Assembly (NCBI GenBank): GCA_031291955.1 | Contig: JARLIA010000011.1 | Span: forward strand, 6,511-70,510 | Source of the DNA: Minisyncoccota bacterium | GTDB lineage: Bacteria > Patescibacteriota > Minisyncoccia > Moranbacterales > UBA2206 | Direction: 5' to 3' | Length of the DNA stretch: 64,000 bases | Part shown: piece by piece, positions 1 through 64,000 of the stretch | Layout of the letters: each line of letters opens with the position of its first letter | How positions within the stretch are numbered: position 1 is the stretch's first letter | Translations under genes and position numbers: made by a program | Notes under the pieces: model-generated | What the model saw: the letters and a program-made list of their open reading frames with translations, nothing else | Told to the model about the DNA's origin: nothing | Database searches by the model: none

Positions 1-28
1 TTAAAACTTTTCCAGGCACTTAGAGCCT
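1..28. repeat. Boundary repeat ttaaaacttttccaggcacttagagcct, an inverted copy of 4832-4859 with one mismatch; possibly truncated by the window edge
   Basis: Reverse complement of positions 1-19 equals 4841-4859 except one base. The core ggcacttagagcct also recurs at 4868-4881. Confidence 0.5.
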
Positions 29-107
29 CAATACCGACAAGCGCGCAACTCCCAAAAGAAAAATATAGTTTTAAAATTAACTAAGTAATTAATTTATTCA
101 AAAACAT

Positions 108-848
108 ATGTTTCAAAAACTTCTTTCCAGAATGTCCAGAAAGGCTGTGGCCGGCCTGGTCTTCGGCGTTATGCTGGCTTTGGGCGCCCTTATGGCCATC
201 GCTTTCACTGAACCGTCCACTTCTCCTTCCAGCATGCAGGAACCCCTTAATTCCAGTTCTACTGGCAATCTCAATAACGAAAAAAACGGCTCCGGGTCGG
301 GGACGAATGACACGCCGTACACGCAAATCCTGGGCGGCGTGGATGATTATAATAATAACTCCACGATGCCAAGCGACACGTATTCCGCCTCTTGGACGAC
401 GTGTAATTCCGGAAACAGTTATTGCGGCACGGGCGACGCGACCAATGCCAACAAGCAAGATCCCAACACCGGCCTGACCTGGTCGAACTGGCTTGATTCG
501 GGGAACAGCCACGACTGGTTTTGGGCCAACAACTGCGCGGAACCGGGGAGCGCCAGCGACCCCGGCACGTGCGTCAACAATGGAGACGCGGCCTGTCAAT
601 GTGTGAAACTGACCAGCTCAAAAACCGGTTGTGAAGCGCTGAGCGGCTGGCGCCTGCCATATCAGAAAGAACTGATGCAATCCTATATTGACGGATCCTG
701 GGGAAATCTATCTTCGGCTAACTACAGCTATTGGTCGTCTACTACCAACTCGTACAATACCCAGAGTGCTTGGTTCGTGTACCAGAACTACGGCAACACG
801 AACTACAACATTAAGACGGGTACCACTAAAGTCCGGTGCGTCCGTTAG
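108..848 (+). CDS. DGR target protein: N-terminal signal/TM segment, Ser/Thr-rich linker and C-terminal DUF1566 (Lcl C-terminal, C-type-lectin-like) domain carrying the variable region
   Basis: 246 aa. Hydrophobic N-terminus AVAGLVFGVMLALGALMAIAF. Motifs GLTW, WRLPYQKEL, YWSSTT and terminal KVRCVR are typical of DUF1566. The last ~45 codons are repeated at 2363-2513. Confidence 0.75.
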   Translation: MFQKLLSRMSRKAVAGLVFGVMLALGALMAIAFTEPSTSPSSMQEPLNSSSTGNLNNEKNGSGSGTNDTPYTQILGGVDDYNNNSTMPSDTYSASWTTCNSGNSYCGTGDATNANKQDPNTGLTWSNWLDSGNSHDWFWANNCAEPGSASDPGTCVNNGDAACQCVKLTSSKTGCEALSGWRLPYQKELMQSYIDGSWGNLSSANYSYWSSTTNSYNTQSAWFVYQNYGNTNYNIKTGTTKVRCVR

Positions 849-860
849 TCTTGTGGCAAC
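709..860 (+). repeat. DGR variable region (VR), including a conserved 3' end that runs ~12 nt past the stop codon (IMH-like)
   Basis: Direct repeat of 2363-2513. Differences are concentrated at positions that are A in the TR copy. Confidence 0.7.
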
Positions 861-906
861 GATTTGGTGATTTGATCATTCGGGTGATTTGGTTATTTGA
901 ATTATT

Positions 907-949
907 TAAGGTTCAACCTTTGGCTAGCCAAAGGTTGAACCTTAGGAAG
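907..949. repeat. 48-bp perfect palindrome family (cttcctaaggttcaacctttggct|agccaaaggttgaaccttaggaag), copy 1; outer 5 nt of the left arm absent
   Basis: Self-complementary; followed by cctcttt then ATG of the KilA-N ORF. Confidence 0.8.
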
Positions 950-956
950 CCTCTTT

Positions 957-1718
957 ATGACAAAAAGAAAAAAAGAAATAAACATAAAAGGCACGATAGT
1001 AGCTTTCTTTTCCGAGAAGGATAATGATTTTATTTGTTTGACTGACATGGCGAAATTCAAGGCTTATGATAGCGGAGTCGTTATCTCCAATTGGCTGACC
1101 ACGAAATATACCGTACAATTTATGGGCGCATGGGAACAATTGCATAATCAAAATTTTAATCTTATGGAATATCATAAGATTAAAAATGAAGTTGGCACCA
1201 ATGGGTTTATCGTTTCTTCGTCTATGTGGATCAGAAAGACAAATGCCATAGGCATTAGATCCAGCGCGGGCAGATATGGCGGTACTTTTGCTCATAAAGA
1301 CATCGCTTTCGAATTTGCAACTTGGCTCTCTCCGGAGTTTAAGCTTTATTTGATCAAAGAATTTCAAAGGCTGAAGATTGAAGAAAATGACCGGCTGACG
1401 CTTGGCTGGGATACAAAAAGAATGCTGACAAAAATAAATTATCGCATCCATACTGATGCGATCAAGGCTCACATAATTCCTAGCCGTATTTCAAGGGTTC
1501 AGGAAAATAATGTATACGCGAGCGAAGCTGATGTTTTAAATATGGCTTTATTTGGAATGACGGCGAAAGTTTGGCGAGACAAAAATTCAAAACTTGCGGG
1601 AAATATACGGGATTACGCGGATGTGACACAATTGGTCTGCCTGTACACGCTTCCTAAGGTTCAACCTTTGGCTAGCCAAAGGTTGAACCTTAGGAAGCCT
1701 CTTTATGGCTCGCTATAA
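957..1718 (+). CDS. KilA-N domain protein; C-terminal 20 aa encoded by read-through of palindrome copy 2
   Basis: 253 aa. GTFAHKDIAFEFATWLSPEFKLYLIKEF resembles the KilA-N/APSES DNA-binding core. AGGAAG lies 7 nt upstream of the ATG. Confidence 0.55.
   Translation: MTKRKKEINIKGTIVAFFSEKDNDFICLTDMAKFKAYDSGVVISNWLTTKYTVQFMGAWEQLHNQNFNLMEYHKIKNEVGTNGFIVSSSMWIRKTNAIGIRSSAGRYGGTFAHKDIAFEFATWLSPEFKLYLIKEFQRLKIEENDRLTLGWDTKRMLTKINYRIHTDAIKAHIIPSRISRVQENNVYASEADVLNMALFGMTAKVWRDKNSKLAGNIRDYADVTQLVCLYTLPKVQPLASQRLNLRKPLYGSL
1650..1697. repeat. 48-bp perfect palindrome, copy 2
   Basis: 24-bp arms with no loop; identical to 4306-4353; followed by cctcttt then ATG of avd at 1705. Confidence 0.85.
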
Positions 1719-2064
1719 CCACCTTCTTGTTTTCCAGCGGTCTTATGACTTGAATCTGGAAATATATCGCACGACCCACAATTTCCCTCGGGAATATAAA
1801 TATAGTTTGGGACAAAAAATGAAAGAAATTTCCGCGGAACTTTTGGATTGGATCGTGGTGACCAATTCCCAAAAAGACAAGACGCCCTATTTTTCCAAAA
1901 TAAAAATGCAGATCGAAAGATTGCGCATCCAGATCCGGGTGGCGTATGATTTGAAAATAATCAAAAGCCAAAGATTGGAATTTTTGAACCGGATCATCGA
2001 AGAAATTTCCATGCAGGTCAGTGGCTGGGAAAACTGGGCGAAGACTCAGGATGCAAAGGCTTAG
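1705..2064 (+). CDS. avd: Avd-like accessory variability determinant (four-helix-bundle protein family)
   Basis: 119 aa. N-terminal LLVFQRSYDLNLEIYRTTHNFPREYKYSLGQKMKE matches the four-helix-bundle / 23S-IVS protein family that includes DGR Avd. Lies between VR and TR. Confidence 0.7.
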   Translation: MARYNHLLVFQRSYDLNLEIYRTTHNFPREYKYSLGQKMKEISAELLDWIVVTNSQKDKTPYFSKIKMQIERLRIQIRVAYDLKIIKSQRLEFLNRIIEEISMQVSGWENWAKTQDAKA

Positions 2065-2084
2065 GCTCTAAGAGCCTAAGCCTT
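2056..2084 (+). terminator. Perfect hairpin (13-bp stem, 3-nt loop) overlapping the avd stop codon; no U-tract
   Basis: aaggcttaggctc-taa-gagcctaagcctt. The core ggctctaagagcc is related to the boundary repeat core. Confidence 0.35.
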
Positions 2085-2362
2085 TGGGTTTCCGCGCTCG
2101 GTTCCCAGTTCTTTGAAAATTTAGAGAAGAAGATTTGGCGAAGCCAGAATTTTTATTTCGATTTCGGCCTGACAGTCGGGACAAATAAAAAGAGAGCATC
2201 GAATCGTTGCGGTTCCGCCTGCTTGATGGCGTTGGTTTTTGGAAAAGTTCGTTTCGATAAAAAAATATCAAACGCGCGACTGGCGTCAAGAGCATTAAGT
2301 TGCTTTGAACCATACTCAATTTCGGTTGAGATTGGTTCAGTTGAGGAAAAATGGTGGAATGA

Positions 2363-2513
2363 TATCTTCGGCTAACAACAACTATTGGTCGTCTACTACC
2401 AACTCGAACAATACCCAGAATGCTTGGAACGTGAACCAGAACAACGGCAACACGAACAACAACAATAAGACGAACACCAACAAAGTCCGGTGCGTCCGTT
2501 AGTCTTTGGCAAC
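2363..2513 (+). repeat. DGR template repeat (TR), AAC-codon-rich
   Basis: ~151-bp direct repeat of VR. Encodes an N-rich pseudo-peptide (NNNYWSSTTNSNNTQNAWNVNQNNGNTNNNNKTNTNKVRCVR). 14 adenine positions differ from VR. Confidence 0.75.
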
Positions 2514-2628
2514 TATTCACTTTTTACCGCTGGCAATGCTGGCTTCGCCAAGCCTTTTTCGGGAAAAATTTCCAAGCAAAAAACCCGCTTGCGCGGATTT
2601 CTTGACGAGCACCAACTGGTGCAGGACT

Positions 2629-2769
2629 CGGACTTGTCATTCCTATGCAGTAATACTAGCAGAGAATGGAAAATATGTCAAATTTGGTTATTCACACGAT
2701 TGTGGAGATGAGGGGAATCGAACCCCCGGGCTCTGGAATGACAAGTCCGAACCCGCACCAAGCCATCCC
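2629..2769. other. Structured region between TR and RT, including a minus-strand tRNA-like acceptor/T-arm minihelix
   Basis: 15-bp inverted repeat (2629-2643 cggacttgtcattcc / 2735-2749 ggaatgacaagtccg) encloses a T-arm-like hairpin. The minus strand of 2702-2769 folds as GGGGAUG...GGGGGUUCGAUUCCCCU-CAUCUCC-A with no anticodon arm. Its T-arm is identical to that of tRNA-Glu at 59094. Confidence 0.35.
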
Positions 2770-2815
2770 CACAACGAAAATATCATAACACAAAAATAAG
2801 CAAGCGGCAAAAAAA

Positions 2816-3938
2816 TCATTTTTTAACTCTAAAATAATAAAAATCAAGGGACGATGGTTCAAGATAAGATTTCAACACGCCGAAATGTCTGGTGTAAAGC
2901 GACTTTCGCAGGCGCACCGTGTCGGCATGGCGGAATTGACCGTAGTAGGAATTTATGACGGATAAAATATTCTGAAGATCTTTTTGGAAAGTTTCCGGAG
3001 AATCGGGGAGGGGAGAATCGTTAAATTTTTTCAGCTTTTCTTTGAGATGGTTCACCACTCTTCGTCGGATGAGAGAATAGCCGGGCTTTATGATAAACCC
3101 GACAAAATTAATTCCACGACAGACGGATTGTTGGACGGATTTTCTCGGATGAAGAGTGAGTTGCAGTTCTTTTTTCAAAAAAATATCGATTCGTTTTTTC
3201 CAAATTTGAAGCTGGCGGGGATTTTTGCCAATCAAGATAAAATCATCGACATAGCGCAGATAAAATTTCACCCCCAAATCGTGTTTTACGAATTGATCGA
3301 GCCGATTGAGATATATATTGGCGAAAAACTGGGAAGTCAAATTGCCGATCGGAAGCCCCCGATCGGGCGAAATCCTAAAAAGGGTTTTGTTTTTAGGAAT
3401 GAGTTTGGCCAGATTCGGGTTGCCTTTGCGATAATAATTTTTGGTCGGATCGTGAAAAATTATTTTTTCGGCCAGCCATAAGATTTCCGGATTTCTTACC
3501 TGTTTTTTTGATGGCCGCGAAAAGAATATTTTTATTGAGCGACATAAAAAAAGCGGCAATGTCCATTTGGAGATAATGAGCGGGATGGGAAAAATTTTCA
3601 GTGGCGGTTCTTAAGGATTTTTTGAGATATTTTATGGCGATGTGAGAACCTTTGCCTTTTCGGCAGGCGAAAGAGTGAAAAATGAATTTTTTTTCGAAAA
3701 TCGGTTCCAGATAGCTGACGAGCAGGTGATGGACAATCCTATCGCGAAAATCAGCGGCGAAAATTTCGCGCGGCTTGGGAATAGTTACCACAAAACAAAT
3801 GGATTGCCCGGGATGATAAACGCGGTCTTGAAGCTCGCGTTCCAGTTTCAAGAGTTCATATTCAAAATTTAGCTCGATTCTGGCGGCATTGGCGGTTTTT
3901 CTTTTCCGTTTTCGGCAATCGTGATAGGCTTTTAACAA
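2816..3938 (-). CDS. DGR-type reverse transcriptase, interrupted by a +1 frameshift at the T7 run 3504-3510
   Basis: N-terminal ORF (3393-3938) has RDRIVHHLL, SFACRKGKGSHIA and LQMDIAAFF (RT motifs 1-3). C-terminal ORF (2816-3559) has GLPIGNLTSQFFANIYL, YLRYVDDFILIG (YxDD), GINFVGF and SYYGQFRHAD. Removing one A from the A7 run on the coding strand gives a continuous ...AAIKKQVRNPEILWLAEK... Confidence 0.8.
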
Positions 3939-3982
3939 ATTTTGAAAAGTAAAATAAGTAACGGCGCAAGATTTTGCGTCGC

Positions 3983-4004
3983 CTCTCTCTCTCTCTCTCT
4001 CTCT
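3983..4004. repeat. (CT)11 dinucleotide microsatellite in the divergent RT / transposase promoter region
   Basis: Uninterrupted ctctct... tract 45-66 nt upstream of the RT ATG (minus strand) and ~115 nt upstream of the transposase ATG. Confidence 0.9.
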
Positions 4005-4119
4005 CGATTTCCGAAATTATTTTTTCCTCCTCCATTTTTTGTTTTTCTATGTTATTATAATAACACAGTCAAAAAAAGAGCTAAACAAAAAAAACAGACC
4101 TCGGAGGTCTGTCAACCAA

Positions 4120-4794
4120 ATGAGAAAAACCGAGTTTGCCAACGAGGAATACTATCATATTTACAATCGCGGGGTAGACAAGCGGGAAGTGTTTGGCCAT
4201 GCCAATGATTATGAAAGATTTTTGCTTGGTATGGATTTGTTGAATGACGAGGATGACGGACTGATGCTTCTTTGGAGGGACTTGCACAAAAATGGGGCGG
4301 CCGGGCTTCCTAAGGTTCAACCTTTGGCTAGCCAAAGGTTGAACCTTAGGAAGCCTCTCGTTGATATCATCGCTTATTGTCTCAACCCCAATCATTATCA
4401 TTTCATCTTGAAGCAAAATAAAGACAAGGGGATAGAAAAATTTATGCAAAAATTGAGCACCAGCCATACGATGTATTTCAATAAAAAATATCAGAGAAGC
4501 GGCGCGCTATTTCAAGGCCGGTATAAATCCATCCACATCGACTCCAATGAATATCTGCTGTATCTCTCGTGCTATGTCAACGCCAATCATTTCATTCACG
4601 GGTATAATAGTGTTGAGGACTGGCCATATTGCAGTTATCCGGATTATCTCGGCAAAAGAAACGGAAAATTGTGCGGCAAAGAAATGATACTCGGGCAGTT
4701 TGACAATGATTTTTCCCAATATGAAAAATATCTGAATGACAACGCGCTCCACTTCAAAGAGAAAAAGGAAATGGAAAAATATATCTTGGAATAA
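4120..4794 (+). CDS. HUH tyrosine transposase, IS200/IS605 TnpA / REP-associated (RAYT-like, COG1943) family, with an in-frame palindrome insertion
   Basis: YHIYNRGVDKREVF, AYCLNPNHYHFIL (HuH) and ALFQGRYKS (catalytic Tyr context). Start taken at MRKTEF. The 48-bp palindrome 4306-4353 is translated in-frame as LPKVQPLASQRLNLRKP between the N-terminal motif and the HuH motif. Confidence 0.75.
   Translation: MRKTEFANEEYYHIYNRGVDKREVFGHANDYERFLLGMDLLNDEDDGLMLLWRDLHKNGAAGLPKVQPLASQRLNLRKPLVDIIAYCLNPNHYHFILKQNKDKGIEKFMQKLSTSHTMYFNKKYQRSGALFQGRYKSIHIDSNEYLLYLSCYVNANHFIHGYNSVEDWPYCSYPDYLGKRNGKLCGKEMILGQFDNDFSQYEKYLNDNALHFKEKKEMEKYILE
4306..4353. repeat. 48-bp perfect palindrome, copy 3 (inside the transposase CDS)
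   Basis: Identical to 1650-1697. Confidence 0.9.
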
Positions 4795-4831
4795 AAGGCT
4801 GCAAGAGCCAAGCTCCTTAATGATGGGAGTT

Positions 4832-4881
4832 AGGCTCTAAGTGCCTGGAAAAATTTTAACATTGCTTGGCACTTAGAGCCT
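4832..4881. repeat. Inverted-repeat hairpin (14-bp stem aggctctaagtgcc / ggcacttagagcct, 22-nt loop); right boundary repeat of the DGR module
   Basis: Lies between the transposase stop and the giant gene start; the left arm plus loop is the reverse complement of window positions 1-28. Confidence 0.6.
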
Positions 4882-4887
4882 TGAAGA

Positions 4888-7800
4888 GTGCGTAAAGTAA
4901 AAGAATTAAAAAAAATTAAAGTGACCTCCAAAACAAAAATTATTTTATACTCCTTGGCTTTTTTCCTGATCTTTTTGGGTTTTTCCGGCAATGCCAATGC
5001 CGCTCAAATTGGCAACACCATCGATTGGGCCTGGAGCGGGCAGTTGGGATGGATCCATTTTAACGGCAGCGCAGCCACGCCGGATTATGGCGTGACGACG
5101 ACCGACGGCACTGGTCTAACTGGCTATGCCTGGAGCGAAAAAGGCGGCTATATCAAATTTTCCGGCACTTGTTCGCAAGCCGGCGGATGCCCGGGCGGAG
5201 GGAATACATATCAAGTGACAGCTTCCGGCACGTGCGCAGTTGGTCGGGAATGTCTTTCCGGCTGGGCTTGGGGAGCGGGAATCGGCTGGATCCATTTTGC
5301 CGCCAGCGGTTCAAACTATGCCAACAATTCCAATACCACCTACGGCGTCTATATCGATTCCCAAGGATTTTTCAGGGGCTACGCCTGGAATGACCAATTC
5401 GGCTGGATCCATTTCGGTGGAGCGTGTACCGGAGGAGTTGGAACTTGCCTGAATGGAGAAGCGACTTACGCGGTTCATGAAGGTCCTAAAAACGTCTACT
5501 ATTCCGTCGGCCAATCGGTGTCCAATCTCATGACCGGTTCGCCGACGATGAATCTGACGAGTGGCGTGGCGACTTTTTCCGTGGCGCAGACGGGAAACAT
5601 CGGGGTGGGCGACCGGGTGACGTATAACACTTCCAGCGTCGCTTACATTGCATCGAAAACCGACTCGACCGGGACTGATTGGCAACTGGTGACGGCCACC
5701 GGCGGAACGCCGGCGGATGTCTCTGTCGCGACGGTCAATTCCATCACCCACGAATACACTTCACTTGCGGCGGCGATTGCCGGAGCCACAGACGTCAACC
5801 ATCTCAACAACACCGATCTCACAGTCGCCAACGTGGTTTTGAATATTCCTTGTTATTATGATTCCGGATCGGACACGACAGCGGTGACGGTTTCCGGCTA
5901 CACGACTTCGGCGGCGGATTACATCAAAATTTACACGCCGTCCAACACAACTACTTATCCGGCTGAAGCCAATAATTCGCAGCGGGCGATGGGGAAGTGG
6001 GACGCGACGAAATATAATCTTCAAGCAGGGGCTTCGTCATCCAGTCTTTTGAATATTCTTGTTCCTGATGTGAAAATTGACGGGCTGCAATTATATCAAT
6101 CGGTAGGATATTATTCATCTGTAGTAGGATTGAATAGCAGCGGTGTTGTCAATCTCAGTGTGTCTAATAGTATTATAAGAGCATTCAGTGGCAATACAGG
6201 AAATTATGGCATAATTATTGAAGGCGGAAGCACTGGAAGTGTTTATAATATTTACAATAACATTGTCTATGGGGCGAGTTATGATTCTGGGTGTAATGGC
6301 CTAATGGTTGAGAATAGTTCGGTGTTTTTGTATAACAATACCTTTTACGGCAACTATACGGGAATTTATGGCTATAGCGGCACACTTATAGCTAAAAATA
6401 ACATTGTCTATAACAACACCACCGACTATTCCGGCTCATTCGATTCTTCTTCCACTAACAATTTGAGCAAAGATGCGACTGCGCCGGGGTCTAATGCGGA
6501 AATAAATCGGACCGTCCAATTCGCCAACGCCGGCGCCAATGATTTTCATCTTTCCCTTGCCGACACGGCCGCCCTGGGACACGGCGCGAATCTCTCCGTC
6601 GATACCAATTTTGCTTTCGATACTGACATTGACGGCCAAACGCGACCGACGATATGGGACATCGGAGCGGACCAATCCGCCACGGCGATATATTATTCCG
6701 TTGGGCAAAATACCAACGATCATTCTTCTGGCGGGAATGTTTCCATCTCTTCCGGCGAAGCGACTTTTGACACGCCTCAAACGGCGACGAACTTGGGCGT
6801 GGGAGATGTGCTCACCGCCGGAGGCAACGCTTATTACATTTCCAAAAAAATCGACACTTCCCATTGGGATGTTATTACGGCTCTTGGCGCGACGCCGGCG
6901 GATTTATCTTCCACATCGGTTACCTCCATTACTCACGCCTTCGCGTCTTTGGAAGGTGCGGTCGATGCCAGCACTGCCTCTGGCGCGTTCGACAGTTCGC
7001 ATCTCAACACCAAAGATCTGGTGGCGAACAATTATCAATTGAATATTCCTTGCTATTACGATACCGGTGCGGACACGACAGCGGTGACGATTTCGGGATG
7101 GACAACAGGCGCTTCCAATTACATTCGTATTTACACGCCGAAGAGTCTGACGACGGAAGCCAATTTTTCGCAAAGGGCGACGGGTAAGTGGGATAATTCG
7201 AAATATTCAATTTCAGCCAATGCTAACGTTATTTATGTGCAGATTGAAAATGTCCATGTAGACGGGTTGCAAGTCGAACTTAATCCAACATCAGATGATG
7301 GATATTTAGGAATAGGAGTAAATTCCCAATCATACATCATCGATGGGTTTGAAGCTTCAAATAATATCGTTAAACAGACAACTCAAAAAGTTGATGCGTA
7401 CGGGGTAATTTGTTATACAGGAGCATCTACTTGTAAAATATGGAATAACATTGTTTATGGCTTTAGTTTAGGATCGGCAGGAAGAGGGTCTATTTTGGTG
7501 GGCGGGTCAAGCAGTACTGTGGCCTATGTTTACAATAATACGACCTATGGAAATTATATCGGAATACAGGAATTGGCAGGCGGGGAAATATTTCTCAATA
7601 ACAATCTTTCATACAATAACGGGACCGACTATGACGGCTCTTTCGATCCGTCTTCCACCAACAACTTGAGTAAAGACGCGACTGCGCCGGCCTACGGGAC
7701 GTATTATCGTAACGCGACGGTAACTTTCGTTGACGCTACGAACGATGATTTCCATCTGGCTTCCACCGATACGGGAGCGATTGGCAACGGCGCGAATTTG

Positions 7801-10800
7801 ATCAGCGACACTTATTTGCCTTTTTCCACTGACATCGACGGCCAAACGAGACCGGCGACGGGAGCCTGGGATATCGGGGCGGATGAAAGCACTAGCAGGG
7901 TCTACTATTCCGTCGGTCAATCCGCCAGCAATCTCATGACCGGCGCGCCGACCATGACCATGGTTTCCGGCGCGGCGGTTTTGTCGGTGGCGCAGACGGG
8001 AAACATCGGGGTCGGTGATCGGGTGACTTACAACACCTCGCAAATCGCTTACATCGCTTCCAAAACAGATTCATCCGGCACCAAATGGAATTTGGTGACA
8101 GCTCTCGGCGCGACACCGGCCGATGTGACGACGGCCGTGACTGTCAATTCCATCACGCACGAATACACTTCGCTTGCCGCGGCGATTGCCGGCGCCAGCG
8201 GCGCCAACCACATCAACAATCTCGATCTTACGGCCGCCAACGTGGTTTTGAATATTCCTTGCTATTATGATTCCGGCCCGGATACGACGGCGGTGAATGT
8301 TTCCGGTTTCACAACCAGCGCGACAAACTACATCAAAATTTATACCCCCCACATCACAACTACTTATCCGGCCGAAGCCAATTTTTCGCAGAGGGCGATG
8401 GGGAAGTGGGATAATGGGAAGTATAGTTTGGAAGTTTCAGGTCCTTGGAAAAACGCGATTGATAATAATGTAATTTATACCCAGGTTGTCGGCTTGCAAA
8501 TCAGCCTGGCAAACGCCGCTGGTTTTGTCGGGGATATCCGCGATGATGCCGGCGGACTTATGGCCAGCTTTAATTTAATCACGGGAGACGACACGGGATA
8601 TGGAATTATAAGCGGAACTTATATATACAACAATATAATATATAACTTTCCAAACAACTATGGAATTTATATCACCTCGGGTTATGTTTATAATAATACT
8701 GTTTATAATGCGGGTATTGCATACGCTTGGTCAGGCGGTAACGGAACATTTTTAGAAAATAATATTGCTCAAGATACGGTAACTGGATATAGCAATAATC
8801 CTCCGGGTGCCAACAATCTTTCCGATCACGCCGACGCGCCCGGGTCCAATCCGCAAAATTCCAAAACCGTCCAATTCGCCGACGCGGCCAAGTCTGATTT
8901 CCATTTGAGCCCGAATGACTCGGTCGCGCGGGGAGCAGGAACAAATCTTTCCGCCGATTCCAATTTAGCGTTCAACACCGACATCGACGGCCAAACCAGA
9001 CCAGCCACAGGCGCTTGGGACATCGGCGCCGACCAATCCGCCACAGCCATATATTATTCCGTCGGCCAAAATACTTCCGATCACAAAACCGGCACGCCAA
9101 CAGTGACGATTGCCGGAAACGCGGTGACGTTCAGCACGGGCCAGACGGCCACCAATATGGGAGTGGGAGACAAAATTACTTATACCGTGAGCTTGACCAA
9201 CTATTCTTGCTATATTACTTCAAAGACATCCACCGACGGCACCGGCTGGATGTGCGAAACGGCCACCGGTGGCACGCCGACCGCCGCGCCCGGTGGTTCG
9301 GCTGTCGTTTCCATTACTCACGCGTTCAGTTCTCTCAATGCGGCCGTCTCCGGCGCGTCAGGCGCGAGTTATCTCAACACTTCGGATTTATACACCAACA
9401 ATTACCAATTGAATTTTCCTTGCTACTACGATTCAGGCCCGGATATGACGACGGTGACAGTTGGCGGTGGCTACACAACGGCCGAGCCGAACTATATTAG
9501 AGTTTATACGCCGTATAACACAATAACGGAAGTGAATCAGTCACAAAGAGCGATGGGGAAGTGGGATAATTCTAAATATAACGCCAGCGGATATATAAAT
9601 TTAGGGACAAACTATGTATGGATTGATGGTTTGCAAATTGTAAATTATTCATCCGGCGGCTATCCTTCGGCAATCGAGGCGAATGGGACTGCCACTCTCG
9701 GTCTTCGAGTATCCAATAGTATCATTTTTATGGACACTTCGGGAACGGCTAGTGGCACAGGAATTAAATCGGGCGCTTCGATGACGGTCTGGAATAATGT
9801 TATATATATGGCAAATACTACCAGTGCGGGGATGTATTTTAGCTACGGTAAATTTTATATTTACAACAATACGGTATATGGAGGAAGCGACGGAATTAGC
9901 GGTGCAAACCTTGGCGAAGTAATGTATGCCAAGAATAACCTTTTTTATGGTAATAATCTTGATTATCACGGCGCGTTCGACTCTTCTTCCACCAACAACT
10001 TGAGCAAAGACGCCACCGCGCCGGGCAGCAATCCGATAAACTCAGCCACCGTAAATTTTGCCAACGCGACGGCCAATGATTTTCATCTTTCCCCCACTGA
10101 CACGGCCGCATTGGGACACGGCGCCAATTTGAGCGCCGATTCCAATTTAACGTTTAATACCGACATTAATGGCAACAGCCGCGGGAGTTTTTGGTCGATC
10201 GGGGCGGATAATGGACCAGTGGCGACCATTAACGCGCCGCACGCGACAAACACCAGCGCCAGCACCGGATTGGATTCGGGTCTCGTCGGCTACTGGTCGT
10301 TTGACGGTCCGACCATTTCCGGGACAACAGTGAAAGATCTCTCCGGCCAAAACAACAACGGAACCAACTCCGGCGCCACGCCGACTATTGGGGCGCGGGG
10401 GCAGGCATTGAGTTTTGACGGGACGAGCAGTGGTGTCGCAACTGGTAATATATACCCAACCGGAAGCGGGGTTTCTTATGCTTTTTGGATGAAAACACCG
10501 CAAACGACTAATGCTATGCCTGTTATGGGTTGGGGATATGATCAATGTTGGGTCAGTAACGTAGGTTCGCATAAAATCAACTGCACTAATGATGGCGGAG
10601 GTTATGACGGAGTGACTTCCAGCATTAGCGTGGATGACAATAAATGGCACTTTATTGTTTTTGCTTCAGCGGGTGGAAGCAATGGAACCGTGACGCTTTA
10701 CGTGGATGGACAAAATCAGGGCAGCAACACTGAGACGCTAGGCATATCAAACGATTTTGCTATAAAATGGGGTTCGGTAGGATTCGACAGTCGCCACTAC

Positions 10801-11592
10801 GCCGGAGCACTTGATGAAGGCAGGGTTTATAATCGCGTTTTGTCGGCGGCTGAAGTGAATGACCTTTATCATCTCGGCGGGCAAACCGTCGGCGCGCCGC
10901 AGGCGGCGACGGGACCGACTTCCGGACTGGTGGGTCACTGGACGTTTGACGGCCCGACCATTTCCGGCACAACCATTGCCGACACCAGCGGGAGCGGCAA
11001 CAACGGCACCAACAATGGCGCCACGCCGGTGATGGGGAAATTGGGGCAGGCGATGAGTTTTGACGGGACGGATGATTATGCGTGGATAAACAATTCTAGT
11101 GCTCTTGATTTTGGCTCCGGAGATTTTTCCGTTGGGATGTGGGTGAACAAAAAGGCGAACTCTTCTGGTTGGAGTAATACTTTCGGTGTGAATAAATGGA
11201 ATACCGGAGAATCTCCTGGTACAAATGAATGGGGTCTTAACCTTACTAATGCCGGAAATGATAACACTTTCAGCTTTAATATCGAAGATGGAGCTACAAC
11301 ATATTCCGTTGCCGATACGACCATTTTTCTCTTGAATAAATGGTATCACGTGGAGGGCGTTAAATCGGGAAGTTATTTGTATATTTATGTAGATGGAGTT
11401 TTGAAAAATTCAAATAACATAGGCAGTCATTCTGTTAACAATGTTGGGGATGCTATCCAGATTGCGAGAAATGGAGGGGGGTCGATTCACTATACGAAAG
11501 CCGATTTCGACGATGTCCGCGTTTATAACCGCGCGCTGTCGGCGCAAGAGGTGGGGGATTTGTATCAGGCGGGAAGTGTGACGATGAAATAA
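4888..11592 (+). CDS. Giant secreted surface protein (2234 aa): signal peptide, four tandem ~400-aa parallel beta-helix-like modules (ABAB) and two C-terminal LamG (concanavalin-like) domains
   Basis: N-terminal KTKIILYSLAFFLIFLGFSGNANA. Repeated NNIVYG / NNTFYGN / DIGADQ beta-helix signatures. C-terminal LVGYWSFDGPTISGTTVKDLSGQNNNGTN and LVGHWTFDGPTISGTTIADTSGSGNNGTN are LamG-like. Confidence 0.85.
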   Translation: MRKVKELKKIKVTSKTKIILYSLAFFLIFLGFSGNANAAQIGNTIDWAWSGQLGWIHFNGSAATPDYGVTTTDGTGLTGYAWSEKGGYIKFSGTCSQAGGCPGGGNTYQVTASGTCAVGRECLSGWAWGAGIGWIHFAASGSNYANNSNTTYGVYIDSQGFFRGYAWNDQFGWIHFGGACTGGVGTCLNGEATYAVHEGPKNVYYSVGQSVSNLMTGSPTMNLTSGVATFSVAQTGNIGVGDRVTYNTSSVAYIASKTDSTGTDWQLVTATGGTPADVSVATVNSITHEYTSLAAAIAGATDVNHLNNTDLTVANVVLNIPCYYDSGSDTTAVTVSGYTTSAADYIKIYTPSNTTTYPAEANNSQRAMGKWDATKYNLQAGASSSSLLNILVPDVKIDGLQLYQSVGYYSSVVGLNSSGVVNLSVSNSIIRAFSGNTGNYGIIIEGGSTGSVYNIYNNIVYGASYDSGCNGLMVENSSVFLYNNTFYGNYTGIYGYSGTLIAKNNIVYNNTTDYSGSFDSSSTNNLSKDATAPGSNAEINRTVQFANAGANDFHLSLADTAALGHGANLSVDTNFAFDTDIDGQTRPTIWDIGADQSATAIYYSVGQNTNDHSSGGNVSISSGEATFDTPQTATNLGVGDVLTAGGNAYYISKKIDTSHWDVITALGATPADLSSTSVTSITHAFASLEGAVDASTASGAFDSSHLNTKDLVANNYQLNIPCYYDTGADTTAVTISGWTTGASNYIRIYTPKSLTTEANFSQRATGKWDNSKYSISANANVIYVQIENVHVDGLQVELNPTSDDGYLGIGVNSQSYIIDGFEASNNIVKQTTQKVDAYGVICYTGASTCKIWNNIVYGFSLGSAGRGSILVGGSSSTVAYVYNNTTYGNYIGIQELAGGEIFLNNNLSYNNGTDYDGSFDPSSTNNLSKDATAPAYGTYYRNATVTFVDATNDDFHLASTDTGAIGNGANLISDTYLPFSTDIDGQTRPATGAWDIGADESTSRVYYSVGQSASNLMTGAPTMTMVSGAAVLSVAQTGNIGVGDRVTYNTSQIAYIASKTDSSGTKWNLVTALGATPADVTTAVTVNSITHEYTSLAAAIAGASGANHINNLDLTAANVVLNIPCYYDSGPDTTAVNVSGFTTSATNYIKIYTPHITTTYPAEANFSQRAMGKWDNGKYSLEVSGPWKNAIDNNVIYTQVVGLQISLANAAGFVGDIRDDAGGLMASFNLITGDDTGYGIISGTYIYNNIIYNFPNNYGIYITSGYVYNNTVYNAGIAYAWSGGNGTFLENNIAQDTVTGYSNNPPGANNLSDHADAPGSNPQNSKTVQFADAAKSDFHLSPNDSVARGAGTNLSADSNLAFNTDIDGQTRPATGAWDIGADQSATAIYYSVGQNTSDHKTGTPTVTIAGNAVTFSTGQTATNMGVGDKITYTVSLTNYSCYITSKTSTDGTGWMCETATGGTPTAAPGGSAVVSITHAFSSLNAAVSGASGASYLNTSDLYTNNYQLNFPCYYDSGPDMTTVTVGGGYTTAEPNYIRVYTPYNTITEVNQSQRAMGKWDNSKYNASGYINLGTNYVWIDGLQIVNYSSGGYPSAIEANGTATLGLRVSNSIIFMDTSGTASGTGIKSGASMTVWNNVIYMANTTSAGMYFSYGKFYIYNNTVYGGSDGISGANLGEVMYAKNNLFYGNNLDYHGAFDSSSTNNLSKDATAPGSNPINSATVNFANATANDFHLSPTDTAALGHGANLSADSNLTFNTDINGNSRGSFWSIGADNGPVATINAPHATNTSASTGLDSGLVGYWSFDGPTISGTTVKDLSGQNNNGTNSGATPTIGARGQALSFDGTSSGVATGNIYPTGSGVSYAFWMKTPQTTNAMPVMGWGYDQCWVSNVGSHKINCTNDGGGYDGVTSSISVDDNKWHFIVFASAGGSNGTVTLYVDGQNQGSNTETLGISNDFAIKWGSVGFDSRHYAGALDEGRVYNRVLSAAEVNDLYHLGGQTVGAPQAATGPTSGLVGHWTFDGPTISGTTIADTSGSGNNGTNNGATPVMGKLGQAMSFDGTDDYAWINNSSALDFGSGDFSVGMWVNKKANSSGWSNTFGVNKWNTGESPGTNEWGLNLTNAGNDNTFSFNIEDGATTYSVADTTIFLLNKWYHVEGVKSGSYLYIYVDGVLKNSNNIGSHSVNNVGDAIQIARNGGGSIHYTKADFDDVRVYNRALSAQEVGDLYQAGSVTMK

Positions 11593-11642
11593 GTACCACT
11601 GATTGGACGCTGATCGGGTACGCGGAACGGACGCGGATGATC

Positions 11643-11752
11643 CCCCCTCGCCCGTACTCGGGAGAGGGCCGGGCAGAGGGCACGGAGCGCGTGGCCCTCT
11701 CTGTCACGAGTACGTGACATCTCCCCCGAGTACGGGGGAGAGAGATAAATAT
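11643..11752. repeat. GC-rich structured intergenic repeat, copy A (nested inverted repeats: cccgtactcggg / gtcacgagtacgtgac / ctcccccgagtacgggggag)
   Basis: ~85% identical to 15748-15860. Sits 50 nt after the giant-gene stop. Confidence 0.6.
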
Positions 11753-11810
11753 TGACAAGTGTCTAAATTAGGCATATTATGGGTATATAAGTATCTAAGT
11801 TAGGCATATT

Positions 11811-12947
11811 ATGTATAAAAGAATCATCGAATCGGAATTGAAAAAGAGCTTTTTTAAAGGAAAAATCATCATAATAGTCGGCGCCCGGCAAATCGGGAAA
11901 ACGACTTTGGCTGAAAAAGTCGTCAAAGAATTTTCCAAAAAGGAAACCCGCTTTTTCAATGGCGACAATCCGGCCGACCGGGATCTCTTGAACAATAGAA
12001 GTTTTGAATTCTTGGACAAGCTTGTCGGAAGCGCCGAAATAATTTTTATCGATGAAGGACAGAAAGTCGGCACGATCGGACAGACATTGAAATTGTTGGT
12101 CGATAATTATAAAAAGAAAAAACAAATCATCGTGACCGGATCGTCCAGTTTTAATCTGCTCGACCGGACCGAGGAACCTTTGACCGGAAGAAAGCGGGTC
12201 TTCTATCTTTTCTCTTTGAGTCTGGAGGAACTTTATCCGCGGAAGAATACGCTAAAAATTCTGAAAGAGCTGGAGCAGCATCTGGTTTTCGGCTCATACC
12301 CGGAAGTGGTCAATGCCGCGACGTTTGACGAAAAAAGAAAAGCCATCCTGGAAATATCTTCCAGTTATCTGTATAAAGACGTTTTGGAATTTCAGGGGAT
12401 AAAAAAATCCGACGCCATGATCAAACTGTTGAAAGCTCTGGCTTTCCAGATCGGTTCGGAAGTTTCCTACACGGAACTGGCTAATGTTTCCGGGCTCAAC
12501 AAAAAAACGGTGGAAAACTACGTCGATATTTTGGAAAAGAACAACATTATTTTCCGGCTCTCGCCGTACGCGGGGAACTTGCGGAAAACCATTTCCAAAT
12601 TGCGCAAGATTTATTTTTATGACATCGGGATCAGGAACGCGCTCATCGGCGATTTCAATTTTCTTGACGGACGGAATGACGTTGGCGCTCTTTGGGAAAA
12701 CTTCATTTTGGTCGAAAGGCTGAAATTTCGGACTTATCACGGGATTTTTGCCAACAATTATTTCTGGCGGACGTATGATGGCGCCGAGGTTGATCTGGTT
12801 GAAGAAAGGGAAGGAAAATTATTTGGATATGAATTCAAATGGAACGGCAAAAAAAGAAAAGGCGCGCCTTCGGTTTATTGGCAAAAATATCCCCATAGTT
12901 CGTACGAAATAATTTCTCCCGAGAATGTCGGCGGATTTGTTTTATGA
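11811..12947 (+). CDS. AAA ATPase (AAA_14 N-terminal domain plus DUF4143-type C-terminal domain)
   Basis: Walker A in GARQIGKTTL; family-typical length and C-terminal region. Confidence 0.7.
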   Translation: MYKRIIESELKKSFFKGKIIIIVGARQIGKTTLAEKVVKEFSKKETRFFNGDNPADRDLLNNRSFEFLDKLVGSAEIIFIDEGQKVGTIGQTLKLLVDNYKKKKQIIVTGSSSFNLLDRTEEPLTGRKRVFYLFSLSLEELYPRKNTLKILKELEQHLVFGSYPEVVNAATFDEKRKAILEISSSYLYKDVLEFQGIKKSDAMIKLLKALAFQIGSEVSYTELANVSGLNKKTVENYVDILEKNNIIFRLSPYAGNLRKTISKLRKIYFYDIGIRNALIGDFNFLDGRNDVGALWENFILVERLKFRTYHGIFANNYFWRTYDGAEVDLVEEREGKLFGYEFKWNGKKRKGAPSVYWQKYPHSSYEIISPENVGGFVL

Positions 12948-13055
12948 TATCCGCACCGACGGGACTGTCTTGACATTTCCATTGACCGTATTCCCCAAGC
13001 AGTTTATAATTAGACTACATCCGACGACATAAAAATTAACCCAAAATCAATAGAT

Positions 13056-15725
13056 ATGGAAAATGAAATCAACCGCAACGAAGGCGAGCGCCCGGTGAAT
13101 ATTAATCTAAGAAGCGAAGTTCAGCGCGGCGTGCCGGTTCGGCCAATGGGAAATTTCGCGTCTCGCGTGCGGGCGGCGGAAGCGCCACGGCGCGAAGTTC
13201 GGGCGGAAGCTGGAGCTGACAAGAAAGACAAAAAACTCTTGGTCAAGATGCTTGACCGAGTGATCGGTCTTTCTATTTTCGCCATTTTTTTCGGTGTGCC
13301 GCTTTATTTTACCGGGACGGCTTCGCAGGGGATCATTTTTGAAAAACAGATTTATTTCTATTTTTGGCTCCTTCTGGGTCTGGTCGTTTGGGCGGCCAAG
13401 GGCGTCATCACTGGCGAGATGGATATCCGCCGGACGTCACTCGACATTCCGATCCTCGGGGTGTGGCTGGCGGTGGGACTGGCGACCATTTTTTCGGTGG
13501 ACCGCTGGCACAGTTTTTTCGGGGCGTTTTCTGATCCGTCTCGCGGATTCATGAGCGTCACGGCCTATATCGTTGCTTTTTATCTCATTTTGTCCAATTT
13601 CAATGCCAAGCGCTTGAAGTTGATTCTTTGGGCCATTCTGACTTCCGGCGGCATTCTGATTGTTTGGACGACTTTGGCCATTTTGGGCATCAAGTTTTTG
13701 CCTAATTCTTTGGCCCAGTATGCGCCACTCTCTCTTTCCGGTTCGGTCACTAGTCTCGGAGTGATTTTCGCGGCGCTGGTGCCGCTCATTGCCGTAGTTA
13801 TTATGAAATTTTCCGAAAATGAGGAGATGGCCGCTGTTAAGAAAAAAATATTGACCGGCGGACTAATGCTCATGTTGCTCCTTGATCTCTTTTTGATTTT
13901 GGCGCTTTATAATTATGTTCCTTGGTTGGCTTTCTTTATCGGTGTGGTAATCCTTTTGGTTTTCATCTTGGCGAAAATCGTGCGGCCGAAGGAGTCATGG
14001 ACGTGGCTCCCGATGGTGGTTTTCATTCTGGCGATGGTGCTCCGGATGACCGGCGCGGTCTCGATCGCTCGCGTCAATCTGCCGATGGAGCTCAGCCTTA
14101 ACTATGCGACCTCGACAGCTATCGCCAAAAATAGTCTGTCTCACAAATTATGGCTTGGCAGTGGTCCGGCCACTTATGGCTACGATTTTTCCATGAACCG
14201 TCCGCAGGATTTCAATCTCAATGCTTTCTATAATTTGCGTTTCTTCCAAGGAACGGGCGCGTTTATGGAATCCGCGGCAACCCTGGGTCTTGTTGGCACG
14301 GTTTTCTTGGTCGTCTTAATTTTGGCGTATATCGGTCTGCAATTCCATCTGGTCGCCAAGGATAAGGAAAAGAATAAGCTATATTCTCTGGGTGCCTTTT
14401 CGGCCGCGGCCGTGTTTTTGGTGGCAGTACTGTCCGATCGATCTGGCGGAGTTGATCTTCTGCTGGCTGTCCTCTTCATCGCTTTTGCTTTAGCTGTTTC
14501 TTTTTTGGAATCGGAAAAAGATGAAAATTATCTTAGTTTGAGCCTGAAAGCTTCGCCCAAGTTCGCGCTGGCTTTGGCTTTTGTCTTTATGGTTGTGTGT
14601 GCTGGCGTAGCGTTCCTGTTTGTATTTTTGGGCAAGGTTTACGCGGCCGACATTTTGGCCGGACAAGCGGCGCTTACTCTCAACAAGGATCAAACAACGG
14701 CTCTTGCCGATATGGGGAAAGCCATTAGTCTTAATCCGATGGAGCCCCGGTATTATACCCAGATCGGGCAATACTACATGGCTTTGGCCAATCAAGAGGC
14801 TATGAAAGATCAGAAGACGCGCGATGTAGATAAGATCAAGCAATATCTGAATTTTTCTATCCAGGCCACTACTCAAGCCGAATCAATGGAGTCCAATGAC
14901 GTCGGCGCGGTCGAATCATTGGCGTTGATTTATGAAAATGCTGGTCTCTATGTGCCGGATTCACTGAAGCTGGCCGAGCAATATTATCAAACAGCCCAAA
15001 AACTGGAACCGCATAACCCGGTCTATGACATAAAATTGGGACAATTGGCCATTAGCGAAGCGGCTGGCGGGACAGACAAGAACGCCGCTAAAGCGGCGCT
15101 GACCACCGCCCAAGGTCTTTTCCAAAAAGCGGTTTCGGAGAAGAATAATTACGCCGACGGGTACTATCAGTTGGCCTTGGACGACGAAGCCTTGAATCAG
15201 ATGGATCAAGCAATAAGTAACGGTCAGCAAGCTGTCCAGCTCAATCCGCAAAACTCCAGCTATCTTTTGGCGATGGGACGCTTCTATCAGGAAAGGAACG
15301 GCAGTGGTGACGCGGCACTGGCCGAGCAATATTATCAGGCTGATATTTCTTTGAATGATAAAGACATTAACGGTCATTTCTATCTGGGAATCTTCTATGA
15401 AAAACAGAAAGAATCCGATAAGGCCAAGGAGCAATACAACAAAGTGATCAGTTTGCTTCAGCAGGGTCAGAACAATCAGCAGACCATTGATCAGGTCCAA
15501 AAGATGATCACTAATGTTGACGATGGCGTGGCCAACACGCCCGAGAGTCTGGGATTAGTCCAGCAGAACAATTCTTCTGGCGCATCCGCGTCGGCCGCTA
15601 CCCAAGCCATCTCAGTGCCGGCCAATGCGCCAACCCCGACTCTGAATCAGACCAAGCCGGCGGATAACGCTGTTCCGGCAGGCAATACGAAAACTACTCC
15701 GGCAGCTACGACGACAAAGCCGTAG
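13056..15725 (+). CDS. Polytopic membrane protein, O-antigen-ligase-like core with C-terminal TPR repeats and a Ser/Thr/Pro-rich tail
   Basis: More than 10 predicted TM segments. Several TPR-like repeats: YYTQIGQYYMALANQ, YYQTAQKLEPHNPVYDIKLGQ, AVQLNPQNSSYLLAMGRFYQ. Confidence 0.55.
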   Translation: MENEINRNEGERPVNINLRSEVQRGVPVRPMGNFASRVRAAEAPRREVRAEAGADKKDKKLLVKMLDRVIGLSIFAIFFGVPLYFTGTASQGIIFEKQIYFYFWLLLGLVVWAAKGVITGEMDIRRTSLDIPILGVWLAVGLATIFSVDRWHSFFGAFSDPSRGFMSVTAYIVAFYLILSNFNAKRLKLILWAILTSGGILIVWTTLAILGIKFLPNSLAQYAPLSLSGSVTSLGVIFAALVPLIAVVIMKFSENEEMAAVKKKILTGGLMLMLLLDLFLILALYNYVPWLAFFIGVVILLVFILAKIVRPKESWTWLPMVVFILAMVLRMTGAVSIARVNLPMELSLNYATSTAIAKNSLSHKLWLGSGPATYGYDFSMNRPQDFNLNAFYNLRFFQGTGAFMESAATLGLVGTVFLVVLILAYIGLQFHLVAKDKEKNKLYSLGAFSAAAVFLVAVLSDRSGGVDLLLAVLFIAFALAVSFLESEKDENYLSLSLKASPKFALALAFVFMVVCAGVAFLFVFLGKVYAADILAGQAALTLNKDQTTALADMGKAISLNPMEPRYYTQIGQYYMALANQEAMKDQKTRDVDKIKQYLNFSIQATTQAESMESNDVGAVESLALIYENAGLYVPDSLKLAEQYYQTAQKLEPHNPVYDIKLGQLAISEAAGGTDKNAAKAALTTAQGLFQKAVSEKNNYADGYYQLALDDEALNQMDQAISNGQQAVQLNPQNSSYLLAMGRFYQERNGSGDAALAEQYYQADISLNDKDINGHFYLGIFYEKQKESDKAKEQYNKVISLLQQGQNNQQTIDQVQKMITNVDDGVANTPESLGLVQQNNSSGASASAATQAISVPANAPTPTLNQTKPADNAVPAGNTKTTPAATTTKP

Positions 15726-15747
15726 CCCGGAAGGTTAAAAAAAATAC

Positions 15748-15860
15748 CTCCTCGCCCGTACTCGGGAGAGGGCTGGGGAGAGGGCGCGGAGCGCGGAGTT
15801 ACAGTGTTGCCCTCTCTGTCACGAGTACGTGACATCTCCCCCGATTACGGGGGAGAGGGA
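15748..15860. repeat. GC-rich structured intergenic repeat, copy B
   Basis: Shares cctcgcccgtactcgggagagggc ... gccctctctgtcacgagtacgtgacatctcccccga.tacgggggagag with copy A. Sits 23 nt after the stop at 15725. Confidence 0.6.
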
Positions 15861-15893
15861 TAAAGAATAATCTAAGATAAAAAAACAAAAATT

Positions 15894-16583
15894 ATGACTG
15901 GAGTGCAAACCTGGGGGCAAGCCATTGTCACGTCGCTGACTAATTTGTGGGAAAGCTTGGTGAATTTTTTGCCGGAATTAGTCGGTGCCCTGTTGGTTTT
16001 TTTGGCCGGCTGGGTAATTGCGACCGCCATCGGAAAATTAGCCACGCATTTCATGCAGACGCTCCAAGTTGATCGGGCGGCTGAGAAAGCTGGATTCACC
16101 GGAAAAGTTAAAGGCAGTAATTTTAATTTCTCTCTCTCGGCTATTTTTGGCGGATTGGTGAAATGGTTTTTGGCGTTGGTGTTTCTCATGGCGTCCGTCA
16201 ATATTTTGCATCTGGATGAAGTGACAGCCTTTCTTGACAGCATTCTTCTTTATCTGCCGAACGTAGTGGTGGCGGTAATCATTTTGGCGGCGGTTTTTCT
16301 GATCGGCAATTTCGTCTATGTCATCGTCAAAGGTTCGACTCGGGCGGCTGGTGTGATGTCAGCGACGCTCCTGGCTGCTATTTCCAAATGGGCCATTATT
16401 ATTTTCGGTTTTTTCGCGGCGCTTATCCAGCTGGGCGTGGCCTCGACCCTCATTAGTACCATTTTTACCGGCATTGTCGCCATGTTGGCGCTGGCCGGAG
16501 GTTTGGCTTTCGGTCTCGGCGGCCGGGAAGAAGCGGCTTTGATTTTGAAGAAAATGAGGGAAGAGTTGACGGAGAAAAGATAG
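15894..16583 (+). CDS. Membrane protein with repeated conserved TM-helix motifs (MscS-associated TM_helix-like)
   Basis: 229 aa, four hydrophobic helices. N-terminal WESLVNFLPELVGALLVFLAGWVIA pattern. Confidence 0.4.
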   Translation: MTGVQTWGQAIVTSLTNLWESLVNFLPELVGALLVFLAGWVIATAIGKLATHFMQTLQVDRAAEKAGFTGKVKGSNFNFSLSAIFGGLVKWFLALVFLMASVNILHLDEVTAFLDSILLYLPNVVVAVIILAAVFLIGNFVYVIVKGSTRAAGVMSATLLAAISKWAIIIFGFFAALIQLGVASTLISTIFTGIVAMLALAGGLAFGLGGREEAALILKKMREELTEKR

Positions 16584-16586
16584 CCC

Positions 16587-16614
16587 TTGACATTATTTTT
16601 ACAACTGCTAGAAT
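16587..16614 (+). promoter_or_regulatory. Sigma70-like promoter TTGACA-16nt-TAGAAT upstream of the 23S rRNA leader
   Basis: Near-consensus hexamers immediately after the stop at 16583. Confidence 0.45.
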
Positions 16615-19257
16615 GACAAAGCGTTAAAAAAATGCAAGTATTTGCCTCACGGATTGTACCAATATTTGGAAATCGCTAAGGCTGCTTAATGATAAAATCA
16701 ACTATAAAATTTAGAAGCAAAAGCGGGTGAAACTTCGTGTTTAAGTTTGTCTTAAACGAGGACCCGTCGGGTTCTTTTTTAATTCGCGCGGAAATCATTA
16801 TAATCATTGTCGCGATTATAATCATTATAAAAATTTCCGCATGAACGAACTTTGACAATTTAGGTCTTGATCAAAAATATTCAGTTCCGCTGTCAGCGGA
16901 AATGGAAGTGGATATTTGCGATCAGTCCTCTGATATCTTCGCAATAGGGTATCAGAGATGTAGGTAATGCAATATGCAAACTGTGTAGTTGGCAATTTTG
17001 GTAATTGCTAACTGCTAACCTGCCCGCAATGCTTCGCAATAGCGATGCAGGCGGGCTAAAAGAAGAGCGGTAATATTAATGCATACGGTGGATGCCTTGA
17101 CATCAAAGAGCGATGAAGGACGTAGCAGTCTGCGATAAGCTTCGGGGAGGTGACGAGCAACCTTTGATCCGGAGATTTCCGAATGGGACAACCCAGCCCG
17201 TAAGGGTTATCATTAACTGAATTCATAGGTTAATGAGGCGCACCCGGTGAATTGAAACATCTTAGTAGCCGGAGGAAGAGAAAACAACAGTGATTTCGCA
17301 AGTAGTGGCGAGCGAAAGCGGAACAGCCTTGAGTCATTAGCGATTTTGTTAGCTGAACGTTTTGGAAAGAACGGCCAGAGAGAGTGAAAGCCTCGTAGGC
17401 GAAAACGGAATCGTGGAACCAGGACTCAAAACAAGTAGGGCGGGACCGGAGAAATCCCGTTTGAAGATGGGAGCACTATCTCCCAAGGCTAAATATCTTT
17501 GATGATCGATAGCGAACTAGTACCGTGAGGGAAAGGTGAAAAGCATCCCGATGAGGGAGATGAAATAGTATCTGAAACCGTATGCTAACGAAGAGTTAGA
17601 GCTCCGACACTTGTGTCGGGGTGATAGCGTGCTTTTTGTAGAACGATCCAGCGAGTTAGTTCTATGCGGCTTGGATAAGCGACGTTGTCGTGTATCCGTA
17701 GTGAAAGCGAGCCTTAACCGGCGAATATGTCGTATGGACTAGACCCGAAGCCAGGTGAGCTATTTATGAGCAGGGTGAATTTACTGTAAAAGGTAAAGGA
17801 GGCCCGAACCCACGCACCGTGCAACATGCGGGGATGACTTGTGAATAGAGGAGAAATTCCAATCGAACTTGGCGATAGCTGGTTCTTCCCGAAATAGCTT
17901 GAGGGCTAGCGTTGGGCAACTATGTTTCGGAGGTAGAGCTACTGAATGAGGATTCGCGGTTCGCCGTAGGATTCTCAACCAAACTCCGAATTCCGAAATA
18001 ACTATCCCAGCAGTCAGTACTCCGGGGCTAAGCTCGGAGCACAAGAGGGAAAAAGCCCATGACCGCCGTCTAAGGTCCCAAAATCTATGTTAAGTGGAAA
18101 AGGAGGTGAAGTTTCTTATACACCTAGGAGGTTGGCTCAGAAGCAGCCATCCTTTAAAGAGTGCGTAACAGCTCACTAGTCTAGAGACTTCGCGCCGAAA
18201 ATTCAACGGGGCTCAAACATAGTACCGAAGACGCGGATTTGATATGTATTTATACATATTGAGTGGTAGGGAAGCGTTCCATATGCGCTGAAGCGCCATG
18301 CGTGAGCAGACGTGGAGTGTATGGAAGTGAGAATGCTGGAACGAGTAACCGCAATTGGGGTGAGAACCCCCAACACCGAAAGTCTAAGGTTTCCTGGGCA
18401 ATGGCAATCATCCCAGGGTTAGCCGGGCCTAAGGCGAGGCCGAAAGGCGTAGTCGATGGACATATGGTTAATATTCCATAGCTTTCACATTATTCGATGG
18501 AGTGACGCATCGCTGTACTTCTTGCCGATTATTGGATTTCGGTAGGAATAGCGAGGTGGCCAGACAGGCAAATCCGTTTGGCAATACACCAAGCCGTTTC
18601 TCGAATTCCGGTTCGCCGGAAGAAGAGGAAGGAGCGCGGTGCCAGGAAAAGCTTCTAAGGTTCGTAATGTGAAATCCGTACTAAAACCGACACAGGTAGA
18701 CTGGGCGAGTAGCCTAAGGTGAACGAGTGAACCTTCGTTAAGGAACTCGGCAAAATAGCGTCCGTAACTTAGGAATATGGACTACCGGTGCTTAGCTTGC
18801 TAAGCGCTGGTCGCAGCGAAAGATACCAAGCGACTGTTTACCAAAAACACAGGTCTCTGCAAACCCGCAAGGGGATGTATAGGGGCTGACGCCTGACCAG
18901 TGCCGGAACGTTAACGGGAGCGGTGAAAGCTTATCCCCGAAGCGCCGGTGAACGTCAGCGATAACTATAATCGTTCTAAGGTAGCGAAATTCCTTGACAG
19001 GTAAGTTCTGTCCCGCATCAAAGGCGTAACGACTTGGTAACTGTCTTAACGAAGAGCTCGGTGAAATTGCAATGACGGTAAAGATGCCGTCGACCTGCAG
19101 CAAGACGAAAAGACCCCGTGGAGCTTTACTATAGCTTGGCATTGCGTTTGAGGTTATGCTGCCTAGAATAGGTGGGAGCCTTTGAAATCCCGATTCAGGT
19201 CGGGATGGAGGCAACAGTGTAATACCACTCTGTGTGATTTTAAACGCTAACCCTGGG

Positions 19258-19375
19258 CTGTTAGAAAATTGGAAACATTTTTTTAACTCCTCAGCTTTAG
19301 ATTCAAGTAATAGTGTAAAAAGTATCTATGATGATATAAGTTGAGAGTTATGGAATGATTCTTTCTAGTTTTCTA
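19258..19375 (+). other. AT-rich ~118-nt insertion/expansion segment within 23S, replacing a short hairpin upstream of GGACAGUGCCUGGUGGGUAGUUUGACUGGGGCGG
   Basis: Alignment by eye to the E. coli 23S sequence in this block shows ~35 nt there versus ~150 nt here. Confidence 0.4.
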
Positions 19376-19398
19376 CCAGTCCGGGGACAGTGCCTGGT

Positions 19399-19431
<33 letters not shown>

Positions 19432-19592
19432 GGCAACGGAGGCGTTTACAAAGGTAGGCTAGGTCCGGATGGAAATCGGGCCGGTAGTGCAAACGCATAA
19501 GCCTGCTTTACTGCAAGACTCATTAGTCGATCAGTCACGAAAGTGGAAGTTAGTGAACCGACCATCGCTCATAGGAGCGTGGAAGATCATCA

Positions 19593-19625
<33 letters not shown>

Positions 19626-19650
19626 CCTCCCAAGAGTCCACATCGACGGA

Positions 19651-19711
<61 letters not shown>

Positions 19712-19749
19712 TGGCTGTTCGCCAATTAAAGTGGTACGCGAGCTGGGTT

Positions 19750-20470
19750 CAAACCGTAGAGAAGTCGAAAGTTTATAAAGTTATAAAGTTCATAAAGTCG
19801 ACTTTTGTACAGTTTGAACCCGAGGAAAGACATCAAATAATCACGGCGGCCTTGAAGAGTAATCTTCAAGTGCGAAACTGACTCATATCGATGAAGTCCT
19901 GTTGCATGACAAACTGTCATGTGCTAGGATAATATCGAGGGAAGTCGTGTATGCTAGAATCAATTTCGTCAATTGAAAAATCTTATTTGGCTGGTTTTTT
20001 GGATGCTGATGGGAGCATTTACGTGCAAGCAAAACCAAACGAGACTTATCGTTTCGGTTTTCAAATCGCGTCGTACATAGTTTTCTATCAATCGTCTAAA
20101 GATGAAAAAGCCTTTTCCGACATGTGTTCCATTATTAAACTGGGGCACAAGCGTGTCAGAAAAGACGGTATCATAGAATATATAATCAGCAGGCAAGAGG
20201 AAATTATTCAATTTATTAATTTAATTGAGCCTTATATAAAACTGAAAAAAGCTCAATTGGAATTATTGAAAAAGATAATTGATCTTAAGAAGAAAGTCCA
20301 GGATAAAAAAGATTTTATAAAATTGATAAATTTGATTGATAAATTTCGCGAATTAAATTATTCAAAGAAGCGAAAAAAACGTACATTGACCCCGTAGAGA
20401 CTAAACGTCAGTCTCCTAATTCAATAAAATTAGGATGAAGGTATAGTCCAATGCACGTAGCAATACGTGG
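19750..20470 (+). mobile_element. Group I intron in 23S domain V/VI (inserted within GAGCUGGGUU|..ACGUCGUGAGACAG), encoding a LAGLIDADG endonuclease
   Basis: Flanking exon sequence rejoins to the conserved 23S block. The 5' exon ends in U and the intron ends in G (cgtgG|aaaacatgcgtgagacag). Confidence 0.65.
19951..20397 (+). CDS. Intron-encoded LAGLIDADG homing endonuclease
   Basis: 148 aa; LAGFLDADGSI motif. Confidence 0.8.
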   Translation: MLESISSIEKSYLAGFLDADGSIYVQAKPNETYRFGFQIASYIVFYQSSKDEKAFSDMCSIIKLGHKRVRKDGIIEYIISRQEEIIQFINLIEPYIKLKKAQLELLKKIIDLKKKVQDKKDFIKLINLIDKFRELNYSKKRKKRTLTP

Positions 20471-21088
20471 AAAACATGCGTGAGACAGGTTGGTCTCCTA
20501 TCTGCTGTAGGCGTTATTGCTTGAGAGGACACTTTCCTAGTACGAGAGGACCGGAAAGTACGAACCTCTGGTGTACCAGCTGTTCCGCCAGGAGCATCGC
20601 TGGGTAGCTACGTCCGGACGGGATAACCGCTGAAGGCATATAAGCGGGAAGCCCACCTCAAGATTAGGCAATTTTTGGTGCTTGCACCAAAACGATTTGC
20701 TAGAAGATGACTAGTTTGATAGGTTTCAGGTCTAAGCGGAGTGATCCGTTAAGCCGAGAAATACTAAAAAATCGAACATTATCTCTCTTTTTTCATTTAA
20801 CATGGAACATAGAACATGGAACATTTCCTTTGGGAGTTTGTTTCATGCTTCATGTTTCATGCTCTATGATATGGTTAGCAGTTAGCAGAAACTAAATTAT
20901 TGCGATAATTGAAAGAAAAAAACATCCTGGATGTTAATAGGATAATATGTTATAATGCCTACTATGACCGACAAGTACAAAACAAGTTTGAAGTTTACAC
21001 TGGTGTTTTTTTCTATCATATTGGTTACGGTTATGTTTTTTGTGTTCTTTTCACCAGTGATAAACGCATTTTAGAAAAAAGACATTAT

Positions 21089-21198
21089 TTTGGTGGTTCT
21101 AGCGAAGTGGTCACACCCGATCCCATTCCGAACTCGGTCGTTAAGCACTTCCGCGCCGATGGTAGCTCTTCGCGAGCAAGAGTAGGTCGCCGCCAGAA
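21089..21198 (+). rRNA. rrf: 5S rRNA
   Basis: TTTGGTGGTTCTAGCGAAGTGGTCACACCCGATCCCATTCCGAACTCGGTCGTTAAGC...GCCGATGGTAGC...GCCGCCAGA matches the 5S consensus. Confidence 0.8.
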
Positions 21199-21240
21199 TA
21201 ATGTCTTTTTTATTTTGGGCTAATATGCTAGAATAGACGC

Positions 21241-22068
21241 ATGGAAAAAACGGGGAGAAAAAGAACAATTATCATTATCATTTATCTGGTGATTTTTTTT
21301 GGTTTGGGCTGGTTTGTGTACAGCCTTCTTAAACCCAAGGCTACTTGTTTTGATGGGACAAAAAACCAAAACGAAGAAGGTGTTGATTGTGGCGGCGTGT
21401 GCGCCAAAAAATGCGCTGTTCAGGCGGACGCCCAGCCTCTGATTATTCAAAAAACTGGCGCGGTGCCTTCGGGTATTGCTGGAAAATATGATTTTTACGC
21501 GCTAGTGTCCAATCCAAATTCGGTTTATGGCAGCAAGAAATTCGACTACGAAGTTGATTTTAAAGACGCTTCCGGGGCTGTTTTGGCAACTCGCGGAGGC
21601 TCTAATTTTATCCTGCCGGGAGAGGCGAAATACCTGGTCGATCCGGATATTTCTGTTTCAGGTACGCCAGCGACAACGGACATAAAAATTACCGATTCTG
21701 ATTGGGTAAAGCTCAATAGCTACTACGAAGAGCCGGATATTGAGGTCGTTAACAAGACCTATAACCAAGTTTCCGGCGGCGTCGGTTTTTCACAGGCGTA
21801 TGGACTTCTTAAGAATAATAGCCTTTTCGATTTTGATTTGATAAAGATTGAAGTTATCCTGAAAGATCAGAACGGCAATGTGCTCGGATTGAACTCTACC
21901 CAGATGAAAACGGTTAAAGCCGGTGAGCAGCGTGATTTCACCGTGGCCTGGCCAAACAGTTTTCCGGGTACGGTCAGTAATATGGAGGCCCAGGCCGAAG
22001 TGAATGTTTTTGATTCCAGCACGTTTCTGAAACAATACTATCAAACGGAAAAATTCCAGCAATATTAG
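21241..22068 (+). CDS. Hypothetical N-terminally anchored exported protein with a CFDGTKNQNEEGVDCGGVCAKKC motif
   Basis: 275 aa; single N-terminal TM helix; no recognisable catalytic motifs. Confidence 0.45.
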   Translation: MEKTGRKRTIIIIIYLVIFFGLGWFVYSLLKPKATCFDGTKNQNEEGVDCGGVCAKKCAVQADAQPLIIQKTGAVPSGIAGKYDFYALVSNPNSVYGSKKFDYEVDFKDASGAVLATRGGSNFILPGEAKYLVDPDISVSGTPATTDIKITDSDWVKLNSYYEEPDIEVVNKTYNQVSGGVGFSQAYGLLKNNSLFDFDLIKIEVILKDQNGNVLGLNSTQMKTVKAGEQRDFTVAWPNSFPGTVSNMEAQAEVNVFDSSTFLKQYYQTEKFQQY

Positions 22069-22231
22069 AGAGCTTGTCTTAAGAATAATTTCCTGCTACG
22101 GCTTTCAAAATTCGGCTAAAAAAACTTTCAGAGCTCGTCGCGTTACTCTCCGAGTAGCGCTCCTCACTCTTCAAGTTTTTCGCTCGAATTTTGAAAGCCT
22201 CGCGACGAAAATTATTCTTAAGACAAGCTCT
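22069..22231 (+). other. ~160-nt inverted-repeat structured element immediately upstream of the ftsW start
   Basis: Arms agagcttgtcttaagaataattt...gctttcaaaattcg (22069-22114) and cgaattttgaaagc...aaattattcttaagacaagctct (22184-22231). They pair over 23+14 bp with an internal bubble. The central ~70 nt contains a second imperfect hairpin. Confidence 0.5.
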
Positions 22232-23383
22232 ATGCTGGCACGAAACGTGAAACACCTAACGTTTCGCGTTATGCGCTTTACGTTTCGCGACTTTATGAAT
22301 AAGTTTTTCAAACTTGATTGGATGATGCTGGGAGCCGTGGCACTCCTTTTGATTATCGGGATGTTGGCGCTTTACAGTATTTCGTACGAGGATGCCAGCT
22401 CTATTTATGCTGGTAATCTGGCTAGACAAGCAATTTCTATCGCTATCGGGGGCGGGATGTTGTTTTTTTTGGCCTTTTTTGACTACCGTGTCCTTAATTC
22501 GTACAGTACCAAGCTATATTTTCTAGGACTGGTTCTTCTGGTGCTGGTTATCGTCTTCGGCAAAACAGTAAATGGACATACCGGCTGGCTGAATTTTGGA
22601 GGAGTGAGTCTTCAGCCGGTTGAAATCGTAAAATTGATCATGATTATTTTTTTGGCTAGTTTTCTTAGTAAGAAAAAAAATCAATTAAGCATCGCGGTCC
22701 GGATAATTGTATCGGTTGTGTTGGTTTTCATTCCGATTTATTTGATCATGAAACAACCGGACTTGGGCTCGTCCACTATTGTCATTGGCTGCTGGGGGAT
22801 GCTACTTTTTGTTTCCGGTTTGAGCAAGAAAAATCTGGTCATCCTGATTATTATCGGGGCACTGTTGGCTTCTTCTGGCTGGTTTTTTCTGAAGCCTTAT
22901 CAAAAGGACCGGATCGTTAATTTAGTGCGGCCGGAACGCGATCCCCGAGGGAGCGGTTATAACGTTCTTCAGGCGATTGTGTCGGTCGGCTCAGGCGGAA
23001 TTACTGGCAACGGCCTGGGACATGGTTCTCAGTCTCAACTGAATTTCCTGCCGGAAAAGAACACAGACTTTATTTTTTCCGTTTTGGCTGAAGAGCTCGG
23101 ATTTATCGGTTCACTTTCCATCCTGATTCTTTACGGCATTCTTTTTTGGCGACTAAAGGAAACAGCTCGGATGGCTAGGGACAACTTCGGTTATCTCATC
23201 GTCATTGGTGTAATGGCGATGCTCTTTTTGCAGGTACTGGTCAATGTTGGGATGAACATTGGGGTAATGCCGGTAACCGGCGTGCCGCTGCCGCTTTTGA
23301 GTTTTGGCGGCAGTTCGGTAATCACCATCCTGGCTTCGGTCGGAATCGCGGAGAGTATCTACATGCGGAGGATAAAAGATTAA
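22232..23383 (+). CDS. SEDS-family peptidoglycan glycosyltransferase (FtsW/RodA)
   Basis: 383 aa, 10 TM segments. GHTGWLNFGGVSLQPVEIVKL and C-terminal VMPVTGVPLPLLSFGGSS signatures. Confidence 0.85.
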   Translation: MLARNVKHLTFRVMRFTFRDFMNKFFKLDWMMLGAVALLLIIGMLALYSISYEDASSIYAGNLARQAISIAIGGGMLFFLAFFDYRVLNSYSTKLYFLGLVLLVLVIVFGKTVNGHTGWLNFGGVSLQPVEIVKLIMIIFLASFLSKKKNQLSIAVRIIVSVVLVFIPIYLIMKQPDLGSSTIVIGCWGMLLFVSGLSKKNLVILIIIGALLASSGWFFLKPYQKDRIVNLVRPERDPRGSGYNVLQAIVSVGSGGITGNGLGHGSQSQLNFLPEKNTDFIFSVLAEELGFIGSLSILILYGILFWRLKETARMARDNFGYLIVIGVMAMLFLQVLVNVGMNIGVMPVTGVPLPLLSFGGSSVITILASVGIAESIYMRRIKD

Positions 23384-23435
23384 TTCTTTTTGAAACATTG
23401 ACTATTAGAATCAATAATGCTACTGTTTTATAGAT

Positions 23436-23726
23436 ATGACCAACAAAACCGACAATTTGGAGGCGATGACCCGGTGTGGAGTTTGTCGGTCAAAATTCGG
23501 CAAAGAGGATATTTTTTTGATCTCGGATGATCCGGCTAAGACGATTTTCCACACCACTTGTCCCGGGTGTCGTACGGCGGTCCTGGTTCTTTTGTCGAAC
23601 GGTCAGAACGGTCTTCTTGGAATGGAGATGATAACCGATCTCGATCGGGAAGAGGCCAAGGAGAAATTGAATACCCGCGCTATCACGGCGGACGAGGTTA
23701 TTGGAGTTTATAAAGCGTTGAAATAA
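23436..23726 (+). CDS. Hypothetical zinc-ribbon protein (CxxC...CxxC)
   Basis: RCGVCRSKF ... TTCPGCRTAV. Confidence 0.35.
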   Translation: MTNKTDNLEAMTRCGVCRSKFGKEDIFLISDDPAKTIFHTTCPGCRTAVLVLLSNGQNGLLGMEMITDLDREEAKEKLNTRAITADEVIGVYKALK

Positions 23727-23781
23727 TTTTTAATTGCTCGAGAGGGTTCCGCCAAGGCGGGATCAGGTAGAGTGTAAGGCA

Positions 23782-24462
23782 ATGGATAAAGTGAAGTTGG
23801 AGTCGAAGATGCGCGATGTTTTCGGCCGAAAGACTAACAAGGGAAGGCGCGAAGGATTGGTGCCAGCGGTAGTTTACGGCCGGGGAATCAAGTCGGAAAG
23901 CCTTTGGATCAATAGGTTGGATTTGGAAAGACTGCTTAAGAAATCCGGAGAAAGCACGGTTATTGATCTTTTGATCGACGGAAAAAATGGGCGGAACGTG
24001 ATCATCTATGAAATCCAAAGAGACCCAGTGACGGACAAATATTCGCACGTCGATTTTTTCCAGGTCCGGATGGACGAGGAAATCGAAACGGAAGTAGAGC
24101 TTAACTTTGTCGGCGAAGCGCCGGCGGTAAAAGAGCTGGGCGGCGTGTTAGTTAAGAATATTTCTGAAATATCCGTCAAATGTTTTCCGGGCGATCTGCC
24201 GTCGGAAATCAATGTGGATATCAGTGCCCTCAAAACTTTCGAAGACCACATTTGCATCAAGGATCTTAAAATTTCTCCGAAAGTGAAAATCGATCTTGAG
24301 CCGGAAACGGTCGTGGCGCTGGTGGAAGAGCCGCGGAGCGAGGCGGAACTGGCCGGTCTTTCCGAAAAAGTGGAAGCGGATGTGACCAAGGTCGAAGGTG
24401 TGACTAAAGAAGAAACGCCGGTCGGGGGTGAAATGAAGAAAAAAGAAGATAATAAAAAATAA
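23782..24462 (+). CDS. rplY: Ribosomal protein L25 / general stress protein Ctc
   Basis: MDKVKLESKMRDVFGRKTNKGRREGLVPAVVYGRG is the L25 N-terminal signature. Acidic C-terminal extension as in the Ctc form. ATG start chosen over the upstream TTG. Confidence 0.8.
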   Translation: MDKVKLESKMRDVFGRKTNKGRREGLVPAVVYGRGIKSESLWINRLDLERLLKKSGESTVIDLLIDGKNGRNVIIYEIQRDPVTDKYSHVDFFQVRMDEEIETEVELNFVGEAPAVKELGGVLVKNISEISVKCFPGDLPSEINVDISALKTFEDHICIKDLKISPKVKIDLEPETVVALVEEPRSEAELAGLSEKVEADVTKVEGVTKEETPVGGEMKKKEDNKK

Positions 24463-24511
24463 CAGAGATTTATCTTTTTATAAGCAAAATCCCGCTCCCT
24501 TCGGGCGGTTT

Positions 24512-25843
24512 TTGCTTTATGACTCGTTTCGGGCATTTCCCTCCTCAAAAAAATCTGCTATAATGTTTGGGCAGATGAGATTCATAAAACACATGCTTTC
24601 CGAAAGAAAAAAAAACGCCCGGAAAAATATTTTCGCGTCTTTTTCGCGTCTGAAAAAAACTGTGTTTGGTCGGAAGGTCGGACTGGTTTTTTTTGCGGTC
24701 ATTTTTGCAGCTTTTGATTTCAATCTGATTTCTGGACGGGCTTTGGCTGGCCATATCTCCGACACCAAGAGTTCAATAAGTAAAACCACCCAGCAACTTC
24801 AGCAGACCCAAGCGCAGTTGCAACAGAGCCAGGTCCAATACCAAGTGAACCAGCATCAAATAGTCTCTACCAAAACCATATTGACACAGACTCAGCAAGA
24901 TATTGCCGCCAAAGAAAAAGAGATCGATGATCTCAATCAACAAATTGAAAACAATAAGACGCTTCTGGCTGGCTACATTCAAGAAATGTCCATCAATGAC
25001 CAGACTGATCCGCTCGTCAGCTTTGCTTCTTCCGGCAATTCACTTGATTCTTTGGTCGGCAATTATGACCAGATGATAAATGTCAAAGGAAAAATTCTGG
25101 ATATGGTGAATCAGATAAATCAACAAGAAAACGATCTATCCGGCGCCAAGAGTCAGCTGGCCGATAAGGTGGCCCAAAATGAACAGTATTTGGCGACCAA
25201 ACAGACCCAACAGGTCCAAGTAGCCAGCACTATCCAAACTGCCCAAGCTACTATCGCCCAGTTGAATGCAAAATTGAGCGCCCTCCAGAGCCAATTGGCC
25301 GCTCTTTTGGGATCGGGCGTCAGTGCCAAAGATATTATGGACGCGGCCAAAATTGCCTCAAGAGCGACCGGAGTGGACAAAGATTTCATCATTGGTGAAT
25401 TGGTTGTTGAATCGGATATGGGAAAATTTACCGGCGGATGCATCTATAGTCAGAGCAAAATGGGCAGTACGAATGCCAGCATTTTCAAAAGCGTCTGCAG
25501 TAGCCTGAATTTGAATTATAAAACCCAAAAAGTATCTTGTCCCTTGAGCTATGGTATCGGCGGCGCGATGGGCGTGGCTCAGTTTATGCCTTCAACTTGG
25601 GTTGGTTATGAGTCGCGAATTTCCGCGGCGACCGGAAACAACCCGCCCAATCCTTGGAGTTTGGCGGACGGCGTGACTGGCATGGCGATAAAGCTCGCGG
25701 CGGACGGCGCGACTTCCAAGCATGGTGAATCGGACGCGGCCGCTCGTTATTATTGCGGCGGCAATATTAATCGGGCGGTTTGCCAGAATTACGCCGACAA
25801 AGTGATGTATTGGGCGGATAATTATCAGCAATTGATGAATTAA
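24512..25843 (+). CDS. Membrane-anchored coiled-coil protein with a C-terminal lytic-transglycosylase-like (SLT) domain; start uncertain (a TATAAT at 24558 suggests a later start)
   Basis: TM segment VGLVFFAVIFAAF, long Q-rich coiled coil, C-terminal GVAQFMPSTW motif. Confidence 0.5.
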   Translation: MLYDSFRAFPSSKKSAIMFGQMRFIKHMLSERKKNARKNIFASFSRLKKTVFGRKVGLVFFAVIFAAFDFNLISGRALAGHISDTKSSISKTTQQLQQTQAQLQQSQVQYQVNQHQIVSTKTILTQTQQDIAAKEKEIDDLNQQIENNKTLLAGYIQEMSINDQTDPLVSFASSGNSLDSLVGNYDQMINVKGKILDMVNQINQQENDLSGAKSQLADKVAQNEQYLATKQTQQVQVASTIQTAQATIAQLNAKLSALQSQLAALLGSGVSAKDIMDAAKIASRATGVDKDFIIGELVVESDMGKFTGGCIYSQSKMGSTNASIFKSVCSSLNLNYKTQKVSCPLSYGIGGAMGVAQFMPSTWVGYESRISAATGNNPPNPWSLADGVTGMAIKLAADGATSKHGESDAAARYYCGGNINRAVCQNYADKVMYWADNYQQLMN

Positions 25844-25969
25844 AACTGCGATTTTAGCGAATTAAATAAGAGGAAAGGATGCCTTTAAAATGGCATTTTT
25901 TCATTTGATTTTTGAGACGAGCTGGTGTATTATGGAACCAGTCCGATTTTTTAATCATAGACTAAATTT

Positions 25970-27238
25970 ATGGAACATTTCGAAATTACAGGTGGGAGAA
26001 AATTGAGCGGGGAGATTAATGTCCGAGGTTCAAAGAACGCTACTACGCCGATTTTGGCGGCCACGGTTCTCACGAAAGAAGAGTGTATTTTGTCCAACGT
26101 GCCCCTCATTGAAGACGTTTTTCGCATGGTTGAGATTTTGGAAAGCATGGGATCCGAGATCAAATGGCTAAACGAAAGAAAGATTTCGATCAAAAACGAC
26201 AAAATTGATCCTTTAAAGATGGATGTGGAAAAAGTGAAAAGGCTGCGTTCTTCCATTTTGCTTTTGGGATCACTCTCTGGGCGTTTTGACAATTTCAAAA
26301 TCTATCATCCGGGTGGGTGCGTGATCGGCAAGCGGCCATTGGGAACCCACTTTGACGCGATGGCCAAGATGGGAATAGACATCAAGCAGAAAGAGAAATT
26401 CTATTTGGTTGATGCTAAAAAAAGAAAAACGGGAAAAATAATTCTGCGCGAGTTTTCAGTGACGGCTACGGAAAATGCCATGATGCTAGCGGCCGCGCTT
26501 CCCGGGAAGACAATCATAAAAATCGCGGCTGCTGAGCCGCACGTCGAAGACCTGGGAAAATTTTTGGTTTCAATGGGCGCCAAAATCAAAGGACTCGGTA
26601 CGCACACTTTGGAAATTACCGGCGTTAAAAAACTGTGTGGTACAAAGCACGTTATCATTCCCGACGCTAACGAGGCGGCCACATTCCTTATTATGGGGGT
26701 GGCCACGGATAGCCCGATAAAAGTGAATGGCGCTCGGGAGGAACATCTCGAATTGGTGCTGGAAAAATTGCGCGAGTTTGGAGCGGATTTCAAGATAGGA
26801 AAAAATTTCATCCAGGTAATCCCCGCCGAAAAATTGAAGGCGGTTTCCAAGATCGATATGCGCATTTATCCGGGCGTTCCTTCGGATGTCCAGGCGCCGT
26901 TAGGCGTTTTGGCCACTCAGGCGGAGGGGCACACGCTTATTTTTGACACGCTTTTCGATGGGCGCTTCAACTACGTGAACGAGCTGGAAAAGATGGGCGC
27001 CAAAGCCTACATTCTCAACCCGCATCAAGTCGTCATATCTGGGCCTACTAAGCTTCATGGCAACGGAACGAAAAGTTTCGATCTGCGGGCCGGCGCTTCG
27101 CTCATCATTGCGGCCCTTGTTGCCGAGGGCAAGACGGTTATCGAAGATATCTACCAAGTTGATCGGGGATATGAAAAGATTGAGGAGCGATTGCAAAAGC
27201 TGGGCGCGGAGATAAAGAGGCTGCGAAATACGAAATAA
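25970..27238 (+). CDS. murA: UDP-N-acetylglucosamine 1-carboxyvinyltransferase MurA
   Basis: GGRKLSGEINVRGSKNATTPILAATVL N-terminus; full-length conservation. Confidence 0.9.
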   Translation: MEHFEITGGRKLSGEINVRGSKNATTPILAATVLTKEECILSNVPLIEDVFRMVEILESMGSEIKWLNERKISIKNDKIDPLKMDVEKVKRLRSSILLLGSLSGRFDNFKIYHPGGCVIGKRPLGTHFDAMAKMGIDIKQKEKFYLVDAKKRKTGKIILREFSVTATENAMMLAAALPGKTIIKIAAAEPHVEDLGKFLVSMGAKIKGLGTHTLEITGVKKLCGTKHVIIPDANEAATFLIMGVATDSPIKVNGAREEHLELVLEKLREFGADFKIGKNFIQVIPAEKLKAVSKIDMRIYPGVPSDVQAPLGVLATQAEGHTLIFDTLFDGRFNYVNELEKMGAKAYILNPHQVVISGPTKLHGNGTKSFDLRAGASLIIAALVAEGKTVIEDIYQVDRGYEKIEERLQKLGAEIKRLRNTK

Positions 27239-27260
27239 ATACGAAATAGAAAGTACGAAA

Positions 27261-27629
27261 ATGGCGCATGCATGTTTCGTAGTTCGTAAATTTATGAAAA
27301 AATATTACGACGCGACAAAAAAGTTCCACCGGAAATTCAAGATGAAGGGGACGAATAATGAAGACATGGGTTTCCGCTTGAATCTGATGACGGAAGAACT
27401 AGGCGAACTGGCCCAGGCGGTGACGCGCGGAAAATCGCGGGCGGAAATTTTTGAAGAGAATATCGATCTGTTGAATTTGATTTTGGGAAATTTTGTCAGT
27501 CTCGGCGCAAAACTGTCTGACATTGACAAAGTTTTTTGGCAGAAGCATGAGAAGATCATGAACCGGGAAATAAAAACCATTAACGGGAAGTTGCGAGTGA
27601 GCCATTATGGGAATAAAAAATTAAGATAA
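27261..27629 (+). CDS. MazG-like nucleotide pyrophosphohydrolase (small all-alpha NTP-PPase)
   Basis: LMTEELGELAQAV core with a downstream EE..DLL pattern. Confidence 0.5.
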   Translation: MAHACFVVRKFMKKYYDATKKFHRKFKMKGTNNEDMGFRLNLMTEELGELAQAVTRGKSRAEIFEENIDLLNLILGNFVSLGAKLSDIDKVFWQKHEKIMNREIKTINGKLRVSHYGNKKLR

Positions 27630-27633
27630 AATT

Positions 27634-28047
27634 ATGAAGATAGGAATAATTGGATCGATGCAATTTACGGATAAAATGATTGAATATCGCGATAAGCTTA
27701 ACGCTTTGGGTCATGACGCTTTTATCACTGATTTGCATAAAACAATGATCGGTAAGACAGATAAAGAAATTGAAGAAATAAAAATTCATCAGAAAAACAA
27801 CATGGATGCCATTCGGGAGTTTTGGAGAATGATGCAAGGCGCGGACGCCGTTCTTGTTTTGAATTTGGACAAAAATGGCGTTAAGAATTACGTGGGCGCC
27901 AACACGCTGATGGAAATCGGCTTTGCTCACGTGCTTGATCAGAAAATATTCATGTTGAATGATATTCCTGAGTTTCCCTATTCTAGAACGGAAATTGAAG
28001 CGGTTAAACCGGTTGTTATTAACGGAAATTTGGAATTGATAAAATAG
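27634..28047 (+). CDS. Rossmann-like nucleoside 2-deoxyribosyltransferase / DUF4406-like protein
   Basis: MKIGIIGS...ADAVLVLNLDKNG...GANTLMEIGFAHVLDQKIFML pattern. Confidence 0.35.
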   Translation: MKIGIIGSMQFTDKMIEYRDKLNALGHDAFITDLHKTMIGKTDKEIEEIKIHQKNNMDAIREFWRMMQGADAVLVLNLDKNGVKNYVGANTLMEIGFAHVLDQKIFMLNDIPEFPYSRTEIEAVKPVVINGNLELIK

Positions 28048-28059
28048 AATCACAAAATT

Positions 28060-29067
28060 ATGCTTGTACGAAAAATCGGAATCGATCTCGGGACGGCCAA
28101 CGTTTTGGTGTTTGTGCCGGGGAAAGGAATTGTGGCTAACGAGCCGTCGGTGGTTGCGATAACTCTCGCGGAGAATCGCGTTTTAGCGGTGGGAAACGAC
28201 GCCAAGGAAATGCTTGGGCGCACCCCGGATACCATCCAGGCCTCGCGACCGATGAAAGACGGCGTGATCGCGGATTATAAAATCACCGAAGCCATGCTCA
28301 AATATTTTATCAATAAAGTTTCCGGCAAGTTCCGGCTGATTCGGCCAGAGGTGATGATCTCCATTCCGGTGGGCGTCACTTCCACCGAAAGAAGAGCGGT
28401 GGTTGACGCGGCGGTGCGAGCCGGCGCCAAAGCAGCTTACGTTGTTAAAGAACCGATGTTGGCCGCCATCGGGGCCGGGATTCCGATCGCTAATCCGTCC
28501 GGCAATATGATCATCAATATTGGCGGCGGGACTTCCGAAATCGCGGTGATTTCCTTGGGTGGCATTGTTTCGGCCACCAGCGCTCGAGTGGGCGGAAATA
28601 AGATTGATCAGGCCATTTCCGACTACATCAAACGAAAATACAGTTTGGCTATCGGCGACCGGACGGCTGAGGAAGTGAAAATTACCATTGGCTCGGCCAT
28701 CGCCCAAGTAAAAGAAGAATATATGGACATTCGCGGGCGGGATTTGACAGGCGGGCTGCCGAAAACTGTCAAAATATCATCGAACGAAGTGACGGAAGCC
28801 ATTCAAGACGAACTGCGCGAGATCATCAACGCCATCAAAAAAGTTCTGCAAACCACGCCACCGGAACTGGCGGCTGATATCATGGACAAGGGTATGGTGC
28901 TTTCCGGCGGCGGCGCGCTCATCAAAAACTTGGATGCTCTCATCACTAAGACTATTGGCGTTCCGAGCTACGTGGCCGACGATCCGCTTTTTTGCGTCAT
29001 CAAGGGCATCGGGATCGCGCTTGAGAACCTGGATGTGTATAAACGTACTATCATGCTGTCAAAGTAA
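28060..29067 (+). CDS. mreB: Rod shape-determining protein MreB
   Basis: IGIDLGTANVLVFV, actin-fold phosphate motifs; full length. Confidence 0.9.
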   Translation: MLVRKIGIDLGTANVLVFVPGKGIVANEPSVVAITLAENRVLAVGNDAKEMLGRTPDTIQASRPMKDGVIADYKITEAMLKYFINKVSGKFRLIRPEVMISIPVGVTSTERRAVVDAAVRAGAKAAYVVKEPMLAAIGAGIPIANPSGNMIINIGGGTSEIAVISLGGIVSATSARVGGNKIDQAISDYIKRKYSLAIGDRTAEEVKITIGSAIAQVKEEYMDIRGRDLTGGLPKTVKISSNEVTEAIQDELREIINAIKKVLQTTPPELAADIMDKGMVLSGGGALIKNLDALITKTIGVPSYVADDPLFCVIKGIGIALENLDVYKRTIMLSK

Positions 29068-29198
29068 ATTTCTAATTTTCAATTTCTAATTTCTAAACAA
29101 TTTCCAATACTTCAATGATTAAATTTTAAAGCATTTTTAATTTAAAAATTGAGAAATTAAAAATTGTTTGAAAATTGAAAATTGAAAATTGAAAATTC
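29066..29198. repeat. MITE-like intergenic element, copy 1: left arm aaatttctaattttcaatttctaatttctaaacaatttccaat, right arm aaattgtttgaaaattgaaaattgaaaattgaaaatt with (GAAAATT)n
   Basis: The arms are imperfect reverse complements. It fills the spacer from the mreB stop to the next gene. Homologous copies at 47216-47372 and 61126-61262. Confidence 0.65.
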
Positions 29199-29207
29199 GG
29201 CAGTTTT

Positions 29208-30338
29208 GTGAAGATTGGCATCGACGCTTCTCGGGCTTTCATTTCGAAGCGTACCGGCATCGAGGAATATTCTTATCAAACCATAAAACACTTGAGAAAT
29301 AAATTGGATAAAGCTCAAGTTTTTTTGTATTTAAGAAAAAACCAAAAAGTGGATTTTGACTTGCCGGAAAATTGGAAAGTGAAAATAATCAACTGGCCGC
29401 GACTGTGGACGCAAGCGGGACTGTCGCTGGAACTGCTGTTTCATCCGGTTGACGTTCTATTTGTGCCGGGACACGTCGCGCCGTTGATTCACCCGAGAAA
29501 TACTATTGTTACAATTCATGGTTTGGAATTCGAAACGTATCCGGCCGGGTATTCTTTTTGGGAGAGGAGCTATATGCGTTTCGCGGTAAAATTGTCCTGC
29601 CGGTTTGCCAAAAAAATAATCGCAGTTTCGAAAAATACGAAGAAAGATTTGACGGATTTATACAAAATTACGGAAGGGAAAATTGAAGTGGTCCATGAAG
29701 GAGTGAATAATAATTTTCAATTTTCAATTTTTCCGGCTACGCCGGATCTCGCGAAGCGAGACAATTTTCAAACAATTTCCAATGATAAAATTTCAAATTA
29801 CAAACCATACTTATTATTTATCGGTCGGTTAGAAAAGAGGAAGAATATCGAAGGAATAATTGACGCGTATAAAATCCTGGTCGAAAAACACAAGATTCCG
29901 CACGGTCTGGTGTTGATGGGTGGTCCGGGATATGGTTTTGAAACTATAAAATTGAAAATTGAAAATTGTAAATTGAAAATTGAAACTCTTGGTTATGTCG
30001 ACGAAGCGGTGAAATGGAAATTATTGTCCCACGCGGATATATTTTTATTTCCAAGTTTCTACGAGGGTTTCGGCTTGCCGGTTTTGGAGGCGCAAGGCGT
30101 AGGTACGCCCGTCGTCACTTCTAATGTTTCGTCCCTGCTGGAAGTGGCCGGCGAGGGAGCGGCTTATTGCGTCCCTGGCGAGCCGTTTTCCATTGCCGAA
30201 GCAGCCTGGTCTATTATTCGTGACAAAGATTTTCGAGAAAGCGTAATTGAAAAAGGGCAGGAGAATGTCAAAAGGTTTTCCTGGGAAAAATGCGCGGAAG
30301 AGATTGCTAAAATTTTGACAGGGGAATGGACAAATTAA
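29208..30338 (+). CDS. GT4-family glycosyltransferase (GTG start) containing in-frame heptamer-repeat insertions
   Basis: LLFIGRLEKRKN, FPSFYEGFGLPVLEAQ and GTPVVTS motifs. Inserted segments NNNFQFSIFP...NFQTISNDKISNYKP (29700-29800) and KLKIENCKLKIET (29948-29985) derive from the MITE arm / (TTGAAAA)n repeat. Confidence 0.8.
   Translation: MKIGIDASRAFISKRTGIEEYSYQTIKHLRNKLDKAQVFLYLRKNQKVDFDLPENWKVKIINWPRLWTQAGLSLELLFHPVDVLFVPGHVAPLIHPRNTIVTIHGLEFETYPAGYSFWERSYMRFAVKLSCRFAKKIIAVSKNTKKDLTDLYKITEGKIEVVHEGVNNNFQFSIFPATPDLAKRDNFQTISNDKISNYKPYLLFIGRLEKRKNIEGIIDAYKILVEKHKIPHGLVLMGGPGYGFETIKLKIENCKLKIETLGYVDEAVKWKLLSHADIFLFPSFYEGFGLPVLEAQGVGTPVVTSNVSSLLEVAGEGAAYCVPGEPFSIAEAAWSIIRDKDFRESVIEKGQENVKRFSWEKCAEEIAKILTGEWTN
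29948..29985 (+). repeat. (TTGAAAA)5 heptanucleotide tract inside the GT4 CDS
   Basis: ttgaaaattgaaaattgtaaattgaaaattgaaac. The unit length is not a multiple of 3. Confidence 0.8.
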
Positions 30339-30557
30339 AAAATCGCCGGGAAGGCGATTTCGCCTAACGTATCGGCATCATCTGAAGTTTTTGCGCAGCG
30401 GATAACGGAACAAAAATTTGGGTCGAAATAAATTGACTTTCCTTTGAAATATATTTGTGTCAATTTATTGAGCCAGATATTAGTTGTTGAGCGATGTAGC
30501 TAAAGAAAACATTCCGTATTTGTATCCTTTTTTCGAAAACGCTTGGAATTTTTGTTC

Positions 30558-31211
30558 CTATTTATGTTTTAAATATTTCTCATATGCCTCTCGTAATTCC
30601 GCTGACAATTTTTCAGGGATTGGCGTGGTTAACCCGCTTATAGAGTCGATACTGTATGCGTGAACTTCATCTTCAAGTACTTCTTCGTGATATCCTGCTT
30701 TTGCTCTTAACTCATATTTAATTAGTGTGGTATCGTATTTTAATAGAATTTGTTTAACTTCACTCCTGTAATTATCGTTTGTATAAAATAGGCCGTGAGC
30801 AGTTTCATGAGTCAAGAGTTGATCAATTTTCTTGTTTTCTTTGTGTATGCCGATGATATAAAATACACCAGTTTCACTTTTAAATATTTCCAACATATTT
30901 TTTTCCGCTTCTGAAAGTGGATTAAATCTTCCATCGCAAAATGGTTTCAAAATATATGAAGGAATATTAAATCCATTCCAGTCAGAATAATATGTAAATT
31001 CACCGGTCTTGATTCCATTTGGCGAGGTTTTAATATACCATTGTTTAAATTCATCAAGAGAAAAAATCTTTCCTCTAAAATTTGGCGATTCGTAATGCTC
31101 TTGAAATCTCAGAAAGGTTGAAGTAATGTCTTGCTGGGTTTCAAAAGTAAGCAGGTGAATTTTATCGGCTAATTTTGTGTGTTGTATATCCATGAGTTTA
31201 AAAAATTCCAC
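30558..31211 (-). CDS. Hypothetical protein with an HExxH motif (THETAHGLF); AT-rich
   Basis: 217 aa, no TM segment. Lone minus-strand gene between glycosyltransferase and recombinase genes. Confidence 0.4.
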   Translation of the reverse strand: MEFFKLMDIQHTKLADKIHLLTFETQQDITSTFLRFQEHYESPNFRGKIFSLDEFKQWYIKTSPNGIKTGEFTYYSDWNGFNIPSYILKPFCDGRFNPLSEAEKNMLEIFKSETGVFYIIGIHKENKKIDQLLTHETAHGLFYTNDNYRSEVKQILLKYDTTLIKYELRAKAGYHEEVLEDEVHAYSIDSISGLTTPIPEKLSAELREAYEKYLKHK

Positions 31212-31391
31212 TTGGGGTTTTCTTTTTTAAAAAATTTCAAAAAAGGGCTATCTAAAAAATAAAATTTAAGGGCAAATAAAATTTCCGATAACTCGTTATT
31301 ATGCGAAGTGTTTTCGTAAAGTATACGCAATATTGTATCATTTGCGAATATTGTATATAATTCATCTATACCAATATTATACATCATTGCC

Positions 31392-32213
31392 ATGAAAATG
31401 GAAGAATTACTGATCAAAATAGAAAACGAATTGAAATTGAGAAATTATAGCCGGAAAACCATCAAAAGCTATCTTGCTTGTTTAGCGGAATATTTTCGTT
31501 TTGTGAAAGTTGTCGGCAAAAATCCTGACGTGGCGAAAATAAAGCAATTCCTTTTGGCCAAACAAGACGCGGGACAATCTTCCCAAACAACCAATGTCCA
31601 TTTGCACGCCATTAAATATTTCTATCAAGAAATCACAAAAAGTACCGTGGCAATTGAAATTAAGTTCGCCAAAACTGCCAGCAAACTGCCGGTCGTGTTG
31701 TCGCGATTGGAAATTCAATCGATTCTGGATAACATCAGCAATGAAAAGCATTATTTAATGATCGCGCTGGCCTATGCCGGAGGACTGAGGGTAAGCGAGA
31801 TTACTAATTTGAAAATAAAAGATATTAATTTGGATGAATTGACGATCCATCTGAAAGGCGCCAAGGGCAACAAGGATCGCATCACTATTTTTCCAGAAAA
31901 GTTAAAAAATGATTTCAGCAAGCTTATTGGCGGAAAAAATAGCAACGATTTTGCGTTTGGAAGCGAGCGTGGCGGAAAACTGACCGAACGGACGGCGCAA
32001 AAGGTTTTTGAGAATGCCTTGAAAAATGCTAAAATTCAAAAAGACGCCACTTTCCATTCGCTACGCCACAGTTTTGCCACGCATCTCTTGGAAAACGGCA
32101 CGGACGTGCGCTATGTTCAAGAATTGCTCGGCCATGCTAATATCAGAACAACGCAGATTTATACAAAAGTGACCAATCCGATGTTAAAAAACATCAAGAG
32201 CCCATTATGCTAG
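31392..32213 (+). CDS. Site-specific tyrosine recombinase (XerC/XerD-like, phage-integrase family)
   Basis: N-terminal SAM-like domain (NYSRKTIKSYLACLAEYF). C-terminal HSLRHSFATHLLENGTDVRYVQELLGHANIRTTQIYTKV with the catalytic Tyr. Its 3' end overlaps the next gene by 7 nt. Confidence 0.75.
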   Translation: MKMEELLIKIENELKLRNYSRKTIKSYLACLAEYFRFVKVVGKNPDVAKIKQFLLAKQDAGQSSQTTNVHLHAIKYFYQEITKSTVAIEIKFAKTASKLPVVLSRLEIQSILDNISNEKHYLMIALAYAGGLRVSEITNLKIKDINLDELTIHLKGAKGNKDRITIFPEKLKNDFSKLIGGKNSNDFAFGSERGGKLTERTAQKVFENALKNAKIQKDATFHSLRHSFATHLLENGTDVRYVQELLGHANIRTTQIYTKVTNPMLKNIKSPLC

Positions 32214-33355
32214 ATGAAAAAAAAATAAAAGTTGCCCTAGTCCATGATTTTCTCATTCAGTTCGGCGGCGCCGAGCGGTTTTTGGAGGCGCTGGCGGAAA
32301 TGTTTCCGGCGGCGCCGATTTATACGATCCTATATGATCCGGAAAAAATGCGGGGAAAATTTGCCGGCCGCGACATCCGGACTTCCTTCTTTCAGAAATT
32401 ACCGAAATGTTTACGCAAGCGATATAAATTTCTCCTGCCGCTTCTGCCGACAGCGCCGGAAACTTTCGATCTGCGGGATTTTGATCTAGTGATTTCTTCC
32501 AGTGGGGCTTGGTCGAAGGGGATTGTGACGCGATTGAATACTATCCATATCGCCTATATTCACAGTCCGATGCGGTTTGTTTGGGATTATAATGAAAAAT
32601 ATTTGCAGGAAGAAAGAAAGAGAAAGTTTGGTTTATTCATCCGTCCACTTTTTAGTTATTTCCGTCTTTGGGACAAGTTGGCGGCCGATCGCCCGGATTA
32701 TTTAATTGCCAATTCGAAATATACGCAGGCCAGGATAAAGAAATATTACAGAAGAGAGAGCGAAGTGATTTACCCGCCGGTGGAAATGAAATCCGAAATC
32801 CGAAATCCGAAATCCGAAATAAATTCAAAATTAGAAGCACAAAATCCGAAACAGAATACCAAGTATTTTTTAATTATTTCGCGGTTGAGCGCGTATAAAA
32901 AAATCGACAAAGCTATTAAAGCTTTCAATAAATTGAAATTGCCGTTGGTGATTGTCGGCGAAGGAAAAGAAGCAGAGCGGCTCAAAAAATTGGCCGGAGA
33001 AAATGTGAAATTTTTAGGATTCGTGCCGGAGGAAAAATTGCCGGAAATTTATGCCGGCGCCCGGGCGTTTATTTTCCCCGGCGTGGATGATTTCGGTATC
33101 GCCCCGGTCGAGGCTATGGCGCACGGTGTGCCAGTGATCGCTATTCAGAAAGGTGGCGCCAAAGAAATTGTGGAAGAAGGAAAGACTGGTGAATTTTTCG
33201 CTGAAGCGACCCCGGAAAAAATCGCGGCGGCGGTGAGTAAATTCCTAGAAAAAGAAAAGAACTATGACAGGGAATATATCACCAAGACGACGGAAAGGTT
33301 TTCAAAAGAAAGATTCGTGATGGAATTTAGGGAATATATCGAAAATATGATTTAA
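32207..33355 (+). CDS. Glycosyltransferase (GT4/GT1 fold)
   Basis: ISRLSAYKKIDKAIKAF...GFVPEEKLPEIYAGARAFIFPGVDDFGIAPVEAMAHGVPVIA. Confidence 0.75.
   Translation: MLDEKKIKVALVHDFLIQFGGAERFLEALAEMFPAAPIYTILYDPEKMRGKFAGRDIRTSFFQKLPKCLRKRYKFLLPLLPTAPETFDLRDFDLVISSSGAWSKGIVTRLNTIHIAYIHSPMRFVWDYNEKYLQEERKRKFGLFIRPLFSYFRLWDKLAADRPDYLIANSKYTQARIKKYYRRESEVIYPPVEMKSEIRNPKSEINSKLEAQNPKQNTKYFLIISRLSAYKKIDKAIKAFNKLKLPLVIVGEGKEAERLKKLAGENVKFLGFVPEEKLPEIYAGARAFIFPGVDDFGIAPVEAMAHGVPVIAIQKGGAKEIVEEGKTGEFFAEATPEKIAAAVSKFLEKEKNYDREYITKTTERFSKERFVMEFREYIENMI
32788..32815 (+). repeat. (GAAATCC)4 heptanucleotide tandem repeat inside the glycosyltransferase CDS
   Basis: gaaatccgaaatccgaaatccgaaatcc followed by gaaataa; translated as KSEIRNPKSEI. 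Confidence 0.9.
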
Positions 33356-33381
33356 AATTTCAAATTTAGCCTTTAATATTT

Positions 33382-34257
33382 ATGATTGTCGGTCATCAAA
33401 AAATCCTTAATTTTCTGGATAAAAGCATCGAAAAAGATACGCTTGTCCAGGCCTATCTTTTTTCCGGCCCGGAACATGTCGGGAAGTTTACCGTCGCCAA
33501 GAATTTCGCGCAAAAGCTCACTGACGGAGAGGATAAAAAGATCAATCCTGATTTAGTGGTTATCGCCCCGGAGATTGAGGAAAAGAAAGGAATCATTAAA
33601 AAGAAGGATATCAAAATTGAACAGATCCGGGATTTGCAAAAAGAGCTGTCTTTTTCTCCGTATTTTGGAAAATATAAAATCGCTATTATTGATGACGCCG
33701 ACCGATTGACGACGGCGGCCCAGAACGCTCTGCTCAAAACATTGGAAGAACCGAATGAAAAAAATGTTATCATCTTGATCGTTCAAAATCCGGACAAAAT
33801 CCTGCCGACGATCAAATCAAGATGCGTGGTCAAAAAATTCAATCTTGTCGGCGACGCGGAAATGGCGCCCATGGCTGGGGCGGAAAAAAATAAGCAAGAA
33901 ATTATTTTTTGGTCGCTTGGTCGTCCCGGTTTAGCGTGGACCTTTGCTGATGATCCGGAAGAATTTATGTCGCGGTCATTCGCGAAACAGGAATTTGAAA
34001 AAATATTTCCCGACAATCTTTCTGGTCGGTTTGCTCTGGCTGAGAATTTGAGCAAAGATGTGCCGGCACTCATTGAAAAAATGGATCTTTGGCTGGTATT
34101 GCTTCGGGAGAACATTTTGCGCGCCACCGCCGGGTCTGGCCTTTCGCCGGAAAAATCCCTCTATCTCTTGGAGCATATCGGCGAAAGCCTGAAGGCTATA
34201 AAAGAAACCAACGCCAGCACCCGACTGGTGCTGGAAAATCTTTTTCTCGTTTTCTAG
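33382..34257 (+). CDS. holB: DNA polymerase III delta-prime subunit
   Basis: AYLFSGPEHVGKFTVAKNFAQKL and IAIIDDADRLTTAAQNALLKTLEEP (sensor/box motifs). Confidence 0.75.
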   Translation: MIVGHQKILNFLDKSIEKDTLVQAYLFSGPEHVGKFTVAKNFAQKLTDGEDKKINPDLVVIAPEIEEKKGIIKKKDIKIEQIRDLQKELSFSPYFGKYKIAIIDDADRLTTAAQNALLKTLEEPNEKNVIILIVQNPDKILPTIKSRCVVKKFNLVGDAEMAPMAGAEKNKQEIIFWSLGRPGLAWTFADDPEEFMSRSFAKQEFEKIFPDNLSGRFALAENLSKDVPALIEKMDLWLVLLRENILRATAGSGLSPEKSLYLLEHIGESLKAIKETNASTRLVLENLFLVF

Positions 34258-34363
34258 CATAATTGTTTTTTTAGTTTTATCCTCGCGAATTTACAAATCA
34301 ATTGCGATATGAGAATTATCATATTGAAGAGTTGTTTGTAAATTCGCGGGAGTCTTTTTAAAA

Positions 34364-35302
34364 ATGCTTGAACCGAAAAAAACAAAAACACATTCCCGGA
34401 TCGTTCGGCCAAGGAGAAATCCTATTTGGGCTAAAATAGCTTTCTATTTTCTGCTACTGGTTTTTTTGGGCGCCATTGTTTACCTTCTCTTTTTTTCGGG
34501 AAAATTGTCCATTACTTCCATCCAGGTCAACGGGGCGAAAAATATTTCTTCAAGCGATATTGTTTCCGAAACGGAAGCGCAACTAGCTGGAAAATATCTG
34601 AAGTTTTTTGCCAAGAGCAATATTCTTTTGGTGCGGGACGGAAAAATCCAGGAAGATCTGGCCGGACATTTCCGGCTTATTGAAAATGTTGCGGTTAAGA
34701 AAAAATTTCCCAACACTCTTTTGATTCATATTTTTGAGCGGACGCCGACGCTCGCGGTCTCAACGCCTGATTGCTTCATGCTGGATGAAAACGGTACGGC
34801 CTACGACCAGGCTGATCCGAACGCGGAGACTTTTAAAAACCAGAATCTGATCAGACTCTCCGTCCAAAGCGGCCTCAATGTGGCACTCGGACAGAAAAAT
34901 GTTTTGGATAAGGGATATATGAATTACATCCTCTTCATCAAGCCGCGTCTTAAGAGCGATTTCAATCTGGATGTTTCTTCTGATTTTCAAACGCCTAATC
35001 CGATGGCGGAGGAAGCGGACGTTAAAACTCAACAGGGCTGGATGATTTATTTCAGCACCGCGATCCCGCTCGACAAAGAACTGCAGATGCTTCAGGCCGT
35101 TCTGGGTAGCCAGATAAATTCCGACCAACGGAAAGATTTGGAATATGTCGATCTGCGGATCGACAATAAAGTTTATTACAAACTGAAAAATTCCGACACT
35201 AACACGGAAGTCGACCAAAATGGTTCTCAAAATAATACGAACCCAACAGATCAGCCAATCAATACTGGCACGAATAATAAAGACAAGAAGAAAAAGAAAT
35301 AG
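34364..35302 (+). CDS. FtsQ/DivIB-like cell division protein (single TM segment plus POTRA-like region)
   Basis: N-terminal TM segment IAFYFLLLVFLGAIVYLLFF followed by ITSIQVNGAKNISSSDIV. Confidence 0.5.
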   Translation: MLEPKKTKTHSRIVRPRRNPIWAKIAFYFLLLVFLGAIVYLLFFSGKLSITSIQVNGAKNISSSDIVSETEAQLAGKYLKFFAKSNILLVRDGKIQEDLAGHFRLIENVAVKKKFPNTLLIHIFERTPTLAVSTPDCFMLDENGTAYDQADPNAETFKNQNLIRLSVQSGLNVALGQKNVLDKGYMNYILFIKPRLKSDFNLDVSSDFQTPNPMAEEADVKTQQGWMIYFSTAIPLDKELQMLQAVLGSQINSDQRKDLEYVDLRIDNKVYYKLKNSDTNTEVDQNGSQNNTNPTDQPINTGTNNKDKKKKK

Positions 35303-35408
35303 TCTGAATCACTAATCCCGCTTGTCGGGACTGATTTTCACGTGAATATACATGAAAAAAGCTCGGCTAAGTCCGAGCTTTTAAAATTTCAGTGTAATCA
35401 CGTGTTAA

Positions 35409-37379
35409 TCAGTGGTTCAGACTGGCTGCTTGCGCCGGGGTGACGTAGTAAACAAAGATTGACGTTCCGACTTGGGCGACGGGTGGGATGTTTTTGATCC
35501 AACGGTAGGATTGGTTGTCGGGTTTCGTTTTGTCGTAGATGCTGCCCATCAGAAAATTAGTCGAAACAGCGTACCAACCTGGCTGGATCGGCCGGGTGGT
35601 GTCCGACCAGGGAAGCGCAGTCGCGCCGAAATAGTAGTTGACGTCGGCGCCGCCGAAATAGTCGACGCGTATCTGATCAATCGGAACTCGACTGTTGTCA
35701 GTTTTTTGCAAAGTCGCAAGAAACGCGGGGCTCACCAATTTAGCGCACTGGGAATTTTTCTCGAGGCCATATCCATCGTTGCCGCAGAACCAATTATAAT
35801 TGCCGACCCAGGTTTTGAGGCGCTTCAGGTCTTGGCCCCAGTCGGCGTTGGAATCAGTGGCATAATGGAACCCGTTTGCAGGGCCACCGGCCAACTCGTT
35901 GAAATAGGACATATAAGCCGGGTAAGCGGAGACTGTCCCGGCTACCAAGAGGAGTGTCATAGTGCCGATAATTGTTCCCCAGACGAGACGGGCGTGGGGA
36001 TTGAGACGGCGGAAGTATTCAAAAATAACTTTGGCGGTCAGAAGATAGGCAAACGGCAGAATCGGGAAGAGGTGACGGAAACCGATGTTGAGATTACTTC
36101 GGATGCTGATAATGGCGTAAAGCACCACAAAACAAAAAAGAGAAAAGGTGGTAATATTGTTCCGGAAATAACTGGCGATACCCGAATCCGGGCCGCGGGC
36201 GTCCTTTGGTCGGATGAGATATTTAATGAATACGACCAGGGCAATGATTAGCGCCAGGAGATAGAAAAACAAGGTTGGCAGCGGTTCTTTTAGAATAAAA
36301 ACAATCGGGAAATAAGTCAGGAAGCCGTGATTAGAGACAGCCCCCAGAAAATACGCGCCGTTGCCGCCGTCGACTCTTTGCACTACCATGGCCACGCCCA
36401 GGATGTAGGCGGACAGCGGACGACCAAGGGAAGATTTGTTGAGCGCCAAGGTAACTTTGTTGGTAGTTCGGGCGGAAAGAGAATCAGAAGTGGCGGAAAA
36501 ATAATTATTGATAGTGTCAGCCAACTTTTGAGGCGGCATTTTGTAGGTGTTGGCCAAATAGACCGCCCAGACGACTATCAGGGAAATGGCAAAAACAACG
36601 AGGCCTTTGCCGACATATTCGCCCAATTTTTTAAAGCGGAAACCCCAAAGACTTTTGGTTTTGTCGGGATTGAGCCGTGCCAAAGGATAGATGATGGCCG
36701 CCATGGCCAAGACAGGAAAAAGAGTGATGGATGAAAATTTAGCCAGTTGTTCGAGCCCCAGAAAAAATCCGGCCAGAAGAACATTTTTCCAACTTGGATC
36801 CTTCACGAAACGCAAAAAATAATAAAAGGAAAAAGTCATGAAAGCGGCGATGCCGAGATCGGTGGTGACGAAATGATTGTGGCCAAGAACATTGGGATCG
36901 AAGGCGCAAAGAACGAGCGCGAAGAGTCCGGCGCTTCGGCCGCCCAATTCTTTGCCCCATTTGAAAAGAAAAAGAGCAAAAATAAGGGAAAGCAGAACGA
37001 ATGGCACGCGAGCCCAAAAGATGATTTTGTCGGCGTTGTTGCCTTCCTGCCAGATGAGATCGTGACCGGCGTCCCATTGGCCATTGATCTCGGTTGTCCA
37101 AAAGGGTTTGCTGAGGTCGAATTTCAAATGCATCGGAAGCAGCATCAGGCCCGCGAAATCTTTTAGCATTGGCGGATGTTCGGGGTTGAGCCGCAGATCG
37201 TGAGTTGTAACATAGGAATAGCCGGCCGGGATGTGGGCGTCTTCGTCGTAAATCAAGCTGTCGTTATTGGCGTTCAAAATCGAGACGACAAAAATGAACA
37301 ACAGGATAGCGGCGATGATCCAATGATAGTGTTTTTCGATAAAGTTTCGCATATATTTATTTTTTATTTCATGACCCAA
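35409..37379 (-). CDS. GT39-family (PMT/ArnT-like) membrane glycosyltransferase
   Basis: 656 aa, polytopic. N-terminal NANNDSLIYDEDAHIPAGYSYV...NPEHPPMLKDFAG signature. Confidence 0.7.
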   Translation of the reverse strand: MGHEIKNKYMRNFIEKHYHWIIAAILLFIFVVSILNANNDSLIYDEDAHIPAGYSYVTTHDLRLNPEHPPMLKDFAGLMLLPMHLKFDLSKPFWTTEINGQWDAGHDLIWQEGNNADKIIFWARVPFVLLSLIFALFLFKWGKELGGRSAGLFALVLCAFDPNVLGHNHFVTTDLGIAAFMTFSFYYFLRFVKDPSWKNVLLAGFFLGLEQLAKFSSITLFPVLAMAAIIYPLARLNPDKTKSLWGFRFKKLGEYVGKGLVVFAISLIVVWAVYLANTYKMPPQKLADTINNYFSATSDSLSARTTNKVTLALNKSSLGRPLSAYILGVAMVVQRVDGGNGAYFLGAVSNHGFLTYFPIVFILKEPLPTLFFYLLALIIALVVFIKYLIRPKDARGPDSGIASYFRNNITTFSLFCFVVLYAIISIRSNLNIGFRHLFPILPFAYLLTAKVIFEYFRRLNPHARLVWGTIIGTMTLLLVAGTVSAYPAYMSYFNELAGGPANGFHYATDSNADWGQDLKRLKTWVGNYNWFCGNDGYGLEKNSQCAKLVSPAFLATLQKTDNSRVPIDQIRVDYFGGADVNYYFGATALPWSDTTRPIQPGWYAVSTNFLMGSIYDKTKPDNQSYRWIKNIPPVAQVGTSIFVYYVTPAQAASLNH

Positions 37380-38917
37380 AAATTCGCTCCGTGTCCGTCG
37401 CCTTTTTCTTCCAAGGTAATATTCGGAAATCTATTTTTCAAGACTGTGATGGTCTGGCCATTGTTGTCGGTCAGGATAATTATGAAATTACTTTTGTTTT
37501 CCGGCGAAATATACGCGGCTTGGCTGTGATAGGCATAGTGGATGTTCGGGACGTCTTGGTCGAAGAGTTTAACGGGGATGCGTTCCATGTTTTCGGCGAC
37601 GACGAATTTCTGCTGGTCGGCCGGCAGGGTGTGGAGATAGGTCGAGATGCCGATCAGGCTTTTGTCGAAAGCCTCGGCGGTTTGCGGTTGAGCGGGCCAG
37701 ACAATTTCGTATTTTACGGCATTAAAGACGCCGATTGACACCAGCATCAGGAGGAGCAAGAAAGCGGTTGCTTTTCGGAAAGTAGCCGTATGTTTTTGGC
37801 CGTATTCCCAAAAGAAATTGAACGTGAGGGCGGCCAGAATGAAGACGGCCGGCATGGTGCCGATTCCCCGGAGGGCGTGCGGATTGCCTTCCGCCGCCAG
37901 GACTTCAGGAATTAGCATGATGAAAAAGATGGAAAGGAGGAAGGCGTAAATTTCCAGTCGGGAATCGCGGATTTTTTGAGTGAAACGGATCGTGAGGAGA
38001 TGGAAAAAGCGGCCAATCGCGTAAATGATTCCGAAAAGAAAGGCCACGCCGGTGAGCGGATCCAGAATGGGGTAGGGTGGAAAGTTTTGGCGCCAGTTCT
38101 GGTCGCCCCAAAAATTATATTTCCCCAACCCCAGGGCCAATGTTTTGAGAAGGGTGAGGATGAGTTGACCATGATTCACTTTGGGATTGAAAACGGAAAC
38201 TTCCGAAGTGCGCGATTGCCAATATTCCGGGTGGGCGATAAAAAAAGTGTAGAGCATGGGGCTGGCGGTGGCGAAGGCCGCTACGCAAAAAATTAGAAGC
38301 GATTTCCAATATTCACGCAAAAAGTGCTCGCGTGTAATCATTAGGACAACCAACATTACCACCAGAACAAGCGGAGCGATGCGGAAAGCGATATAGGTGT
38401 GAAGACCAAGACCGAAAATTAAGCCGCCAATGGCAAAATCCAGCCAGCTTTTTTTTCGCAGTCCGCGGAACAGGAAATAAAAGGCAAATGTCAGGTCGGC
38501 GGGCAAGAGGACGGCCCGAAAAGCGATGCGGGAAAAATCAATCGACCAAAAAGCCGCGGCTGTGAGAAAAGCGCTGATGAGGCCGACGCGCCGATTTTGG
38601 AAAAGTTCGGCGCTTAGCAGATACATACCCCAGATGGTCAGAGTTCCGAAAATGATAGAGGGAAGTTTTAAGGTCAAAATGGAAACGCCCCAAAATTTGA
38701 AACAGAGGGCGATCATATTCATGAACAATCCTTCGCGGCCGTTGTTGGCCGGATAGAACCATTGCCAGTGGCCGTTGGATGCGGCAAGCGCGTCCATGCC
38801 GTTGACCGCTTCGTCCGGATAGACGCCCGGCGGCGCATGGTTAATATTCACAACGCGCAGGAACAGTCCGAACGCGATAATCAAAATCAACAGGATGTAT
38901 GTTTTTTTTGTGTTCAT
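37364..38917 (-). CDS. GT39/ArnT-like membrane glycosyltransferase (second paralogue; overlaps the downstream gene by 16 nt)
   Basis: 517 aa, polytopic. VVNINHAPPGVYPDEAVNGMDALAA N-terminal loop. Confidence 0.7.
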   Translation of the reverse strand: MNTKKTYILLILIIAFGLFLRVVNINHAPPGVYPDEAVNGMDALAASNGHWQWFYPANNGREGLFMNMIALCFKFWGVSILTLKLPSIIFGTLTIWGMYLLSAELFQNRRVGLISAFLTAAAFWSIDFSRIAFRAVLLPADLTFAFYFLFRGLRKKSWLDFAIGGLIFGLGLHTYIAFRIAPLVLVVMLVVLMITREHFLREYWKSLLIFCVAAFATASPMLYTFFIAHPEYWQSRTSEVSVFNPKVNHGQLILTLLKTLALGLGKYNFWGDQNWRQNFPPYPILDPLTGVAFLFGIIYAIGRFFHLLTIRFTQKIRDSRLEIYAFLLSIFFIMLIPEVLAAEGNPHALRGIGTMPAVFILAALTFNFFWEYGQKHTATFRKATAFLLLLMLVSIGVFNAVKYEIVWPAQPQTAEAFDKSLIGISTYLHTLPADQQKFVVAENMERIPVKLFDQDVPNIHYAYHSQAAYISPENKSNFIIILTDNNGQTITVLKNRFPNITLEEKGDGHGANFWVMK

Positions 38918-39034
38918 GGGTTTATTATAAACGACTCTTTGGCCCTTGACAAATTTCTAAAACCTGCTACGCTGTAAGGTCTTTTAATTAATTAAATCAA
39001 TAGAGCCTTTCTAAATGGCCCTATCAACAAAGAT

Positions 39035-39490
39035 ATGTCAAAAAAGACGCTAATTTACGGGGTTCTGGGAATTGTCTTGGCGGGAGCCATGTTTGCCGCC
39101 GCGCCGCGAGCCTTGGCCTGCACTTCGGGTTGTCCGGGAATCCCTAAGGTTCCGACCTTTCACATGCCGGAACCGCCACGCATTTCCACTCATGAGTGGA
39201 AGCCAACGCCGATTAAGACAATCAGTTCGACTGTGGTCGAACAACATGTCAGTCAGGAGACTAATGTGAAAGTGGAAGTGAAAGGAAACAACAACAGCAA
39301 TGATCATCACAACGATCACAATGATCATAAGGATCACAAAAAAGTCGAAAAGGTTACTAAGATAGTTAAGGTTGTCAAAGAACTGCCAGTGACCGGTCCT
39401 AGCATATTGGGACTCGCAGGGCTTATCATCTTGGCAATTTTAATCGCGGTTGGAATCAAGAAAAGCTATCAGGTCAAATCGGCCAAATAA
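39035..39490 (+). CDS. Small LPxTG cell-wall-anchored protein with a His/Asp-rich segment
   Basis: Signal peptide. NDHHNDHNDHKDHKK. C-terminal LPVTG plus hydrophobic segment plus KKSYQVKSAK sorting signal. Confidence 0.6.
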   Translation: MSKKTLIYGVLGIVLAGAMFAAAPRALACTSGCPGIPKVPTFHMPEPPRISTHEWKPTPIKTISSTVVEQHVSQETNVKVEVKGNNNSNDHHNDHNDHKDHKKVEKVTKIVKVVKELPVTGPSILGLAGLIILAILIAVGIKKSYQVKSAK

Positions 39491-39508
39491 GCATCTTTCG
39501 TAATTGCA

Positions 39509-40372
39509 ATGTACGCACTGTATAAAAAAATCAGAAACAGTTGGGTTAGTTCCATTCTTTTCGCTTGCGTTCTGCTGGTCATCTTTCTCGTTCTCTTTTA
39601 TCTTTCCAATCTGAATCTTGGCCCGAGCCATAAAATTCAGTCGGTCGATCAAAACTCGGTCGCGATCGATCCGGGCGCCGGGATAAAAGAAAAACTCGGC
39701 GCGTTGGATGTTTCGATGGAAAGCTACGACGAGTGGGCCAAAAGCGAGGGACTCAATAGCAATAGCAATAACAATGCTCTTGATGCCGATCCGGATGGGG
39801 ATGGTCTGCCCAACTATCTGGAATACGCCTACGGGACTAATCCGACTAAGGCCGACACGGACGGCGACGGTTTTTCCGATTCACATGAGATCCAAAATGG
39901 CTATGATCCGGACGCGTCAAATCCGTCCGCTCGGGCGCAAGTGGAAATTTCCGTGAGTAAGATTAATATTGCCGCACCGGTCATCTGGTCCAATACGACC
40001 GACTCGGCCGGGATGGATAAGGATTTGGAAAACGGCGTGATCCATTATTACCAAACCGCCGCGCCGGGCCAAAACGGTACCATGATCGTCTCCGGTCACT
40101 CCAGCAATTATGTTTGGGCCAAGGGGGATTATAACCATATCTTCGCCGATCTCAATAATGTGGCAGTTGGCGATGTCATCACGGTGAAAGAGACTGAAGC
40201 TAATGGCCGGGTGCTGACATATTCTTATAAAATCTCCGGCAAAAAAATCGTTTCGGCTGACGACCAGAGCGTCTTTGACAATTCTTCCAATCCGACGCTC
40301 GAACTCACGACCTGCTGGCCGATTGGGACGAATTTGCAGCGACTGATTGTGACGGCGGATCTCGCGCAATAG
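39509..40372 (+). CDS. Sortase (transpeptidase) with N-terminal TM segment and Asp-rich calcium-binding-like repeats
   Basis: SGHSSNY (catalytic His), TLELTTCWP (TLxTC catalytic Cys). DADPDGDGLPNY / DTDGDGFSD repeats. Confidence 0.85.
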   Translation: MYALYKKIRNSWVSSILFACVLLVIFLVLFYLSNLNLGPSHKIQSVDQNSVAIDPGAGIKEKLGALDVSMESYDEWAKSEGLNSNSNNNALDADPDGDGLPNYLEYAYGTNPTKADTDGDGFSDSHEIQNGYDPDASNPSARAQVEISVSKINIAAPVIWSNTTDSAGMDKDLENGVIHYYQTAAPGQNGTMIVSGHSSNYVWAKGDYNHIFADLNNVAVGDVITVKETEANGRVLTYSYKISGKKIVSADDQSVFDNSSNPTLELTTCWPIGTNLQRLIVTADLAQ

Positions 40373-40415
40373 AAGTTTGAAATTTTGAATATAAAATCAA
40401 CACCAATTTCCAGGC

Positions 40416-40444
40416 TTGACAAAATTTAGGAATTGGTGTAAACT
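40416..40444 (+). promoter_or_regulatory. Sigma70-like promoter TTGACA-17nt-TAAACT ahead of the secreted-protein cluster
   Basis: Consensus -35 with correct spacing; ~250-nt leader to the ATG at 40698. Confidence 0.4.
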
Positions 40445-40534
40445 CGAATGTTCGTGAATATTTCCGATATCCCATAGTTCATCTATATAAGATGAACTAG
40501 AGGATGTCTGAAAGTCCGGGATGCCCCGTTTGTT

Positions 40535-40574
40535 CCGGCATCAATTGTTCTTGAAAATTTATTATTGATGCCGG
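40535..40574 (+). other. Perfect 11-bp stem hairpin (ccggcatcaat / attgatgccgg, 18-nt loop) in the long 5' leader
   Basis: Seen directly in the sequence; lies between the promoter and the RBS (aggagg at 40688). Confidence 0.4.
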
Positions 40575-40697
40575 GTCGGGGGATTTCCTGATTGATTGGC
40601 GTCAAACGTTTAGGCGGCCAAGTGTATCGCGAGCGGAATGTTTCGTTCGGGCTTGGCCAAAAAATTACTTTTGTCCAAATTTTTTAGGAGGAAAACC

Positions 40698-41150
40698 ATG
40701 AGGACGAGAAAAATGTTGTTTGGTTTTTTGGCAATGGTTGCGGTGTTGGCCCTTGTTTTTACCACCAGCGCTTACGCCGGCGATACCTGGTCGGGCGGTG
40801 GCACTGCCAAGGGCAGCATAAGCACCTGGAACGATTCCGCCCAGAACGTGTCCAGTTATAACGGACACGACAGCGGAACCCGTTTTACCGGAATGACCGG
40901 ATCCCAATCCATGGACTCGGGCCAGGATTGGAAGTCTTCCCAGGGCACTAAATTTTCCGGGGAGACTAACAACCAGCAATCGTATGACGCCGCAAAACCA
41001 TTTGCCGGCGGAGGTGGCGCGCAGATGAGCGCTTATCAGTGTGCCTCTACCAGTGTAAAGGGCTCCGGATCCGGCTCCGGCGGTAATTATGGCGGTGGCA
41101 GCCATGGCGGTTGCGGCGGCGGGTGTGGAGGTCACGGCGGTCATCACTAA
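40698..41150 (+). CDS. Secreted Gly/Ser-rich protein with a C-terminal GGCGGGCGGHGGHH tail
   Basis: Signal peptide MRTRKMLFGFLAMVAVLALVFTTSAYA; low-complexity composition. Confidence 0.5.
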   Translation: MRTRKMLFGFLAMVAVLALVFTTSAYAGDTWSGGGTAKGSISTWNDSAQNVSSYNGHDSGTRFTGMTGSQSMDSGQDWKSSQGTKFSGETNNQQSYDAAKPFAGGGGAQMSAYQCASTSVKGSGSGSGGNYGGGSHGGCGGGCGGHGGHH

Positions 41151-41388
41151 GACTACCCGCGATCTCTAAAAGTGTTCGGGCGAGGAATTTTCTCGCCCGG
41201 ACACATCTTATTTTTCTATAATTATTCCTATATTAAATTCAGATTCCCATCAATTCGATAGGATTCTGTGAGAATACAGGAGATCTTAAAAAAATTCTTT
41301 TAAAACCGAATAGTTTGCGATCGGTTTTGCATACTTGGCGATTTAGTAATTTCTTAAAGAGATAAAAAATGACAAGAAGGAGATAGAG

Positions 41389-42561
41389 ATGAGAAAGAGG
41401 TCTATTCTGTTTGTGGTGTTTGCGGCGGTCATGATCTTTCTGCCGGTCAATTTCGCATTGGCTGGCGGCGGAGGAGGCTGTCAGGGCGGAGATTGTGGTA
41501 ATAAAGGCGGAAACGGAGGCAATGGCGGAACAAATGTTGACATTAATAACCAACAGCAACAAAGCCAAAGTCAAAGCCTTTACAACAAGTTTAGTCCAAA
41601 TAACGAAATAAACATTCCCATGCAGGCACCGGGAATCGGAGGTAATGACCTGTCTGGCGGATCAATCAATACCGGCGCGTTTCTTAATGCCGGGATGACC
41701 GAGCAGGACTTTATCCGGTTCTATCCGGAATTGTCCTGCGCTGGTTGGAATAATCTCGCCTACTCGTATACCAGCGAGAACGGCGATGACTACTGGCGCA
41801 AGATTGAAAGCGCCATAAGAGTTGACGCCGATTTCAAAAACCGATACACGCCCACTGCAAGTCTTCGAACAATGATTACCTTGCCAAAGGGCGTAGGATA
41901 CACATTCGTGGGAACCGCTACAGGAAAAGTCGATCCCAAGAGCGGGATCGAAGTTTCCAGCGCGGCGGTTTATTACCGCACCGGGATTGCCGGTATGCAC
42001 GCTGGCGCCAATGTGATGATGCCTTATGAGGCATACACGAAGGCGGTGCAGCAGGCCAGTGGGCACACCTTTGGTCTGAGTTTGGGGATCGGGTTTCAGA
42101 TGGTGGGCATCGGGATCGGTACCTCCAAGAGCAGTAAGACTCTGCATGTCGATGCCGAGCCTCAAGGGACGTGGGTTTTTCTTTACGTCTCGCCGGGCGC
42201 CATTGCTCGAGCGTTAACACAAGTCGCGCCGCAGTCGACCGAGCAGATCGCCAGATGCGTACTGCCCGGACCGCGCAATGTTAATCTGCGGATTGACGAC
42301 GCAATGCTGGATATCAGAAATTACAACCAGCGTCACGATTTGCGCGATTTGCGCCTGACTCGTGACACACTGCTGTTGGCAATTAAGCTCGATCGAGCTA
42401 GCGGTCAGCAGCTGCGGACGGTCTATGAAATGCTAGCTTCGGTTAATTTGGAGCTGGCGCGCGTAATCAATGGGTTTGATCGTGAGCATTATCAAAAGCT
42501 TGCGGTCAAGTACGCCTACCGAGCTGGATTGTCTTCGATTAGAACGATAAATGAATACTAG
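41389..42561 (+). CDS. Secreted protein with Gly/Cys-rich N-terminus (GGGGGCQGGDCGNKGGNGGNGG) and globular C-terminal region
   Basis: Signal peptide; 390 aa. Confidence 0.5.
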   Translation: MRKRSILFVVFAAVMIFLPVNFALAGGGGGCQGGDCGNKGGNGGNGGTNVDINNQQQQSQSQSLYNKFSPNNEINIPMQAPGIGGNDLSGGSINTGAFLNAGMTEQDFIRFYPELSCAGWNNLAYSYTSENGDDYWRKIESAIRVDADFKNRYTPTASLRTMITLPKGVGYTFVGTATGKVDPKSGIEVSSAAVYYRTGIAGMHAGANVMMPYEAYTKAVQQASGHTFGLSLGIGFQMVGIGIGTSKSSKTLHVDAEPQGTWVFLYVSPGAIARALTQVAPQSTEQIARCVLPGPRNVNLRIDDAMLDIRNYNQRHDLRDLRLTRDTLLLAIKLDRASGQQLRTVYEMLASVNLELARVINGFDREHYQKLAVKYAYRAGLSSIRTINEY

Positions 42562-42607
42562 CCCTCGCGCGCCGTTACGGGCGCGAGGTCCAAAAAGGAG
42601 ATTTCAG

Positions 42608-43465
42608 ATGAGAAAAAATTTGTTTTTGGCAGTATTGGCATTGATGATGTTCTCCGCTTGGCCGCTTGCGGCTTGGAGCGGAGTGCCTATCGGTCAGGTT
42701 TCGGCTTACGTCGAGGGCAGGAATGTCGCCCAGGCGCCGGCAAACAATCAATACGCCGCGAGCGGAAATTACGCTCAGGCGGTCGCTGGTGTCCCGGTGA
42801 ACCAGGTTGGCGCGTATGTCCGCGGACAGGCCGTGACGAATAAGTCGGCCGAACGGACAGTCTATCGGACACGGATTGTTTACAAACCCGTGACCATTCC
42901 GGCTGAGACAGTGAAATACACACTGAAGGCTGGCGATACCTTTTGGGGTCTTGCCAAAAAGCTAAACCTCAAGAATTGGACGGTCTTGGCCGCGCTCAAT
43001 CATATGACGCGGCATCAGGCTGGCCATATGAAATATGGCCGAGTGATTTTGATTCCGAAACCGTTTGCCGAGACCAAATTGGGCAAGTCGGAGGCGGTGA
43101 ATCAGAGACTTTTGGCCGAGAATTCCGCGTTAAAAAAGCAGCTGGTGGACGCGAAAAAGTTTGAAGCGACGATCAGTGATCTTCAGAAAAAGGTTGCCGA
43201 TCTTCAGCGCAAGCTGAACGCGGCCGTTACTGCTAAACCGACTGTCACCAAGAAGTCGGCCGCCGTTGCTACATCGAAACCGGCCGCCAAGAGCGCAAAG
43301 CTTCAGACGCCGGTCAAGGCAAGCTCTAAACTTTCCAAAGTCGTTAAGACTCCGGAAAGCAAGGCTTCTTCCTTGGACAGGACGACGGTTACTCTGATTG
43401 TGGTTGTTGTCATATTGGCAATAACCAACATCGTGACCTTGATCAGGAAAAGGTGCACGCCTTAA
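42608..43465 (+). CDS. Secreted LysM-domain protein with coiled coil and C-terminal membrane anchor
   Basis: Signal peptide MRKNLFLAVLALMMFSAWPLAAWS. YTLKAGDTFWGLAKKLNL (LysM). C-terminal hydrophobic VTLIVVVVILAITNIVTLI. Confidence 0.5.
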   Translation: MRKNLFLAVLALMMFSAWPLAAWSGVPIGQVSAYVEGRNVAQAPANNQYAASGNYAQAVAGVPVNQVGAYVRGQAVTNKSAERTVYRTRIVYKPVTIPAETVKYTLKAGDTFWGLAKKLNLKNWTVLAALNHMTRHQAGHMKYGRVILIPKPFAETKLGKSEAVNQRLLAENSALKKQLVDAKKFEATISDLQKKVADLQRKLNAAVTAKPTVTKKSAAVATSKPAAKSAKLQTPVKASSKLSKVVKTPESKASSLDRTTVTLIVVVVILAITNIVTLIRKRCTP

Positions 43466-43664
43466 CCGATACAAACATACTTCCGCAAAACGGAAGCCGC
43501 CGGCTTGAACCTATAAGTTCATGCCTGGAGCACGGGACGTTCGGACAGGGTACCCGTGAATAAAGTTTCATCAACGTATGAAGCTTTTTTTATTTGTCCA
43601 CAGCTTTCCAAGTGGAATAATTTGTGGTTTGATGATATAATTCAGTTGAAATTTATTTTTCAAA

Positions 43665-46600
43665 ATGGAAGAAACAGAAAGAAAAAAAATAATAAGAATA
43701 AAACCAGGGGAGAGAAAAAAACAGCCCGCTGTTGATTTAGGAGTGGCGGGAGGAATAACCCCAGCCGAAAAAGATTTTAAAGAAAAAGTCGCCGGAAGAG
43801 TGCAAGTCAAACAGGATGAGATAAATAATCTTATTTATGAAAGAATTGCCAAAGATCAGCTGCCGGATAATGGGGGAGAGGATTTATTTAAAAAAAAGAG
43901 AATAGAACAACTAACAAAAGAAATCGAAGAACTGAACAAAAGAGTCCAGCAGTCTTATAAAATGGAAAATTATACCGTTAGAAAATCGGGAAATGTTGAG
44001 CCGGATGTGGAAAAAATGGTGTTGGAAAAAGAGGCGGAAATCAGGAAGCTTGAAAAAGAGATCGGGGGAAATGAGATTGATAATCCAAAACCTGGAGAAG
44101 AACAAGGAACTGTGCCGGGCGGAGTGCAAGCGATAGAAAAAGATGAGGAATCAGTTCGGGACAAAGAAGACAATAAAGCGACGGATGAACCCCAGCTACC
44201 GAAGCCGGCCACTGTCGAGGCTGGACAAGATAATGAAGCGCAAGCGGCCGAGAATATTTCAAAAGCAAACAGTTTTGACGAGCTGAGAAGCGAAATAGAA
44301 AGGATTGGAATTATAAACGGCAGTAAGGAAAATTTTTCTGCTGCTGATCTCAATAGGATCATTACAACTGCGGAATTGTTTTTCGAAAAAAACCCCGACC
44401 AATTTACGTTCACAAAAGAGGCGTTGCTTGGTAGTCTTGTTGCGATAACTGGAACTTTCGGAATTAGGGATAAAGTGATTGAGTTAGTGTTAAAAAGACA
44501 TGCGGAGTTGCACGAAAATAATGAAGTGATAGAGAATGAGGCTGTAAACTCAAACAGAGAGTCTGCTCAAGAAAAAGACGAAGAAAAAAAAGATTGGGAC
44601 GGAAGATATGCCAAGCCGGAAGAAATTATCGACGCGGAGTTTAAGGAAGTTGAGCCTTTGCGGATTACTGATCAGAATTTTAGAGGGGAAAATGCAGAAA
44701 AACTGAATCAGTTAGAGAATGAACTTGATCACTTGCGGAAAGAATACTTGGAGGTGGATTATAAAAAGAATACCGGATATAAACGATTGGGGAAAATTTT
44801 TGGAAGATCCTTTCAAAATAAAGAAAGTAAGCTTGTTGAGAATGATCAAGATATTGCTTGGTACCGGGCGCATTACGATGACAAGCTGATGGATTATAAG
44901 AGCGCACTCTTGGATGATTGGAAGGTTAAAGGATCAACACCTGAAAGGTTGGCGGAAATCGCGAAGATTTTCGAGACGGAAGCCAACATCAATATGGCTG
45001 ACGGGCATACCCGAACTAAAGTTGAGCACCAAGAGGGGCGGATGGGGAAAGGCATGGTGGACTTAATGGATAAGACTATTCGTAATTATCGGAATCTTTC
45101 GTTCAAGCAGAAGCTAGCCATCTCGGCCGCTTTTGGAATTGCCGGGGTGGGAGCTGGACTAACCGGCAGCGCTTTTCTGATCGGAGGTGCGGCTACGGCC
45201 GCTACCATCCGACGCTTTTTCTTGGGGACAGTCACCGGAACGAGTGCAGCACTGTCTGCGGAGTCGATGACGCAACGGAACCGGGAAAAGTCGGTGGAAA
45301 AAAATACGGCCAAGTTGGTCAAACAATTTGAGGGGAAAGCTCCGAAGGAGATTGAAGAACTAGCACGAGAAAGAATAAATGGTCTGATTTATGATGAAGA
45401 CCAAAAAATAAATACGATTAAAAATAAGAATCTACGTAATTTAGGCGTTGGAATCGGGGTGGGGCTAGCCAGTGCATTGGCCGTTCCAGAATTTATGAAG
45501 CACGGAAAAGAATGGATATCTCATGCTGGAATTGGTGAAAAAATCGCTGGAGTTTTTGGATACCATCATGCTGGGAGTGTGAAGCTAGGAGGGGGAATTT
45601 TAGATCACAAGAATCATCCAAATCTATCTCATAACCCGGCCGGACACGCCGCGGGCACGCACGCGGGAGCGCCGGTCCATGAAACACCCAAAGTTGCGCC
45701 GAAAGCTCTGGCTGGGCACGAAGTATCGCCGTCCAGCAGGGCGCCGGTCGGATCCGTTCATGCTCCCGAAGCGCCGGTTAATAAAGTCGTGCCACCGTAT
45801 AAAATAACGCCTGAAGGGGTTCATCAGCAACCAGTTCCGAAAATCACACCTCCAGGCGCGGAGCATATGCAGCCCGAAGTGAAAATTCCATCCGGCGCGA
45901 ACGCGCATGAAGCGGCGAAAAATATCGTAACCATAAAACAAGGCGGCAGTATCGAAAGGATATTGACGGACAAAGGGACTAGTCCCGGTGAAGCGCACCG
46001 AATGGTCTTTAGAAGCGCGACGGAAAAAGCCAAAGAAGCGGCGGCGGCCAGCGGAAGAAGTTGGAATGAATTGAGCAAAGCCGCCAAGCACCGGCTCATT
46101 GAGGGCGAAATGAAAAAAATGAATCTAGTGCATGCCGGGGATAAAATTGAAATAAGTCCGGACGGCAAGAATTTCAGCTTGGAGAGAATTCCCAAAACGG
46201 AATGGCCGAAAGCCCCCATCTATCACGCGGCCGGGCATAATATTGAAAATGATCACTCAACCGGCGCGCAGCATGCTGCCGAAACGGCCAAAGTCCCTCC
46301 GGTCGCCGAACACGTGCCTAAAATCCATCCCAATCCGGTCGAATTCAGCGAAAAATTACATCCGGGCGGTCCGCCGCCTCATCTGCCTGTCAAAGAGGTC
46401 GAGGCTTTGCGCCATCAGCCGCGCCCGAGCGCGGAAAGTATCATAAAAAGGTTGCACGAAACCGGTTCTCGCCCCAGCGCGGAAAATGTTATGCGCGGTT
46501 TTCATTCCGCCCATCCGCTTCGTCCGGTCGATGTTAGATTTATCGGAAAAGCCGGAATTGTTCCGGGGCAAAATTTCAACGAAAGAGGCTCCCATTTTTT

Positions 46601-46841
46601 AAATTATATAACTAATAATAAAAATCACTATCGTATTTGGGAAAGGATAAGACATCGCCCATATCACGAAATTAAGGGAACGGAAATAGGCAAAAGAATG
46701 AAACACATAGTCGATCTGAACAGAAGGATTTTGGGAACCGGAAAAATCAGGATAGGCCATAACGATACGCCGAATAAAATATTGGCGTACATCACCAAAA
46801 ATTCGATCGACCACGAAATGGCATTCAGGAATGCGGCCTGA
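43665..46841 (+). CDS. Large (1058 aa) coiled-coil membrane protein of unknown function
   Basis: Charged N-terminal coiled coil; two central hydrophobic segments; His/Pro-rich C-terminal region. Confidence 0.5.
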   Translation: MEETERKKIIRIKPGERKKQPAVDLGVAGGITPAEKDFKEKVAGRVQVKQDEINNLIYERIAKDQLPDNGGEDLFKKKRIEQLTKEIEELNKRVQQSYKMENYTVRKSGNVEPDVEKMVLEKEAEIRKLEKEIGGNEIDNPKPGEEQGTVPGGVQAIEKDEESVRDKEDNKATDEPQLPKPATVEAGQDNEAQAAENISKANSFDELRSEIERIGIINGSKENFSAADLNRIITTAELFFEKNPDQFTFTKEALLGSLVAITGTFGIRDKVIELVLKRHAELHENNEVIENEAVNSNRESAQEKDEEKKDWDGRYAKPEEIIDAEFKEVEPLRITDQNFRGENAEKLNQLENELDHLRKEYLEVDYKKNTGYKRLGKIFGRSFQNKESKLVENDQDIAWYRAHYDDKLMDYKSALLDDWKVKGSTPERLAEIAKIFETEANINMADGHTRTKVEHQEGRMGKGMVDLMDKTIRNYRNLSFKQKLAISAAFGIAGVGAGLTGSAFLIGGAATAATIRRFFLGTVTGTSAALSAESMTQRNREKSVEKNTAKLVKQFEGKAPKEIEELARERINGLIYDEDQKINTIKNKNLRNLGVGIGVGLASALAVPEFMKHGKEWISHAGIGEKIAGVFGYHHAGSVKLGGGILDHKNHPNLSHNPAGHAAGTHAGAPVHETPKVAPKALAGHEVSPSSRAPVGSVHAPEAPVNKVVPPYKITPEGVHQQPVPKITPPGAEHMQPEVKIPSGANAHEAAKNIVTIKQGGSIERILTDKGTSPGEAHRMVFRSATEKAKEAAAASGRSWNELSKAAKHRLIEGEMKKMNLVHAGDKIEISPDGKNFSLERIPKTEWPKAPIYHAAGHNIENDHSTGAQHAAETAKVPPVAEHVPKIHPNPVEFSEKLHPGGPPPHLPVKEVEALRHQPRPSAESIIKRLHETGSRPSAENVMRGFHSAHPLRPVDVRFIGKAGIVPGQNFNERGSHFLNYITNNKNHYRIWERIRHRPYHEIKGTEIGKRMKHIVDLNRRILGTGKIRIGHNDTPNKILAYITKNSIDHEMAFRNAA

Positions 46842-46899
46842 TTTCCGTCAACAGCGCTGAAACAATTTGACAATATAACAATTTAACAATCCAAAATTT

Positions 46900-47217
46900 A
46901 TGACCGATCAAAATCAAGCACCTTCCGATCAAACTGATTTGCAAAAAACCCTGATCGACGAATTGGGGCTGGCAAGCCTCCCGCAAGAAAAACAGGAAGA
47001 ATTGCTCGTCAAAATGACGGAAGTGGTTTTGAAGCGCATCTTTGTCGAGACGATGGAGAAATTGTCTGAGACCGACCAAGAAACTTATGCTAAAATGATA
47101 GATGAGAACACTCCGCCGGAAGAGCTGGAGAAATTCCTGATGGAAAAGATTGCCAACTATGACGAGTTGGTGAAGAAAGTGGTCGATGGTTTTCGGGCGG
47201 AGATGCTAAAAGAATAA
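46900..47217 (+). CDS. Small acidic hypothetical protein
   Basis: 105 aa, Glu-rich, no motifs. Confidence 0.35.
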   Translation: MTDQNQAPSDQTDLQKTLIDELGLASLPQEKQEELLVKMTEVVLKRIFVETMEKLSETDQETYAKMIDENTPPEELEKFLMEKIANYDELVKKVVDGFRAEMLKE

Positions 47218-47372
47218 TTTCTAATTTTCAATTTCTAATTTCTAAACAATTTCCAATGCTTCAATGACTAAATTTTCAAACGTTTAATAACTTGAAAAAA
47301 TTATTGAACTGTTTGTTTCGCTATGCGAGATCTGGTGCAGCCAGAAAAATTGAAAATTGAAAATTGAAAATT
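47216..47372. repeat. MITE-like (GAAAATT)n element, copy 2
   Basis: Same arms as 29066-29198, with a different ~70-nt centre. Confidence 0.6.
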
Positions 47373-47380
47373 ATAGCGCT

Positions 47381-47866
47381 ATGCCAGACGAAACAAAATC
47401 AAACTTAGAGCCGATCGATGAGTCTGGTTTAGATCTCAAAGACAAATTTGTCGGAGGGTCGGCGGCCGAAGCGAAGGTTGAGAGCGTTGGGCTGGGGGAA
47501 GAAGCGGCGCCGGAAGCGAAGATTGAGGAAATCCATTCTATTGAAGGCGCGGTTGAAAGAAAAGAGGGCGCGGCCGAAAAGGAAGCGGCCTATTCCAAAA
47601 TCCTCTCCAAGATTGGATCGCAAACTCACACGCCGACGACCGACGACGACGTCAAAACCGACGCGGCGACAGTTGCGGGCGGAGCGGACGCCGAAAGTCG
47701 GATCACGAACTTGGTGAATATCGCCGAAGTGAAAGGCATCCCGCACGCCGTGAAAGTCGCCCGGCACATGGAGGATAATTATACCCTGGACGAATTTCAC
47801 GATCGCCTCTTGGGCGCGGAATTGCATGACGCGCTGGTTGCAAAGGGGATGATAAAAGAAATATAA
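47381..47866 (+). CDS. Acidic hypothetical protein (the alternative ATG at 47357 lies inside the heptamer repeat)
   Basis: Glu/Ala-rich; no motifs. Confidence 0.35.
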   Translation: MPDETKSNLEPIDESGLDLKDKFVGGSAAEAKVESVGLGEEAAPEAKIEEIHSIEGAVERKEGAAEKEAAYSKILSKIGSQTHTPTTDDDVKTDAATVAGGADAESRITNLVNIAEVKGIPHAVKVARHMEDNYTLDEFHDRLLGAELHDALVAKGMIKEI

Positions 47867-47960
47867 AAAATCAAAATCAGAGCCACTGATTCTCACATGA
47901 TTATCCCGATTGCACTGAAATAAAATTCATGTGAAATCATGTGCAAATCAGTGAGAATCA

Positions 47961-50471
47961 GTGGTTCAGACAATGCAAGTGTTTGATATAAACGCAATCT
48001 TGGTTACTCTTATCTTTATCTCCGCCACCGCTTCACTTATCAGTGGCGCGCTTTTGGTGGCGCGGAGTTATTTGGCTTTTCGTTCGCAGATCAACCAGTC
48101 CATGAATCTGGATCTGGAAATCATCCGCGTTTCCAAAAACGAAAAACCGGAAAGCGCGGAAGGGTGGAAGTCCAATGAAGTCTGGAAAGAAGAAATTGGA
48201 GCGATGGAGCAGCTCTTGACCGCCCTTTCGGCCATGAAGGACACGCGCGGACTCTGGAGTCGCCTGCTTTACGGTTCTCCCTGCATAAGTCTCGAAATTG
48301 CCAATTCGGCCAGCAGCGAGGAAATTGTTTTCTATATCGCCCTCCCGCGGAAATTCCGGGAATCAATCGAAAAACAAGTCCACAGCTTTTTCCCTAACGC
48401 TGTTATGGAGCAGAGTCGGGATTATAATATCTTTTTCCCGGGCAGTGTCACGACTTCCGCTACTTTGAAGCTAAAACACCGACATGCTTTGCCAGTCCGA
48501 ACTTATGAGAACATGGAAGTTGATCCGCTTTCTGCTATTACTAATGCTCTCTCCAAATTGGAAGTGAAGAATGAAGGAGCGGCCATCCAGCTGATCTTGA
48601 AACCGGCTGGCACCGAGTGGCGGACGCACGGGCGCCGAATTGCCCATGAGATGCAGCAGGGGAAACGCCTGAAAGATGTTGACCGCTCGATGGCCATGAA
48701 GGTCGGCGCGGGCATGATGAGCGCCGCTTCGAGCGCCATGGCCACGCAAAAAAAAGACGATCCGTTCAAAAACGATCCAAAACCGGTGCAACTTACGCCG
48801 GAAGAACAGGAGCTGGTGAAATCCATCGAAATGAAAGCCTCGAAAACCGGCTACCACGTCAACATCCGTCTGGTTGCTTCGGCTGCCACTTTGGAACGCT
48901 CGCAAATGATTCTGGCCCAGATGGAAAACGCTTTTTCGCAATATGAAAATGGCGACACCAATTCTTTCCGCATTCAAAAGCGGGGCGGGAAAAAAGAAGT
49001 GGCCTACAATTTTATCTTTCGGAATTTCATTCCTGAGGAAGCGGTTATTCTTAACAATGAAGAGATTGCCAGTATTTTTCACTTGCCTATTTCCACCACC
49101 GAAACGCCTAAGATTAAATGGCTGAAGTCCAATGCCGCCGCGCCGCCGCTGGATATTCCCTCGGAAGACACGCCAGGGGCGATTCTTCTGGGCTACAACG
49201 ACTATCGCGGCACCAAAACGCCGATCCGGATTTTGGACAAAGATCGCCGGAGACATCTCTATACGATCGGACAGACTGGTACTGGGAAGTCTACGTTTTT
49301 GCAGGAAATGGCCAAGCAAGACGCTCGGGCCGGTCGCGGGTTTTGTTTTATCGATCCGCACGGCGACGCGATTGAAGATATTTTGACCGCTATTCCCAAA
49401 GAGCGCGCGGAAGACGTAATCATTTTTGATCCGTCGGATATTGAGCGTCCTTTTGGTCTTAATATGATGGAATATGATCCGGCCTGGCCAGAGCAAAAAA
49501 CTTTCGTCATCAATGAGCTGATCGGAATTTTCGACCAGCTTTATGATTTGAAATCGACCGGCGGGCCGATGTTTGAGCAATATATGCGAAACGCCATGCT
49601 TTTGGTGATGGATGATCCGGAATCAGGGAATACGCTTATGGAAATTCCGAAAGTGCTGGCGGACGAGCAATTCCGGGCGATGAAGATCAAAAAATGCACC
49701 AACCCGACGGTGGTAGATTTCTGGGTGAACGAAGCCGAGAAGGCGGGCGGGGAAGCGGCTCTCGCCAATATGGTGCCATACATCACTTCCAAACTCACAA
49801 CTTTCATCTCGAATGACTTGATGCGCCCGATCATCGCCCAGCAAAAATCGACCATCAATTTCCGGGACGTTATGGACAACAAAAAAATCTTGCTCATTAA
49901 TCTTTCCAAAGGCAAGATCGGGGAAATCAACGCGCGCCTGCTCGGAATGGTGGTGGTTGGCAAAATTCTGATGAATGCTCTCGCCCGAGCCGATACGCCG
50001 GAAGACCAGCGGACGGATTTTTATCTCTATCTTGATGAGTTTCAGAATGTGACCACCAATTCCATTTCCCAAATTCTTTCCGAAGCGAGAAAATACCGCT
50101 TGGTTCTCGTCTTGGCTCATCAGTTTATCGCGCAACTGAAGGAAGAAATTTCGAAAGCCGTTTTCGGCAACGTCGGCTCAATGATGATTTTCCGGGTTGG
50201 CGCGGAAGATGCCGAATTTTTGGAGAAGAATTTCCTGCCGACTTTCGGGAAACAGGATCTCGTCAATGTGGATAATCGCCAAGGCTTTGCCCGAATTTTG
50301 ATCAATGACCTGCTCACTAAACCTTTTAATATGGCCACTTATCCGCCGACTCGCGGCGACTTGGAGGTGGCCAACGCCTTAAAAGAACTTTCGCGTTTGA
50401 AATACGGCCGTGACAAAAACATCGTCAACCGGGAAATAATGGACCGGACGAAACTGAAAGCGGCGGTTTAG
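47961..50471 (+). CDS. TraD/VirD4/TrwB-like (type IV coupling protein family, FtsK-HerA superfamily) membrane-anchored ATPase
   Basis: N-terminal TM segment. Walker A YTIGQTGTGKST, then FIDPHGD. Walker B YLYLDEFQNV. SEARKYRLVLVLAHQ resembles the T4CP RKYG motif. Confidence 0.6.
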   Translation: MVQTMQVFDINAILVTLIFISATASLISGALLVARSYLAFRSQINQSMNLDLEIIRVSKNEKPESAEGWKSNEVWKEEIGAMEQLLTALSAMKDTRGLWSRLLYGSPCISLEIANSASSEEIVFYIALPRKFRESIEKQVHSFFPNAVMEQSRDYNIFFPGSVTTSATLKLKHRHALPVRTYENMEVDPLSAITNALSKLEVKNEGAAIQLILKPAGTEWRTHGRRIAHEMQQGKRLKDVDRSMAMKVGAGMMSAASSAMATQKKDDPFKNDPKPVQLTPEEQELVKSIEMKASKTGYHVNIRLVASAATLERSQMILAQMENAFSQYENGDTNSFRIQKRGGKKEVAYNFIFRNFIPEEAVILNNEEIASIFHLPISTTETPKIKWLKSNAAAPPLDIPSEDTPGAILLGYNDYRGTKTPIRILDKDRRRHLYTIGQTGTGKSTFLQEMAKQDARAGRGFCFIDPHGDAIEDILTAIPKERAEDVIIFDPSDIERPFGLNMMEYDPAWPEQKTFVINELIGIFDQLYDLKSTGGPMFEQYMRNAMLLVMDDPESGNTLMEIPKVLADEQFRAMKIKKCTNPTVVDFWVNEAEKAGGEAALANMVPYITSKLTTFISNDLMRPIIAQQKSTINFRDVMDNKKILLINLSKGKIGEINARLLGMVVVGKILMNALARADTPEDQRTDFYLYLDEFQNVTTNSISQILSEARKYRLVLVLAHQFIAQLKEEISKAVFGNVGSMMIFRVGAEDAEFLEKNFLPTFGKQDLVNVDNRQGFARILINDLLTKPFNMATYPPTRGDLEVANALKELSRLKYGRDKNIVNREIMDRTKLKAAV

Positions 50472-50514
50472 AAAAATTAATAAAAGTAGTTTAATTCTAT
50501 TTTTAATCAAAAAT

Positions 50515-50862
50515 ATGAAAAGCGAACAATTTAGACCGGAAAAAATCAATAAAAGCGAATGGAAAACTGAAACAGAAAAACACGAAGGCGGTGTTTCTGA
50601 TTTTTTAAAAAACTACCTCGGAAAAGATATTAATGAACGTCCGCGCTATGATTCATCTTTAGAATTGCATTTTTCTGGGACTAACCGTGTCGTGCATGAT
50701 AAAATATCTCAAGGCACGGCGAATGTTGTAAGCGTGAATATTTTTTATGTCAATAATAAGCCTGATCAAATCCATATAGTTTTTGATGGCGAACATCAGG
50801 GGCATAATTTAGACGTATATTTGAAAGGAAAAGCACTTGAAGATTATTTAGGGGAAAAATAA
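50515..50862 (+). CDS. Hypothetical protein
   Basis: 115 aa, no motifs. Confidence 0.3.
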   Translation: MKSEQFRPEKINKSEWKTETEKHEGGVSDFLKNYLGKDINERPRYDSSLELHFSGTNRVVHDKISQGTANVVSVNIFYVNNKPDQIHIVFDGEHQGHNLDVYLKGKALEDYLGEK

Positions 50863-50881
50863 ATAAATAACCAATTATCCA

Positions 50882-51538
50882 ATGCGCAGATTATTTTTAG
50901 ACATCGAAACGCTTCCGGCCGGCCCGGACGATTATGGAAAATTGCAAGTCCTGCACGCCAAGCGGGAAAAGAAAAAAGAAAAAGAAAGTCAGATTGATTT
51001 TGAGCAATATTTGCTTAGCACTTCTTTTGATGGTGCTTTTGGCCGGATTTTGTGCATCGCTTATGCAGTGGACGACGGACCAGTCGAGGTTCTTTCGGCC
51101 GAAGAAAAGGGGGAGGGTGAAATGCTCCGTGAATTTTGGAGCATCGTGGCTGCCATCAGCAAGAAACCCTACAATTCCCAATATCCTGATTATGGCGTGT
51201 GTTTCATCGGCCACAATGTGATGGATTTTGATCTGCGTTTCATCTATCAGCGCTCGATCATCCATGGCGTAAAACCGGCCTATGATTTGCCGTTTGTTCG
51301 CTACCGAAGTTATCCGATTTACGACACGATGAAAGAGTGGGTCAAATGGGCCAACGCCAATGTCGGGCTGGAAGCGCTTTGCCTCGCGCTCGGTGTGCCG
51401 ACGCCCAAAGACGGCATTGATGGTTCGGAAGTCTGGAGTTTCTATCAAAAAGGCAAAGTGGCCGATATCTTGAAATATTGCCAGCGTGACGTCGAAGCCA
51501 CCCGAGCGGTTTATCGGAAGATGAACTTTTTGGAATAG
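50882..51538 (+). CDS. RNase H-like 3'-5' exonuclease (PolB-exonuclease-like DEDD fold)
   Basis: LFLDIETLP (exo I-like), FIGHNVMDFDLRFI (exo II-like), YDTM. Confidence 0.5.
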   Translation: MRRLFLDIETLPAGPDDYGKLQVLHAKREKKKEKESQIDFEQYLLSTSFDGAFGRILCIAYAVDDGPVEVLSAEEKGEGEMLREFWSIVAAISKKPYNSQYPDYGVCFIGHNVMDFDLRFIYQRSIIHGVKPAYDLPFVRYRSYPIYDTMKEWVKWANANVGLEALCLALGVPTPKDGIDGSEVWSFYQKGKVADILKYCQRDVEATRAVYRKMNFLE

Positions 51539-51694
51539 CGCGTTCGGAATAGAATATGCTATAGAATATTCCATAGAGGCCTCTAAAAAAGAAACCCCGC
51601 GTGACTTTGCGGGATAATTTATTTTTGAGCAATTTTTCTAAAACCTTATTTCCAGGTAGTTGTTTCATAACTAAATCTCCGTTGAAAAAACTTA

Positions 51695-54600
51695 TCAGTT
51701 CATCGAAAAACTTTCCACCCGCGTGCCGTCGGTGACGTAAATCTGGCCAGTTGATTCGTCGACAGTGAAATCAACGGCCTTTTTGAAAGTGGCGTCGGCG
51801 TATTGGGAAACGATCTGGCCGTTGGCCTCGAGTTTTGCGACGCGGCCATTGGTTTTGTCGAGGACGTAGATATATTTGTCGCTATTATGCGCGTAAACCT
51901 CGGCGGCTTTGACCGGCGGAATGGTGGCGCCGATTTGGAAATTTTGCTTTTTGCCTTGGAAATATTCGCTTAGATTGCCGGTGGAATCAGTGAGAAAGAC
52001 ATTGCCGTTGACGGCCATGTCTTGGGCTTTGGAAAGATCGGCGTTAGCTTTCAACCAGTCGGTCTTGTCGGTAAAACCGTCAGGGGTACGCGGATAACGG
52101 TAAACCTGATTATTATTCTGATCCAGGACGTAGAGATAGGTGAGATAGGTTTTGGCATAACTCACCGTGGCGTTGGCGGGGAGATTCAGATTTTCCGGCT
52201 GGAATTTCGGAGCCGCCGGGCTCCAGGAAATCATTTGATTTTTGGCGTTTATAAAAAATATCAAATTTAAGTCAGAAAGACCAAGGGAAATTTTGGCCGC
52301 GCCGAAGTCGCCGGGAAAAGGATAAGTTTTTTTGTTTTGGACATCGACCACTTGGCCGGTACTTACGACGAAAATCTTGCCGTTCAGATTTATGAGTCGA
52401 GTGATGCCTGTTCCGGAATAGACGGAAGAAGGATTCAGGGTGCTAGCGCCGTTTTTTGTGTCGGGTGTTGATGTGTTTTGGAGCTGGGTCTGGGCGGGAG
52501 CTTTTTCGACGGCCGCATCGTTTGTTTTAGAGCGGCTATTTTGCCATCTGACAATAAAATACGGGACGATCAAAAGGAAAATGATCGCCAGAATAGCGTA
52601 AAGTTTTTGGGAATAATCAAAACGGGAGGCAGCGTTTTTTATTTTTCTGAAATCGGGAAGTGCTCCGACGGCCGTTTCGCGTTTCGGATATTCTCTATCC
52701 AGAGGAACAGTCGAATTGACCTTTATTAAAGTTGATTCTTCCGGTTCGATTGGGGATGGAGGGGAAACCCTTGCTTTCTCTCGGGAGAATAAATCATCGA
52801 TCCGTCGCGAGTCGACAAAACTGCTTTGTCCTGCAGCGATTGATTTATTGGGAGAAACGGGCGATTGGATGTCTGTGCTTGATTGTTCGACAGGAGCTTT
52901 TGTCAGGATAGAATCAATCCGTTCCAATCCTTCCGGTCGAGCCGGATTTGTCCGGCTGGAAGATGTCATATCCAGACTGGCCGGTTTTGGTCCGGCCGAA
53001 ATCATTTTTTTCTTTATTTGCGGCTGGACTGCTTCGTTAGATTTCAATTCGGAAAGCTTCCGGCCGCCTAATTTTTTGGCGATATTATGGCCGCTTCGAA
53101 AAGCCTCGCCCGGTTTTTCTCCGGTAAATTTTTCCTTAAATAATGAACTTATCCAGCTGTCTTTTTTTGCTTGGTCAGCGATTCCTTCTTTTTGGTAAGT
53201 GACCGGTAAATCGGAAGAAGTTTTCTTTTTTGGTTTGAAGCGGGCCAGTTTTTCTCTAATAATAGGCTTTGCTTTGGCAGAACTTCGACTTGCGAATCTG
53301 GCGGTCGCAAGACCGGCGCTTTTTATTCGGGCGACAGCGGCGCCGCTGGTCACGCTGATTTTTGAAGCGATCGGAGCGGCGTTGACCCTGACTATTTTGA
53401 GATAATTCTTGTAATGAGATGTCTTATTTTTTTCCGGGGCGGCTTCGGAGGTTCGGACCTCGGAAAGAATAGCCTGGGCTTCTTCGGAAGAAATATTCCT
53501 AGTTGGAACAAGCGGCTCTTTCGCTGAAAACGTTTCTTCTTTTTGCCGGCGCGGTTCAATCGGTATTTTTTCTTCATTATCGTCTTCTTCTTCCAAGAAA
53601 ATTCCTGTCCAATTCATTTGGCGTATTTTCCGCCCAAAAGCGCCTAAATTTCTGAAAGTTTTTTCTCCTAAGCTGGAAGTTTTAGAAGTTATGCTTCCCA
53701 CGATTTCTGAGAGTTTGGAGGTCTCATCATAGGGAAATTGGTCTTCTTTGATGTAGATGTGGCCGGTTTTCTTGTCGACGAAATTACCGTTGTTTTTTTC
53801 AATATCGTTTTTCAGTTCTGAGACCAGTTCTTGTTTTTCCTGGTTTCCAATGGCTGATTCGGGCGCGGCAGCGACCTTTTCCGGTTTCGGAGCGGTCTTG
53901 GAAAAAGCCTGCTGACTGAAGGCGTTTAGCTTTTTCGGCCGGCGCGTTTGTGCTTCCGCGACATCATCGTCCTTTTCCGCAAAATCCACAACTAGAACGG
54001 CCGCACGAGGAAGCTCGTTAACTAGGGCCGTGTGAAGAAAGCGGGTGAATTCTTCGGGAGAAAATTTGATTGCGCTCCGTTTGATTTCTTCGAAAGAAAA
54101 AATATCAAAGATGCCATCAGTAGTGATGATTAAGCGATCATCTTTTTCGAGGCGGCCCGAAAGGACGTCTACGAAAGTTTTTAGCGGATTGGGCGTGTTT
54201 CCGGTTTTTTCTCCGTCGGTAATGTCGGCCAAAACTTTTCCACGAAGAAGAAAAGCTCGCGCGCTGCCGGCTTGGGAAAGATGGACATTTCGTTTTTCAA
54301 TCACGAAAATGAGGGCATGGAGATGTCCGAGCCAGTTGACATTTCCATGCTCGGCCAGTTTCGCGAGAGCTAGGTTGGCTTTGTGAAGGGCTGCTTCCAA
54401 GCTTTCCACTGCTCCGCGTTTGACTTTGAGATAGTATTCCTTCTTAATAATGGAAACCAGATAGTTGACGACATAGGACGAATCTTCCGATTGGTCGGTG
54501 ATTTCGAAGATGCCGGCCAATGTTCCTAGTCCAGCCTCGGCTATGTTTTCCGGTTCTTGGACGAAGGTCTCGATATAGGGGCGAAAATCACTTTTTTCGC

Positions 54601-54712
54601 ACACCAAAATATCCTTGAAGTTCGCTTCAAGGGGGAGGATTTTTTTATCAGTCTTTTTTTTGGGCATATTCGGTCGAAGTATTTTAATGGAGGCGTAAAA
54701 AAACGCAAGCAC
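51695..54712 (-). CDS. Large PP2C-type (SpoIIE-like) serine/threonine phosphatase with a long low-complexity region, TM anchor and C-terminal beta-propeller (NHL-like) repeats
   Basis: N-terminal PP2C-like block ...LHALIFVIEKRNVHLSQAGSARAFLLRGK...IITTDGIFD. C-terminal repeated YIYVLD / IYVTDG strands. Confidence 0.5.
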   Translation of the reverse strand: MLAFFYASIKILRPNMPKKKTDKKILPLEANFKDILVCEKSDFRPYIETFVQEPENIAEAGLGTLAGIFEITDQSEDSSYVVNYLVSIIKKEYYLKVKRGAVESLEAALHKANLALAKLAEHGNVNWLGHLHALIFVIEKRNVHLSQAGSARAFLLRGKVLADITDGEKTGNTPNPLKTFVDVLSGRLEKDDRLIITTDGIFDIFSFEEIKRSAIKFSPEEFTRFLHTALVNELPRAAVLVVDFAEKDDDVAEAQTRRPKKLNAFSQQAFSKTAPKPEKVAAAPESAIGNQEKQELVSELKNDIEKNNGNFVDKKTGHIYIKEDQFPYDETSKLSEIVGSITSKTSSLGEKTFRNLGAFGRKIRQMNWTGIFLEEEDDNEEKIPIEPRRQKEETFSAKEPLVPTRNISSEEAQAILSEVRTSEAAPEKNKTSHYKNYLKIVRVNAAPIASKISVTSGAAVARIKSAGLATARFASRSSAKAKPIIREKLARFKPKKKTSSDLPVTYQKEGIADQAKKDSWISSLFKEKFTGEKPGEAFRSGHNIAKKLGGRKLSELKSNEAVQPQIKKKMISAGPKPASLDMTSSSRTNPARPEGLERIDSILTKAPVEQSSTDIQSPVSPNKSIAAGQSSFVDSRRIDDLFSREKARVSPPSPIEPEESTLIKVNSTVPLDREYPKRETAVGALPDFRKIKNAASRFDYSQKLYAILAIIFLLIVPYFIVRWQNSRSKTNDAAVEKAPAQTQLQNTSTPDTKNGASTLNPSSVYSGTGITRLINLNGKIFVVSTGQVVDVQNKKTYPFPGDFGAAKISLGLSDLNLIFFINAKNQMISWSPAAPKFQPENLNLPANATVSYAKTYLTYLYVLDQNNNQVYRYPRTPDGFTDKTDWLKANADLSKAQDMAVNGNVFLTDSTGNLSEYFQGKKQNFQIGATIPPVKAAEVYAHNSDKYIYVLDKTNGRVAKLEANGQIVSQYADATFKKAVDFTVDESTGQIYVTDGTRVESFSMN

Positions 54713-55004
54713 CCGTCCGGCGCAATAGCTCGGGATTTGCCATAATTATAGCAGAAAAATGAAATAGTAAAAAGTTTCAGCGGTATTAATAATTTAGAAA
54801 CGGTGCGAAGCCGGGAGAAATGCAGAAAAAGCCAATTGTGGGATGAGTTGCCATATTTTAATAATATTATATAATTTATCTGGACAGGGGTGGTGTTATT
54901 TTCTAAGATTATCGTGTTGCCGGGTTTTTTTTCGCCGACAAAATTGTTAAATAATAATATTTTTCTCATGACATTTGTGCGCAGGAGGTATGGGAGACGC
55001 TTAA

Positions 55005-55790
55005 ATGTTAAATAATGGATTAAGGATGTTGGAAAACGAAATTGTCAAATTAGGTCTTTCGGAAAAAGAAGCCAAAGTTTATTTGGCCTCGCTTGAGCTT
55101 GGCCCGTCGCCAGTGCAAGCTATCGCTCAAAAATCCCAAGTCAATCGCGCTACGACCTACGTGGTGATCGACAGTCTGATGAATATGGGGCTGATGTCGA
55201 CATACAACGAAGGAAAAAAAACCTATTTTGTTTCCGAGGGGCCGGAACGTCTTTTAGAATTACTTAATGATCAGGAGTATAAAGTAAAAAACAAAATAAA
55301 AATACTGGGGAAAAAAATGCCAGAATTAAAAATCCTATTCAATAGCAAGCCCGATAAGCCAGTAGTAAAATATTACGAAGGTGTTGAGGGGTTGCGCTCG
55401 GTTCAGATGGATTTCGTGAATACGCTTAGCGCGGGAGATGAAATTTATGCCTTTATCCCCCTGGATGATTATTTTAAGACTAATTTAAAAGACAAAGTGG
55501 CAGACATAACCCAAAAAAGATTTCAAAAAAAAATTCGGATGAAAATTATTTACTCCACTCCCAATGGCCGCCAGCTTGAGTATGAAAAACAAGAAGGAAA
55601 GAATTTGAAAGAATACTTGTATATAGATTACAGTAAGTTCCCTTTTCGGTGTGGAATAAACATTTATGGCAGTAAGGTGTTTATGATTGATTATCTTGGA
55701 AGAATGGGAGGAATAGTCATCGAAAATAAGACTATTTCTGATATGCTGAGGATGCTCTTTGGAATGATTTGGGATAAATATAAAAAATAA
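55005..55790 (+). CDS. TrmB-family HTH transcriptional regulator
   Basis: LGLSEKEAKVYLASLELGPSPVQAIAQKSQVNRATTYVVIDSLMNMGL winged-helix N-terminus. Confidence 0.65.
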   Translation: MLNNGLRMLENEIVKLGLSEKEAKVYLASLELGPSPVQAIAQKSQVNRATTYVVIDSLMNMGLMSTYNEGKKTYFVSEGPERLLELLNDQEYKVKNKIKILGKKMPELKILFNSKPDKPVVKYYEGVEGLRSVQMDFVNTLSAGDEIYAFIPLDDYFKTNLKDKVADITQKRFQKKIRMKIIYSTPNGRQLEYEKQEGKNLKEYLYIDYSKFPFRCGINIYGSKVFMIDYLGRMGGIVIENKTISDMLRMLFGMIWDKYKK

Positions 55791-56136
55791 TCCCGGCTGT
55801 TTTTTTCCGTAAAATTTATTTTTCGGAGAAAAGTGGTCAGGAAATTGGCTTTAAACCAATAGGGTTAATGAAAGCCGGAATTTCTCTGATTGCGAGGCAA
55901 GTTTATCTGGTTTATCTGGAAAATCTAAATCAAACTTTCCAAATGCGGAAATTTGCGTTTGGATTTTGTCAGGAGGATGAAATGGAAGGCTAACATTTTC
56001 TTTGTCGGAGGGGGAATTGATGGAGTCGTAGTACGAGGAGAAGAGAAGGGGGACGTGGAGTGATTAGCTTTAGCTATTAAAACTCCAAAAGGCAGTTAAC
56101 CCGGGCGGAACCACATTATTTGGTTTCCGCCCTAAC

Positions 56137-57876
56137 TTATTTTTGGGCGTTGCGTACTTTTTTTATCGGTTGAAAAAGTTTTAGTTTGGAAACTGGAGTT
56201 TTTTCGTGGCTTCTTATCCTTTTTTCCTTGAAGATTTCCAAATTTTTGAGCACCAGCGAGGCTTGGGCGGCAAAGGCTTCGAAAAAATCGAGCTCTTGGG
56301 GCGTGATGGAATCGCGGTCGGCAAAACAAAAGAGGACGGCGCCGCGCAATTGTTTGCCGGAGATAATCGGCAGGAAAAGAAAATATTTTACAATGTTACT
56401 CGGTGAAACAAAATCTTTGTGCAGATCTTCTATGAAAGATCCTTGTACCCGGATTTTTCTTTCGACTAAGGGCTTTAAAAAAGCGTGTTTTTCGAGGGGA
56501 ATGTGCGTTTTTTCATCTTTGAACTTGCGGCTATTTCCGATTGGAAGGAAGATTAAGCTGCGGGTCGATTTGCTGTAACGGAAAAATTTTATCAATTCGG
56601 CCCGGGAAATGTTGTAGGCCGATTTGGCGATAAATTCCAGGATTTCTCGCATGTTTTTTCCGCCGCTTTGTGTGTATAGATCTAATAAGATTGAAATCTG
56701 GCGATTGATGGCGCCCAGGTGCTTATATGATTCCAGCAGTTTTTTTTCCACCTGATTTTTTTCCTGTTCCATCTTTTCGTGCGTCTTCCTAAGTCGGATT
56801 GTTTCCAACCCGAAAGCTAAGTCATTGGTCAGTTCCTGCAAAAAAAAGATCTCTTTTTTATCAAAAGCATCGGGCTCAGTGGCATAGATGGTAAGCGCTC
56901 CGAAAGTGATCCGGGATGATTTGAGCGGGATGGCTATCGATGAATAGAATCCTCTTCGAAGGGCTTCCTTGCGCCAAGGTAAAAGACGCGGATCATTCGC
57001 GAAATTCCGGGCGAGGGAAATTTTTCCGGTCCGAATGGCTGTGCCGGTCGGTCCGCCGCTCCTTGGATTTTCGGCATTCCAAGAAATTTTAGCGGCGGTG
57101 AGATATTCCCGGCCGGTTCCAGCCCAAGCCAATGGTTTTACGCTTTTATATTCGTTATTTTCAGCTATCCCTATCCAGACCATTTTATAGCCGCTGATGT
57201 TGACAATTATTCGGCAAACGTCCTTCAGAAGTTTTTTTTCTTCCGTGGCATGAATTAGAATATGGTTGCAGGCGGAGAGCGCTTGAAGCGCCCGAGATGA
57301 TCTTTCGAGAGCTTGCTCGATTCTTTTTCGCTGGATGATTCCGGCCAGGGCATTGGCGATCGCGGTCAGAAATCTCTCCTCGGTTTTATTGCGTGTGTGT
57401 CCAGCTTTGATATAGATGTTTACGACACCCAATGCTTTTTTTGAAAAAATTATCGGAACACAGTAATGCCCATGTTCTTTAGTATTTGGCGTCGAAAAGG
57501 TGTGGTATTTGTTTATATGTGGGGTGAAAATAATCTTCTTTTTTTCGGCGGCCAGCCCACAAAGGCATTGGCCGGATTTGATCTGTCGACACTGTGCGAG
57601 GAGCTTTTTGTCAATTCCTTTTTGTGCCCTCATTTCCAAGGTGTCGGAGTTGTCTTGGGCGATAAAAATACTTCCGGTTCGGTCAAAGGCCAGCCAGGGG
57701 ACCGCCAGAATCATGTTGAGACACTGTTTGAGAATTTCATCCAAGCTGATATTTTTGACCGCCAACTCCAAAAGATGGCCGGTAATTCTTTGAATGTCAT
57801 GGCTTTTTCTGAGTTTGTCATTCGCTTTCATCATTCTCTTCATGCTTCTTGTATTTAAAGTGTGAGGCGAAACCAT
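56137..57876 (-). CDS. Multi-GAF-domain sensor protein (no obvious output domain)
   Basis: Several GAF-like blocks, for example LDEILKQCLNMILAVPWLAFDRTGSIFIA. Confidence 0.5.
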   Translation of the reverse strand: MVSPHTLNTRSMKRMMKANDKLRKSHDIQRITGHLLELAVKNISLDEILKQCLNMILAVPWLAFDRTGSIFIAQDNSDTLEMRAQKGIDKKLLAQCRQIKSGQCLCGLAAEKKKIIFTPHINKYHTFSTPNTKEHGHYCVPIIFSKKALGVVNIYIKAGHTRNKTEERFLTAIANALAGIIQRKRIEQALERSSRALQALSACNHILIHATEEKKLLKDVCRIIVNISGYKMVWIGIAENNEYKSVKPLAWAGTGREYLTAAKISWNAENPRSGGPTGTAIRTGKISLARNFANDPRLLPWRKEALRRGFYSSIAIPLKSSRITFGALTIYATEPDAFDKKEIFFLQELTNDLAFGLETIRLRKTHEKMEQEKNQVEKKLLESYKHLGAINRQISILLDLYTQSGGKNMREILEFIAKSAYNISRAELIKFFRYSKSTRSLIFLPIGNSRKFKDEKTHIPLEKHAFLKPLVERKIRVQGSFIEDLHKDFVSPSNIVKYFLFLPIISGKQLRGAVLFCFADRDSITPQELDFFEAFAAQASLVLKNLEIFKEKRIRSHEKTPVSKLKLFQPIKKVRNAQK

Positions 57877-58759
57877 ATTGGGCTTGGTGGTTCATTTTTT
57901 GGGTTCGGATCTGGATTTCAACCGGATGATTGTCATGAAGGATAGTCAGATGGATGCTTTGGTAGCCATTGTCTTTGGGTATAGCGATATAATCTTTCAC
58001 TCGACTGGTTAAGATTGGATTATTTTTAAGCATGAGCACCATGGTCCGGTAGCAATCATCTTCCGTCTTGACGATGATTCTGAGGCCAATTGTGTCCAAA
58101 ACTTGGGAAAAGAGGATGTTTTTTTTGGTAATCTTGTGGTGAAGGCTGTAGATGGTTTTCAGTCGTGATTCAATTCTGGCTTCAACCTTGCCGTCCTCCA
58201 TGATTTTCTTGAATTCCCGCGTGATATTTTTTTGCTGGAGCAGGAATTCCTTGCGCGTAAAACCCAGAAGGGAATGGTAGTTATCATATATCGAGGGATG
58301 GAGTATTGCGAAAAATCTGTCTTCTAGCTGCGTTCTTATCTCTGTTATGTCCAGGTTTTCAAGCAGTTTCATGGCAAAATCTGTCTTCTCTGTTTTTGTC
58401 GCCCGGATCATCCGCGGATCTTTCGGGTAGCGATTGAATAATATGACGAAATTAGCCAGATAAAGAATGATGATTTTTTTTGTTTTAGAATATTTTTTGA
58501 AAACCGATCGGTCTCCGTCATGAAGAGCGTTGACTTGGTCGATGATTTTTGCGGCCGGTTCGCCGAAATTTTTTCTGATGTTTCCCAAGCCCGAGGTTTT
58601 TCCGAACGGATTTTGGATCAAAGAGGAAAGCAAAATATCCTCATCATCGACAAATAGGAGGAGGTAGCTGAATATTTCTTTATTGATTTTTCCCGGAGGA
58701 TTTTTTTTGAGAGCGGGATGGTTGGAAACTAATTTTAGAAAAGCCTCTCGCGTTTTCAT
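57818..58759 (-). CDS. RelA/SpoT-homologue (p)ppGpp synthetase-domain protein
   Basis: IGLRIIVKTEDDCY...YQSIHLTILHDNHPVEIQIRTQKMNHQAQYGFASHFKYK matches the RelA_SpoT synthetase motif. Confidence 0.65.
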   Translation of the reverse strand: MKTREAFLKLVSNHPALKKNPPGKINKEIFSYLLLFVDDEDILLSSLIQNPFGKTSGLGNIRKNFGEPAAKIIDQVNALHDGDRSVFKKYSKTKKIIILYLANFVILFNRYPKDPRMIRATKTEKTDFAMKLLENLDITEIRTQLEDRFFAILHPSIYDNYHSLLGFTRKEFLLQQKNITREFKKIMEDGKVEARIESRLKTIYSLHHKITKKNILFSQVLDTIGLRIIVKTEDDCYRTMVLMLKNNPILTSRVKDYIAIPKDNGYQSIHLTILHDNHPVEIQIRTQKMNHQAQYGFASHFKYKKHEENDESE

Positions 58760-59093
58760 TTTGTTTGTGAACTAGCCCACTTGCCATAATTATCGGTTTA
58801 TTGGGTAAATAAGTCAATAGCTTGTGACAAGAAATATTAAAAATGGCTGGATTAATAAAGAAATATTGTCAATGATTGCTGACATTCAATTTATTAATAC
58901 TGCCCCCTATCATGTTTTGCGTAGCGGTAATTGCCTGTTTTTTGATTTCCTGTTACACTAAAATCCAGGTGATTCAAGTAGGTTTGGTTTTGGGTTAAAT
59001 CAAGCAATTTATTGGATTCAATGCCATAGTATTACATTTCAGATTGCAATTATTTCATGCCACGCCGTATGTTTTTTGGGTTTTCCTGATGAT

Positions 59094-59165
59094 GCCGCCA
59101 TCGTCTAGCGGCTAGGACGCCAGGTTCTCATCCTGGTAACAGGGGTTCGATTCCCCTTGGCGGTA
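59094..59165 (+). tRNA. tRNA-Glu (anticodon CTC)
   Basis: Cloverleaf folds by hand: acceptor GCCGCCA/TGGCGGT, anticodon stem CCAGG/CCTGG with loop TTCTCAT, T-arm AGGGGTTCGATTCCCCT. No encoded CCA. Confidence 0.8.
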
Positions 59166-59179
59166 CGGAGTTAAAAAAT

Positions 59180-60274
59180 ATGCCTAGCGATAAAAAAGCT
59201 TCGGAGGCGATCAGGCTTCTTGAGAATTATAAAAAAAAGGTCGAGCCTCTCCTGGTTCGATATTTTGACGCGAAAATAGAACAAGCGTCTAAGGTTGACG
59301 CGCTGGCCGAGGAGGCGGTTAGAATGATTGCCGATTTCACTTTAGCTGCTGGCAAAAGGATCCGGCCGGCTTTGGTGTATTATGGATATCTGGCGGCGGG
59401 CGGACGCGAGGTGGAAAATATCATTGAAGCTTCGATAGGTATTGAGTTGGCACACACTTTTCTTTTGATTCACGATGATATTATCGATAAGGATGCCCGG
59501 CGGCATGGGGTATCGACGCTGCACGAACGTTACAAAAAAATCGGCCGGCGATTGAATTTCAAAAAAGACGCGGTCCATTTTGGCAATTCCATGGCTATGC
59601 TGGCCGGCGACATGGCCAACGCCATGGCCAATGAAATCATTTTTAATAGTCAATTCTCTCCGGAGGTGATTGTGCGGGCATTGGATAAATTACAGGAAAT
59701 CGTTTATACTATCGTTCCAGGCGAAATGCTTGATTTGATTTTGGAAACGCGCGGCCGGGCAACGGAAGTGGAGGTGTTGCGTATGTATGAAGGCAAGACG
59801 GCTAGTTATAGTTTTGAAGGGCCGCTCCATCTGGGCAGCCTCATGGCCGGCAAGGAAAATGGGAATATGCTCAAGGATTTTTCTGCGTACGCCTATCCGG
59901 TCGGCAAGGCCTTTCAGATTAAAGATGACATTATCGGTCTTTTTGGTTCGGAGAAGAAAATCGGAAAACCTGTCGGTTCGGATATTATCGAAGGCAAGGA
60001 AACGCTTCTGGTGGTTAAAACCAGGGAATTGGGCAATCGGAATCAGCGGGCAATTATTAGGAAATATTTGGGCAAAAAAGACATCAAGAAACCGGAGTTG
60101 GAAGAATTTCAAATGGCTGTTCGGGAGTCCGGATCCTTGGATTATGCTGAAAAATTGGCGGATAGTTTTATTCAGGAATCATTGGCGGTTTTGGATGGCA
60201 TAAACGTTCGAAGTACGGAGGCGGAAGTTTTTTTAAGAGGGATGGCGGAATATATGATGACAAGAGAATTTTAA
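59180..60274 (+). CDS. Polyprenyl diphosphate synthase (trans-isoprenyl diphosphate synthase family)
   Basis: First DDxxD LIHDDIID and second KDDIIG motif. Confidence 0.85.
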   Translation: MPSDKKASEAIRLLENYKKKVEPLLVRYFDAKIEQASKVDALAEEAVRMIADFTLAAGKRIRPALVYYGYLAAGGREVENIIEASIGIELAHTFLLIHDDIIDKDARRHGVSTLHERYKKIGRRLNFKKDAVHFGNSMAMLAGDMANAMANEIIFNSQFSPEVIVRALDKLQEIVYTIVPGEMLDLILETRGRATEVEVLRMYEGKTASYSFEGPLHLGSLMAGKENGNMLKDFSAYAYPVGKAFQIKDDIIGLFGSEKKIGKPVGSDIIEGKETLLVVKTRELGNRNQRAIIRKYLGKKDIKKPELEEFQMAVRESGSLDYAEKLADSFIQESLAVLDGINVRSTEAEVFLRGMAEYMMTREF

Positions 60275-60410
60275 GATTATTTTTTTGCGTTCGGTTTAAA
60301 AAGTGCTAAAATAACAAAAGCATAAAGTTAATCGATTTGAAGCGGCCAAGCCATTTAAATTAAAAAGGGAAAGCAAGTTGTTTTGCGCGCAAAACGACGC
60401 AGTTTAAACT

Positions 60411-61124
60411 ATGGAAAAAAATATCGCGACAATCCCTGGGCACGTAGCGATAATTCCGGATGGCAACCGGCGTTGGGCGCGCGCGCGCGGACTTGAATCT
60501 TGGAAAGGACACGAAACGGGTGCGGAAAATTTTGAAAAACTGATCTCTAAGGCGCTGGACAAGGGCATTAGGTGTTTGTCTATATGGGGTTCTTCCATGG
60601 ACAATCTGCTGAAACGTCCAGTGGCGGAAAAGAAGGCGCTTTTGGACATTTACAAAAGATATTTCAAGAAGCTTTTGGAGGGAAAGGAAATCTATGAAAA
60701 CGAAGTGCAAGTCAACTTTATCGGTCATTGGGAAGAGCAGTTTCCCGAATCATTGAAATCTACTATCCGCGAAACCATTGAAAAAACCCGGCATTATAAA
60801 AAAAGAATGCTGAACTTTATGCTGGCCTACAGCGGAACGGACGATATGCTCATGGCCATCAAAAAAATCAACGATAAATATGGAGTCGGCGCTGAAATCA
60901 CGCCGCAAATCATCAAGGAAAATCTGATGACGGCGGCGCTTCCGCCAGTGGATTTCATGATCCGGACGGGGGGTGAGCCGCACAACTCTAACGGTTTTTT
61001 GATGTGGGACACGGCTGACGCCCAACTTTATTTTTTCGGTGGTAACTTTCCCGATTTTGATGATCGGGAATTTGAAATAGCACTGGAAGATTATGCTAAG
61101 AGAGGAAGAAGGTTCGGCGGATAA
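60411..61124 (+). CDS. uppS: Undecaprenyl diphosphate synthase (cis-prenyltransferase)
   Basis: GHVAIIPDGNRRWARARGL signature. Confidence 0.9.
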   Translation: MEKNIATIPGHVAIIPDGNRRWARARGLESWKGHETGAENFEKLISKALDKGIRCLSIWGSSMDNLLKRPVAEKKALLDIYKRYFKKLLEGKEIYENEVQVNFIGHWEEQFPESLKSTIRETIEKTRHYKKRMLNFMLAYSGTDDMLMAIKKINDKYGVGAEITPQIIKENLMTAALPPVDFMIRTGGEPHNSNGFLMWDTADAQLYFFGGNFPDFDDREFEIALEDYAKRGRRFGG

Positions 61125-61125
61125 A

Positions 61126-61262
61126 ATAAATTTCTAATTTTCAATTTCTAATTTCTAAACAATTTCCAATGTTTTAATGATTGAATTTTCAAGCTACATT
61201 CTTAATTTAAAAATTAAGAAATTAAAGATTGTTTGAAAATTGAAAATTAAAAATTGAAAATT
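61126..61262. repeat. MITE-like (GAAAATT)n element, copy 3
   Basis: Left arm identical over ~45 nt to copies 1 and 2. Confidence 0.6.
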
Positions 61263-61269
61263 TCAAAAC

Positions 61270-61584
61270 ATGGAACACATTTTCACTGACCAAAATTTCG
61301 AAACCGAAGTGTTGAAAAGCGATAAACCAACGCTGGTTGATTTCTGGGCGCCGTGGTGCGGTCCGTGCCAAGTTATGGGACCAATTGTTGAAGAACTGGC
61401 TAAAGATATGGGGGAAAGAGCCAAAATCGGAAAAATGAACGTGGACGAAAACCCGGAAACGGCCAAAAAACTCGGTGTCATGTCCATTCCGACGCTGATG
61501 ATTTTGAAAGGCGGAAAAATGATAAAGCAGTTCGTGGGTGTGCAGGATATTGATACACTGAAGGAAGAGTTAGAAAAAGCGTAA
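61270..61584 (+). CDS. trxA: Thioredoxin
   Basis: WAPWCGPC active site. Confidence 0.9.
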   Translation: MEHIFTDQNFETEVLKSDKPTLVDFWAPWCGPCQVMGPIVEELAKDMGERAKIGKMNVDENPETAKKLGVMSIPTLMILKGGKMIKQFVGVQDIDTLKEELEKA

Positions 61585-61654
61585 ATCATGTAAGCATATT
61601 AGCATGTTAACATATTAACAAAATGCTAAAATGTTGACATGTTAATATGTTAAT

Positions 61655-62578
61655 ATGGATCATGTTTACGATCTAATAATAATCGGTTCTGGCCCGGCCG
61701 GCCTCGCTGCTTCGATTTATGCTTCCAGATATAAACTGGAGCACCTGCTTTTTGGAGCGGAGAATGGCGGGCAAATGAACGAGATATATGAGATTGAAAA
61801 CTGGCCGGGTGATATAAGTGTGCCTGGGAAAGATCTCATTGGTCGCTTCACTGCTCACGCCGAAAACTACGGCGTGAAAGTGCAAAGGGAGTCGGTCGGA
61901 TCGGTCAGAAAAATCGACGGGGACATTTTTGAGATAGAAACCGCGCACGGAAAATATCAAGCGCGGTCTTTGATTTTGGCCATGGGAGCCGAGTATCGCC
62001 GGATGAATATTCCCGGCGAAAAAGAATTCACCGGGCGTGGTGTTTCCTATTGCGCGACTTGTGACGCCATGTTCTTTCGGGACAAAATCGTCTGCGTGAT
62101 CGGCGGGGGAAATAGCGCGGCCGTGGTGGCGCTGGAACTGACGGATTTTGCCAAAAAGGTCTATCTTATCCATCAAGAAGAAAGATTGTCAGCCGAACCG
62201 TTGTGGTTGGATAAACTTTACGCCAATTCTAAAATAGAAGTTTTAAAGGATAATGACGTTATCGAAATCAAGGGCGCGGACAAGGTGGAAAAAGTCATCT
62301 TAGAAAACCCGGTGAATGACCGAACTTTCTTGGAACTGGACGGTGTGTTTATTGAAGTGGGAACGGAGCCGGGCGTGCGGCTGGCGCGGAAATTGGGCGT
62401 TGCCACTGACGATGGGAGCTATATCAAAGTCAATCCCGATATGAGCACCAACGTGCCCGGCGTTTTCGCGGCCGGCGACATCACGACCGGATCGAACAAA
62501 TTCAGACAAGTTTTGACAGCGACCTCCGAAGGAGCGATTGCCGCCAATAGCGCGTATAAAAGTTTAAAACTAAAATAA
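61655..62578 (+). CDS. trxB: Thioredoxin-disulfide reductase
   Basis: GSGPAG FAD motif, CATC redox-active site, GGGNSA NADPH motif. Confidence 0.9.
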   Translation: MDHVYDLIIIGSGPAGLAASIYASRYKLEHLLFGAENGGQMNEIYEIENWPGDISVPGKDLIGRFTAHAENYGVKVQRESVGSVRKIDGDIFEIETAHGKYQARSLILAMGAEYRRMNIPGEKEFTGRGVSYCATCDAMFFRDKIVCVIGGGNSAAVVALELTDFAKKVYLIHQEERLSAEPLWLDKLYANSKIEVLKDNDVIEIKGADKVEKVILENPVNDRTFLELDGVFIEVGTEPGVRLARKLGVATDDGSYIKVNPDMSTNVPGVFAAGDITTGSNKFRQVLTATSEGAIAANSAYKSLKLK

Positions 62579-62581
62579 TTT

Positions 62582-63718
62582 ATGAAAAGTCAAACTCATC
62601 CGTCAATCGAGTTATCGAAAAAACTCGGTGGGAAAATTGAAGTGAACAGTAAAGTTAAACTTACTAAGGATAATCTGAAAATTCTGTACACGCCCGGCGT
62701 GGCGGAAGTTTCGCGTGCGGTGGCGAAGAATAAAAAACTGTCCAAAATTTACACCATCCGCAAAAATACGGTTGCGGTTATTTCGGACGGCAGTGCCGTT
62801 TTGGGACTCGGCAACATCGGCCCAGAGGGAGCTTTGCCGGTAATGGAGGGGAAAGCCTTGTTGTTTAAGGAACTGGGCGGCGTGGATGCTTTCCCGATTG
62901 TTTTGGCAACGCAGGACACGGAAGAAATCATAAAAGTAGTGAGAGCGCTTGAGCCGACGTTCGGCGGGATAAATCTCGAGGATATTTCCGCGCCGCGCTG
63001 TTTTGAGATTGAAGAAAGACTGAAAAAAGAGCTTAATATCCCAGTGATGCACGATGACCAGCATGCGACGGCCATTGTGGTTTTAGCGGGACTTATTAAT
63101 GCGGTAAAAGTCGTAGGAAAAGAAATTGGGAAAATCAAGGTGGTGATTTCCGGTGTTGGTGCGGCCGGAGTGGCCACCGCGAAACTGCTTCTGAAGTATG
63201 GGGTCAAGAATATTGTTATGGTTGACAGTCAGGGAATCATATATAAAGGCCGGGGCAATATGAATCCGGTGAAAGAAGAGTTGACCAAGATTACCAACAA
63301 AGAAATTAAAAAAGGCGACCTTAAAGAAGCTCTTCTTGGGGCGGATGTTTTTGTCGGACTCAGCGCGCCGAATATTGCCACAGAGGAGGATGTTCGGCGC
63401 ATGGGGAAAGACGCGATTATTTTTGCCATGTCCAATCCTATTCCGGAAATCATGCCGGAGGAGGCTAAGGCTGGCGGCGCGCGCGTAATCGCGACCGGAC
63501 GCTCGGATTATCCAAATCAGATTAACAATGTTTTGGTGTTTCCCGGAATCTTTCGTGGAGTTTTCGATAATGATATTCGAAAAATTACCGATCAACATAA
63601 ACTGGCGGCGGCTAAGGCGATTGCGGCTTTGGTAAAAAACCCAAAAAGTGGTAAAATAATTCCAGAGGCGCTGGATAGTCGTGTGGTGAAAGTCGTGGCC
63701 GGCGTGTTTAAAAAATAA
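62582..63718 (+). CDS. NAD(P)-dependent malic enzyme (short MaeB-N-type)
   Basis: LKILYTPGVAEVSRAV...VISDGSAVLGLGNIGPEGALPVMEGKALLFKELGGVDAFPI. Confidence 0.8.
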   Translation: MKSQTHPSIELSKKLGGKIEVNSKVKLTKDNLKILYTPGVAEVSRAVAKNKKLSKIYTIRKNTVAVISDGSAVLGLGNIGPEGALPVMEGKALLFKELGGVDAFPIVLATQDTEEIIKVVRALEPTFGGINLEDISAPRCFEIEERLKKELNIPVMHDDQHATAIVVLAGLINAVKVVGKEIGKIKVVISGVGAAGVATAKLLLKYGVKNIVMVDSQGIIYKGRGNMNPVKEELTKITNKEIKKGDLKEALLGADVFVGLSAPNIATEEDVRRMGKDAIIFAMSNPIPEIMPEEAKAGGARVIATGRSDYPNQINNVLVFPGIFRGVFDNDIRKITDQHKLAAAKAIAALVKNPKSGKIIPEALDSRVVKVVAGVFKK

Positions 63719-63829
63719 ATAACCGATACGAAACAACGAAACGTATTCGAATCTGCGAACAAATGCAAAAACTGCGAATATTTTTTTCGTAGATTCGCAT
63801 TTAATTCGTAGTTTCGCATCGGATAATAT

Positions 63830-64000
63830 ATGAAAATATACAAACAAAAACTCGAAATCAAAAGTGCGACCCAGATAGAGTTTATCGATATTACGGACAA
63901 AGTTGATCAGATAATTTCCGGTTCCGGCATCAGAGAAGGACAGGTGCTGGTCTATTCGCCGCACACGACCGCCAGCATCGTGGTGAATCATAATGAGCCG
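63830..64000 (+). CDS. YjbQ/UPF0047-family protein (5' part only; runs off the window end)
   Basis: MKIYKQKLEIKSATQIEFIDITDKVDQ...VLVYSPHTTASIVVNHNEP. Confidence 0.5.
   Translation, partial: MKIYKQKLEIKSATQIEFIDITDKVDQIISGSGIREGQVLVYSPHTTASIVVNHNEP

Follow-up and report, generated by a model that had tools for sequence, protein, structure and literature searches.

Does the segment between positions 108 and 4035 of the window, i.e. of the whole 64 kb stretch of DNA considered here, hold a diversity-generating retroelement (DGR), and does this element still diversify its target? No richer source of DGRs is known than the ultra-small CPR bacteria. The first-pass annotation had proposed a DGR acting on a secreted DUF1566/C-type-lectin-like (CLec) protein. 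This proposal was supported, as the mutational bias between the template repeat (TR) and the variable repeat (VR), the target domain, the Avd protein and the family of the reverse transcriptase (RT) could each be verified. With good confidence we consider the segment a chromosomal DGR of the Patescibacteria (CPR) clade, and this copy has most likely lost all or nearly all of its activity.

The VR (709..852, plus strand) and the TR (2363..2506, plus strand) align without gaps at an offset of 1654 over 144 nt, with 15 mismatches. Thirteen of these fall on TR adenines, while adenine makes up 52 of the 144 TR bases (binomial p = 8e-5, Fisher p = 3e-5). The other two are third-position C's, both in AAC codons whose adenines have changed too, and overall the mismatches concentrate at codon positions 1-2, on the adenines of one copy. 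Tabulating the TR base at each mismatch of this alignment confirmed that the repeat is real and adenine-biased. The earlier count of 14 out of 16 mismatches at TR adenines was reproduced once position 708/2362 was included, and the same number of 11 differing codons was found within the repeat, the corresponding TR codons being nine AAC and two AAT. The whole TR is rich in Asn codons (AAC, 15 of 46). At their 3' ends both copies share 25 identical nt (828-852 and 2482-2506), which comprise the stop codon TAG (846-848) and a GC-rich 14-mer. Beyond GGCAAC the flanks of this invariant, IMH-like segment part ways; the homology proposed past the target stop codon does reach to about 864/2518 if one indel is allowed. 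A T/G-rich motif in which GGTGATTTG is repeated (853..900, plus strand) lies 3' of the VR, and similar sequence follows the VR in L001, L002, L003, L010, L018 and L025. No VR for this TR other than 709-852 was found within the 64 kb. From the 13 TR adenines already changed in the VR we conclude that the element has been active at some earlier time.

The VR forms the last 46 codons of the target gene (108..848, plus strand), an open reading frame of 246 aa whose product is identical to NCBI MDR3583291.1, labelled Ca. Pacebacteria. In the protein, an N-terminal hydrophobic helix (residues 11-32) is joined through a low-complexity linker to a C-terminal Lcl_C/DUF1566 CLec-like domain. The assignment to DUF1566 was borne out by Pfam (Lcl_C, PF07603, E 9.7e-11, residues 117-246) and the expected fold by an AlphaFold (AF2) model, which is CLec-like with pLDDT >90 over the C-domain. 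A Foldseek search with this model returned 8q4e_A, the C-terminal domain of Legionella Lcl, as best solved match, followed by many C-type-lectin-like domains.

Between VR and TR lies avd (1705..2064, plus strand), which encodes an accessory four-helix-bundle protein of 119 aa, as had been suggested. It matches Pfam bAvd at 2.5e-16 (60.6 bits, above the cut-off of 40) and NCBIfam DivGenRetAVD at E 1.4e-19 (70.3 bits, just under the cut-off of 80). The annotation had missed a KilA-N open reading frame (957-1718; Pfam KilA-N, 2.5e-19) between target and avd. Together with two copies of a 52-nt perfect palindrome flanking it (901-954 and 1649-1702, from a repeat search), each of which supplies an AGGAAG-N7-ATG, it forms an inserted cassette (901..1718, plus strand); in relatives the gap between target and avd amounts to only ~64 nt. 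Next to the element lies a REP-associated tyrosine transposase-like gene (4120..4794, plus strand; Pfam Y1_Tnp 3e-9; NCBIfam REP_Tyr_transpos 4.8e-9, under the cut-off). A third copy of the palindrome (4305-4358) is native coding sequence of this gene, which is 77% identical to the syntenic gene of L003, including the peptide that the palindrome encodes.

The TR is embedded in a covarying DGR RNA of ~435 nt (2127-2559, plus strand). Its 5' structured part (2127..2362), a spacer-equivalent upstream of the TR, was delineated by RNAalifold and pair counts, as were the helix P1 (2127-2147/2539-2559), the hairpin P2 (2150-2191), the helix P5 (2220-2224/2290-2294) and the hairpin P6 (2305-2340). Covariation identified P3 (2201-2210/2509-2518), whose 3' strand adjoins the end of the TR/VR homology, and P4 (2212-2219/2353-2360). 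The 3' part (2509..2559) thus holds the 3' strand of P3 and the 3' arm of P1. Across six loci 94% of the cells in P1-P6 are paired, compared to at most 53% when the helices are slid, and compensatory changes occur in 36 pairs of these helices and in none within the TR. A test for adjacent duplexes over 19 loci was significant (Fisher p 2e-12), and 11 convergent loci of more distant relationship show an analogous pair. Within the window group, P3 contains an internal mismatch and is not singled out by the shuffle test alone. P3 and P4 are two adjacent duplexes of the Bordetella type, but a spacer between TR and RT is absent and the structured segment lies upstream of the TR instead. The convergent RT gene, which borders directly on the TR, accounts for this layout: the relatives have the stop codon of the RT immediately next to the TR.

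In Bordetella-type DGR RNA priming occurs from the 2'-OH of a spacer adenosine. By analogy, the present element would work as follows. The plus strand would be transcribed through avd into the structured RNA, in which the upstream strand 2201-2219 would pair just 3' of the TR (P3) and just 5' of it (P4). With both duplexes formed, the TR would lie in a loop bounded by a start site on one side and a stop on the other. RT and Avd would copy it into cDNA, misincorporating opposite adenines, and the cDNA would replace the VR, re-coding 15 AAC and 3 AAT codons at the C-type-lectin-like tip of a presumably membrane-anchored surface protein. The priming site, cDNA synthesis and homing are steps that we infer, and the priming nucleotide and cDNA ends are likewise predicted from the analogy. 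A scaffold that clamps both TR ends from the upstream strand suggests how DGRs with a convergent RT may set the start and stop of the cDNA.

The first-pass annotation let an RT follow the TR. The protein motifs it quoted exist, but the gene (2816..3938) is read from the minus strand and has no single open frame, being split into the ORFs 3938..3393 and 3559..2816. It carries IGNLTSQ (I/LGxxxSQ, motif 4) and YVDD (YxDD), and its closest solved relative is the Bordetella bRT (8ub7_A, 4.6e-38, compared to 7e-15 for a group II intron RT). The convergent orientation towards the TR is shared by the nearest relatives, and the layout of target, avd and TR facing the RT recurs in L001-L004 and in 14 further loci. 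All nearest homologues of RT and target stem from Patescibacteria MAGs, and the RT homologues, at 54-80% identity, all carry the label Patescibacteria. The RT reading frame is not intact; the annotation had noticed neither the frameshift and insertion described here nor the opposite strand. One extra A in a run of seven (A7, 3503-3509) causes a lineage-specific +1 frameshift in the fingers region. A ~245-nt insertion (2575..2818, minus strand) separates the RT body from its C-terminal tail, of which a relic remains at 2524..2574 on the minus strand (..FSRKRLGEASIASGKK*, read from the sequence and compared with the P0005 tail ..YSRKGLGEASINGK). Finally, the reading frames of the ATG (4035..4033) and of the RT disagree by one repeat unit of a dinucleotide tract.

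This tract, (CT)11 at 3983-4004 or (GA)11 in the RT sense, belongs with the ATG and a short leader to the region 5' of the RT (3939..4035, minus strand). A (GA)n tract is conserved in the 5' coding region of the RT, with in-frame as well as out-of-frame alleles among homologues: it was found in six loci and is out of frame in all of them, and 27 of 120 homologues have an in-frame (RE)n leader. Within one lineage the tract length is (AG)16 in five out of five consensus contigs. Assemblies break at the tract, with the Logan contig L006 ending exactly at (CT)n and L001 having a scaffold gap there; these breaks are suggestive only.

The ~245-nt insertion is missing from the DGRs of relatives and contains two small-RNA genes on the minus strand. 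RNA1 (2770..2700, promoter-like site 2810..2782) resembles tRNA-Ala and the tRNA-like domain (TLD) of tmRNA. RNA2 (about 2646..2575) has a promoter-like site at 2681..2653 and a terminator at 2591..2573, and 16 nt of its 5' end are complementary to the tip of the RNA1 hairpin. The tRNA-like RNA1 is paired with a co-varying antisense RNA. RNA1 does not qualify as a tmRNA: it comprises only the tRNA-like domain and no tag ORF, its partial match to the Rfam tmRNA model (35.6 bits) stays below the gathering score of 47, and ARAGORN did not call it.

With the RT gene broken, the VR is probably frozen, and the element has probably ceased to diversify. One and the same VR occurs in the window, P0121 and P0242, with P0121 carrying D160G outside the VR. 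This uniformity is weak evidence, because only three assemblies of this species, probably from one site, are available. The frameshift, the loss of the C-terminal tail to the insertion and the identical VR together make it most likely that this copy is inactive. A sister element from other samples has an intact RT body, with one RT protein (P0004) and one TR throughout. Across samples, its 13 target variants are identical over 320 aa and diverge solely in the final 40 aa, and its VR DNA differs among L003, L152 and L154; this element has diversified. The two form a natural comparison between a disabled copy with fixed VR and a sister with intact RT body and 13 VR alleles.

It is unlikely, though worth weighing, that the DGR is still active, with full-length RT arising by transcriptional or translational slippage at A7 and (GA)n or being supplied from elsewhere, and with the uniform VR reflecting sparse sampling. 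Runs of A are known slippage sites, the window has an intact Avd, TR and set of RNA helices, and diversification takes place in the sister element even though its (AG)16 tract, too, puts ATG and consensus RT in different frames. Slippage at A7 would be at odds with the A5-A6 runs that keep the relatives in frame; as the run is not conserved, it looks, from this sequence comparison, like a mutation rather than a programmed site. Slippage would also leave the RT tail severed, no second RT, avd or target was found in the 64 kb, and the 90% cluster of the target holds one VR, compared to 13 in the sister cluster. Much less probable still are RT lesions that merely reflect assembly or sequencing artefacts in an intact gene. 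Both frame problems do lie in simple repeats, A7 and (CT)11, the latter also being the site of the contig end and the scaffold gap described above. Yet the window and the separately assembled L005 and L006 (run-level Logan assemblies of SRR23300979 and SRR23300977) are 100% identical across A7, and the insertion cannot be a base-calling error and is also present in L007, which comes from a different NCBI assembly. That 709-852 and 2363-2506 are a decayed partial gene duplicate altered by ordinary mutation, as the annotation of a 65-codon open frame around the TR by gene callers might suggest, is ruled out by mismatches almost confined to adenines of one copy at codon positions 1-2 and by the conserved context, i.e. 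covarying RNA helices flanking the TR copy, the adjoining Avd and DGR-type RT, and the same arrangement in dozens of loci.

Going beyond a disabled DGR copy, we tentatively consider a joint reading of the locus, to which we give somewhat less than even chances. The tract between the start codon and the conserved RT N-terminus might gate hypermutation, such that most cells would be RT-off and rare repeat-length variants would turn diversification on. The same CPR subfamily might possess a permuted DGR RNA with the spacer-equivalent upstream of the TR, and the insertion might be a new mobile module of two RNAs, in which a tRNA-Ala-like RNA is teamed with an antisense RNA that co-varies with it. 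The conserved dinucleotide tract may render the mutator phase-variable. If confirmed, this and the RNA scaffold at the TR ends would bear on how cells keep a programmed hypermutator in check.

Several known systems resemble parts of this locus. Like the DGR of Bordetella phage BPP-1 (mtd-avd-TR-brt; Handa et al., PMC6182149; bioRxiv 10.1101/2023.10.23.563531), it exhibits adenine-specific transfer from TR to VR, an Avd and an RT with IGxxxSQ and YxDD for which bRT is the best solved match, and a VR at the C-terminus of a CLec-fold protein with a GC-rich invariant 3' segment. In both RNAs a single strand pairs twice, in neighbouring duplexes, once to the TR 3' end and once to a stretch 5' of the TR, and the template:primer and stop duplexes of BPP-1 follow the same logic as P3 and P4. 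Unlike BPP-1, the window has its RT convergent on the opposite strand, its spacer-equivalent upstream of the TR rather than between TR and RT, and an outer 20-bp helix that closes the entire DGR RNA. A T/G-rich motif takes the place of the GC-rich hairpin directly after the VR, and the host is a CPR chromosome rather than a phage.

RNA1 shares with the tmRNA tRNA-like domain and tRNA-Ala a 7-bp acceptor stem with G3:U70 and A73, and its T-arm and 3' strand are identical to those of tRNA-Ala(CGC) genes. Unlike these, it lacks a D-arm and a tag-coding domain, has a 9-bp bulged hairpin with an 8-nt loop and is accompanied by an antisense RNA. The (GA)n tract recalls contingency loci such as H. 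pylori oipA (CT repeats, PMC10564699) and Mycoplasma MmyCI (AG repeats, PMC3498834), in which a dinucleotide tract likewise lies between start codon and protein body; the in-frame and out-of-frame alleles among RT homologues add to this likeness. Here, the gated gene would be a mutagenic RT rather than a surface or restriction-modification gene.

There is ample documentation of CPR DGRs and of DGRs that act on DUF1566/CLec targets (PMC5758913, PMC8144416). As in the Legionella pneumophila DGR (DUF1566/CLec2 category 'd'; Wu et al. 2018, PMC5758913), the VR overlaps a DUF1566/Lcl_C-type domain of a surface-exposed protein. Despite the structural match to the Lcl C-terminal domain, the window target is only 21% identical to Lcl and has a single hydrophobic helix as N-terminus, and RT clade and cassette architecture differ. 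The chromosomal location and the nearest homologues in Patescibacteria are those of the CPR DGRs (clade 2, Roux et al. 2021, PMC8144416; 'CPR set', Wu et al. 2018), to which similarity would assign the element, and TR and RT on different strands have been reported for some DGRs (PMC5758913). With target, Avd, RT and TR/VR pair all present, the element is routine as a DGR and, judged by its sequence, an ordinary representative of the DGR clade of Patescibacteria, distinguished from other CPR DGRs by its frameshifted RT, the small-RNA insertion and the KilA-N cassette.

The two repeats of the diversity-generating retroelement (DGR) align without gaps at an offset of 1654: the variable repeat (VR, 709-852) at the 3' end of the target gene pairs with the template repeat (TR, 2363-2506). 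They differ at 15 positions, 13 of which are adenines of the downstream copy, while the remaining two are the third-position C of AAC codons whose adenines are altered too. For an adenine content of the TR of 36%, the adenine bias of the mismatches has a binomial p of 8e-5 and a Fisher p of 3e-5. The altered adenines occupy codon positions 1 or 2 in every case, and the affected TR codons are AAC (9/11) or AAT (2/11). The first-pass annotation had counted these differences accurately. Over the final 25 nt, which are GC-rich and include the stop codon, VR and TR do not differ at all. Within the 64 kb the TR has only this one partner; no second VR was found.

The target protein (108-848, 246 aa) has a hydrophobic helix at its N-terminus and, at its C-terminus, an Lcl_C/DUF1566 domain, across which an AlphaFold model based on 64 homologues reached pLDDT values above 90. 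Among solved structures the Legionella Lcl C-terminal domain was the best match of the model, and dozens of C-type-lectin-like domains ranked next. Domain match and model together bear out the C-type-lectin-like DUF1566 target proposed earlier, and the target falls in the DUF1566 category defined by Wu et al. (PMC5758913). The expected Avd gene is present as the ORF at 1705-2064. Sequence searches of the PDB with Avd and with the target returned no matches for either. The reverse transcriptase (RT) gene is read from the minus strand (3938..2816). When one A at 3503-3509 is removed, it aligns without a break to Patescibacteria RTs of 390-420 aa with identities of up to 80%. Of the solved structures, Bordetella bRT is its closest relative (4.6e-38), with group II intron RTs far behind, and it carries the motifs IGNLTSQ and YVDD, in agreement with the DGR-type RT of the first-pass annotation. 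By similarity, the element belongs to the CPR clade of DGRs set out by Roux et al. (PMC8144416). In the window target (108-230) as well as in targets of relatives, a conserved FTEP(S/T) motif comes after the N-terminal hydrophobic helix, and helix and motif could act as a processing or anchoring signal.

The RT is convergent with the TR, the order being target, avd, TR and then RT on the opposite strand. This order is also found in the closest relatives (L001-L004) and in 14 more Patescibacteria loci, while more distant relatives have the canonical order of TR then RT. That TR and RT can lie on different strands was already recorded by Wu et al. (PMC5758913). Between target and avd lies a KilA-N ORF with a 52-nt perfect palindrome on either side (901-954 and 1649-1702). 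Each copy provides AGGAAG-N7-ATG to the next gene, KilA-N and avd, respectively. A third copy (4305-4358) lies in a RAYT-like Y1 transposase gene; the L003 orthologue retains it as part of its own coding sequence, and an insertion was therefore rejected. Inverted repeats of 35 nt (1-35 and 4825-4859, 89% complementary), the left one reaching the window edge, enclose the entire DGR-plus-RAYT block. These repeats, which may be REP-like sequences, have a TTAGGCTCTAAG-type core in common with a perfect hairpin that lies at the stop codon of avd (2055-2085). Directly downstream of the VR a T/G-rich motif with repeated GGTGATTTG is found (853-900), with comparable sequence behind the VR of L001, L002, L003, L010, L018 and L025; candidate roles of the motif are the avd promoter region and a target-site signal. 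The VR flank (GCAACGATT) is a perfect complement of the 5' strand of helix P3 of the DGR RNA, but only in the window and not in L001-L003, such that a general homing signal was rejected. The RAYT gene adjoins a gene for a 2234-aa repetitive surface-type protein with internal repeats of ~1.2 kb (4888-11592), a position at which relatives have LamG and beta-helix proteins. The window also holds 23S (17065-19817) and 5S (21089-21198) rRNA genes 1.27 kb apart, with a LAGLIDADG-type ORF (19951-20397) in the gap, and no 16S rRNA gene.

The RT of the window is split by one extra A at 3503-3509. Relatives have A5-A6 there and are in frame, and the extra A is therefore a mutation of the window lineage. 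Furthermore, the RT stop of relatives abuts or overlaps the 3' arm of the DGR RNA, while in the window ~245 nt (2575-2818) are inserted at this place, past which the former C-terminal tail of the RT (..FSRKRLGEASIASGKK*) is still legible. Since the lesion regions were 100% identical in two run-level assemblies and one other NCBI assembly, they are not random assembly errors. The 90% cluster of the target holds two full-length sequences with one VR between them, despite D160G in one. The window DGR was active formerly and, within this thin sampling of assemblies, is now probably disabled; less probably, RT function is still provided by slippage or by a trans-acting RT. In a sister element from other samples, whose RT body is intact, the target occurs in 13 variants. 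These share 320 identical residues and vary only in the last 40, at AAC-type positions. Across samples its TR DNA is constant while its VR DNA differs.

The insert in the RT 3' end contains two small-RNA genes on the minus strand. RNA1 (2770..2700, 71 nt) is tRNA-Ala/tmRNA-TLD-like: its acceptor stem is of the alanine type (G3:U70, A73) and its T-arm is that of tRNA-Ala(CGC). A D-arm is missing, and a bulged hairpin of 9 bp carries a loop of 8 nt. RNA2 has its own promoter-like site and terminator, and its first 16 nt are complementary to the tip of the RNA1 hairpin. In three metagenome loci with the module, L111 (~3720-4020), L144 (~5434-5680) and L149 (~1808-2090), the hairpin sequence differs and the antisense partner is altered in step, with complementarities of 16/16, 13/13 and 17 with one G.U, respectively. 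The L111 and L149 modules lie inside long opposite-strand ORFs, of which that of L111 contains an intein. A 26-nt T-arm pattern was found in 64 metagenome loci, mostly ordinary tRNA-Ala(CGC) genes or their 3' fragments. The D-armless shape recurs in five of them, three with a co-varying partner, and a simple remnant at 2700-2770, be it a tmRNA pseudogene or an att site, is therefore unlikely. The RNA1 pattern had no match in viral_contigs, Rfam gave no tmRNA-like matches in L001-L003, and with the covariance model R1 neither the window nor the DGR relatives yielded another copy. By the tests run, RNA1 is neither a tmRNA nor a tRNA. A role of RNA1 in rescuing the RT, as a tRNA of the quadruplet-decoding or frameshift-suppressor type, was rejected: its 8-nt loop would read GACA or GAUA, which is missing at both frameshift sites, and it has no D-arm. 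RNA2 lacks a stop codon and a tag-like frame and is thus not the tag-coding piece of a two-piece tmRNA.

Upstream of the conserved RT N-terminus, at a distance of 40-56 nt, a (GA)8-22 tract is found in the window, L001, L002, L003/L004, L011 and L018. In the window it is present as (CT)11 (3983-4004), preceded by a short ATG leader and followed by the RT N-terminus. Such a leader, with its ATG out of frame with the RT, precedes the tract in all five loci that were frame-checked (window, L001, L002, L003/L004 and L011), and the RT frame itself lacks a start codon. Among the best 120 RT homologues, 27 have the tract in frame, which gives M-leader-(RE)n, and about 20 are cut off ahead of the N-terminal motif, which is what out-of-frame alleles would produce. 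The (AG)16 of the sister element is out of frame in five of five consensus contigs, and the element nevertheless diversifies. As out-of-frame tracts thus occur in active relatives, (CT)11 is not a lesion peculiar to the window copy and was not counted as damage. Judged from these sequence patterns, the tract may switch the RT by phase variation. In the literature searched, no account of a DGR RT gated by (GA)n came up; the tract resembles the CT tract of H. pylori oipA and the AG tract of Mycoplasma MmyCI and would fit a contingency-type switch.

Between avd and RT, six loci share a common RNA structure with 94% of cells paired, compared to at most 53% in slid controls. Compensatory changes support 36 pairs, none of them inside the TR. 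In the window the 20-bp outer helix P1 (2127-2147 with 2539-2559) encloses the whole structure. In relatives the 3' arm of this helix shares sequence with C-terminal codons of the RT, such that RT mRNA and DGR RNA would be antisense at their 3' ends. The strand GAATCGTTGC-G-GTTCCGCC (2201-2219) is a partner in both P3, with 2509-2518 directly after the TR, and P4, with 2353-2360 directly before it. Two adjacent duplexes also beat shuffles in 11 more distant convergent loci of unrelated sequence, and over all 19 loci the combined p was 2e-12. An upstream spacer in a DGR was not found described in the literature. Cryo-EM of the Bordetella DGR revealed one spacer strand with two partners: it pairs with the TR 3' end in a template:primer duplex and, next to this, with sequence that precedes the TR in a stop duplex (10.1101/2023.10.23.563531). 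A Bordetella-like reading of the window RNA is supported by the coincidence of the TR boundaries with P3 and P4, with a priming chemistry that is putative. Both RNAs thus have one strand that forms two neighbouring duplexes at the TR ends, whereas the spacer equivalent of the window has moved upstream of the TR.

Follow-up and report, generated by a model that had tools for sequence, protein, structure and literature searches.

The REP–RAYT pair is the textbook case of a domesticated transposase that goes with a repeat, and in that system the repeat is described as extragenic. Palindromes of another kind, the Rickettsia palindromic elements (RPE), are imperfect, measure about 100–150 bp and lie in frame within protein-coding genes; we know of no cognate transposase for them. 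The partners in the first system are outlined in three papers (Nunvar 2010, PMC2817692; Bertels and Rainey 2011, PMC3116915; Messing 2012, PMC3479197), according to which REP or REPIN elements are genome-specific hairpin repeats accompanied by a Y1/HUH protein, the RAYT (TnpA_REP). PMC3733652 and PMC2817692 characterise the classical REP as an imperfect palindrome of 20–40 nt that carries a GTAG or CGTC tag, is extragenic and is present in high copy number.

The palindromes considered here lie in the window, by which we mean the whole 64-kb stretch of Patescibacteria DNA that was analysed, and they occupy the same region as a diversity-generating retroelement (DGR). On the plus strand the DGR comprises a target gene with an Lcl_C domain (108–852, with the VR at 702–852), avd (bAvd/DivGenRetAVD, 1705–2064) and the template repeat (TR, 2356–2506), which differs from the VR at 18 positions, 13 of them TR adenines; the reverse transcriptase gene is on the minus strand (2816–3938) and is spread over two frames, with a frameshift between about 3411 and 3508. 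Beyond it, on the plus strand, is the gene of a RAYT-like Y1/HUH transposase (4120–4794). The exact 48-mer is found at 1650–1697 and 4306–4353, where a search of shuffled windows predicts no matches, and its 36-nt core appears again at 908–943; these three copies, all within the first 4.4 kb, are the only ones in the window. The palindromes are therefore where the first-pass annotation of this DNA had put them, with adjusted lengths. Copy 2 (1649–1698) is a perfect palindrome of 50 nt when the flanking G..C is included, and copy 3 (4304–4355) one of 52 nt with its flanking GG..CC. Copy 1 (907–949) is left-truncated: its core is perfect, the outer 5–6 nt of the left arm are replaced (TTATTT in place of CTTCCT), and it starts where homology to an orthologous locus, L020, stops (906). 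Copy 3 is in frame and encodes residues 63–78 of the transposase, LPKVQPLASQRLNLRK; its position inside the Y1 gene had been overlooked in the first-pass annotation. Only one of the three reading frames through the palindrome is free of stops, in keeping with its being tolerated within coding sequence as LPKVQPLASQRLNLRK; this peptide, submitted as a tripled query to the protein database, gave no match at E ≤ 10. Rfam returned only sub-threshold matches to miRNA precursors, as any long hairpin would give, and no known RNA family. In viral contigs there were no matches to the 22-nt arm and none to a degenerate pattern of the family, hence no phage link was found.

Both copy 1 and copy 2 lead into a CCTCTTT tail (950–956 and 1698–1704, plus strand) and an ATG, exactly as had been reported earlier. 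They have the right flank CCTCTTTATG in common, while copy 3 has CCTCT alone. Because of this shared flank the exact direct repeat extends over 53 nt (907–959 and 1655–1707), and since the identity of the two copies over these 53 bases includes the tail and the ATG, one must derive from the other. The arrangement had been interpreted as a palindrome–RBS–gene unit that was duplicated or inserted, in which AGGAAG would be the Shine-Dalgarno sequence of both the KilA-N gene and avd. The spacing is indeed right, with AGGAAG 7 nt ahead of both start codons behind identical CCTCTTT spacers, and the block is an insertion relative to L020, but neither the predicted accessibility of the motif nor the use of such motifs in this genome suits the proposal. 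Folding buries AGGAAG, fully paired, in a 24-bp stem (−49 kcal/mol, z = −7.7); a Shine-Dalgarno-like motif is seen at only about 6 of the 38 long ORFs of the window; and none is present in L020 or L013 (another DGR locus), where avd and KilA-N have their native leaders. Nor does CCTCTTT–ATG follow the palindrome at any other locus, all other copies lying within ORFs or after genes and never before starts, and the KilA-N gene of the supposed unit is truncated. A ribosome-binding role is thus very improbable.

The truncation of KilA-N is evident from its homologs. The fragment (957–1643, plus strand) consists of codons 1–229, and the whole ORF (957–1718) contains the KilA-N domain (PF04383; Pfam E = 2.5e-19). 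The match to homologs of 270–276 aa ends at residue 229, so that about 45 conserved C-terminal residues are missing. Six filler bases, TACACG (1644–1649, plus strand), separate this breakpoint from copy 2, which is translated as the tail of the ORF up to the stop codon at 1716–1718. The read-through described in the first-pass annotation is therefore real, the palindrome encoding residues 232–247, and residues 230–253 are without counterpart in the homologs. Up to the breakpoint the fragment is well preserved, with 82% nucleotide identity to positions 4018–4704 of L013 (pN 0.04, pS 0.71) and 88% amino acid identity to the protein P0121.

How the fragment came to lie where it does can be judged from the orthologous DGR locus (L020/L021), of which avd is 88% and the RT and RAYT-like genes are 73% identical to the window at the nucleotide level. 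In L020 a spacer of 31 nt separates the target gene from avd; homology to the window ends at 906 and resumes at the avd ATG, and 907–1704 is therefore an insertion. The gatttgg repeats at 861–900, which had been pointed out just upstream, are present but belong to the native spacer and not to the insertion, as L020 also has them. The insertion is not clean at avd, where 22 nt were replaced: the CCTCTTT of copy 2 abuts the avd ATG and takes the place of the 22-nt native spacer of L020. The comparison of the two loci establishes that a block carrying a 3′-truncated KilA-N gene entered the DGR between its target gene and avd. The insertion proposed earlier is thereby borne out, yet what was inserted is not an intact cassette, and the supposed ancestral order target–palindrome–avd finds no counterpart in L020, the target–avd spacer of which has no palindrome.

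In L013, a full-length KilA-N gene lies 12 nt upstream of avd in a locus without palindromes, which makes the adjacency of KilA-N and avd independent of the palindrome. The first-pass annotation had held that orthologous loci with KilA-N as an ancestral, conserved DGR component and no palindrome association would speak against its model, and L013 supplies this in part. It also gives substance to a different history, in which KilA-N was ancestrally upstream of avd and was lost in L020, the palindromes being inserted later on both sides and the second one deleting the 3′ end of the gene: the full-length gene of L013 is 88% identical in amino acids, the avd...RT(−) order is the same, and a similar tttgaatt/gatttg motif precedes it. 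However, L013 is not orthologous (it has another target gene, and its avd is without detectable nucleotide similarity), whereas the true ortholog L020 has an uninterrupted 31-nt spacer. Moreover, both junctions fall at palindromes with the same 7-nt tail, which is expected if the block moved as a whole and would be a coincidence if there were two independent events. An ancestral KilA-N is thus unlikely.

A flanking repeat of 53–54 nt is near common assembler k-mer sizes, and the block might for that reason be an assembly artefact, with a KilA-N fragment from elsewhere, or a 748-nt circle, threaded into the contig via the 53-nt repeat. The same gene in another assembly (P0004) starts at LASQRL, with a break at the palindrome centre. 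In addition, the exact truncated KilA-N ORF is not on record in the other assemblies in which it was looked up, which leaves the junctions without independent confirmation. On the other hand, reads must contain two unique junctions, gaattattt/AAGG and ctgtacacg/CTTCC, the avd leader is changed relative to L020 just as expected if a palindrome abuts avd, and an alternative threading needs a 748-nt circle or a tandem repeat. It would be surprising if the block were artefactual.

The transposase of 224 aa that contains copy 3 passes the Pfam cut-off for Y1_Tnp (PF01797; 37.5 bits against a cut-off of 23). Its H92-Y93-H94 motif and Y152 are invariant in 25 aligned homologs, and this family pattern suggests Tyr152 as the catalytic residue. 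The structural model (pLDDT 78.9), in which the palindrome-encoded stretch forms a low-confidence surface segment, has as its best predicted fold match in the PDB 4er8_A, the E. coli RAYT on its REP hairpin (E = 1.2e-6), followed by the TnpA proteins of ISDra2 and IS608; a PDB search with the amino acid sequence gave no matches, and the relation is visible by fold only. As it scores 36 bits against NCBIfam NF047646 (REP_Tyr_transpos), below the cut-off of 80, the window transposase is by sequence only a distant relative of RAYT sensu stricto.

The palindrome is a property of the gene family rather than of this gene alone. Ten homologous RAYT-like genes on Patescibacteria (CPR) contigs have perfect palindromes of 38–52 nt that differ from one another and occupy the same codons. 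When these were aligned, 14 of the 22 pairs proved to have substitutions in both members and no pair a substitution in just one, with 98.2% of the cells paired; the covariation score was reached by none of 500 shuffles, and controls in which the alignment was slid collapsed. The CCTAAGG...CCTTnGG blocks are invariant in the family palindromes. A test at the peptide level agreed with these results, 16 of 120 homologs having 6–9 reverse-complement-compatible codon pairs where shuffled proteins had at most 5; fourteen of the 16 pair sets sit 17–23 residues before the CLNPNHYH motif, and two could not be placed. Judged from these alignments, the intragenic palindrome has been kept perfectly self-complementary across the family by paired substitutions. 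The window gene and its homolog in L005 have diverged to a pS of 0.79 (saturated) and a dN of 0.17, yet their palindromes are identical over 48 nt. Full-text literature searches turned up no account of palindromes within the RAYT-like genes of Patescibacteria (CPR).

Such a hairpin could also act in RNA, as an intrinsic terminator, an RNase III site or an mRNA stabiliser, with spread a secondary effect; proposals of this sort exist for some REPs. In its favour, the fold is very stable, copy 2 together with its CCTCTTTATG tail was flagged as terminator-like in a terminator scan, and intergenic copies in L010 and L030 lie just past gene ends. The alignment points to symmetry at the level of DNA, though: no G-U intermediate appears among 220 pair cells, the loops have zero length and both strands are identical. 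A terminator or an RNase III site would also do harm in the middle of the ValRS, MurB and transposase ORFs. A role in RNA as the primary explanation is accordingly improbable. It is, as such, compatible with the palindrome being a mobile repeat.

Genome and metagenome collections were scanned with the exact 22-nt arm. On a Moranbacteria contig the same 48-mer is present in frame in the ValRS gene and at the same codons of the orthologous RAYT-like gene; the ValRS peptide falls in a loop that varies in length among solved ValRS structures, and no ValRS ortholog free of the insert was found among the sequences compared. In MurB a left-truncated copy, also in frame, replaces about 12 codons rather than adding 16. 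Locus L010/L011 has two intergenic copies, one of them (in L010) 43 nt past the gene stop, with the same 36-nt core as the copy in the resident gene, and in the window the extragenic copy nearest to the transposase gene is 2.4 kb away. In a distant clade (L030 and L024) a short hairpin, CCTAAAAC-n3-GTTTTAGG, is found within the gene and adjoining it: in L030, hairpins at 9969 and 10676 flank the gene (10001–10669) and others lie 3′ of other genes, and in L024 the adjoining hairpin is downstream only (2911, gene end 2905). By direct comparison, the dispersed copies match the variant of the resident gene in the window, the Moranbacteria contig, L010/L011 and L030; the exception is the copy at 2573–2616 of L007, beside avd, which matches neither RAYT-like gene of that locus. 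A search for a clean pair of empty and filled sites returned only L012 versus L010/L011, which amounts to a 27-nt deletion of one arm, and no common target sequence or flank was found around the copies.

The distribution of copies also bears on the idea of a symmetric double-stranded site for a dimeric protein, be it KilA-N or another regulator, or of a cruciform for DGR target recognition downstream of the VR. The perfect two-fold symmetry and the invariant blocks would suit a protein site, copy 1 begins 55 nt after the VR, and family palindromes adjoin avd in L007 and L020. Against this, the ortholog L020 has no palindrome after its VR, the copies in ValRS, MurB and the transposase gene are far from any DGR or KilA-N gene, and the consistent partner of the palindrome is the Y1 gene, not KilA-N. 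This makes either form of the idea extremely unlikely.

The explanation favored here, with a probability of roughly 0.6, is that the palindrome is a REP-like hairpin repeat of a Patescibacteria RAYT-like Y1/HUH family, with a conserved copy in the transposase gene itself, i.e., a mobile repeat and not a ribosome-binding cassette. By analogy with the IS200/IS605 TnpA and the E. coli RAYT, the enzyme would recognise the hairpin in single-stranded DNA and cleave and rejoin strands close to its foot, so that it is probably the Y1 enzyme that moves the hairpins. This activity would seed hairpin copies nearby, and strand transfer from hairpin to hairpin, or recombination, could have placed the [KilA-N′ + hairpin + tail] block at a hairpin beside avd. 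Several observations weigh against this explanation. The insertions at MurB and avd are not clean, and copies are few, with three in 64 kb, each of them close to the gene. The palindromes, long and perfect, have neither GTAG nor CGTC tags, the protein is under the NCBIfam RAYT cut-off, and perfect symmetry with no G-T pairs could also be that of a site which a protein binds in double-stranded DNA. A more comprehensive reading, less likely than not, is that a large Patescibacteria RAYT-like family carries its own substrate hairpin in frame, the perfection of which might be maintained by enzyme-driven, hairpin-templated correction (compare terminal resolution by the parvoviral Rep) and not by ordinary selection. 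The protected master copy might then seed translatable copies into intergenic sites and essential genes, and pairs of copies might pick up gene fragments and carry them along, as with the KilA-N piece that entered the DGR.

What sets this family apart is that its most conserved repeat copy is within the transposase's own frame, with perfect symmetry and heavy covariation across many Patescibacteria (CPR) lineages, which offers a concrete way to study how repeat and enzyme remain matched over long periods. The copies in ValRS and MurB show that a hairpin repeat can become part of an essential protein, and the present locus shows such repeats reshaping the DGR cassettes of these bacteria. For annotation, the consequence is that such palindromes break assemblies and create chimeric ORF tails, the KilA-N C-terminus being an example. 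As a test system for biochemistry it is simple, consisting of one 224-aa protein and one 48-nt oligonucleotide.

Compared with known systems, the locus has all the parts of a DGR with accessory Avd (a target with VR, avd, TR and RT), and its TR–VR differences are mostly at adenines; the palindromes and KilA-N are not DGR components, being absent from the target–avd spacer of L020, and the RT is frameshifted. With the IS200/IS605 elements (IS608, ISDra2) the family shares the predicted Y1 HUH fold and, by analogy, the recognition of hairpins on single-stranded DNA, and their circle-and-paste route would be one way to explain the [KilA-N′ + hairpin + tail] block. Unlike in those elements, the gene is not enclosed by a pair of left and right ends, its ORF contains the hairpin and there is no conserved target tetranucleotide. 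The likeness to RPE is one of behaviour only: palindromes are in frame in essential genes and translated as extra peptide segments, here in ValRS, MurB, the RAYT-like gene and the KilA-N tail, whereas the element is 48 nt long, perfect and tied to a Y1 gene. REP–RAYT is approached in the covariation of hairpin variant and resident gene, in that hairpins of the distant clade lie beside the gene and after other genes, and in the predicted fold, which is closest to 4er8. The palindromes differ, however, from the classical REP, since the type-A hairpins are perfect, loopless and untagged over 38–52 nt and occur in few copies (three in 64 kb), several of them intragenic and translated; and, in contrast to REP–RAYT, every family member examined has an in-frame copy inside the transposase ORF itself.

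The 48-mer CTTCCTAAGGTTCAACCTTTGGCT–AGCCAAAGGTTGAACCTTAGGAAG matches the window exactly at 1650-1697 and 4306-4353 (copies 2 and 3), and its 36-nt core occurs a third time at 908-943 within the left-truncated copy 1 (907-949), which confirms the palindrome copies reported in the first-pass annotation. Shuffled windows gave 0 matches, and the remaining 59 kb held no additional copy with up to 14 mismatches tolerated. With flanks included, copy 2 is a palindrome of 50 nt (1649-1698) and copy 3 one of 52 nt (4304-4355); in copy 1 the left arm has TTATTT at its outer end instead of CTTCCT. The right flank CCTCTTTATG is common to copies 1 and 2, resulting in an exact direct repeat of 53 nt (907-959 and 1655-1707), and copy 3 shares only CCTCT of it. 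The surrounding genes are, on the forward strand, a DGR target gene with an Lcl_C domain (108-848, VR at 702-852), the KilA-N ORF (957-1718), avd (1705-2064), the TR (2356-2506), which differs from the VR at 18 positions, 13 of them TR adenines, and, past a frameshifted RT on the reverse strand (2816-3938), a gene for a 224-aa Y1_Tnp protein (4120-4794). Copy 3 lies in frame inside this last gene, where it codes for residues 63-78 (LPKVQPLASQRLNLRK); direct reading of the sequence shows stop codons in both remaining palindrome frames. The KilA-N ORF does run through copy 2, as had been noted, and in this same frame.

The Y1_Tnp protein scores above threshold against its Pfam family and reaches 36 bits in the NCBIfam RAYT equivalog, where the cut-off is 80. 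Its HYH motif (92-94) and Tyr152 are invariant among the aligned homologs, and its AlphaFold model (mean pLDDT 78.9, with the lowest internal confidence at residues 51-80, including the palindrome-encoded segment) has as closest PDB structure 4er8, the E. coli RAYT bound to a REP hairpin, followed by ISDra2 and IS608 TnpA. Together, the Pfam, NCBIfam, motif and fold results indicate a RAYT-like enzyme outside the curated RAYT equivalog. Its homologs number 4177 at E<=1e-5. Nearly all of them have a length of about 222 aa and belong to Moranbacteria, Parcubacteria and other Patescibacteria (CPR), and JGI annotates some as RayT. The palindrome-encoded segment is the most variable stretch of the protein alignment, and its length is constant.

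In the DNA of the homologs, perfect palindromes of 38-52 nt, differing in sequence, were found at the equivalent position in ten genes, among them those of loci L006 (GGATTCCTAAGGTCCGACCTTTGGAT followed by ATCC...) and, given by their left arms, L007 (TCCTAAGGCGAAGCCTTTGGCT), L008 (GAATCCCAAGGTTCGACCTTCGGAA), L010 (TCCTAAGGCTCAACCTTTGGCG), L020 (GGTTTCCTAAGGTTCAACCTTGGGCT), L026 (CCTAGAGCTCAGCTCTGGGAA) and L028 (CAAGGTTCAACCTAGGGTC). A gap-free alignment of the ten intragenic palindromes has 22 inner pairs, with both sides changed in 14 and one side changed in 0; pairing holds in 98.2% of cells, 0 of 500 shuffles matched the covariation score, and sliding the partner by one column lowered pairing to 51-58%. 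The lack of G-T pairs and of a loop points to the symmetry being kept at the DNA level. When proteins alone were used, 16 of 120 homologs had 6-9 consecutive residue pairs encodable by reverse-complementary codons, 14 of these runs lying 17-23 residues upstream of the CLNPNHYH motif and 2 being unplaceable; shuffled proteins gave at most 5 such pairs. All 12 family members with DNA examined carry an in-frame copy within the transposase gene, whose role might be that of a protected master copy or an autoregulatory site, among other possibilities. L007 also has a second RAYT-like gene (7418-8074), which looks degraded there and is intact in L008 (476-1147) and L009 (890-1561); it has its own palindrome (7569-7620 in L007), so that paralogous gene-hairpin pairs coexist side by side.

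Copies of the palindrome are also found away from the gene. The 22-nt arm, used as query against 185,579 species-representative genomes, matched a single genome, Candidatus Moranbacteria RIFOXYA12_FULL_35_19, and a metagenome scan returned that organism again, together with a single odd half-site. This half-site (L003 1385-1413, Ga0118677_10175405), on a short contig that is not Patescibacteria-looking, consists of one 26-nt arm plus CCAAT as in the Moranbacteria transposase copy, with no second arm. The Moranbacteria genome has three copies. Its Y1 ortholog carries a perfect 50-mer at codons equivalent to those of the window gene; the two genes are 74% identical in DNA, and 48 nt of palindrome are identical between them despite saturated synonymous sites (pS 0.79, dN 0.17). 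Its ValRS has a perfect 48-mer in frame (...GDAILPKVQPLASQRLNLRKLLMVEKWP...), the peptide sitting in a loop that is shorter by 8-12 residues in solved ValRS structures, and its MurB a left-truncated in-frame copy with one uncompensated C-to-T change, where about 12 ortholog codons are replaced for a net gain of 2. Two intergenic copies in L010/L011 have the 36-nt core of the gene's own copy; their outer flanks are unlike those of the gene copy, yet self-complementary (AATTC...GAATT and CC...GG). In L012 (1748-1921), one arm of an intergenic copy has been lost through a strain-level deletion of 27 nt relative to L010 10708-10908 and L011 2125-2325, showing that the copies are unstable. Same-family palindromes adjoin avd in two other DGR loci (L020 8246-8284, AAGGTTCAACCTT...; L007 2573-2616, AAGGTTAAACCTT...), where their left flanks are homologous (cttacgcgtt[c/t]gctaatattt); the L007 locus has two RAYT-like genes, and its variant beside avd corresponds to neither of them. 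A distant clade (peptide ...DFLKLGFRK...) has within the gene a hairpin of 10-12 bp, TTCCTAAAAC-n3-GTTTTAGGAA, which also adjoins the gene, directly upstream and downstream in L030 and directly downstream in L024, and in L030 lies 3' of several other genes as well, forming REPIN-like doublets.

The first-pass annotation had read the KilA-N gene as part of a palindrome-RBS-gene unit duplicated or inserted between target gene and avd. Insertion is supported by the orthologous locus L020/L021, where the order is target, avd, palindrome-family hairpin, TR, RT on the reverse strand and RAYT-like gene, without KilA-N. Nucleotide identity to L020 is 69% for the target gene (window 333-880, L020 7264-7811), 88% for avd (1704-2043, 7843-8182), 75% for the TR region (2127-2559, 8316-8735) and 73% for RT plus RAYT-like gene (2818-4782, 8744-10666). 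Base by base, the similarity runs to ...gatttgaattattt at window 906, the exact start of copy 1, after which L020 has 22 nt (tttttatttagcttttcagtat) and then the avd ATG; the 798 nt of window 907-1704 were therefore inserted in place of those 22 nt. Upstream of copy 1, the gatttgg repeats noted earlier are present, but belong to the native spacer. An intact cassette is not borne out: KilA-N homologs have 270-276 aa, the window ORF is alignable through residue 229 (...DYADVTQLVCL), and about 45 conserved C-terminal residues are replaced by YT, the palindrome peptide and PLYGSL. From ATG to breakpoint (956 to 1642) its nucleotide sequence is 82% identical to the closest homolog gene (L013 4018-4704). 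Within their KilA-N coding sequences, three loci (window 1152-1187, L013 4214-4249, L017 6192-6223) share a conserved hairpin of 14-16 bp, AATTTTAATCTTATGG...CATAAGATTAAAAAT.

The KilA-N fragment is bordered on each side by a palindrome, both followed by one and the same 7-nt tail. These copies agree exactly over 53 nt, the pattern expected of a single event. A segment reaching from just past one hairpin-plus-tail to just past the next would have been moved onto a third hairpin-plus-tail beside avd, by a transfer that we infer to be of the single-strand cut-and-join kind established for the Y1 enzymes of IS608 and ISDra2. The same end product would be expected if a circle had recombined homologously at the repeat. 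In L013, a non-orthologous DGR without palindromes, full-length KilA-N lies 12 nt upstream of avd, and KilA-N beside avd may thus be a recurrent or older arrangement. Mis-threaded assembly of the block is also conceivable, since the 53-54 nt of the repeat come close to the k-mer lengths used by assemblers, and the palindrome centre is a break point for the same gene in another assembly; an exact look-up of the truncated ORF in other assemblies gave no record.

The proposal that the palindrome supplies a ribosome-binding site was not supported. An RNA fold of window 1630-1740 gives the complete hairpin, at -49 kcal/mol (z = -7.7), and every base of AGGAAG is paired in it; the hairpin with CCTCTTTATG was flagged as terminator-like by a scan. 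Of the window's 38 long ORFs, about 6 are preceded by any SD-like motif (a crude count taking the first ATG). Neither avd (L020, L013) nor KilA-N (L013) has one in its native leader, and no other palindrome-family copy precedes a start codon in this arrangement. The SD-like spacing is most plausibly incidental, having arisen with the insertion.

Several further features mark the DGR module. The L020 RT aligns to the window in frame -1 over its residues 22-168 and in frame -2 over residues 129-358, so that the reading frame shifts somewhere from about 3411 to 3508; a pseudogene or a sequencing error in a homopolymer could account for the split RT. Between TR and RT, a ~258-nt stretch absent from L020 (2560-2817) contains a tmRNA 3'-end fragment (T-arm and acceptor; 2700-2770, reverse strand; Rfam RF00023 at 35.6 bits, where the gathering score is 47), which could be the remnant of an ssrA-integrating element. 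A (CT)11 microsatellite (3985-4006) separates the RT start from the RAYT-like gene. The first 5 kb alone also hold a second family of hairpin repeats, AGGCTCTAAG[A/T]GCCT (14-28, 2063-2077, 4832-4846, 4867-4881), with an inverted repeat at 1-35/4825-4859; the copies of this family lie upstream of the target gene, 3' of avd (33-nt palindrome, 2054-2086) and 3' of the RAYT-like gene, and thus bracket the whole DGR-plus-transposase module. In L013 a GIY-YIG gene (5783-6085) lies between avd and RT, and the DGR loci of these bacteria seem to gather selfish-looking genes.

The transposase-borne palindrome family is the more interesting finding here. Full-text literature searches found no published description of such intragenic transposase palindromes. 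The system seems to work like REP/RAYT, and the layout in the distant clade is close to that of classical RAYT/REP, an internal copy being added. It differs from REP/RAYT in the in-frame copy inside the transposase gene (12 of 12 members examined), in the perfect, loop-less nature of the long (type-A) hairpins, and in that several copies are translated within essential genes, a trait that recalls the Rickettsia palindromic elements.

Follow-up and report, generated by a model that had tools for sequence, protein, structure and literature searches.

The DGR of Bordetella phage BPP-1, with the order mtd-avd-TR-brt, is the first of the described systems against which the present locus can be set. 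Our locus, which opens a 64,000-nt stretch of DNA referred to here as the window, shares with BPP-1 a reverse transcriptase (RT) related to the phage enzyme bRT (8ub7_A, E 4.6e-38), an Avd protein, adenine-specific differences between TR and VR, a VR at the 3′ end of a C-type-lectin-like target gene, and a GC-rich, IMH-like end that is slightly unlike between VR and TR. It departs from BPP-1 in that its RT is encoded on the opposite strand, convergent with TR, its structured RNA domain lies 5′ of TR instead of in the 3′ spacer, the element is chromosomal and belongs to Patescibacteria, and the RT begins with a (GA)n tract.

Simple-sequence contingency loci, such as the CT/GA repeats in the 5′ coding regions of Helicobacter outer-membrane genes and the tetranucleotide repeats of Haemophilus, provide a second comparison. 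As in those loci, a pure short-unit repeat is found just past the start codon, its length varies in near-identical genomes, and this length sets the frame of the ORF; unlike in them, the gene that would be gated is a mutagenic RT rather than a surface antigen or a restriction enzyme, and the hosts are uncultured Patescibacteria. Programmed-frameshift or transcriptional-slippage genes with A-runs, as in dnaX and IS elements, provide a third. Here too an A7 run marks a frame junction at which a single slip would restore the protein, but the run is not conserved in homologues, and conservation is the defining expectation of a programmed site.

A fourth comparison is with the CPR DGRs of Wu et al. 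2018 (PMC5758913), whose main text describes avd-containing cassettes, components on different strands, frequent non-A-to-N substitutions and ORFs nested between components, all of which recur in our locus, the nested ORF being of the KilA-N type. The common CPR form B3 described there is TR-(avd)-RT, whereas here only RT is reversed and avd and TR share one strand, the comparison being with the form, out of 48 variants, that the main text names as common. The same text notes that TR and RT need not share a strand, and components on different strands are listed elsewhere among the frequent cassette types (PMC11661182). Opposite orientation and non-A mismatches are known features of CPR DGRs.

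Results

A chromosomal DGR in the arrangement normal for its clade

A complete DGR cassette makes up the first 4.9 kb of the window (Table 1). MDR3583291.1, a protein annotated in a Candidatus Paceibacterota MAG, has the same sequence as the target protein, and VR ends at the stop codon of this DUF1566/Lcl_C protein, a variation-tolerant ligand-binding fold of the kind expected for a DGR target. The expected Avd accessory protein is also encoded; besides its Pfam match it scores 70 bits (1.4e-19) against NCBIfam DivGenRetAVD, under the cut-off of 80. The closest RTs, 78-80% identical, come from Patescibacteria/CPR bins labelled Moranbacteria, Paceibacterota and Parcubacteria. Around the closest relatives the gene order is kept, with a giant beta-helix/laminin-G protein, a Y1 transposase and the RT, and on the opposite strand TR, avd and the Lcl_C target. 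The DGR is part of the chromosome of a Patescibacteria (Paceibacteria-like) genome and has an arrangement normal for the clade. Its avd, target, TR and TR-RNA domain are intact and score as high as in active relatives.

Table 1 Features of the DGR locus, with positions counted from the first letter of the window
Feature	Position	Strand	Details
DGR target gene	108-848	+	246 aa, signal peptide and DUF1566/Lcl_C C-type-lectin-like domain; Pfam Lcl_C 9.7e-11
VR	709-860	+	3′ end of target; GC-rich IMH-like end 831-860; extra G at 853
Insertion relative to sister loci	901-1702	+	KilA-N ORF flanked by two 54-nt palindromic repeats (901-954, 1649-1702)
KilA-N ORF	957-1718	+	between target and avd
avd	1705-2064	+	Pfam bAvd 2.5e-16, 60.6 bits against a curated cut-off of 40
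Conserved 5′ domain of TR-RNA	2126-2361	+	two hairpins and a three-way junction; covariance model R1, 262 bits
TR	2363-2513	+	IMH*-like end GGCAAC TATTC
3′ arm of 22-bp outer stem	2539-2560	+	5′ arm ~2126-2147; inverted repeat I7; encloses 5′ domain and TR
tmRNA-like tRNA domain without mRNA part	2700-2770	-	G3.U70, A73; Rfam tmRNA 35.6 bits, E 1.1e-11, gathering score 47
RT C-terminal part	2816-3509	-	frame c; motifs IGNLTSQFFANIY and YVDD, then thumb
A7 run (T7 on + strand)	3503-3509	-	lineage-specific +1 insertion splitting RT
RT N-terminal part	3510-3982	-	frame b, begins just after GA tract (GDAKSCAVTYFTFQNLLKAYHDC...)
(GA)11.5 microsatellite, G(AG)11	3983-4005	-	23 nt; read as (Glu-Arg)n; between conserved ATG and RT body
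RT gene start region	4033-4059	-	-10-like TATAAT 4054-4059; leader ATG 4033-4035 (MEEEKIISEI-(ER)n)
REP-type Y1 (IS200-like) transposase gene	4108-4794	+	Pfam Y1_Tnp 3e-9; conserved neighbour

Further elements lie around this core. Only 64-76 nt separate the target stop from the avd start in the sister loci L173 and L168, where the window carries its KilA-N insertion, and a third copy of the palindrome (4305-4358) sits in frame inside the Y1 transposase gene. That gene is syntenic in L168-L172 and matches NCBIfam REP_Tyr_transpos at 6e-9, under its cut-off. The tmRNA-like element folds with a z-score of -3.2 and falls short of a full tmRNA, in that the mRNA-like tag frame and the pseudoknots are absent at 2700-2770 and ARAGORN calls no tmRNA. 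Because it is absent from the nine related loci in which it was sought, we regard it as lineage-specific, and it is probably not part of the DGR. An Rfam scan of positions 1-6000 returned just palindrome-driven microRNA false matches and this sub-threshold tmRNA.

VR and TR differ mainly at TR adenines

VR and TR align ungapped from 709/2363 to 852/2506. Thirteen of their substitutions are TR-A to VR-N, or fourteen if boundary position 708 is counted, which amounts to 13-14 of 15-16 and is the adenine-located pattern expected of a DGR. A 144-nt repeat with ~87% of its differences at the adenines of one copy is far beyond chance. Two further differences, at 821 and 827, are TR-C to VR-T and turn AAC into GGT and ACT codons; both are silent, at the third position, and immediately 3′ of substituted adenines, the AAC codons in VR being mutable at their first and second positions. 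VR also has one G more than TR right after the shared stop codon, between it and the conserved GGCAAC. The VR and TR of L173 differ at this point as well, and the indel matches the expected distinction between IMH and IMH*.

The alignment thus contains what the original prediction had read from it, namely plus-strand A-to-N differences, two C-to-T changes and one indel. The prediction had put the C-to-T changes down to ordinary drift since the last homing event, an account that we do not favour: CPR DGRs frequently carry non-A-to-N substitutions, according to the main text of PMC5758913, often several at a time, and such changes occur in an active sister lineage too. In that lineage the VR of L169 has two non-A changes, and because L169 differs nowhere else in 7.1 kb, they appear to arise together with homing and not by background drift.

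Convergence of RT and TR is the norm in close relatives

With RT on the minus strand and TR on the plus strand, the two are convergent, as had been predicted. A plus-sense TR-RNA had been predicted as well, and a conserved structured RNA domain does adjoin the 5′ end of TR on that strand. This layout was originally seen as a departure from a canonical one-strand order. For comparison, ~170 related loci were fetched and oriented by RT, and TR/VR pairs were called by adenine-biased mismatches, which detected pairs adjoining RT in most of the loci. TR lies opposite to the RT strand, just past the RT 3′ end, in 7/7 loci where RT identity is 60% or more and a pair can be detected, and in 8/15 loci at 50-59% identity; below 50% the canonical one-strand VR-TR-RT order prevails (81 loci). 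An RT on the opposite strand is therefore what the clade normally has, every relative at least 60% identical with a detectable TR being convergent. The design demonstrably works, as the sister lineage L168/169/171/172 diversifies its VR.

The RT gene is split by a lineage-specific insertion

Two overlapping minus-strand ORFs (3393-3938 and 2816-3559), in two frames, meet at the A7 run and are present as originally described. The run itself was correctly recognized, at coordinates that shift by one: it occupies 3503-3509 rather than 3504-3510. Deletion of one A had been predicted to restore a motif-complete RT, and it yields a continuous 373-aa protein with a Pfam RVT_1 match (E 5.6e-17), for which the closest solved structure is that of bRT mentioned above. 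The repaired protein aligns gapless with 16 homologues over the junction (...ILFAxIKKQVKNPEILWLAEKII...), and its IGNLTSQFFAN and YVDD motifs are conserved, identifying a DGR-clade RT whose gene is disrupted here.

Two Logan assemblies of different runs contain the same sequence. L001 (SRR23300979) corresponds to window positions 1678-4333 and L002 (SRR23300977) to 1678-4005, both 100% identical to the window and gapless, A-run included; the runs and the MAGs are probably from one study, and the T7 and GA-tract lengths given here are those of the assembly consensus. Because two read-set assemblies reproduce the run, a random homopolymer error, which was among the explanations first offered, is unlikely. 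In both assemblies the RT fragments were skipped by gene callers.

At the corresponding site relatives read ATT AAA AAG CAG GTA, ATC AGA AAA GAG ATA, ATC GAA CGG CAA and similar, and none of six has an A-run of 6 or more. Since the relatives are without such a run, the insertion is lineage-specific and A7 is not a conserved slippery sequence; the window has gained one A in an A6 run, which is now A7. The repaired RT has three private changes at otherwise invariant columns, the fewest of seven relatives, and it shows no relaxed constraint, and the lesion is a recent one. A search of 5.8 billion clusters returned no intact RT of this lineage, the best match being 80% identical, and an exact look-up of the C-terminal RT ORF gave no match. 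We also considered a split RT made of two polypeptides and rejected it, since no relative shows one.

A GA microsatellite separates the start codon from the RT body

The leader ATG lies 18 nt downstream of the TATAAT box and is one frame off the RT body. The tract in the window thus has an OFF length of 23 nt; 25 or 19 nt would be in frame, and with one GA unit more the leader would read through as MEEEKIISEI(ER)nGDAKSCAVTYFTFQNLL.... In RT frame b there is no ATG, GTG or TTG from the upstream stop (4017-4019) to the conserved N-terminal motif VTYFTFQNLLKAY, which is translated, judging from homologues. The tract is a second break of the frame, one that is absent from the coordinates of the original prediction.

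This is the sole GA/CT tract of at least 6 units in the window, and among 19 such tracts in 1.35 Mb of related loci 17 occupy the RT-start position. A pure GA tract of 11-54 nt is found at the RT start in at least 14 lineages, and the same TATTATAATAACATAGAAAAACAAAAATG and M-x-E-K-K-I leader recur in L168-172 and L173. The upstream ATG is in frame with RT in L005, L092 and L009, and out of frame in the window, L168-172, L173, L004, L084, L158, L006 and L012. Of the 120 closest RT clusters, 36 have an in-frame (ER)n run and 21 others were called in N-terminally truncated form. Proteins clustered at 90% identity vary by entire ER pairs, and truncated versions occur beside them.

Pairs of near-identical loci capture both states. 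Over 1522 nt L174 and L168 show 0 mismatches and differ solely in tract length, 29 nt in the former and 31 nt in the latter: the conserved ATG of L174 reads into a 406-aa RT (ON), and in L168, as throughout L168-172, the 31-nt tract leaves RT OFF. Similarly, L175 (29 nt, ON, 417-aa RT) and L084 (33 nt, OFF) are 99.8-99.9% identical. The conserved ATG is the start of both ON proteins, P0244 (406 aa) and P0247 (417 aa), and OFF alleles are called as N-truncated proteins of 357-368 aa. Dinucleotide tracts are prone to PCR and assembly stutter and the lengths given here come from consensus sequences; at least 5 assemblies have the 31-nt allele, however, and 2 samples contain the 29-nt contig.

The tract thus has the attributes of a contingency gene, being a pure repeat in the 5′ coding region with length polymorphism and ORF toggling, the last two of which are seen in sister lineages. 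In the window lineage one GA length is seen, and contig L002 breaks exactly at the tract. As far as sequence comparison can tell, this behaviour would mark the tract as a simple-sequence contingency switch, here belonging to a DGR RT, and the tract may work as a regulatory switch. A uniform programmed frameshift at the tract was rejected, as the shift needed is +1 in some lineages and -1 in others. It should be noted that all four VR-bearing assemblies of the active sister lineage have an OFF tract length, which makes a plain ON/OFF interpretation less secure: the tract may switch rapidly, or OFF alleles may still yield some RT.

VR is frozen in the window lineage and diversifies in a sister lineage

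The VR of the window lineage is identical in L166, L167 and the MAG protein, three or four assemblies that cover both runs, and the L167 target gene has a SNP (D160G) outside VR. The target-protein cluster, searched for VR variants, holds only one variant, whose substitution is outside VR. In these consensus sequences, from few and probably related samples, VR shows none of the diversity at TR adenines that would point to ongoing retrohoming. A frozen VR is consistent with a dead RT, and the A7 lesion is the likely reason for it in this population.

The sister lineage L168, L169, L171 and L172, with an RT 77% identical to that of the window, behaves differently. Over 4.5-7.1 kb any two of its members differ at 9-22 positions, every one of them within the 148-nt VR; from 7/9 to 18/18 of these are at TR adenines, TR itself being identical in all four. 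Retrohoming is thus ongoing in L168-172, as seen in consensus assemblies. The idea that an intact RT goes with more VR diversity agrees with this picture, the sister RT being uninterrupted at the A7 site and its VR diversifying, whereas the VR of the window is static among few and probably related samples.

A covarying RNA structure flanks TR

About 300 nt between avd and TR are strongly conserved in nucleotides. RNAalifold predicts a 22-bp outer stem, two hairpins and a three-way junction, with compensatory changes in the outer helix. The 3′ end of TR, GGCAACTATTC, is predicted to pair with GAATCGTTGC at ~2201-2210, which is invariant in 5 lineages. A scan for promoter and terminator consensus sequences, which is weakly informative, showed a small hairpin and then a T-run at 2541-2554. 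No Rfam family matches the TR-flanking RNA (2126-2560).

A covariance model (R1) was built because an nhmmer profile of the TR 5′ domain, based on sequence alone, had recovered close relatives only. Its top match is the window (262 bits), and it also matches immediately 5′ of TR, in TR sense, in 14 further loci, two of which have TR on the RT strand. Pairing extends to 94% of cells in the R1 alignment, compared with 41-48% in slid controls, and 41/52 pairs show compensatory changes, against 11-18 in slid controls, figures that are somewhat inflated as the alignment was fitted to the model; none of 500 shuffles reached the observed value. We infer that in this clade the structured RNA corresponds to the BPP-1 avd-TR-spacer RNA and that it would be engaged in trans by the RT-Avd complex. 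If the structured 5′ domain is indeed the counterpart of the BPP-1 spacer, the position of the RT gene on the opposite strand would be accounted for.

Discussion

Based on the above data, we think it likely that the locus is a chromosomal DGR in the arrangement normal for its clade, from which RT cannot currently be made owing to a recent and real +1 insertion at A7 combined with an OFF-length GA tract that acts as a hypermutable frame switch in the clade. In the proposed mechanism, the plus strand would supply the target and its VR, avd, and a structured, self-contained TR-RNA of ~430 nt comprising the 5′ domain, TR and the outer stem, and RT produced from the convergent minus-strand gene would act in trans. 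Following the BPP-1 paradigm, VR would be replaced by cDNA that the RT-Avd complex makes from the TR-RNA with adenine-specific errors. In the window this scheme would be interrupted at the level of RT, whose coding sequence is seen to be split by the extra A (A6 to A7), and whose conserved ATG is left out of frame by the 23-nt tract. The OFF state of the tract would be one position of a length switch and not a sign of decay, ON and OFF alleles having been observed in two sister lineages. The DGR is clade-typical with a recently broken RT, and in that respect ordinary as first framed; its interest comes from the GA tract and the TR-RNA.

Three explanations had been put forward for the split RT, and recent inactivation fits best, the insertion being real, lineage-specific and recent and the VR being identical in all samples of the lineage. 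That the split is instead a sequencing or assembly artefact, the true genome having A6 and an intact RT, is a natural thought for a frameshift that sits in a homopolymer and whose repair gives a perfect protein with no other decay. It is nonetheless extremely improbable, as the window, L001 and L002 agree base for base over 2.3-2.7 kb including the run, 5.8 billion clusters contain no intact RT of the lineage and nothing closer than 80%, and VR is invariant between samples, as expected of a dead RT. We hold it to be highly improbable that A7 is a programmed slippage site, transcriptional or +1 ribosomal, yielding a low level of functional full-length RT. The tRNA-Lys would re-pair perfectly one base downstream on AAA AAA A, the shifted product is the exact family consensus, and elsewhere in the RT gene the clade does make use of a simple repeat; but the run is not conserved, its residues being encoded in relatives by codons that break it up, it is not followed by a stimulatory stop or a rare codon, two shifts would be required given that the GA tract puts the ATG out of frame as well, and the consensus sequences of this lineage show no VR diversity. 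The original suggestion of slippage-dependent expression thus finds no support in relatives without the A-run and a VR that is frozen. Low-level +1 slippage on A7, through tRNA-Lys re-pairing or RNA polymerase slippage, may still take place.

The possibility that the cassette is an old, decaying remnant also has to be weighed. The non-A changes, the indel, the KilA-N and palindrome insertions and the tmRNA-like fragment would then all reflect long disuse, a reading that several lineage-specific insertions, two reading-frame breaks and two non-A mismatches could suggest. We consider it very unlikely: avd, target, TR and the TR-RNA domain are intact, the last still scoring 262 bits with R1, RT has a single lesion and no excess of substitutions, the C-to-T changes are silent, at third positions and adjoining mutated adenines, and non-A changes are also found in the active sister lineage. 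The GA tract calls for a similar judgement, as it could be a tolerated low-complexity (Glu-Arg)n linker or 5′ leader, with the ON and OFF lengths being stutter or assembly noise and RT using another start. The OFF length in all four VR-diversifying sister assemblies points this way, as does the in-frame reading of the tract in 36 of the 120 closest homologues. Such a linker seems unlikely to us, given that the repeat is purely dinucleotide at the DNA level even in lineages 50% identical in protein, that its length ranges from 11 to 54 nt, that OFF loci are without a canonical start upstream of the conserved N-terminal motif, that the leader ATG comes into frame exactly on the loss of one unit (L174), and that the OFF length recurs in at least 5 assemblies.

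We therefore lean, with modest confidence, towards a contingency switch, in which the DGRs of this clade would have RT synthesis gated by a hypermutable (GA)n tract between the start codon and the enzyme, turning hypermutation ON and OFF stochastically, the window being OFF and bearing a separate frameshift. The same clade would have an uncatalogued structured RNA 5′ of TR, possibly the counterpart of the BPP-1 spacer. We found no literature joining DGR RTs to repeats or phase variation, an earlier mention being possible in Paul et al. 2017 (PMC5436926), and according to a 2024 preprint the regulation of DGR retrohoming still "awaits discovery".

Set side by side, the frozen VR of the window and the diversifying VR of the sister lineage make up a natural experiment on the loss of RT. 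A concrete candidate for the priming and recognition RNA of CPR DGRs is provided by the covarying RNA that flanks TR, and it could improve DGR annotation where the RT sits on the other strand. Lastly, the naturally occurring ON and OFF alleles, which are set apart by GA units and in one pair by one unit alone, suggest that DGR mutagenesis is under a simple stochastic control; if this is true, a slipped-strand contingency switch controls a diversity generator.

Elements within and beside the DGR cassette

The template repeat (TR) is enclosed by a structured RNA that adjoins it in 15 loci of the clade, independent of the orientation of the reverse transcriptase (RT), and for which Rfam holds no matching family.

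Features of the cassette and its surroundings (window coordinates)
Feature	Position	Strand	Remarks
Structured RNA enclosing TR (5' domain + outer stem)	2126-2560	+	conserved, covarying
Perfect 38-nt palindrome (54-nt repeat unit)	907-944, 1655-1692, 4311-4348		3 copies
GGCTCTAAGTGCC...GGCACTTAGAGCC-type hairpin repeats	1-35, 4825-4881; 2056-2090		cassette flanks; after avd
tmRNA-like tRNA domain without mRNA part	2700-2770	-	71 nt
Repetitive secreted protein (beta-helix + laminin-G-like repeats)	4888-11592	+	2234 aa; adjoins Y1 transposase
23S rRNA gene	17065-19817	+	match spans 2753 nt of 2925-position model
5S rRNA gene	21089-21198	+	

All copies of the 38-nt palindrome in the whole 64 kb fall within the cassette. 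The first two flank the KilA-N ORF on both sides, an ORF that is an insertion when compared with the related loci L173 and L168, while the third lies in frame within a REP-type Y1 transposase gene, where it accounts for ~18 extra residues (LPKVQPLASQRLNLRKP). Possibly, the palindrome is REP-like and is moved by the transposase which that gene encodes. The hairpin repeats are comparable to hairpins found 3' of avd and of TR in L173; they probably represent either REP-like elements or bidirectional terminators that belong to these genomes.

The tmRNA-like element has a T-arm and an acceptor stem of 7 bp, in which a G3.U70 wobble, together with A73, corresponds to alanine identity; its tag region is replaced by a long capped helix. 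A -10-like box (2787-2782) and a terminator-like hairpin (2591-2573) lie on the same strand. The element scores 35.6 bits against Rfam tmRNA, below the gathering score, ARAGORN returned no match to it, and none of the 9 related DGR loci searched carries one.

In L168-L173, too, the repetitive protein is encoded beside the DGR, as a conserved neighbour. No VR-like copies of TR were detected in the first 12 kb. Further downstream, the 23S and 5S rRNA genes are spaced by ~1.27 kb, with no 16S rRNA gene or tRNA spacer close to them; such unlinked or unusual rRNA gene organisation is typical of CPR.

The GA tract as a point of assembly breakage and possible alternative leaders

The GA tract between the conserved ATG and the RT body is the exact point of a break or gap in three independent assemblies: the L002 contig, of the window's own lineage, ends at window position 4005, the L098 contig starts inside the tract, and L084 has an N gap (3901-4000 of that locus) flanked by duplicated GA tract. 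Such breaks would be expected if tract length were heterogeneous in the sampled populations. In some lineages, the region 5' of the tract contains ATGs in two different frames (the RT homologues P0063 vs P0263 of the 90%-identity cluster 6; the loci L158 and L006). RT would then be produced in two of the three tract phases, with a leader peptide that differs between them: MFDRETFT(RE)n versus ...LTGRHL(RE)n.

Follow-up and report, generated by a model that had tools for sequence, protein, structure and literature searches.

Results

A Y1 nuclease gene with a palindrome in its reading frame

The window, that is, the whole 64-kb stretch of DNA analyzed, contains one copy of a gene for a RAYT-like Y1 (HUH) nuclease and three copies of a palindrome, one of which lies within the nuclease reading frame (Table 1).

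Table 1. Positions of the Y1 nuclease gene, the KilA-N gene, and the associated palindromes and hairpins in the window
Feature	Position	Strand	Remarks
Third palindrome copy, perfect 19+19 nt (907-944) + right outer arm GGAAGC + CCTCTTTATG	907..959		
KilA-N domain gene, 3'-truncated	957..1718	+	Pfam KilA-N
Second palindrome copy, perfect 25+25 nt	1649..1698		C-terminal tail of truncated KilA-N ORF, same frame
Non-cognate hairpin ACAGACCTC-G-GAGGTCTGT	4094..4112		Just 5' of ATG, at "UP" position
RAYT-like Y1 (HUH) nuclease gene, 224 aa	4120..4794	+	HUH motif, H92/H94; catalytic Tyr, Y152
Site-1 palindrome, perfect 26+26 nt, no spacer, in frame	4304..4355		Codes ~G62-P79
Downstream inverted repeat AGGCTCTAAGTGCC / GGCACTTAGAGCCT, 22-nt spacer	4832..4881		At "DOWN" position

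An earlier note on this DNA had taken the 4120-4794 protein for an IS200/RAYT-like HUH Y1 enzyme, and this assignment holds. The protein matches Pfam Y1_Tnp (PF01797) with 37.5 bits (E 2.9e-9), above the curated cutoff of 23, and the best PDB fold match of its AF2 model (pLDDT 85.9) in a Foldseek search is 4er8_A, the Escherichia coli RAYT with a REP hairpin (E 1.6e-6). The top 24 Foldseek PDB matches are all chains of RAYT, IS608, ISDra2, or other Y1 transposases, the protein has the ferredoxin-like Y1 fold, and His-92, His-94, and Tyr-152 (H92, H94, Y152) are invariant among the 82 homologs compared. The RAYT-specific NCBIfam equivalog model NF047646 (REP_Tyr_transpos) gave 36 bits, under its cutoff of 80, a PDB sequence search with the family profile gave no true match, and an exact look-up of the window's Y1 and KilA-N proteins returned no identical record. 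Based on the modeled fold and the conserved catalytic residues, these data show that the predicted product of this gene is a Y1 HUH enzyme.

The Pfam match is confined to residues 81-155 (profile positions 41-120), and because it spans these residues only, the extra stretch of the protein is placed after the N-terminal block and before the HUH motif. As the earlier note had stated, this is where a 48-bp palindrome is translated in frame and without stops: the core, CTTCCTAAGGTTCAACCTTTGGCTAGCCAAAGGTTGAACCTTAGGAAG, at 4306-4353, codes for the 16 residues L63-K78 (LPKVQPLASQRLNLRK), and its arms extend perfectly to 4304-4329 and 4330-4355. In the AF2 model, the palindrome-coded residues form a low-confidence loop and a short helix, and the place they occupy (site 1) is a surface loop between helix α-1 and the HUH strand. 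Since the best 120 homologs are all 210-238 aa long, with the exception of one partial sequence (P0004), the site-1 loop is native in length; a loop without palindromic DNA in the homologs would have refuted the earlier note's reading, but the homologs have the loop with palindromic DNA.

By direct reading, stops are absent from only one of the three frames of the 48-mer, and each half of the 48-mer is a hairpin by itself. The site-1 palindrome consists of two copies of a short (~20-nt) hairpin (CCTAAGGTT-C-AACCTTTGG plus its inverse) arranged head to head and is hence REPIN-like. When folded as single-stranded DNA, the palindrome has an energy of -29.2 kcal/mol (z = -9.5 versus shuffles), and no copy of a 48-bp palindrome is expected in shuffled sequences. 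The Rfam matches to the palindrome were all sub-threshold and of a generic, miRNA-like hairpin type. An assembly artifact was excluded, as the palindromes lie inside contigs, keep the frame, and are seen again in many independent assemblies. In keeping with a stable arrangement, the identical protein with the palindrome (P0001) is present on 12 contigs, of which the four places retrieved come from four samples.

The immediate flanks of the window's Y1 gene carry other hairpins rather than the cognate palindrome. The hairpin at the UP position, which is cognate in most relatives and non-cognate in the window, contains a Shine-Dalgarno-like GGAGG (4103-4107), and the repeat at the DOWN position is a member of another palindrome family in this genome, which is also found at 2054-2086. 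No tnpB was found near the gene. The Y1 locus is syntenic between the window and the related locus L001, and likewise between loci L005 and L090, and the gene lies at the same locus in a relative with a 77% identical protein. Phage origin was dropped as an explanation, since the viral collection contained no palindrome copy and a single distant relative of the Y1 protein.

Palindrome copies next to a truncated KilA-N gene and in unrelated genes

The 48-bp core is repeated exactly at 1650-1697, and the in-gene copy and the copy at 1649-1698 are identical over 50 bp, indicating recent copying between at least two sites of the genome. The right arm of the 1649-1698 copy, together with CCTCTTT, directly precedes the avd ATG. 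The 907-959 segment is a 53-bp direct repeat of 1655-1707 and ends at the KilA-N ATG. The window's KilA-N protein aligns with relatives of ~275 aa to about residue 229 and then continues into a palindrome-coded tail; its homologs of 270-280 aa cover 90-92% of the query, blastn homology stops at window position 1642, and ~45 C-terminal codons are missing. In other CPR diversity-generating retroelements (DGRs), full-length KilA-N is a regular upstream neighbor of avd, without palindromes, and the syntenic locus L001 has neither the palindrome nor KilA-N at the equivalent of 907-959.

These comparisons bear on an initial reading in which two copies of the palindrome flank a neighboring cassette. 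Both copies (1649-1698 and 907-944) are present, but the presumed cassette is not intact, and a palindrome-flanked KilA-N gene as a mobile unit is weakened by the 3'-truncation found here and by the palindrome-free arrangement of KilA-N and avd elsewhere. The palindrome was also rejected as a DGR target-recognition hairpin, because the syntenic L001 DGR has no palindrome between its VR gene and avd and because the palindrome occurs in genes unrelated to DGRs.

The proposal that the palindrome is a REP-like element with further copies was borne out beyond the window. In a sister genome, in-frame copies lie in a valS-like ORF (L006) and in murB (L007), the latter a replacement of equal length, so that, with the Y1 gene and the KilA-N tail of the window, several unrelated genes contain the same palindromic repeat in frame. 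About 45 in-frame hairpins were found in other long ORFs of related loci, and intergenic and antisense copies of the palindrome, in either orientation, are no less perfect. Copies of the palindrome thus occur elsewhere than in the Y1 gene: between genes, within the reading frames of other genes, and at the rearranged KilA-N gene's junctions.

Hairpins at four fixed places in a family of CPR Y1 genes

Among 80 homologous CPR genes, perfect hairpins occur at four fixed places: ~40 nt 5' of the ATG, at site 1, at a second internal site after the catalytic-tyrosine helix (site 2), and directly after the stop codon. The hairpin centers in these genes form four sharp peaks and are nearly absent elsewhere. 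A site-1 hairpin is present in 55 of the 80 genes, in 53 distinct sequences, and the best hairpin of the gene falls in the site-1 loop in 49 of 79 homologs. Hairpin density is 1.24 per kb in Y1 genes versus 0.22 per kb elsewhere; an estimate from 61 hairpins in ~51.5 kb of Tnp genes versus the ~45 in roughly 1 Mb of other ORFs gives a density ratio of ~30-fold. In homologs without a hairpin the loop is shorter to match, and where a hairpin is present its distance from the conserved residues is not constant; both observations are compatible with functionless gain and loss in a permissive loop.

Where a gene has both a site-1 hairpin and flanking hairpins, the two share a 10-mer in 39 of 47 cases (83%), versus 3.2% across loci. 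The more similar two proteins are outside the loop, the more often their site-1 hairpins are shared (1.6%, rising to 67-100%), and divergent Y1 paralogs of one genome each have a hairpin of their own. Based on these sequence comparisons, we conclude that the hairpin sequence and the Y1 protein diverge together; that hairpin similarity follows the protein phylogeny points to descent rather than repeated fresh insertion.

Monomers and doublets of the hairpin coexist in five loci (L012, L013, L030, L076, and L091). Hairpin "loops" of zero or one nt are common, and these suit duplex palindromes or a replicative origin equally well as hairpins. The flanks of 434 hairpins have background composition only, with no GTAG/CGTC-like tag and no conserved or cleavage motif, and the orientation of the copies is random, with no regular alternation of the BIME type. 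KilA-N is absent from most related Y1 loci.

Paired substitutions in the site-1 palindrome

All 10 lineages in the clade of the window have kept a perfect site-1 palindrome, including those without cognate copies in the flanks. Across these lineages, 13 of the 25 stem pairs have changed, always on both sides and never on just one, 95% of the cells are paired, none of 500 shuffles reaches such covariation, and the signal collapses when the partners are slid by one column. None of the 31 changed cells within the conserved stem is a G-U pair or a one-sided change; G-U occurs in just two cells, both at one outer pair that is itself unpaired in three other sequences. Nucleotide identity to relatives is 75-96% in the palindrome and 65-74% in the rest of the gene, where third positions are 42-53% identical. 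The palindrome of L005 and L007 is 100% identical to that of the window, with a protein that is 77% identical, and that of L001 differs from the window's by two compensatory double changes. Neither an empty site 1 nor a close homolog lacking the palindrome was found.

Based on these alignments, the site-1 palindrome is old; paired substitutions have preserved its perfect Watson-Crick pairing, and the surrounding codons are far less conserved. Protein-level selection on the loop peptide was rejected as the cause of this conservation, given the strict Watson-Crick covariation and the conserved synonymous positions.

Discussion

Comparison with known systems

Among bacterial mobile DNA, REP/RAYT systems are the principal case of long persistence with vertical inheritance, and classical REPs are present in hundreds of copies. 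In REPtrons, RAYT (TnpA_REP) genes are associated with REP/REPIN repeats (Nunvar 2010, PMC2817692; Bertels & Rainey 2011, PMC3116915; see also Ton-Hoang 2012, PMC3333891; Messing 2012, PMC3479197). The CPR family resembles REPtrons in having a Y1 HUH enzyme, for which the 4er8 RAYT-REP complex is the best structural match, in the short palindromes of its own that flank the gene in most members, in divergent same-genome paralogs each with its own repeat, and in a gene position that is conserved between relatives. Monomers coexist with inverted doublets as for REPINs, in which inverted monomers form one long hairpin and monomers also occur alone. Unlike in REPtrons, the cognate palindrome of the CPR genes occupies one or two fixed sites within the reading frame, the hairpins have no GTAG head, the doublets are perfect and, in contrast to classical REPINs, without a spacer, and the copy number looks low. 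In addition, the CPR protein is longer (~222 aa, with a helical C-terminal part) and scores below the RAYT equivalog cutoff.

TIRtrons (TIRYT) are tyrosine transposases flanked by inverted repeats without GTAG, some of which are self-complementary, moderately abundant, and occasionally overlap gene ends (Di Nocera 2013, PMC3733652). The CPR Y1 genes are likewise bordered by GTAG-less repeats, but the overlaps described for TIRtrons concern gene ends only (PMC3733652), whereas the CPR family has internal, in-frame copies at conserved loops. Recognition of single-stranded hairpins is the established mechanism of the IS200/IS605 elements (PMC3201880, PMC3597680), and IS608 and ISDra2 share with the CPR genes both the catalytic fold and a hairpin-gene-hairpin architecture. 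In contrast to these elements, the CPR genes were not observed in multiple identical copies, occupy syntenic positions in diverged genomes, and are without tnpB, and their palindromes are perfect and symmetric, whereas the IS hairpins are imperfect, subterminal, and accompanied by guide tetranucleotides. In the window, neither the cognate end hairpins nor the tnpB of an IS200/IS605 element is present. The divergent paralogs with hairpins of their own and the syntenic gene position are best read as signs of a system that is RAYT-like rather than IS-like.

In-frame insertions into functional protein genes are known for the Rickettsia palindromic elements (Ogata 2000, as cited in PMC3733652). In their arrangement, these elements and intragenic REPs (Di Nocera 2013) resemble the site-1 palindrome in being short, in frame, stop-free, and translated into the same peptide in either orientation; in contrast to the Rickettsia elements, the preferred host gene in the CPR is that of the putative mobilizing enzyme, and the sites are fixed across the family. 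A recognition site inside the gene of its own enzyme has a parallel in the phiX174 gene A and pT181 repC origins, in which the nick site of the initiator lies inside the initiator coding sequence, an arrangement that favors cis action and co-inheritance. Those are single-site replication origins of a phage and a plasmid, whereas the present case concerns a chromosomal gene with dispersed palindrome copies and a putative nicking activity.

A cognate palindrome inside a RAYT-like gene at family-conserved spots is an arrangement that we did not find in the literature searched: we found no mention of a REP inside a RAYT gene or of a cognate palindrome in frame in the RAYT papers searched, and CPR/Patescibacteria hosts are not mentioned in the RAYT/REP reports retrieved.

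A nuclease and its probable embedded partner

On balance, we think that the 4120-4794 gene probably encodes a RAYT-like, apparently domesticated Y1 single-stranded DNA nuclease of a CPR (Patescibacteria) bacterium, with the embedded 48-52-bp palindrome as its own REP/REPIN-like partner. The suggested link between enzyme and palindrome rests on their co-location and co-variation. In the proposed mechanism, the enzyme would bind the hairpin extruded on single-stranded DNA and nick nearby, and it would spread or homogenize the copies, as has been proposed for RAYTs and shown for the TnpA of IS200/IS605. The in-gene copy would serve as a resident cis-site that could not be lost without damage to the gene, so that enzyme and substrate would be inherited, and co-evolve, together. 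Translation through the palindrome would yield a disordered, basic loop that is tolerated. The perfect symmetry is probably kept by processes at the DNA level, namely template switching in the hairpin, which could be neutral, or re-copying by the enzyme.

By analogy with phiX174 protein A, it is a tentative possibility that the embedded hairpins are working sites, where the nuclease would nick the in-gene copy and use it as donor or template for new and homogenized palindromes. If so, gene and repeat would be a single self-contained replicator with its substrate written into the coding sequence of its enzyme, the regular placement of four hairpins could divide the gene into exchangeable modules, and a selfish or domesticated element would have a new way to guarantee the co-inheritance of its two parts.

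Alternative explanations

A possible but rather doubtful account is that the palindrome is a tolerated passenger, functionless and harmless: a nuclease acting preferentially in cis would place most palindrome insertions in its own gene and flanks, and the in-frame survivors would be those in two permissive surface loops. The in-frame copies that valS and murB carry in the sister genome and the ~45 cases in other long ORFs of related loci are in line with this account, as are the shorter loops of hairpin-less homologs, the varying offset of the hairpin within the loop, the random orientation of the copies, and the low model confidence of the encoded segment. It does not account well for a site 1 that is filled in 10 of 10 clade lineages even without flanking cognates, with no close homolog lacking the palindrome, for a palindrome that is still perfect while the synonymous sites of the gene are near saturation, or for hairpin similarity that tracks the protein phylogeny. 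The earlier note had raised the option that the element targeted its own transposase. We regard a jump of a REP-like element into the window's gene not long ago as extremely unlikely; the 50-bp identity of two copies would fit it, but at 60-77% identity, homologs of equal protein length share a homologous palindrome at that codon, an empty site was not found, and the native loop length, the sharing of the palindrome by at least 10 diverged lineages, the compensatory substitutions, and the occupancy across the family all speak against it.

The other option in the earlier note, a functional DNA or RNA structure within the gene, fits better than recent insertion, with its function putative; because the stem pairs are strictly Watson-Crick, the DNA level is favored over the RNA level. 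As an RNA-level regulator, a very stable mRNA stem would throttle translation or be cut by RNase III, keeping the nuclease low, much as IS200 has a 5' stem-loop. A stem of ~24 bp inside the ORF would suit this role, and the unrelated hairpin just upstream, which sequesters the GGAGG, makes hairpin-based control of expression plausible for this gene. We nevertheless consider this reading improbable, as the conserved stem has no G-U pairs, which RNA stems normally tolerate, and no one-sided changes, the sequence is just as perfect where it is intergenic, antisense, or inverted, and the Rfam matches are generic and sub-threshold. It is very unlikely that the palindromes are duplex operators, double-stranded DNA sites for a dimeric protein such as KilA-N or another regulator that are unrelated to the Y1 enzyme. 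The perfect dyad symmetry with common 0-1-nt centers and the copies just 5' of the KilA-N and avd start codons agree with operators, but each Y1 paralog has its own palindrome (own matches of 83% versus cross matches of 3%), hairpin and Y1 protein co-diverge, the symmetry extends over arms of 20-26 bp including the center and is longer than in usual operators, and most Y1 loci are without KilA-N.

Proposed enzyme-hairpin pairs in CPR genomes

With the embedded palindrome read as the partner of the nuclease, these genes would form a large CPR family that joins enzyme and substrate physically, with the repeat in the reading frame at conserved sites and co-diverging with the protein. The dozens of natural enzyme-hairpin pairs would provide a table from which specificity determinants can be read. 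REP-like palindromes are also present in ultra-small CPR genomes, where their in-frame entry into proteins has consequences for gene calling and for the alignment of protein families. The window palindrome was found at 5 loci in a metagenome scan with a strict pattern, and many related loci have 1-4 extra hairpin copies within ±10 kb.

The Y1 gene encodes a RAYT-like protein and contains an in-frame palindrome

In the 224-residue protein of the Y1 gene, the Pfam Y1_Tnp match (E 2.9e-9) begins only at residue 81 (profile positions 41-120), so the residues that separate the N-terminal YHxxNRG block from the HUH strand are additional to the Pfam model, as the earlier note had proposed. The AlphaFold2 model, built from an alignment of 82 homologues, has high confidence (pLDDT 85.9, pTM 0.84). 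Among solved structures, its closest neighbor is 4er8, the Escherichia coli REP-associated tyrosine transposase (RAYT) with a REP hairpin, followed by the TnpA proteins of IS608 and ISDra2. Both histidines of the HUH motif (H92 and H94) and Y152 are invariant among the 82 homologues, and together with the Y1_Tnp match these results bear out the assignment to the IS200/RAYT-like HUH enzymes. No PDB chain was matched by sequence. The NCBIfam RAYT equivalog scores 36 bits against a cutoff of 80; because the window gene differs from a RAYT in this score and in having neither a GTAG head nor cognate flanks at its locus, it is best termed RAYT-like.

The proposal that a palindrome lies in frame within this gene is confirmed: the 48-mer CTTCCTAAGGTTCAACCTTTGGCTAGCCAAAGGTTGAACCTTAGGAAG codes for L63-K78 (LPKVQPLASQRLNLRK), and an exact second copy is present at 1650-1697, where chance predicts none. 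As single-stranded DNA, the in-gene palindrome folds with -29.2 kcal/mol (z = -9.5), and Rfam has no match for it above threshold. Model confidence is lowest over the palindrome-coded residues (pLDDT below 50 at 59-66, then a short helix at 70-75), which indicates a surface loop.

Coordinates of palindromes, genes, and other features in the window (WIN) and in homologue loci (L numbers)
Feature	Locus	Position	Remarks
48-mer	WIN	4306-4353	inside Y1 ORF (4120-4794), in frame
In-gene palindrome	WIN	4304-4355	perfect, 26+26 nt
Second copy	WIN	1649-1698	25+25 nt
Third copy	WIN	907-944	19+19 nt
53-bp direct repeat	WIN	907-959, 1655-1707	
Palindrome right arm	WIN	944-959, 1692-1707	source of AGGAAG
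Second palindrome family	WIN	2054-2086, 4832-4881, ~19-28	
KilA-N gene	WIN	957-1718	
Diversity-generating retroelement	WIN	108-3938	adjoins Y1 gene
Retroelement target gene	WIN	108-848	Lcl_C domain
avd (bAvd)	WIN	1705-2064	
Template/variable repeats	WIN	2363-2504/709-850	15 mismatches, 13 at template adenines
tRNA/tmRNA-like 3' end	WIN	~2700-2730	minus strand
Reverse transcriptase	WIN	3938-2816	minus strand
(CT)n run	WIN	3983-4006	~11 units
Hairpin before Y1 start codon	WIN	4094-4112	
2234-residue ORF	WIN	4888-11592	
Copies with common inner core, different outer arms	L092	10186-10229, 10760-10805, 13524-13563	
Copy with common inner core, different outer arms	L009	459-504	
Y1 gene	L005	2212-2883	
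Y1 gene	L090	7430-8101	
murB	L090	8107-9042	
Palindrome variant in murB	L007	4993-5028	
Full-length KilA-N	L093	4019-4849	
Full-length KilA-N	L096	5001-5831	
Full-length KilA-N	L097	3341-4171	

The in-gene palindrome is old and maintained as DNA

A homologue search gave 4177 matches, nearly all from CPR/Patescibacteria, and the best 120 of these are, like the query, 210-238 residues long, with the exception of one partial protein (P0004). The closest homologues keep the peptide PKVQPLASQRLNL; one palindrome-bearing protein (P0001) occurs in identical form on 12 contigs, and the four places that were fetched represent four samples. The palindrome DNA is identical in L005 and L007, whose protein is 77% identical to that of the window, and in L001 two compensatory double substitutions relative to the window leave it again perfect. 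A perfect palindrome is found at the same position in 10/10 lineages of the clade (WIN, L007, L001, L011, L090, L091, L092, L013, L016, and L014). Its presence in ten lineages, among homologues of similar length, contradicts a recent event in which the element would have targeted its own transposase gene.

When these ten lineages are aligned, 13 of 25 stem pairs are altered on both sides and 0 on one side only, and 95% of the alignment cells are paired. The observed covariation was attained in 0 of 500 shuffles, and the signal was lost when partners were slid by one column. Nucleotide identity to the window is 75-96% in the palindrome codons, compared with 65-74% in the rest of the gene and only 42-53% at third codon positions. 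The conserved stem contains no G-U pairs, which points to a constraint on the palindrome that would act at the level of DNA rather than RNA.

Hairpins occupy fixed positions across the family

We fetched 79 homologue loci (40-77% protein identity); the family sample is made up of the 80 loci most similar to the query. For 49 of 79 distinct genes, the strongest hairpin found anywhere in the gene is the one in the loop between the N-terminal block and the HUH strand (site 1), where the stems are mostly perfect, 10-26 bp long, and very different in sequence (for example, CTTGGAAGC-nnn-GCTTCCAAG, coding for LGSxASK, and GGAGGTTCAACCTCC...GGAGGTTGAACCTCC, coding for GGSTS..EVEPP). When perfect hairpins from 80 genes were plotted relative to the YH codon, they formed four sharp peaks, with almost none elsewhere: ~40 nt before the ATG (48 hairpins), at site 1 (55 hairpins, 53 distinct sequences), at site 2, which directly follows the catalytic-tyrosine helix (19), and at or just after the stop codon (~52). 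The density of perfect hairpins (stems of 10 bp or more) is 1.24 per kb in Y1 genes and 0.22 per kb over the remainder of the loci. Y1 genes contain 61 of them, and ~45 lie deep inside all other long ORFs (~1.2 Mb).

A 10-mer is common to the site-1 hairpin and the same gene's flanking hairpins in 39 of 47 genes, compared with 3.2% of different-locus pairs. Sharing of the site-1 hairpin between genes rises steadily with protein identity outside the loop, from 1.6% at 40-50% identity to 12% at 60-70%, 38% at 70-80%, and 67-100% above 80%. By sequence, each gene is specific for its own hairpin, and the two diverge together. Several single genomes carry three or four divergent Y1 paralogues, each with its own hairpin (JBAZBJ01, with L015, L027, and L043; JASEHL01, with L034 twice, L040, and L066; LBYD01, with L024, L033 twice). 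The position of the Y1 gene is conserved between relatives: in both WIN and L001 it adjoins the reverse transcriptase of a diversity-generating retroelement (DGR), and in L005 and L090 it lies between a Mur ligase gene and murB. The behavior of the family is RAYT-like, not IS-like. The L005 and L090 genes sit in a cell-wall cluster with gaps of 7-16 nt to their neighbors, an odd site for a transposase-like gene.

Explanations for the embedded palindrome

The best-supported explanation is that these CPR bacteria have a RAYT/REP-like system whose enzyme gene carries the cognate palindrome within its own coding sequence. By analogy with the established mechanism of IS200/IS605 TnpA and with E. 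coli TnpA_REP, which is active in vitro (PMC3201880, PMC3333891, PMC3479197), the protein would bind and nick the hairpin on single-stranded DNA and so spread or homogenize copies, and the in-gene copy would be a resident site that keeps the enzyme linked to its substrate. The chief alternative takes the in-gene copies as harmless passengers that were inserted in cis, with selection leaving only those in two permissive loops. The variable offset of the hairpin within the loop and the shorter loops of hairpin-less homologues fit such passengers, but the palindrome is retained universally in the window's clade, and hairpin and protein co-diverge. The earlier note had also considered a functional in-gene RNA or DNA structure; paired substitutions without G-U support maintenance at the DNA level, and a role of the palindrome in RNA is less likely because its pairs are strictly Watson-Crick.

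RAYT/TIRYT genes flanked by REPs or inverted repeats, in some cases with overlap of the gene ends, have been described, as have REPs and Rickettsia palindromic elements that lie in frame in other proteins. In the literature searched, we found no description of cognate repeats within a RAYT reading frame or of RAYT/REP systems in CPR.

Long palindromes are inverted doublets, and copies are dispersed to other genes

The 44-52-bp palindromes are head-to-head doublets of a short hairpin that is also found alone nearby; in L013, the monomer TTCCGAAGGTCGAACCTTCGGAA lies upstream and the doublet at site 1, and L012, L030, L076, and L091 are similar. They share the inverted-doublet idea with REPINs (inverted REP doublets) but lack a spacer. 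No conserved GTAG-like tag was found beside the stems, nor any regular orientation pattern among copies. A single core can carry different outer arms that are still self-complementary (TCCT/AGGA, AATTC/GAATT, and CC/GG in L092; GAAAC/GTTTC in L009), which suggests that palindromes may be made or extended by inverted copying or may enter the tips of existing hairpins.

The identical 48-mer is present in frame in a valyl-tRNA-synthetase-like ORF of the sister genome (L006, contig Ga0209417_1000485), and a variant lies within murB of the same genome (L007). The core of the murB palindrome replaces a native stretch of near-equal length (15 codons versus 13 in L090), and the case looks like patch replacement or insertion with a matching deletion; the change is a swap, not a gain of 12-16 codons. 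Large ORFs of related loci contain numerous in-frame copies, and these use more than one reading frame.

The two extra copies in the window bound the KilA-N gene, which the earlier note had taken as a neighboring cassette. The gene is not intact: KilA-N homologues are ~275 residues long, and in the window copy homology ends at residue ~229, after which the palindrome follows. The syntenic locus L001 lacks both KilA-N and a palindrome in the interval from the variable-region gene to avd. Other CPR retroelement loci (L093, L096, and L097) have a full-length KilA-N immediately before avd. Both extra copies belong to a 53-bp direct repeat that also takes in an AGGAAG Shine-Dalgarno-like motif and the start codons (ATG) of KilA-N and avd. 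On these comparisons, the palindromes mark rearrangement junctions and not the ends of an intact cassette. The AGGAAG, from the palindrome right arm, is nine nt upstream of both ATGs, and the repeat may provide, and when folded hide, the ribosome-binding sites of KilA-N and avd. The KilA-N family is extremely conserved (70-89% identity; at least 8000 matches, from sources whose names include Moran-, Peregrini-, and Roizmanbacteria) and may represent either an accessory gene of CPR DGRs that has gone unrecognized or a mobile gene with these DGRs as its targets.

In the window, a further palindrome family (core AGGCTCTAAG / CTTAGAGCCT) follows avd and recurs immediately downstream of the Y1 gene as an inverted repeat with a spacer. 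Its members are similar to the hairpins of the L017 Y1 gene; the 64-kb window contains no second Y1 gene.

Other features near the Y1 gene

The reverse transcriptase of the adjoining DGR is spread over two frames, with the shift at ~3490-3520 near a seven-A run (minus strand), as placed by comparison with the intact 364-residue protein of L001; this is either a homopolymer assembly error or a true frameshift, which would inactivate the retroelement. A tRNA/tmRNA-like 3' end (T arm and acceptor strand, GGGGGUUCGAUUCCCCUCAUCUCCACAA) is located between template repeat and reverse transcriptase; it scores 35.6 bits with Rfam tmRNA, below the cutoff of 47, and ARAGORN predicts no gene there. It may be what is left of an integration site. 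The reverse transcriptase and the Y1 gene diverge from an intergenic region that contains a (CT)n run. The hairpin ACAGACCTC-G-GAGGTCTGT, immediately before the Y1 start codon, includes a GGAGG ribosome-binding sequence that it may sequester, as in IS200; a T run follows it on the minus strand, where it is therefore terminator-like. The 2234-residue ORF just downstream, which has several long internal repeats and a signal-like N terminus, resembles the giant surface proteins typical of CPR, and relatives at this position have beta-helix and Laminin_G_3 domains.
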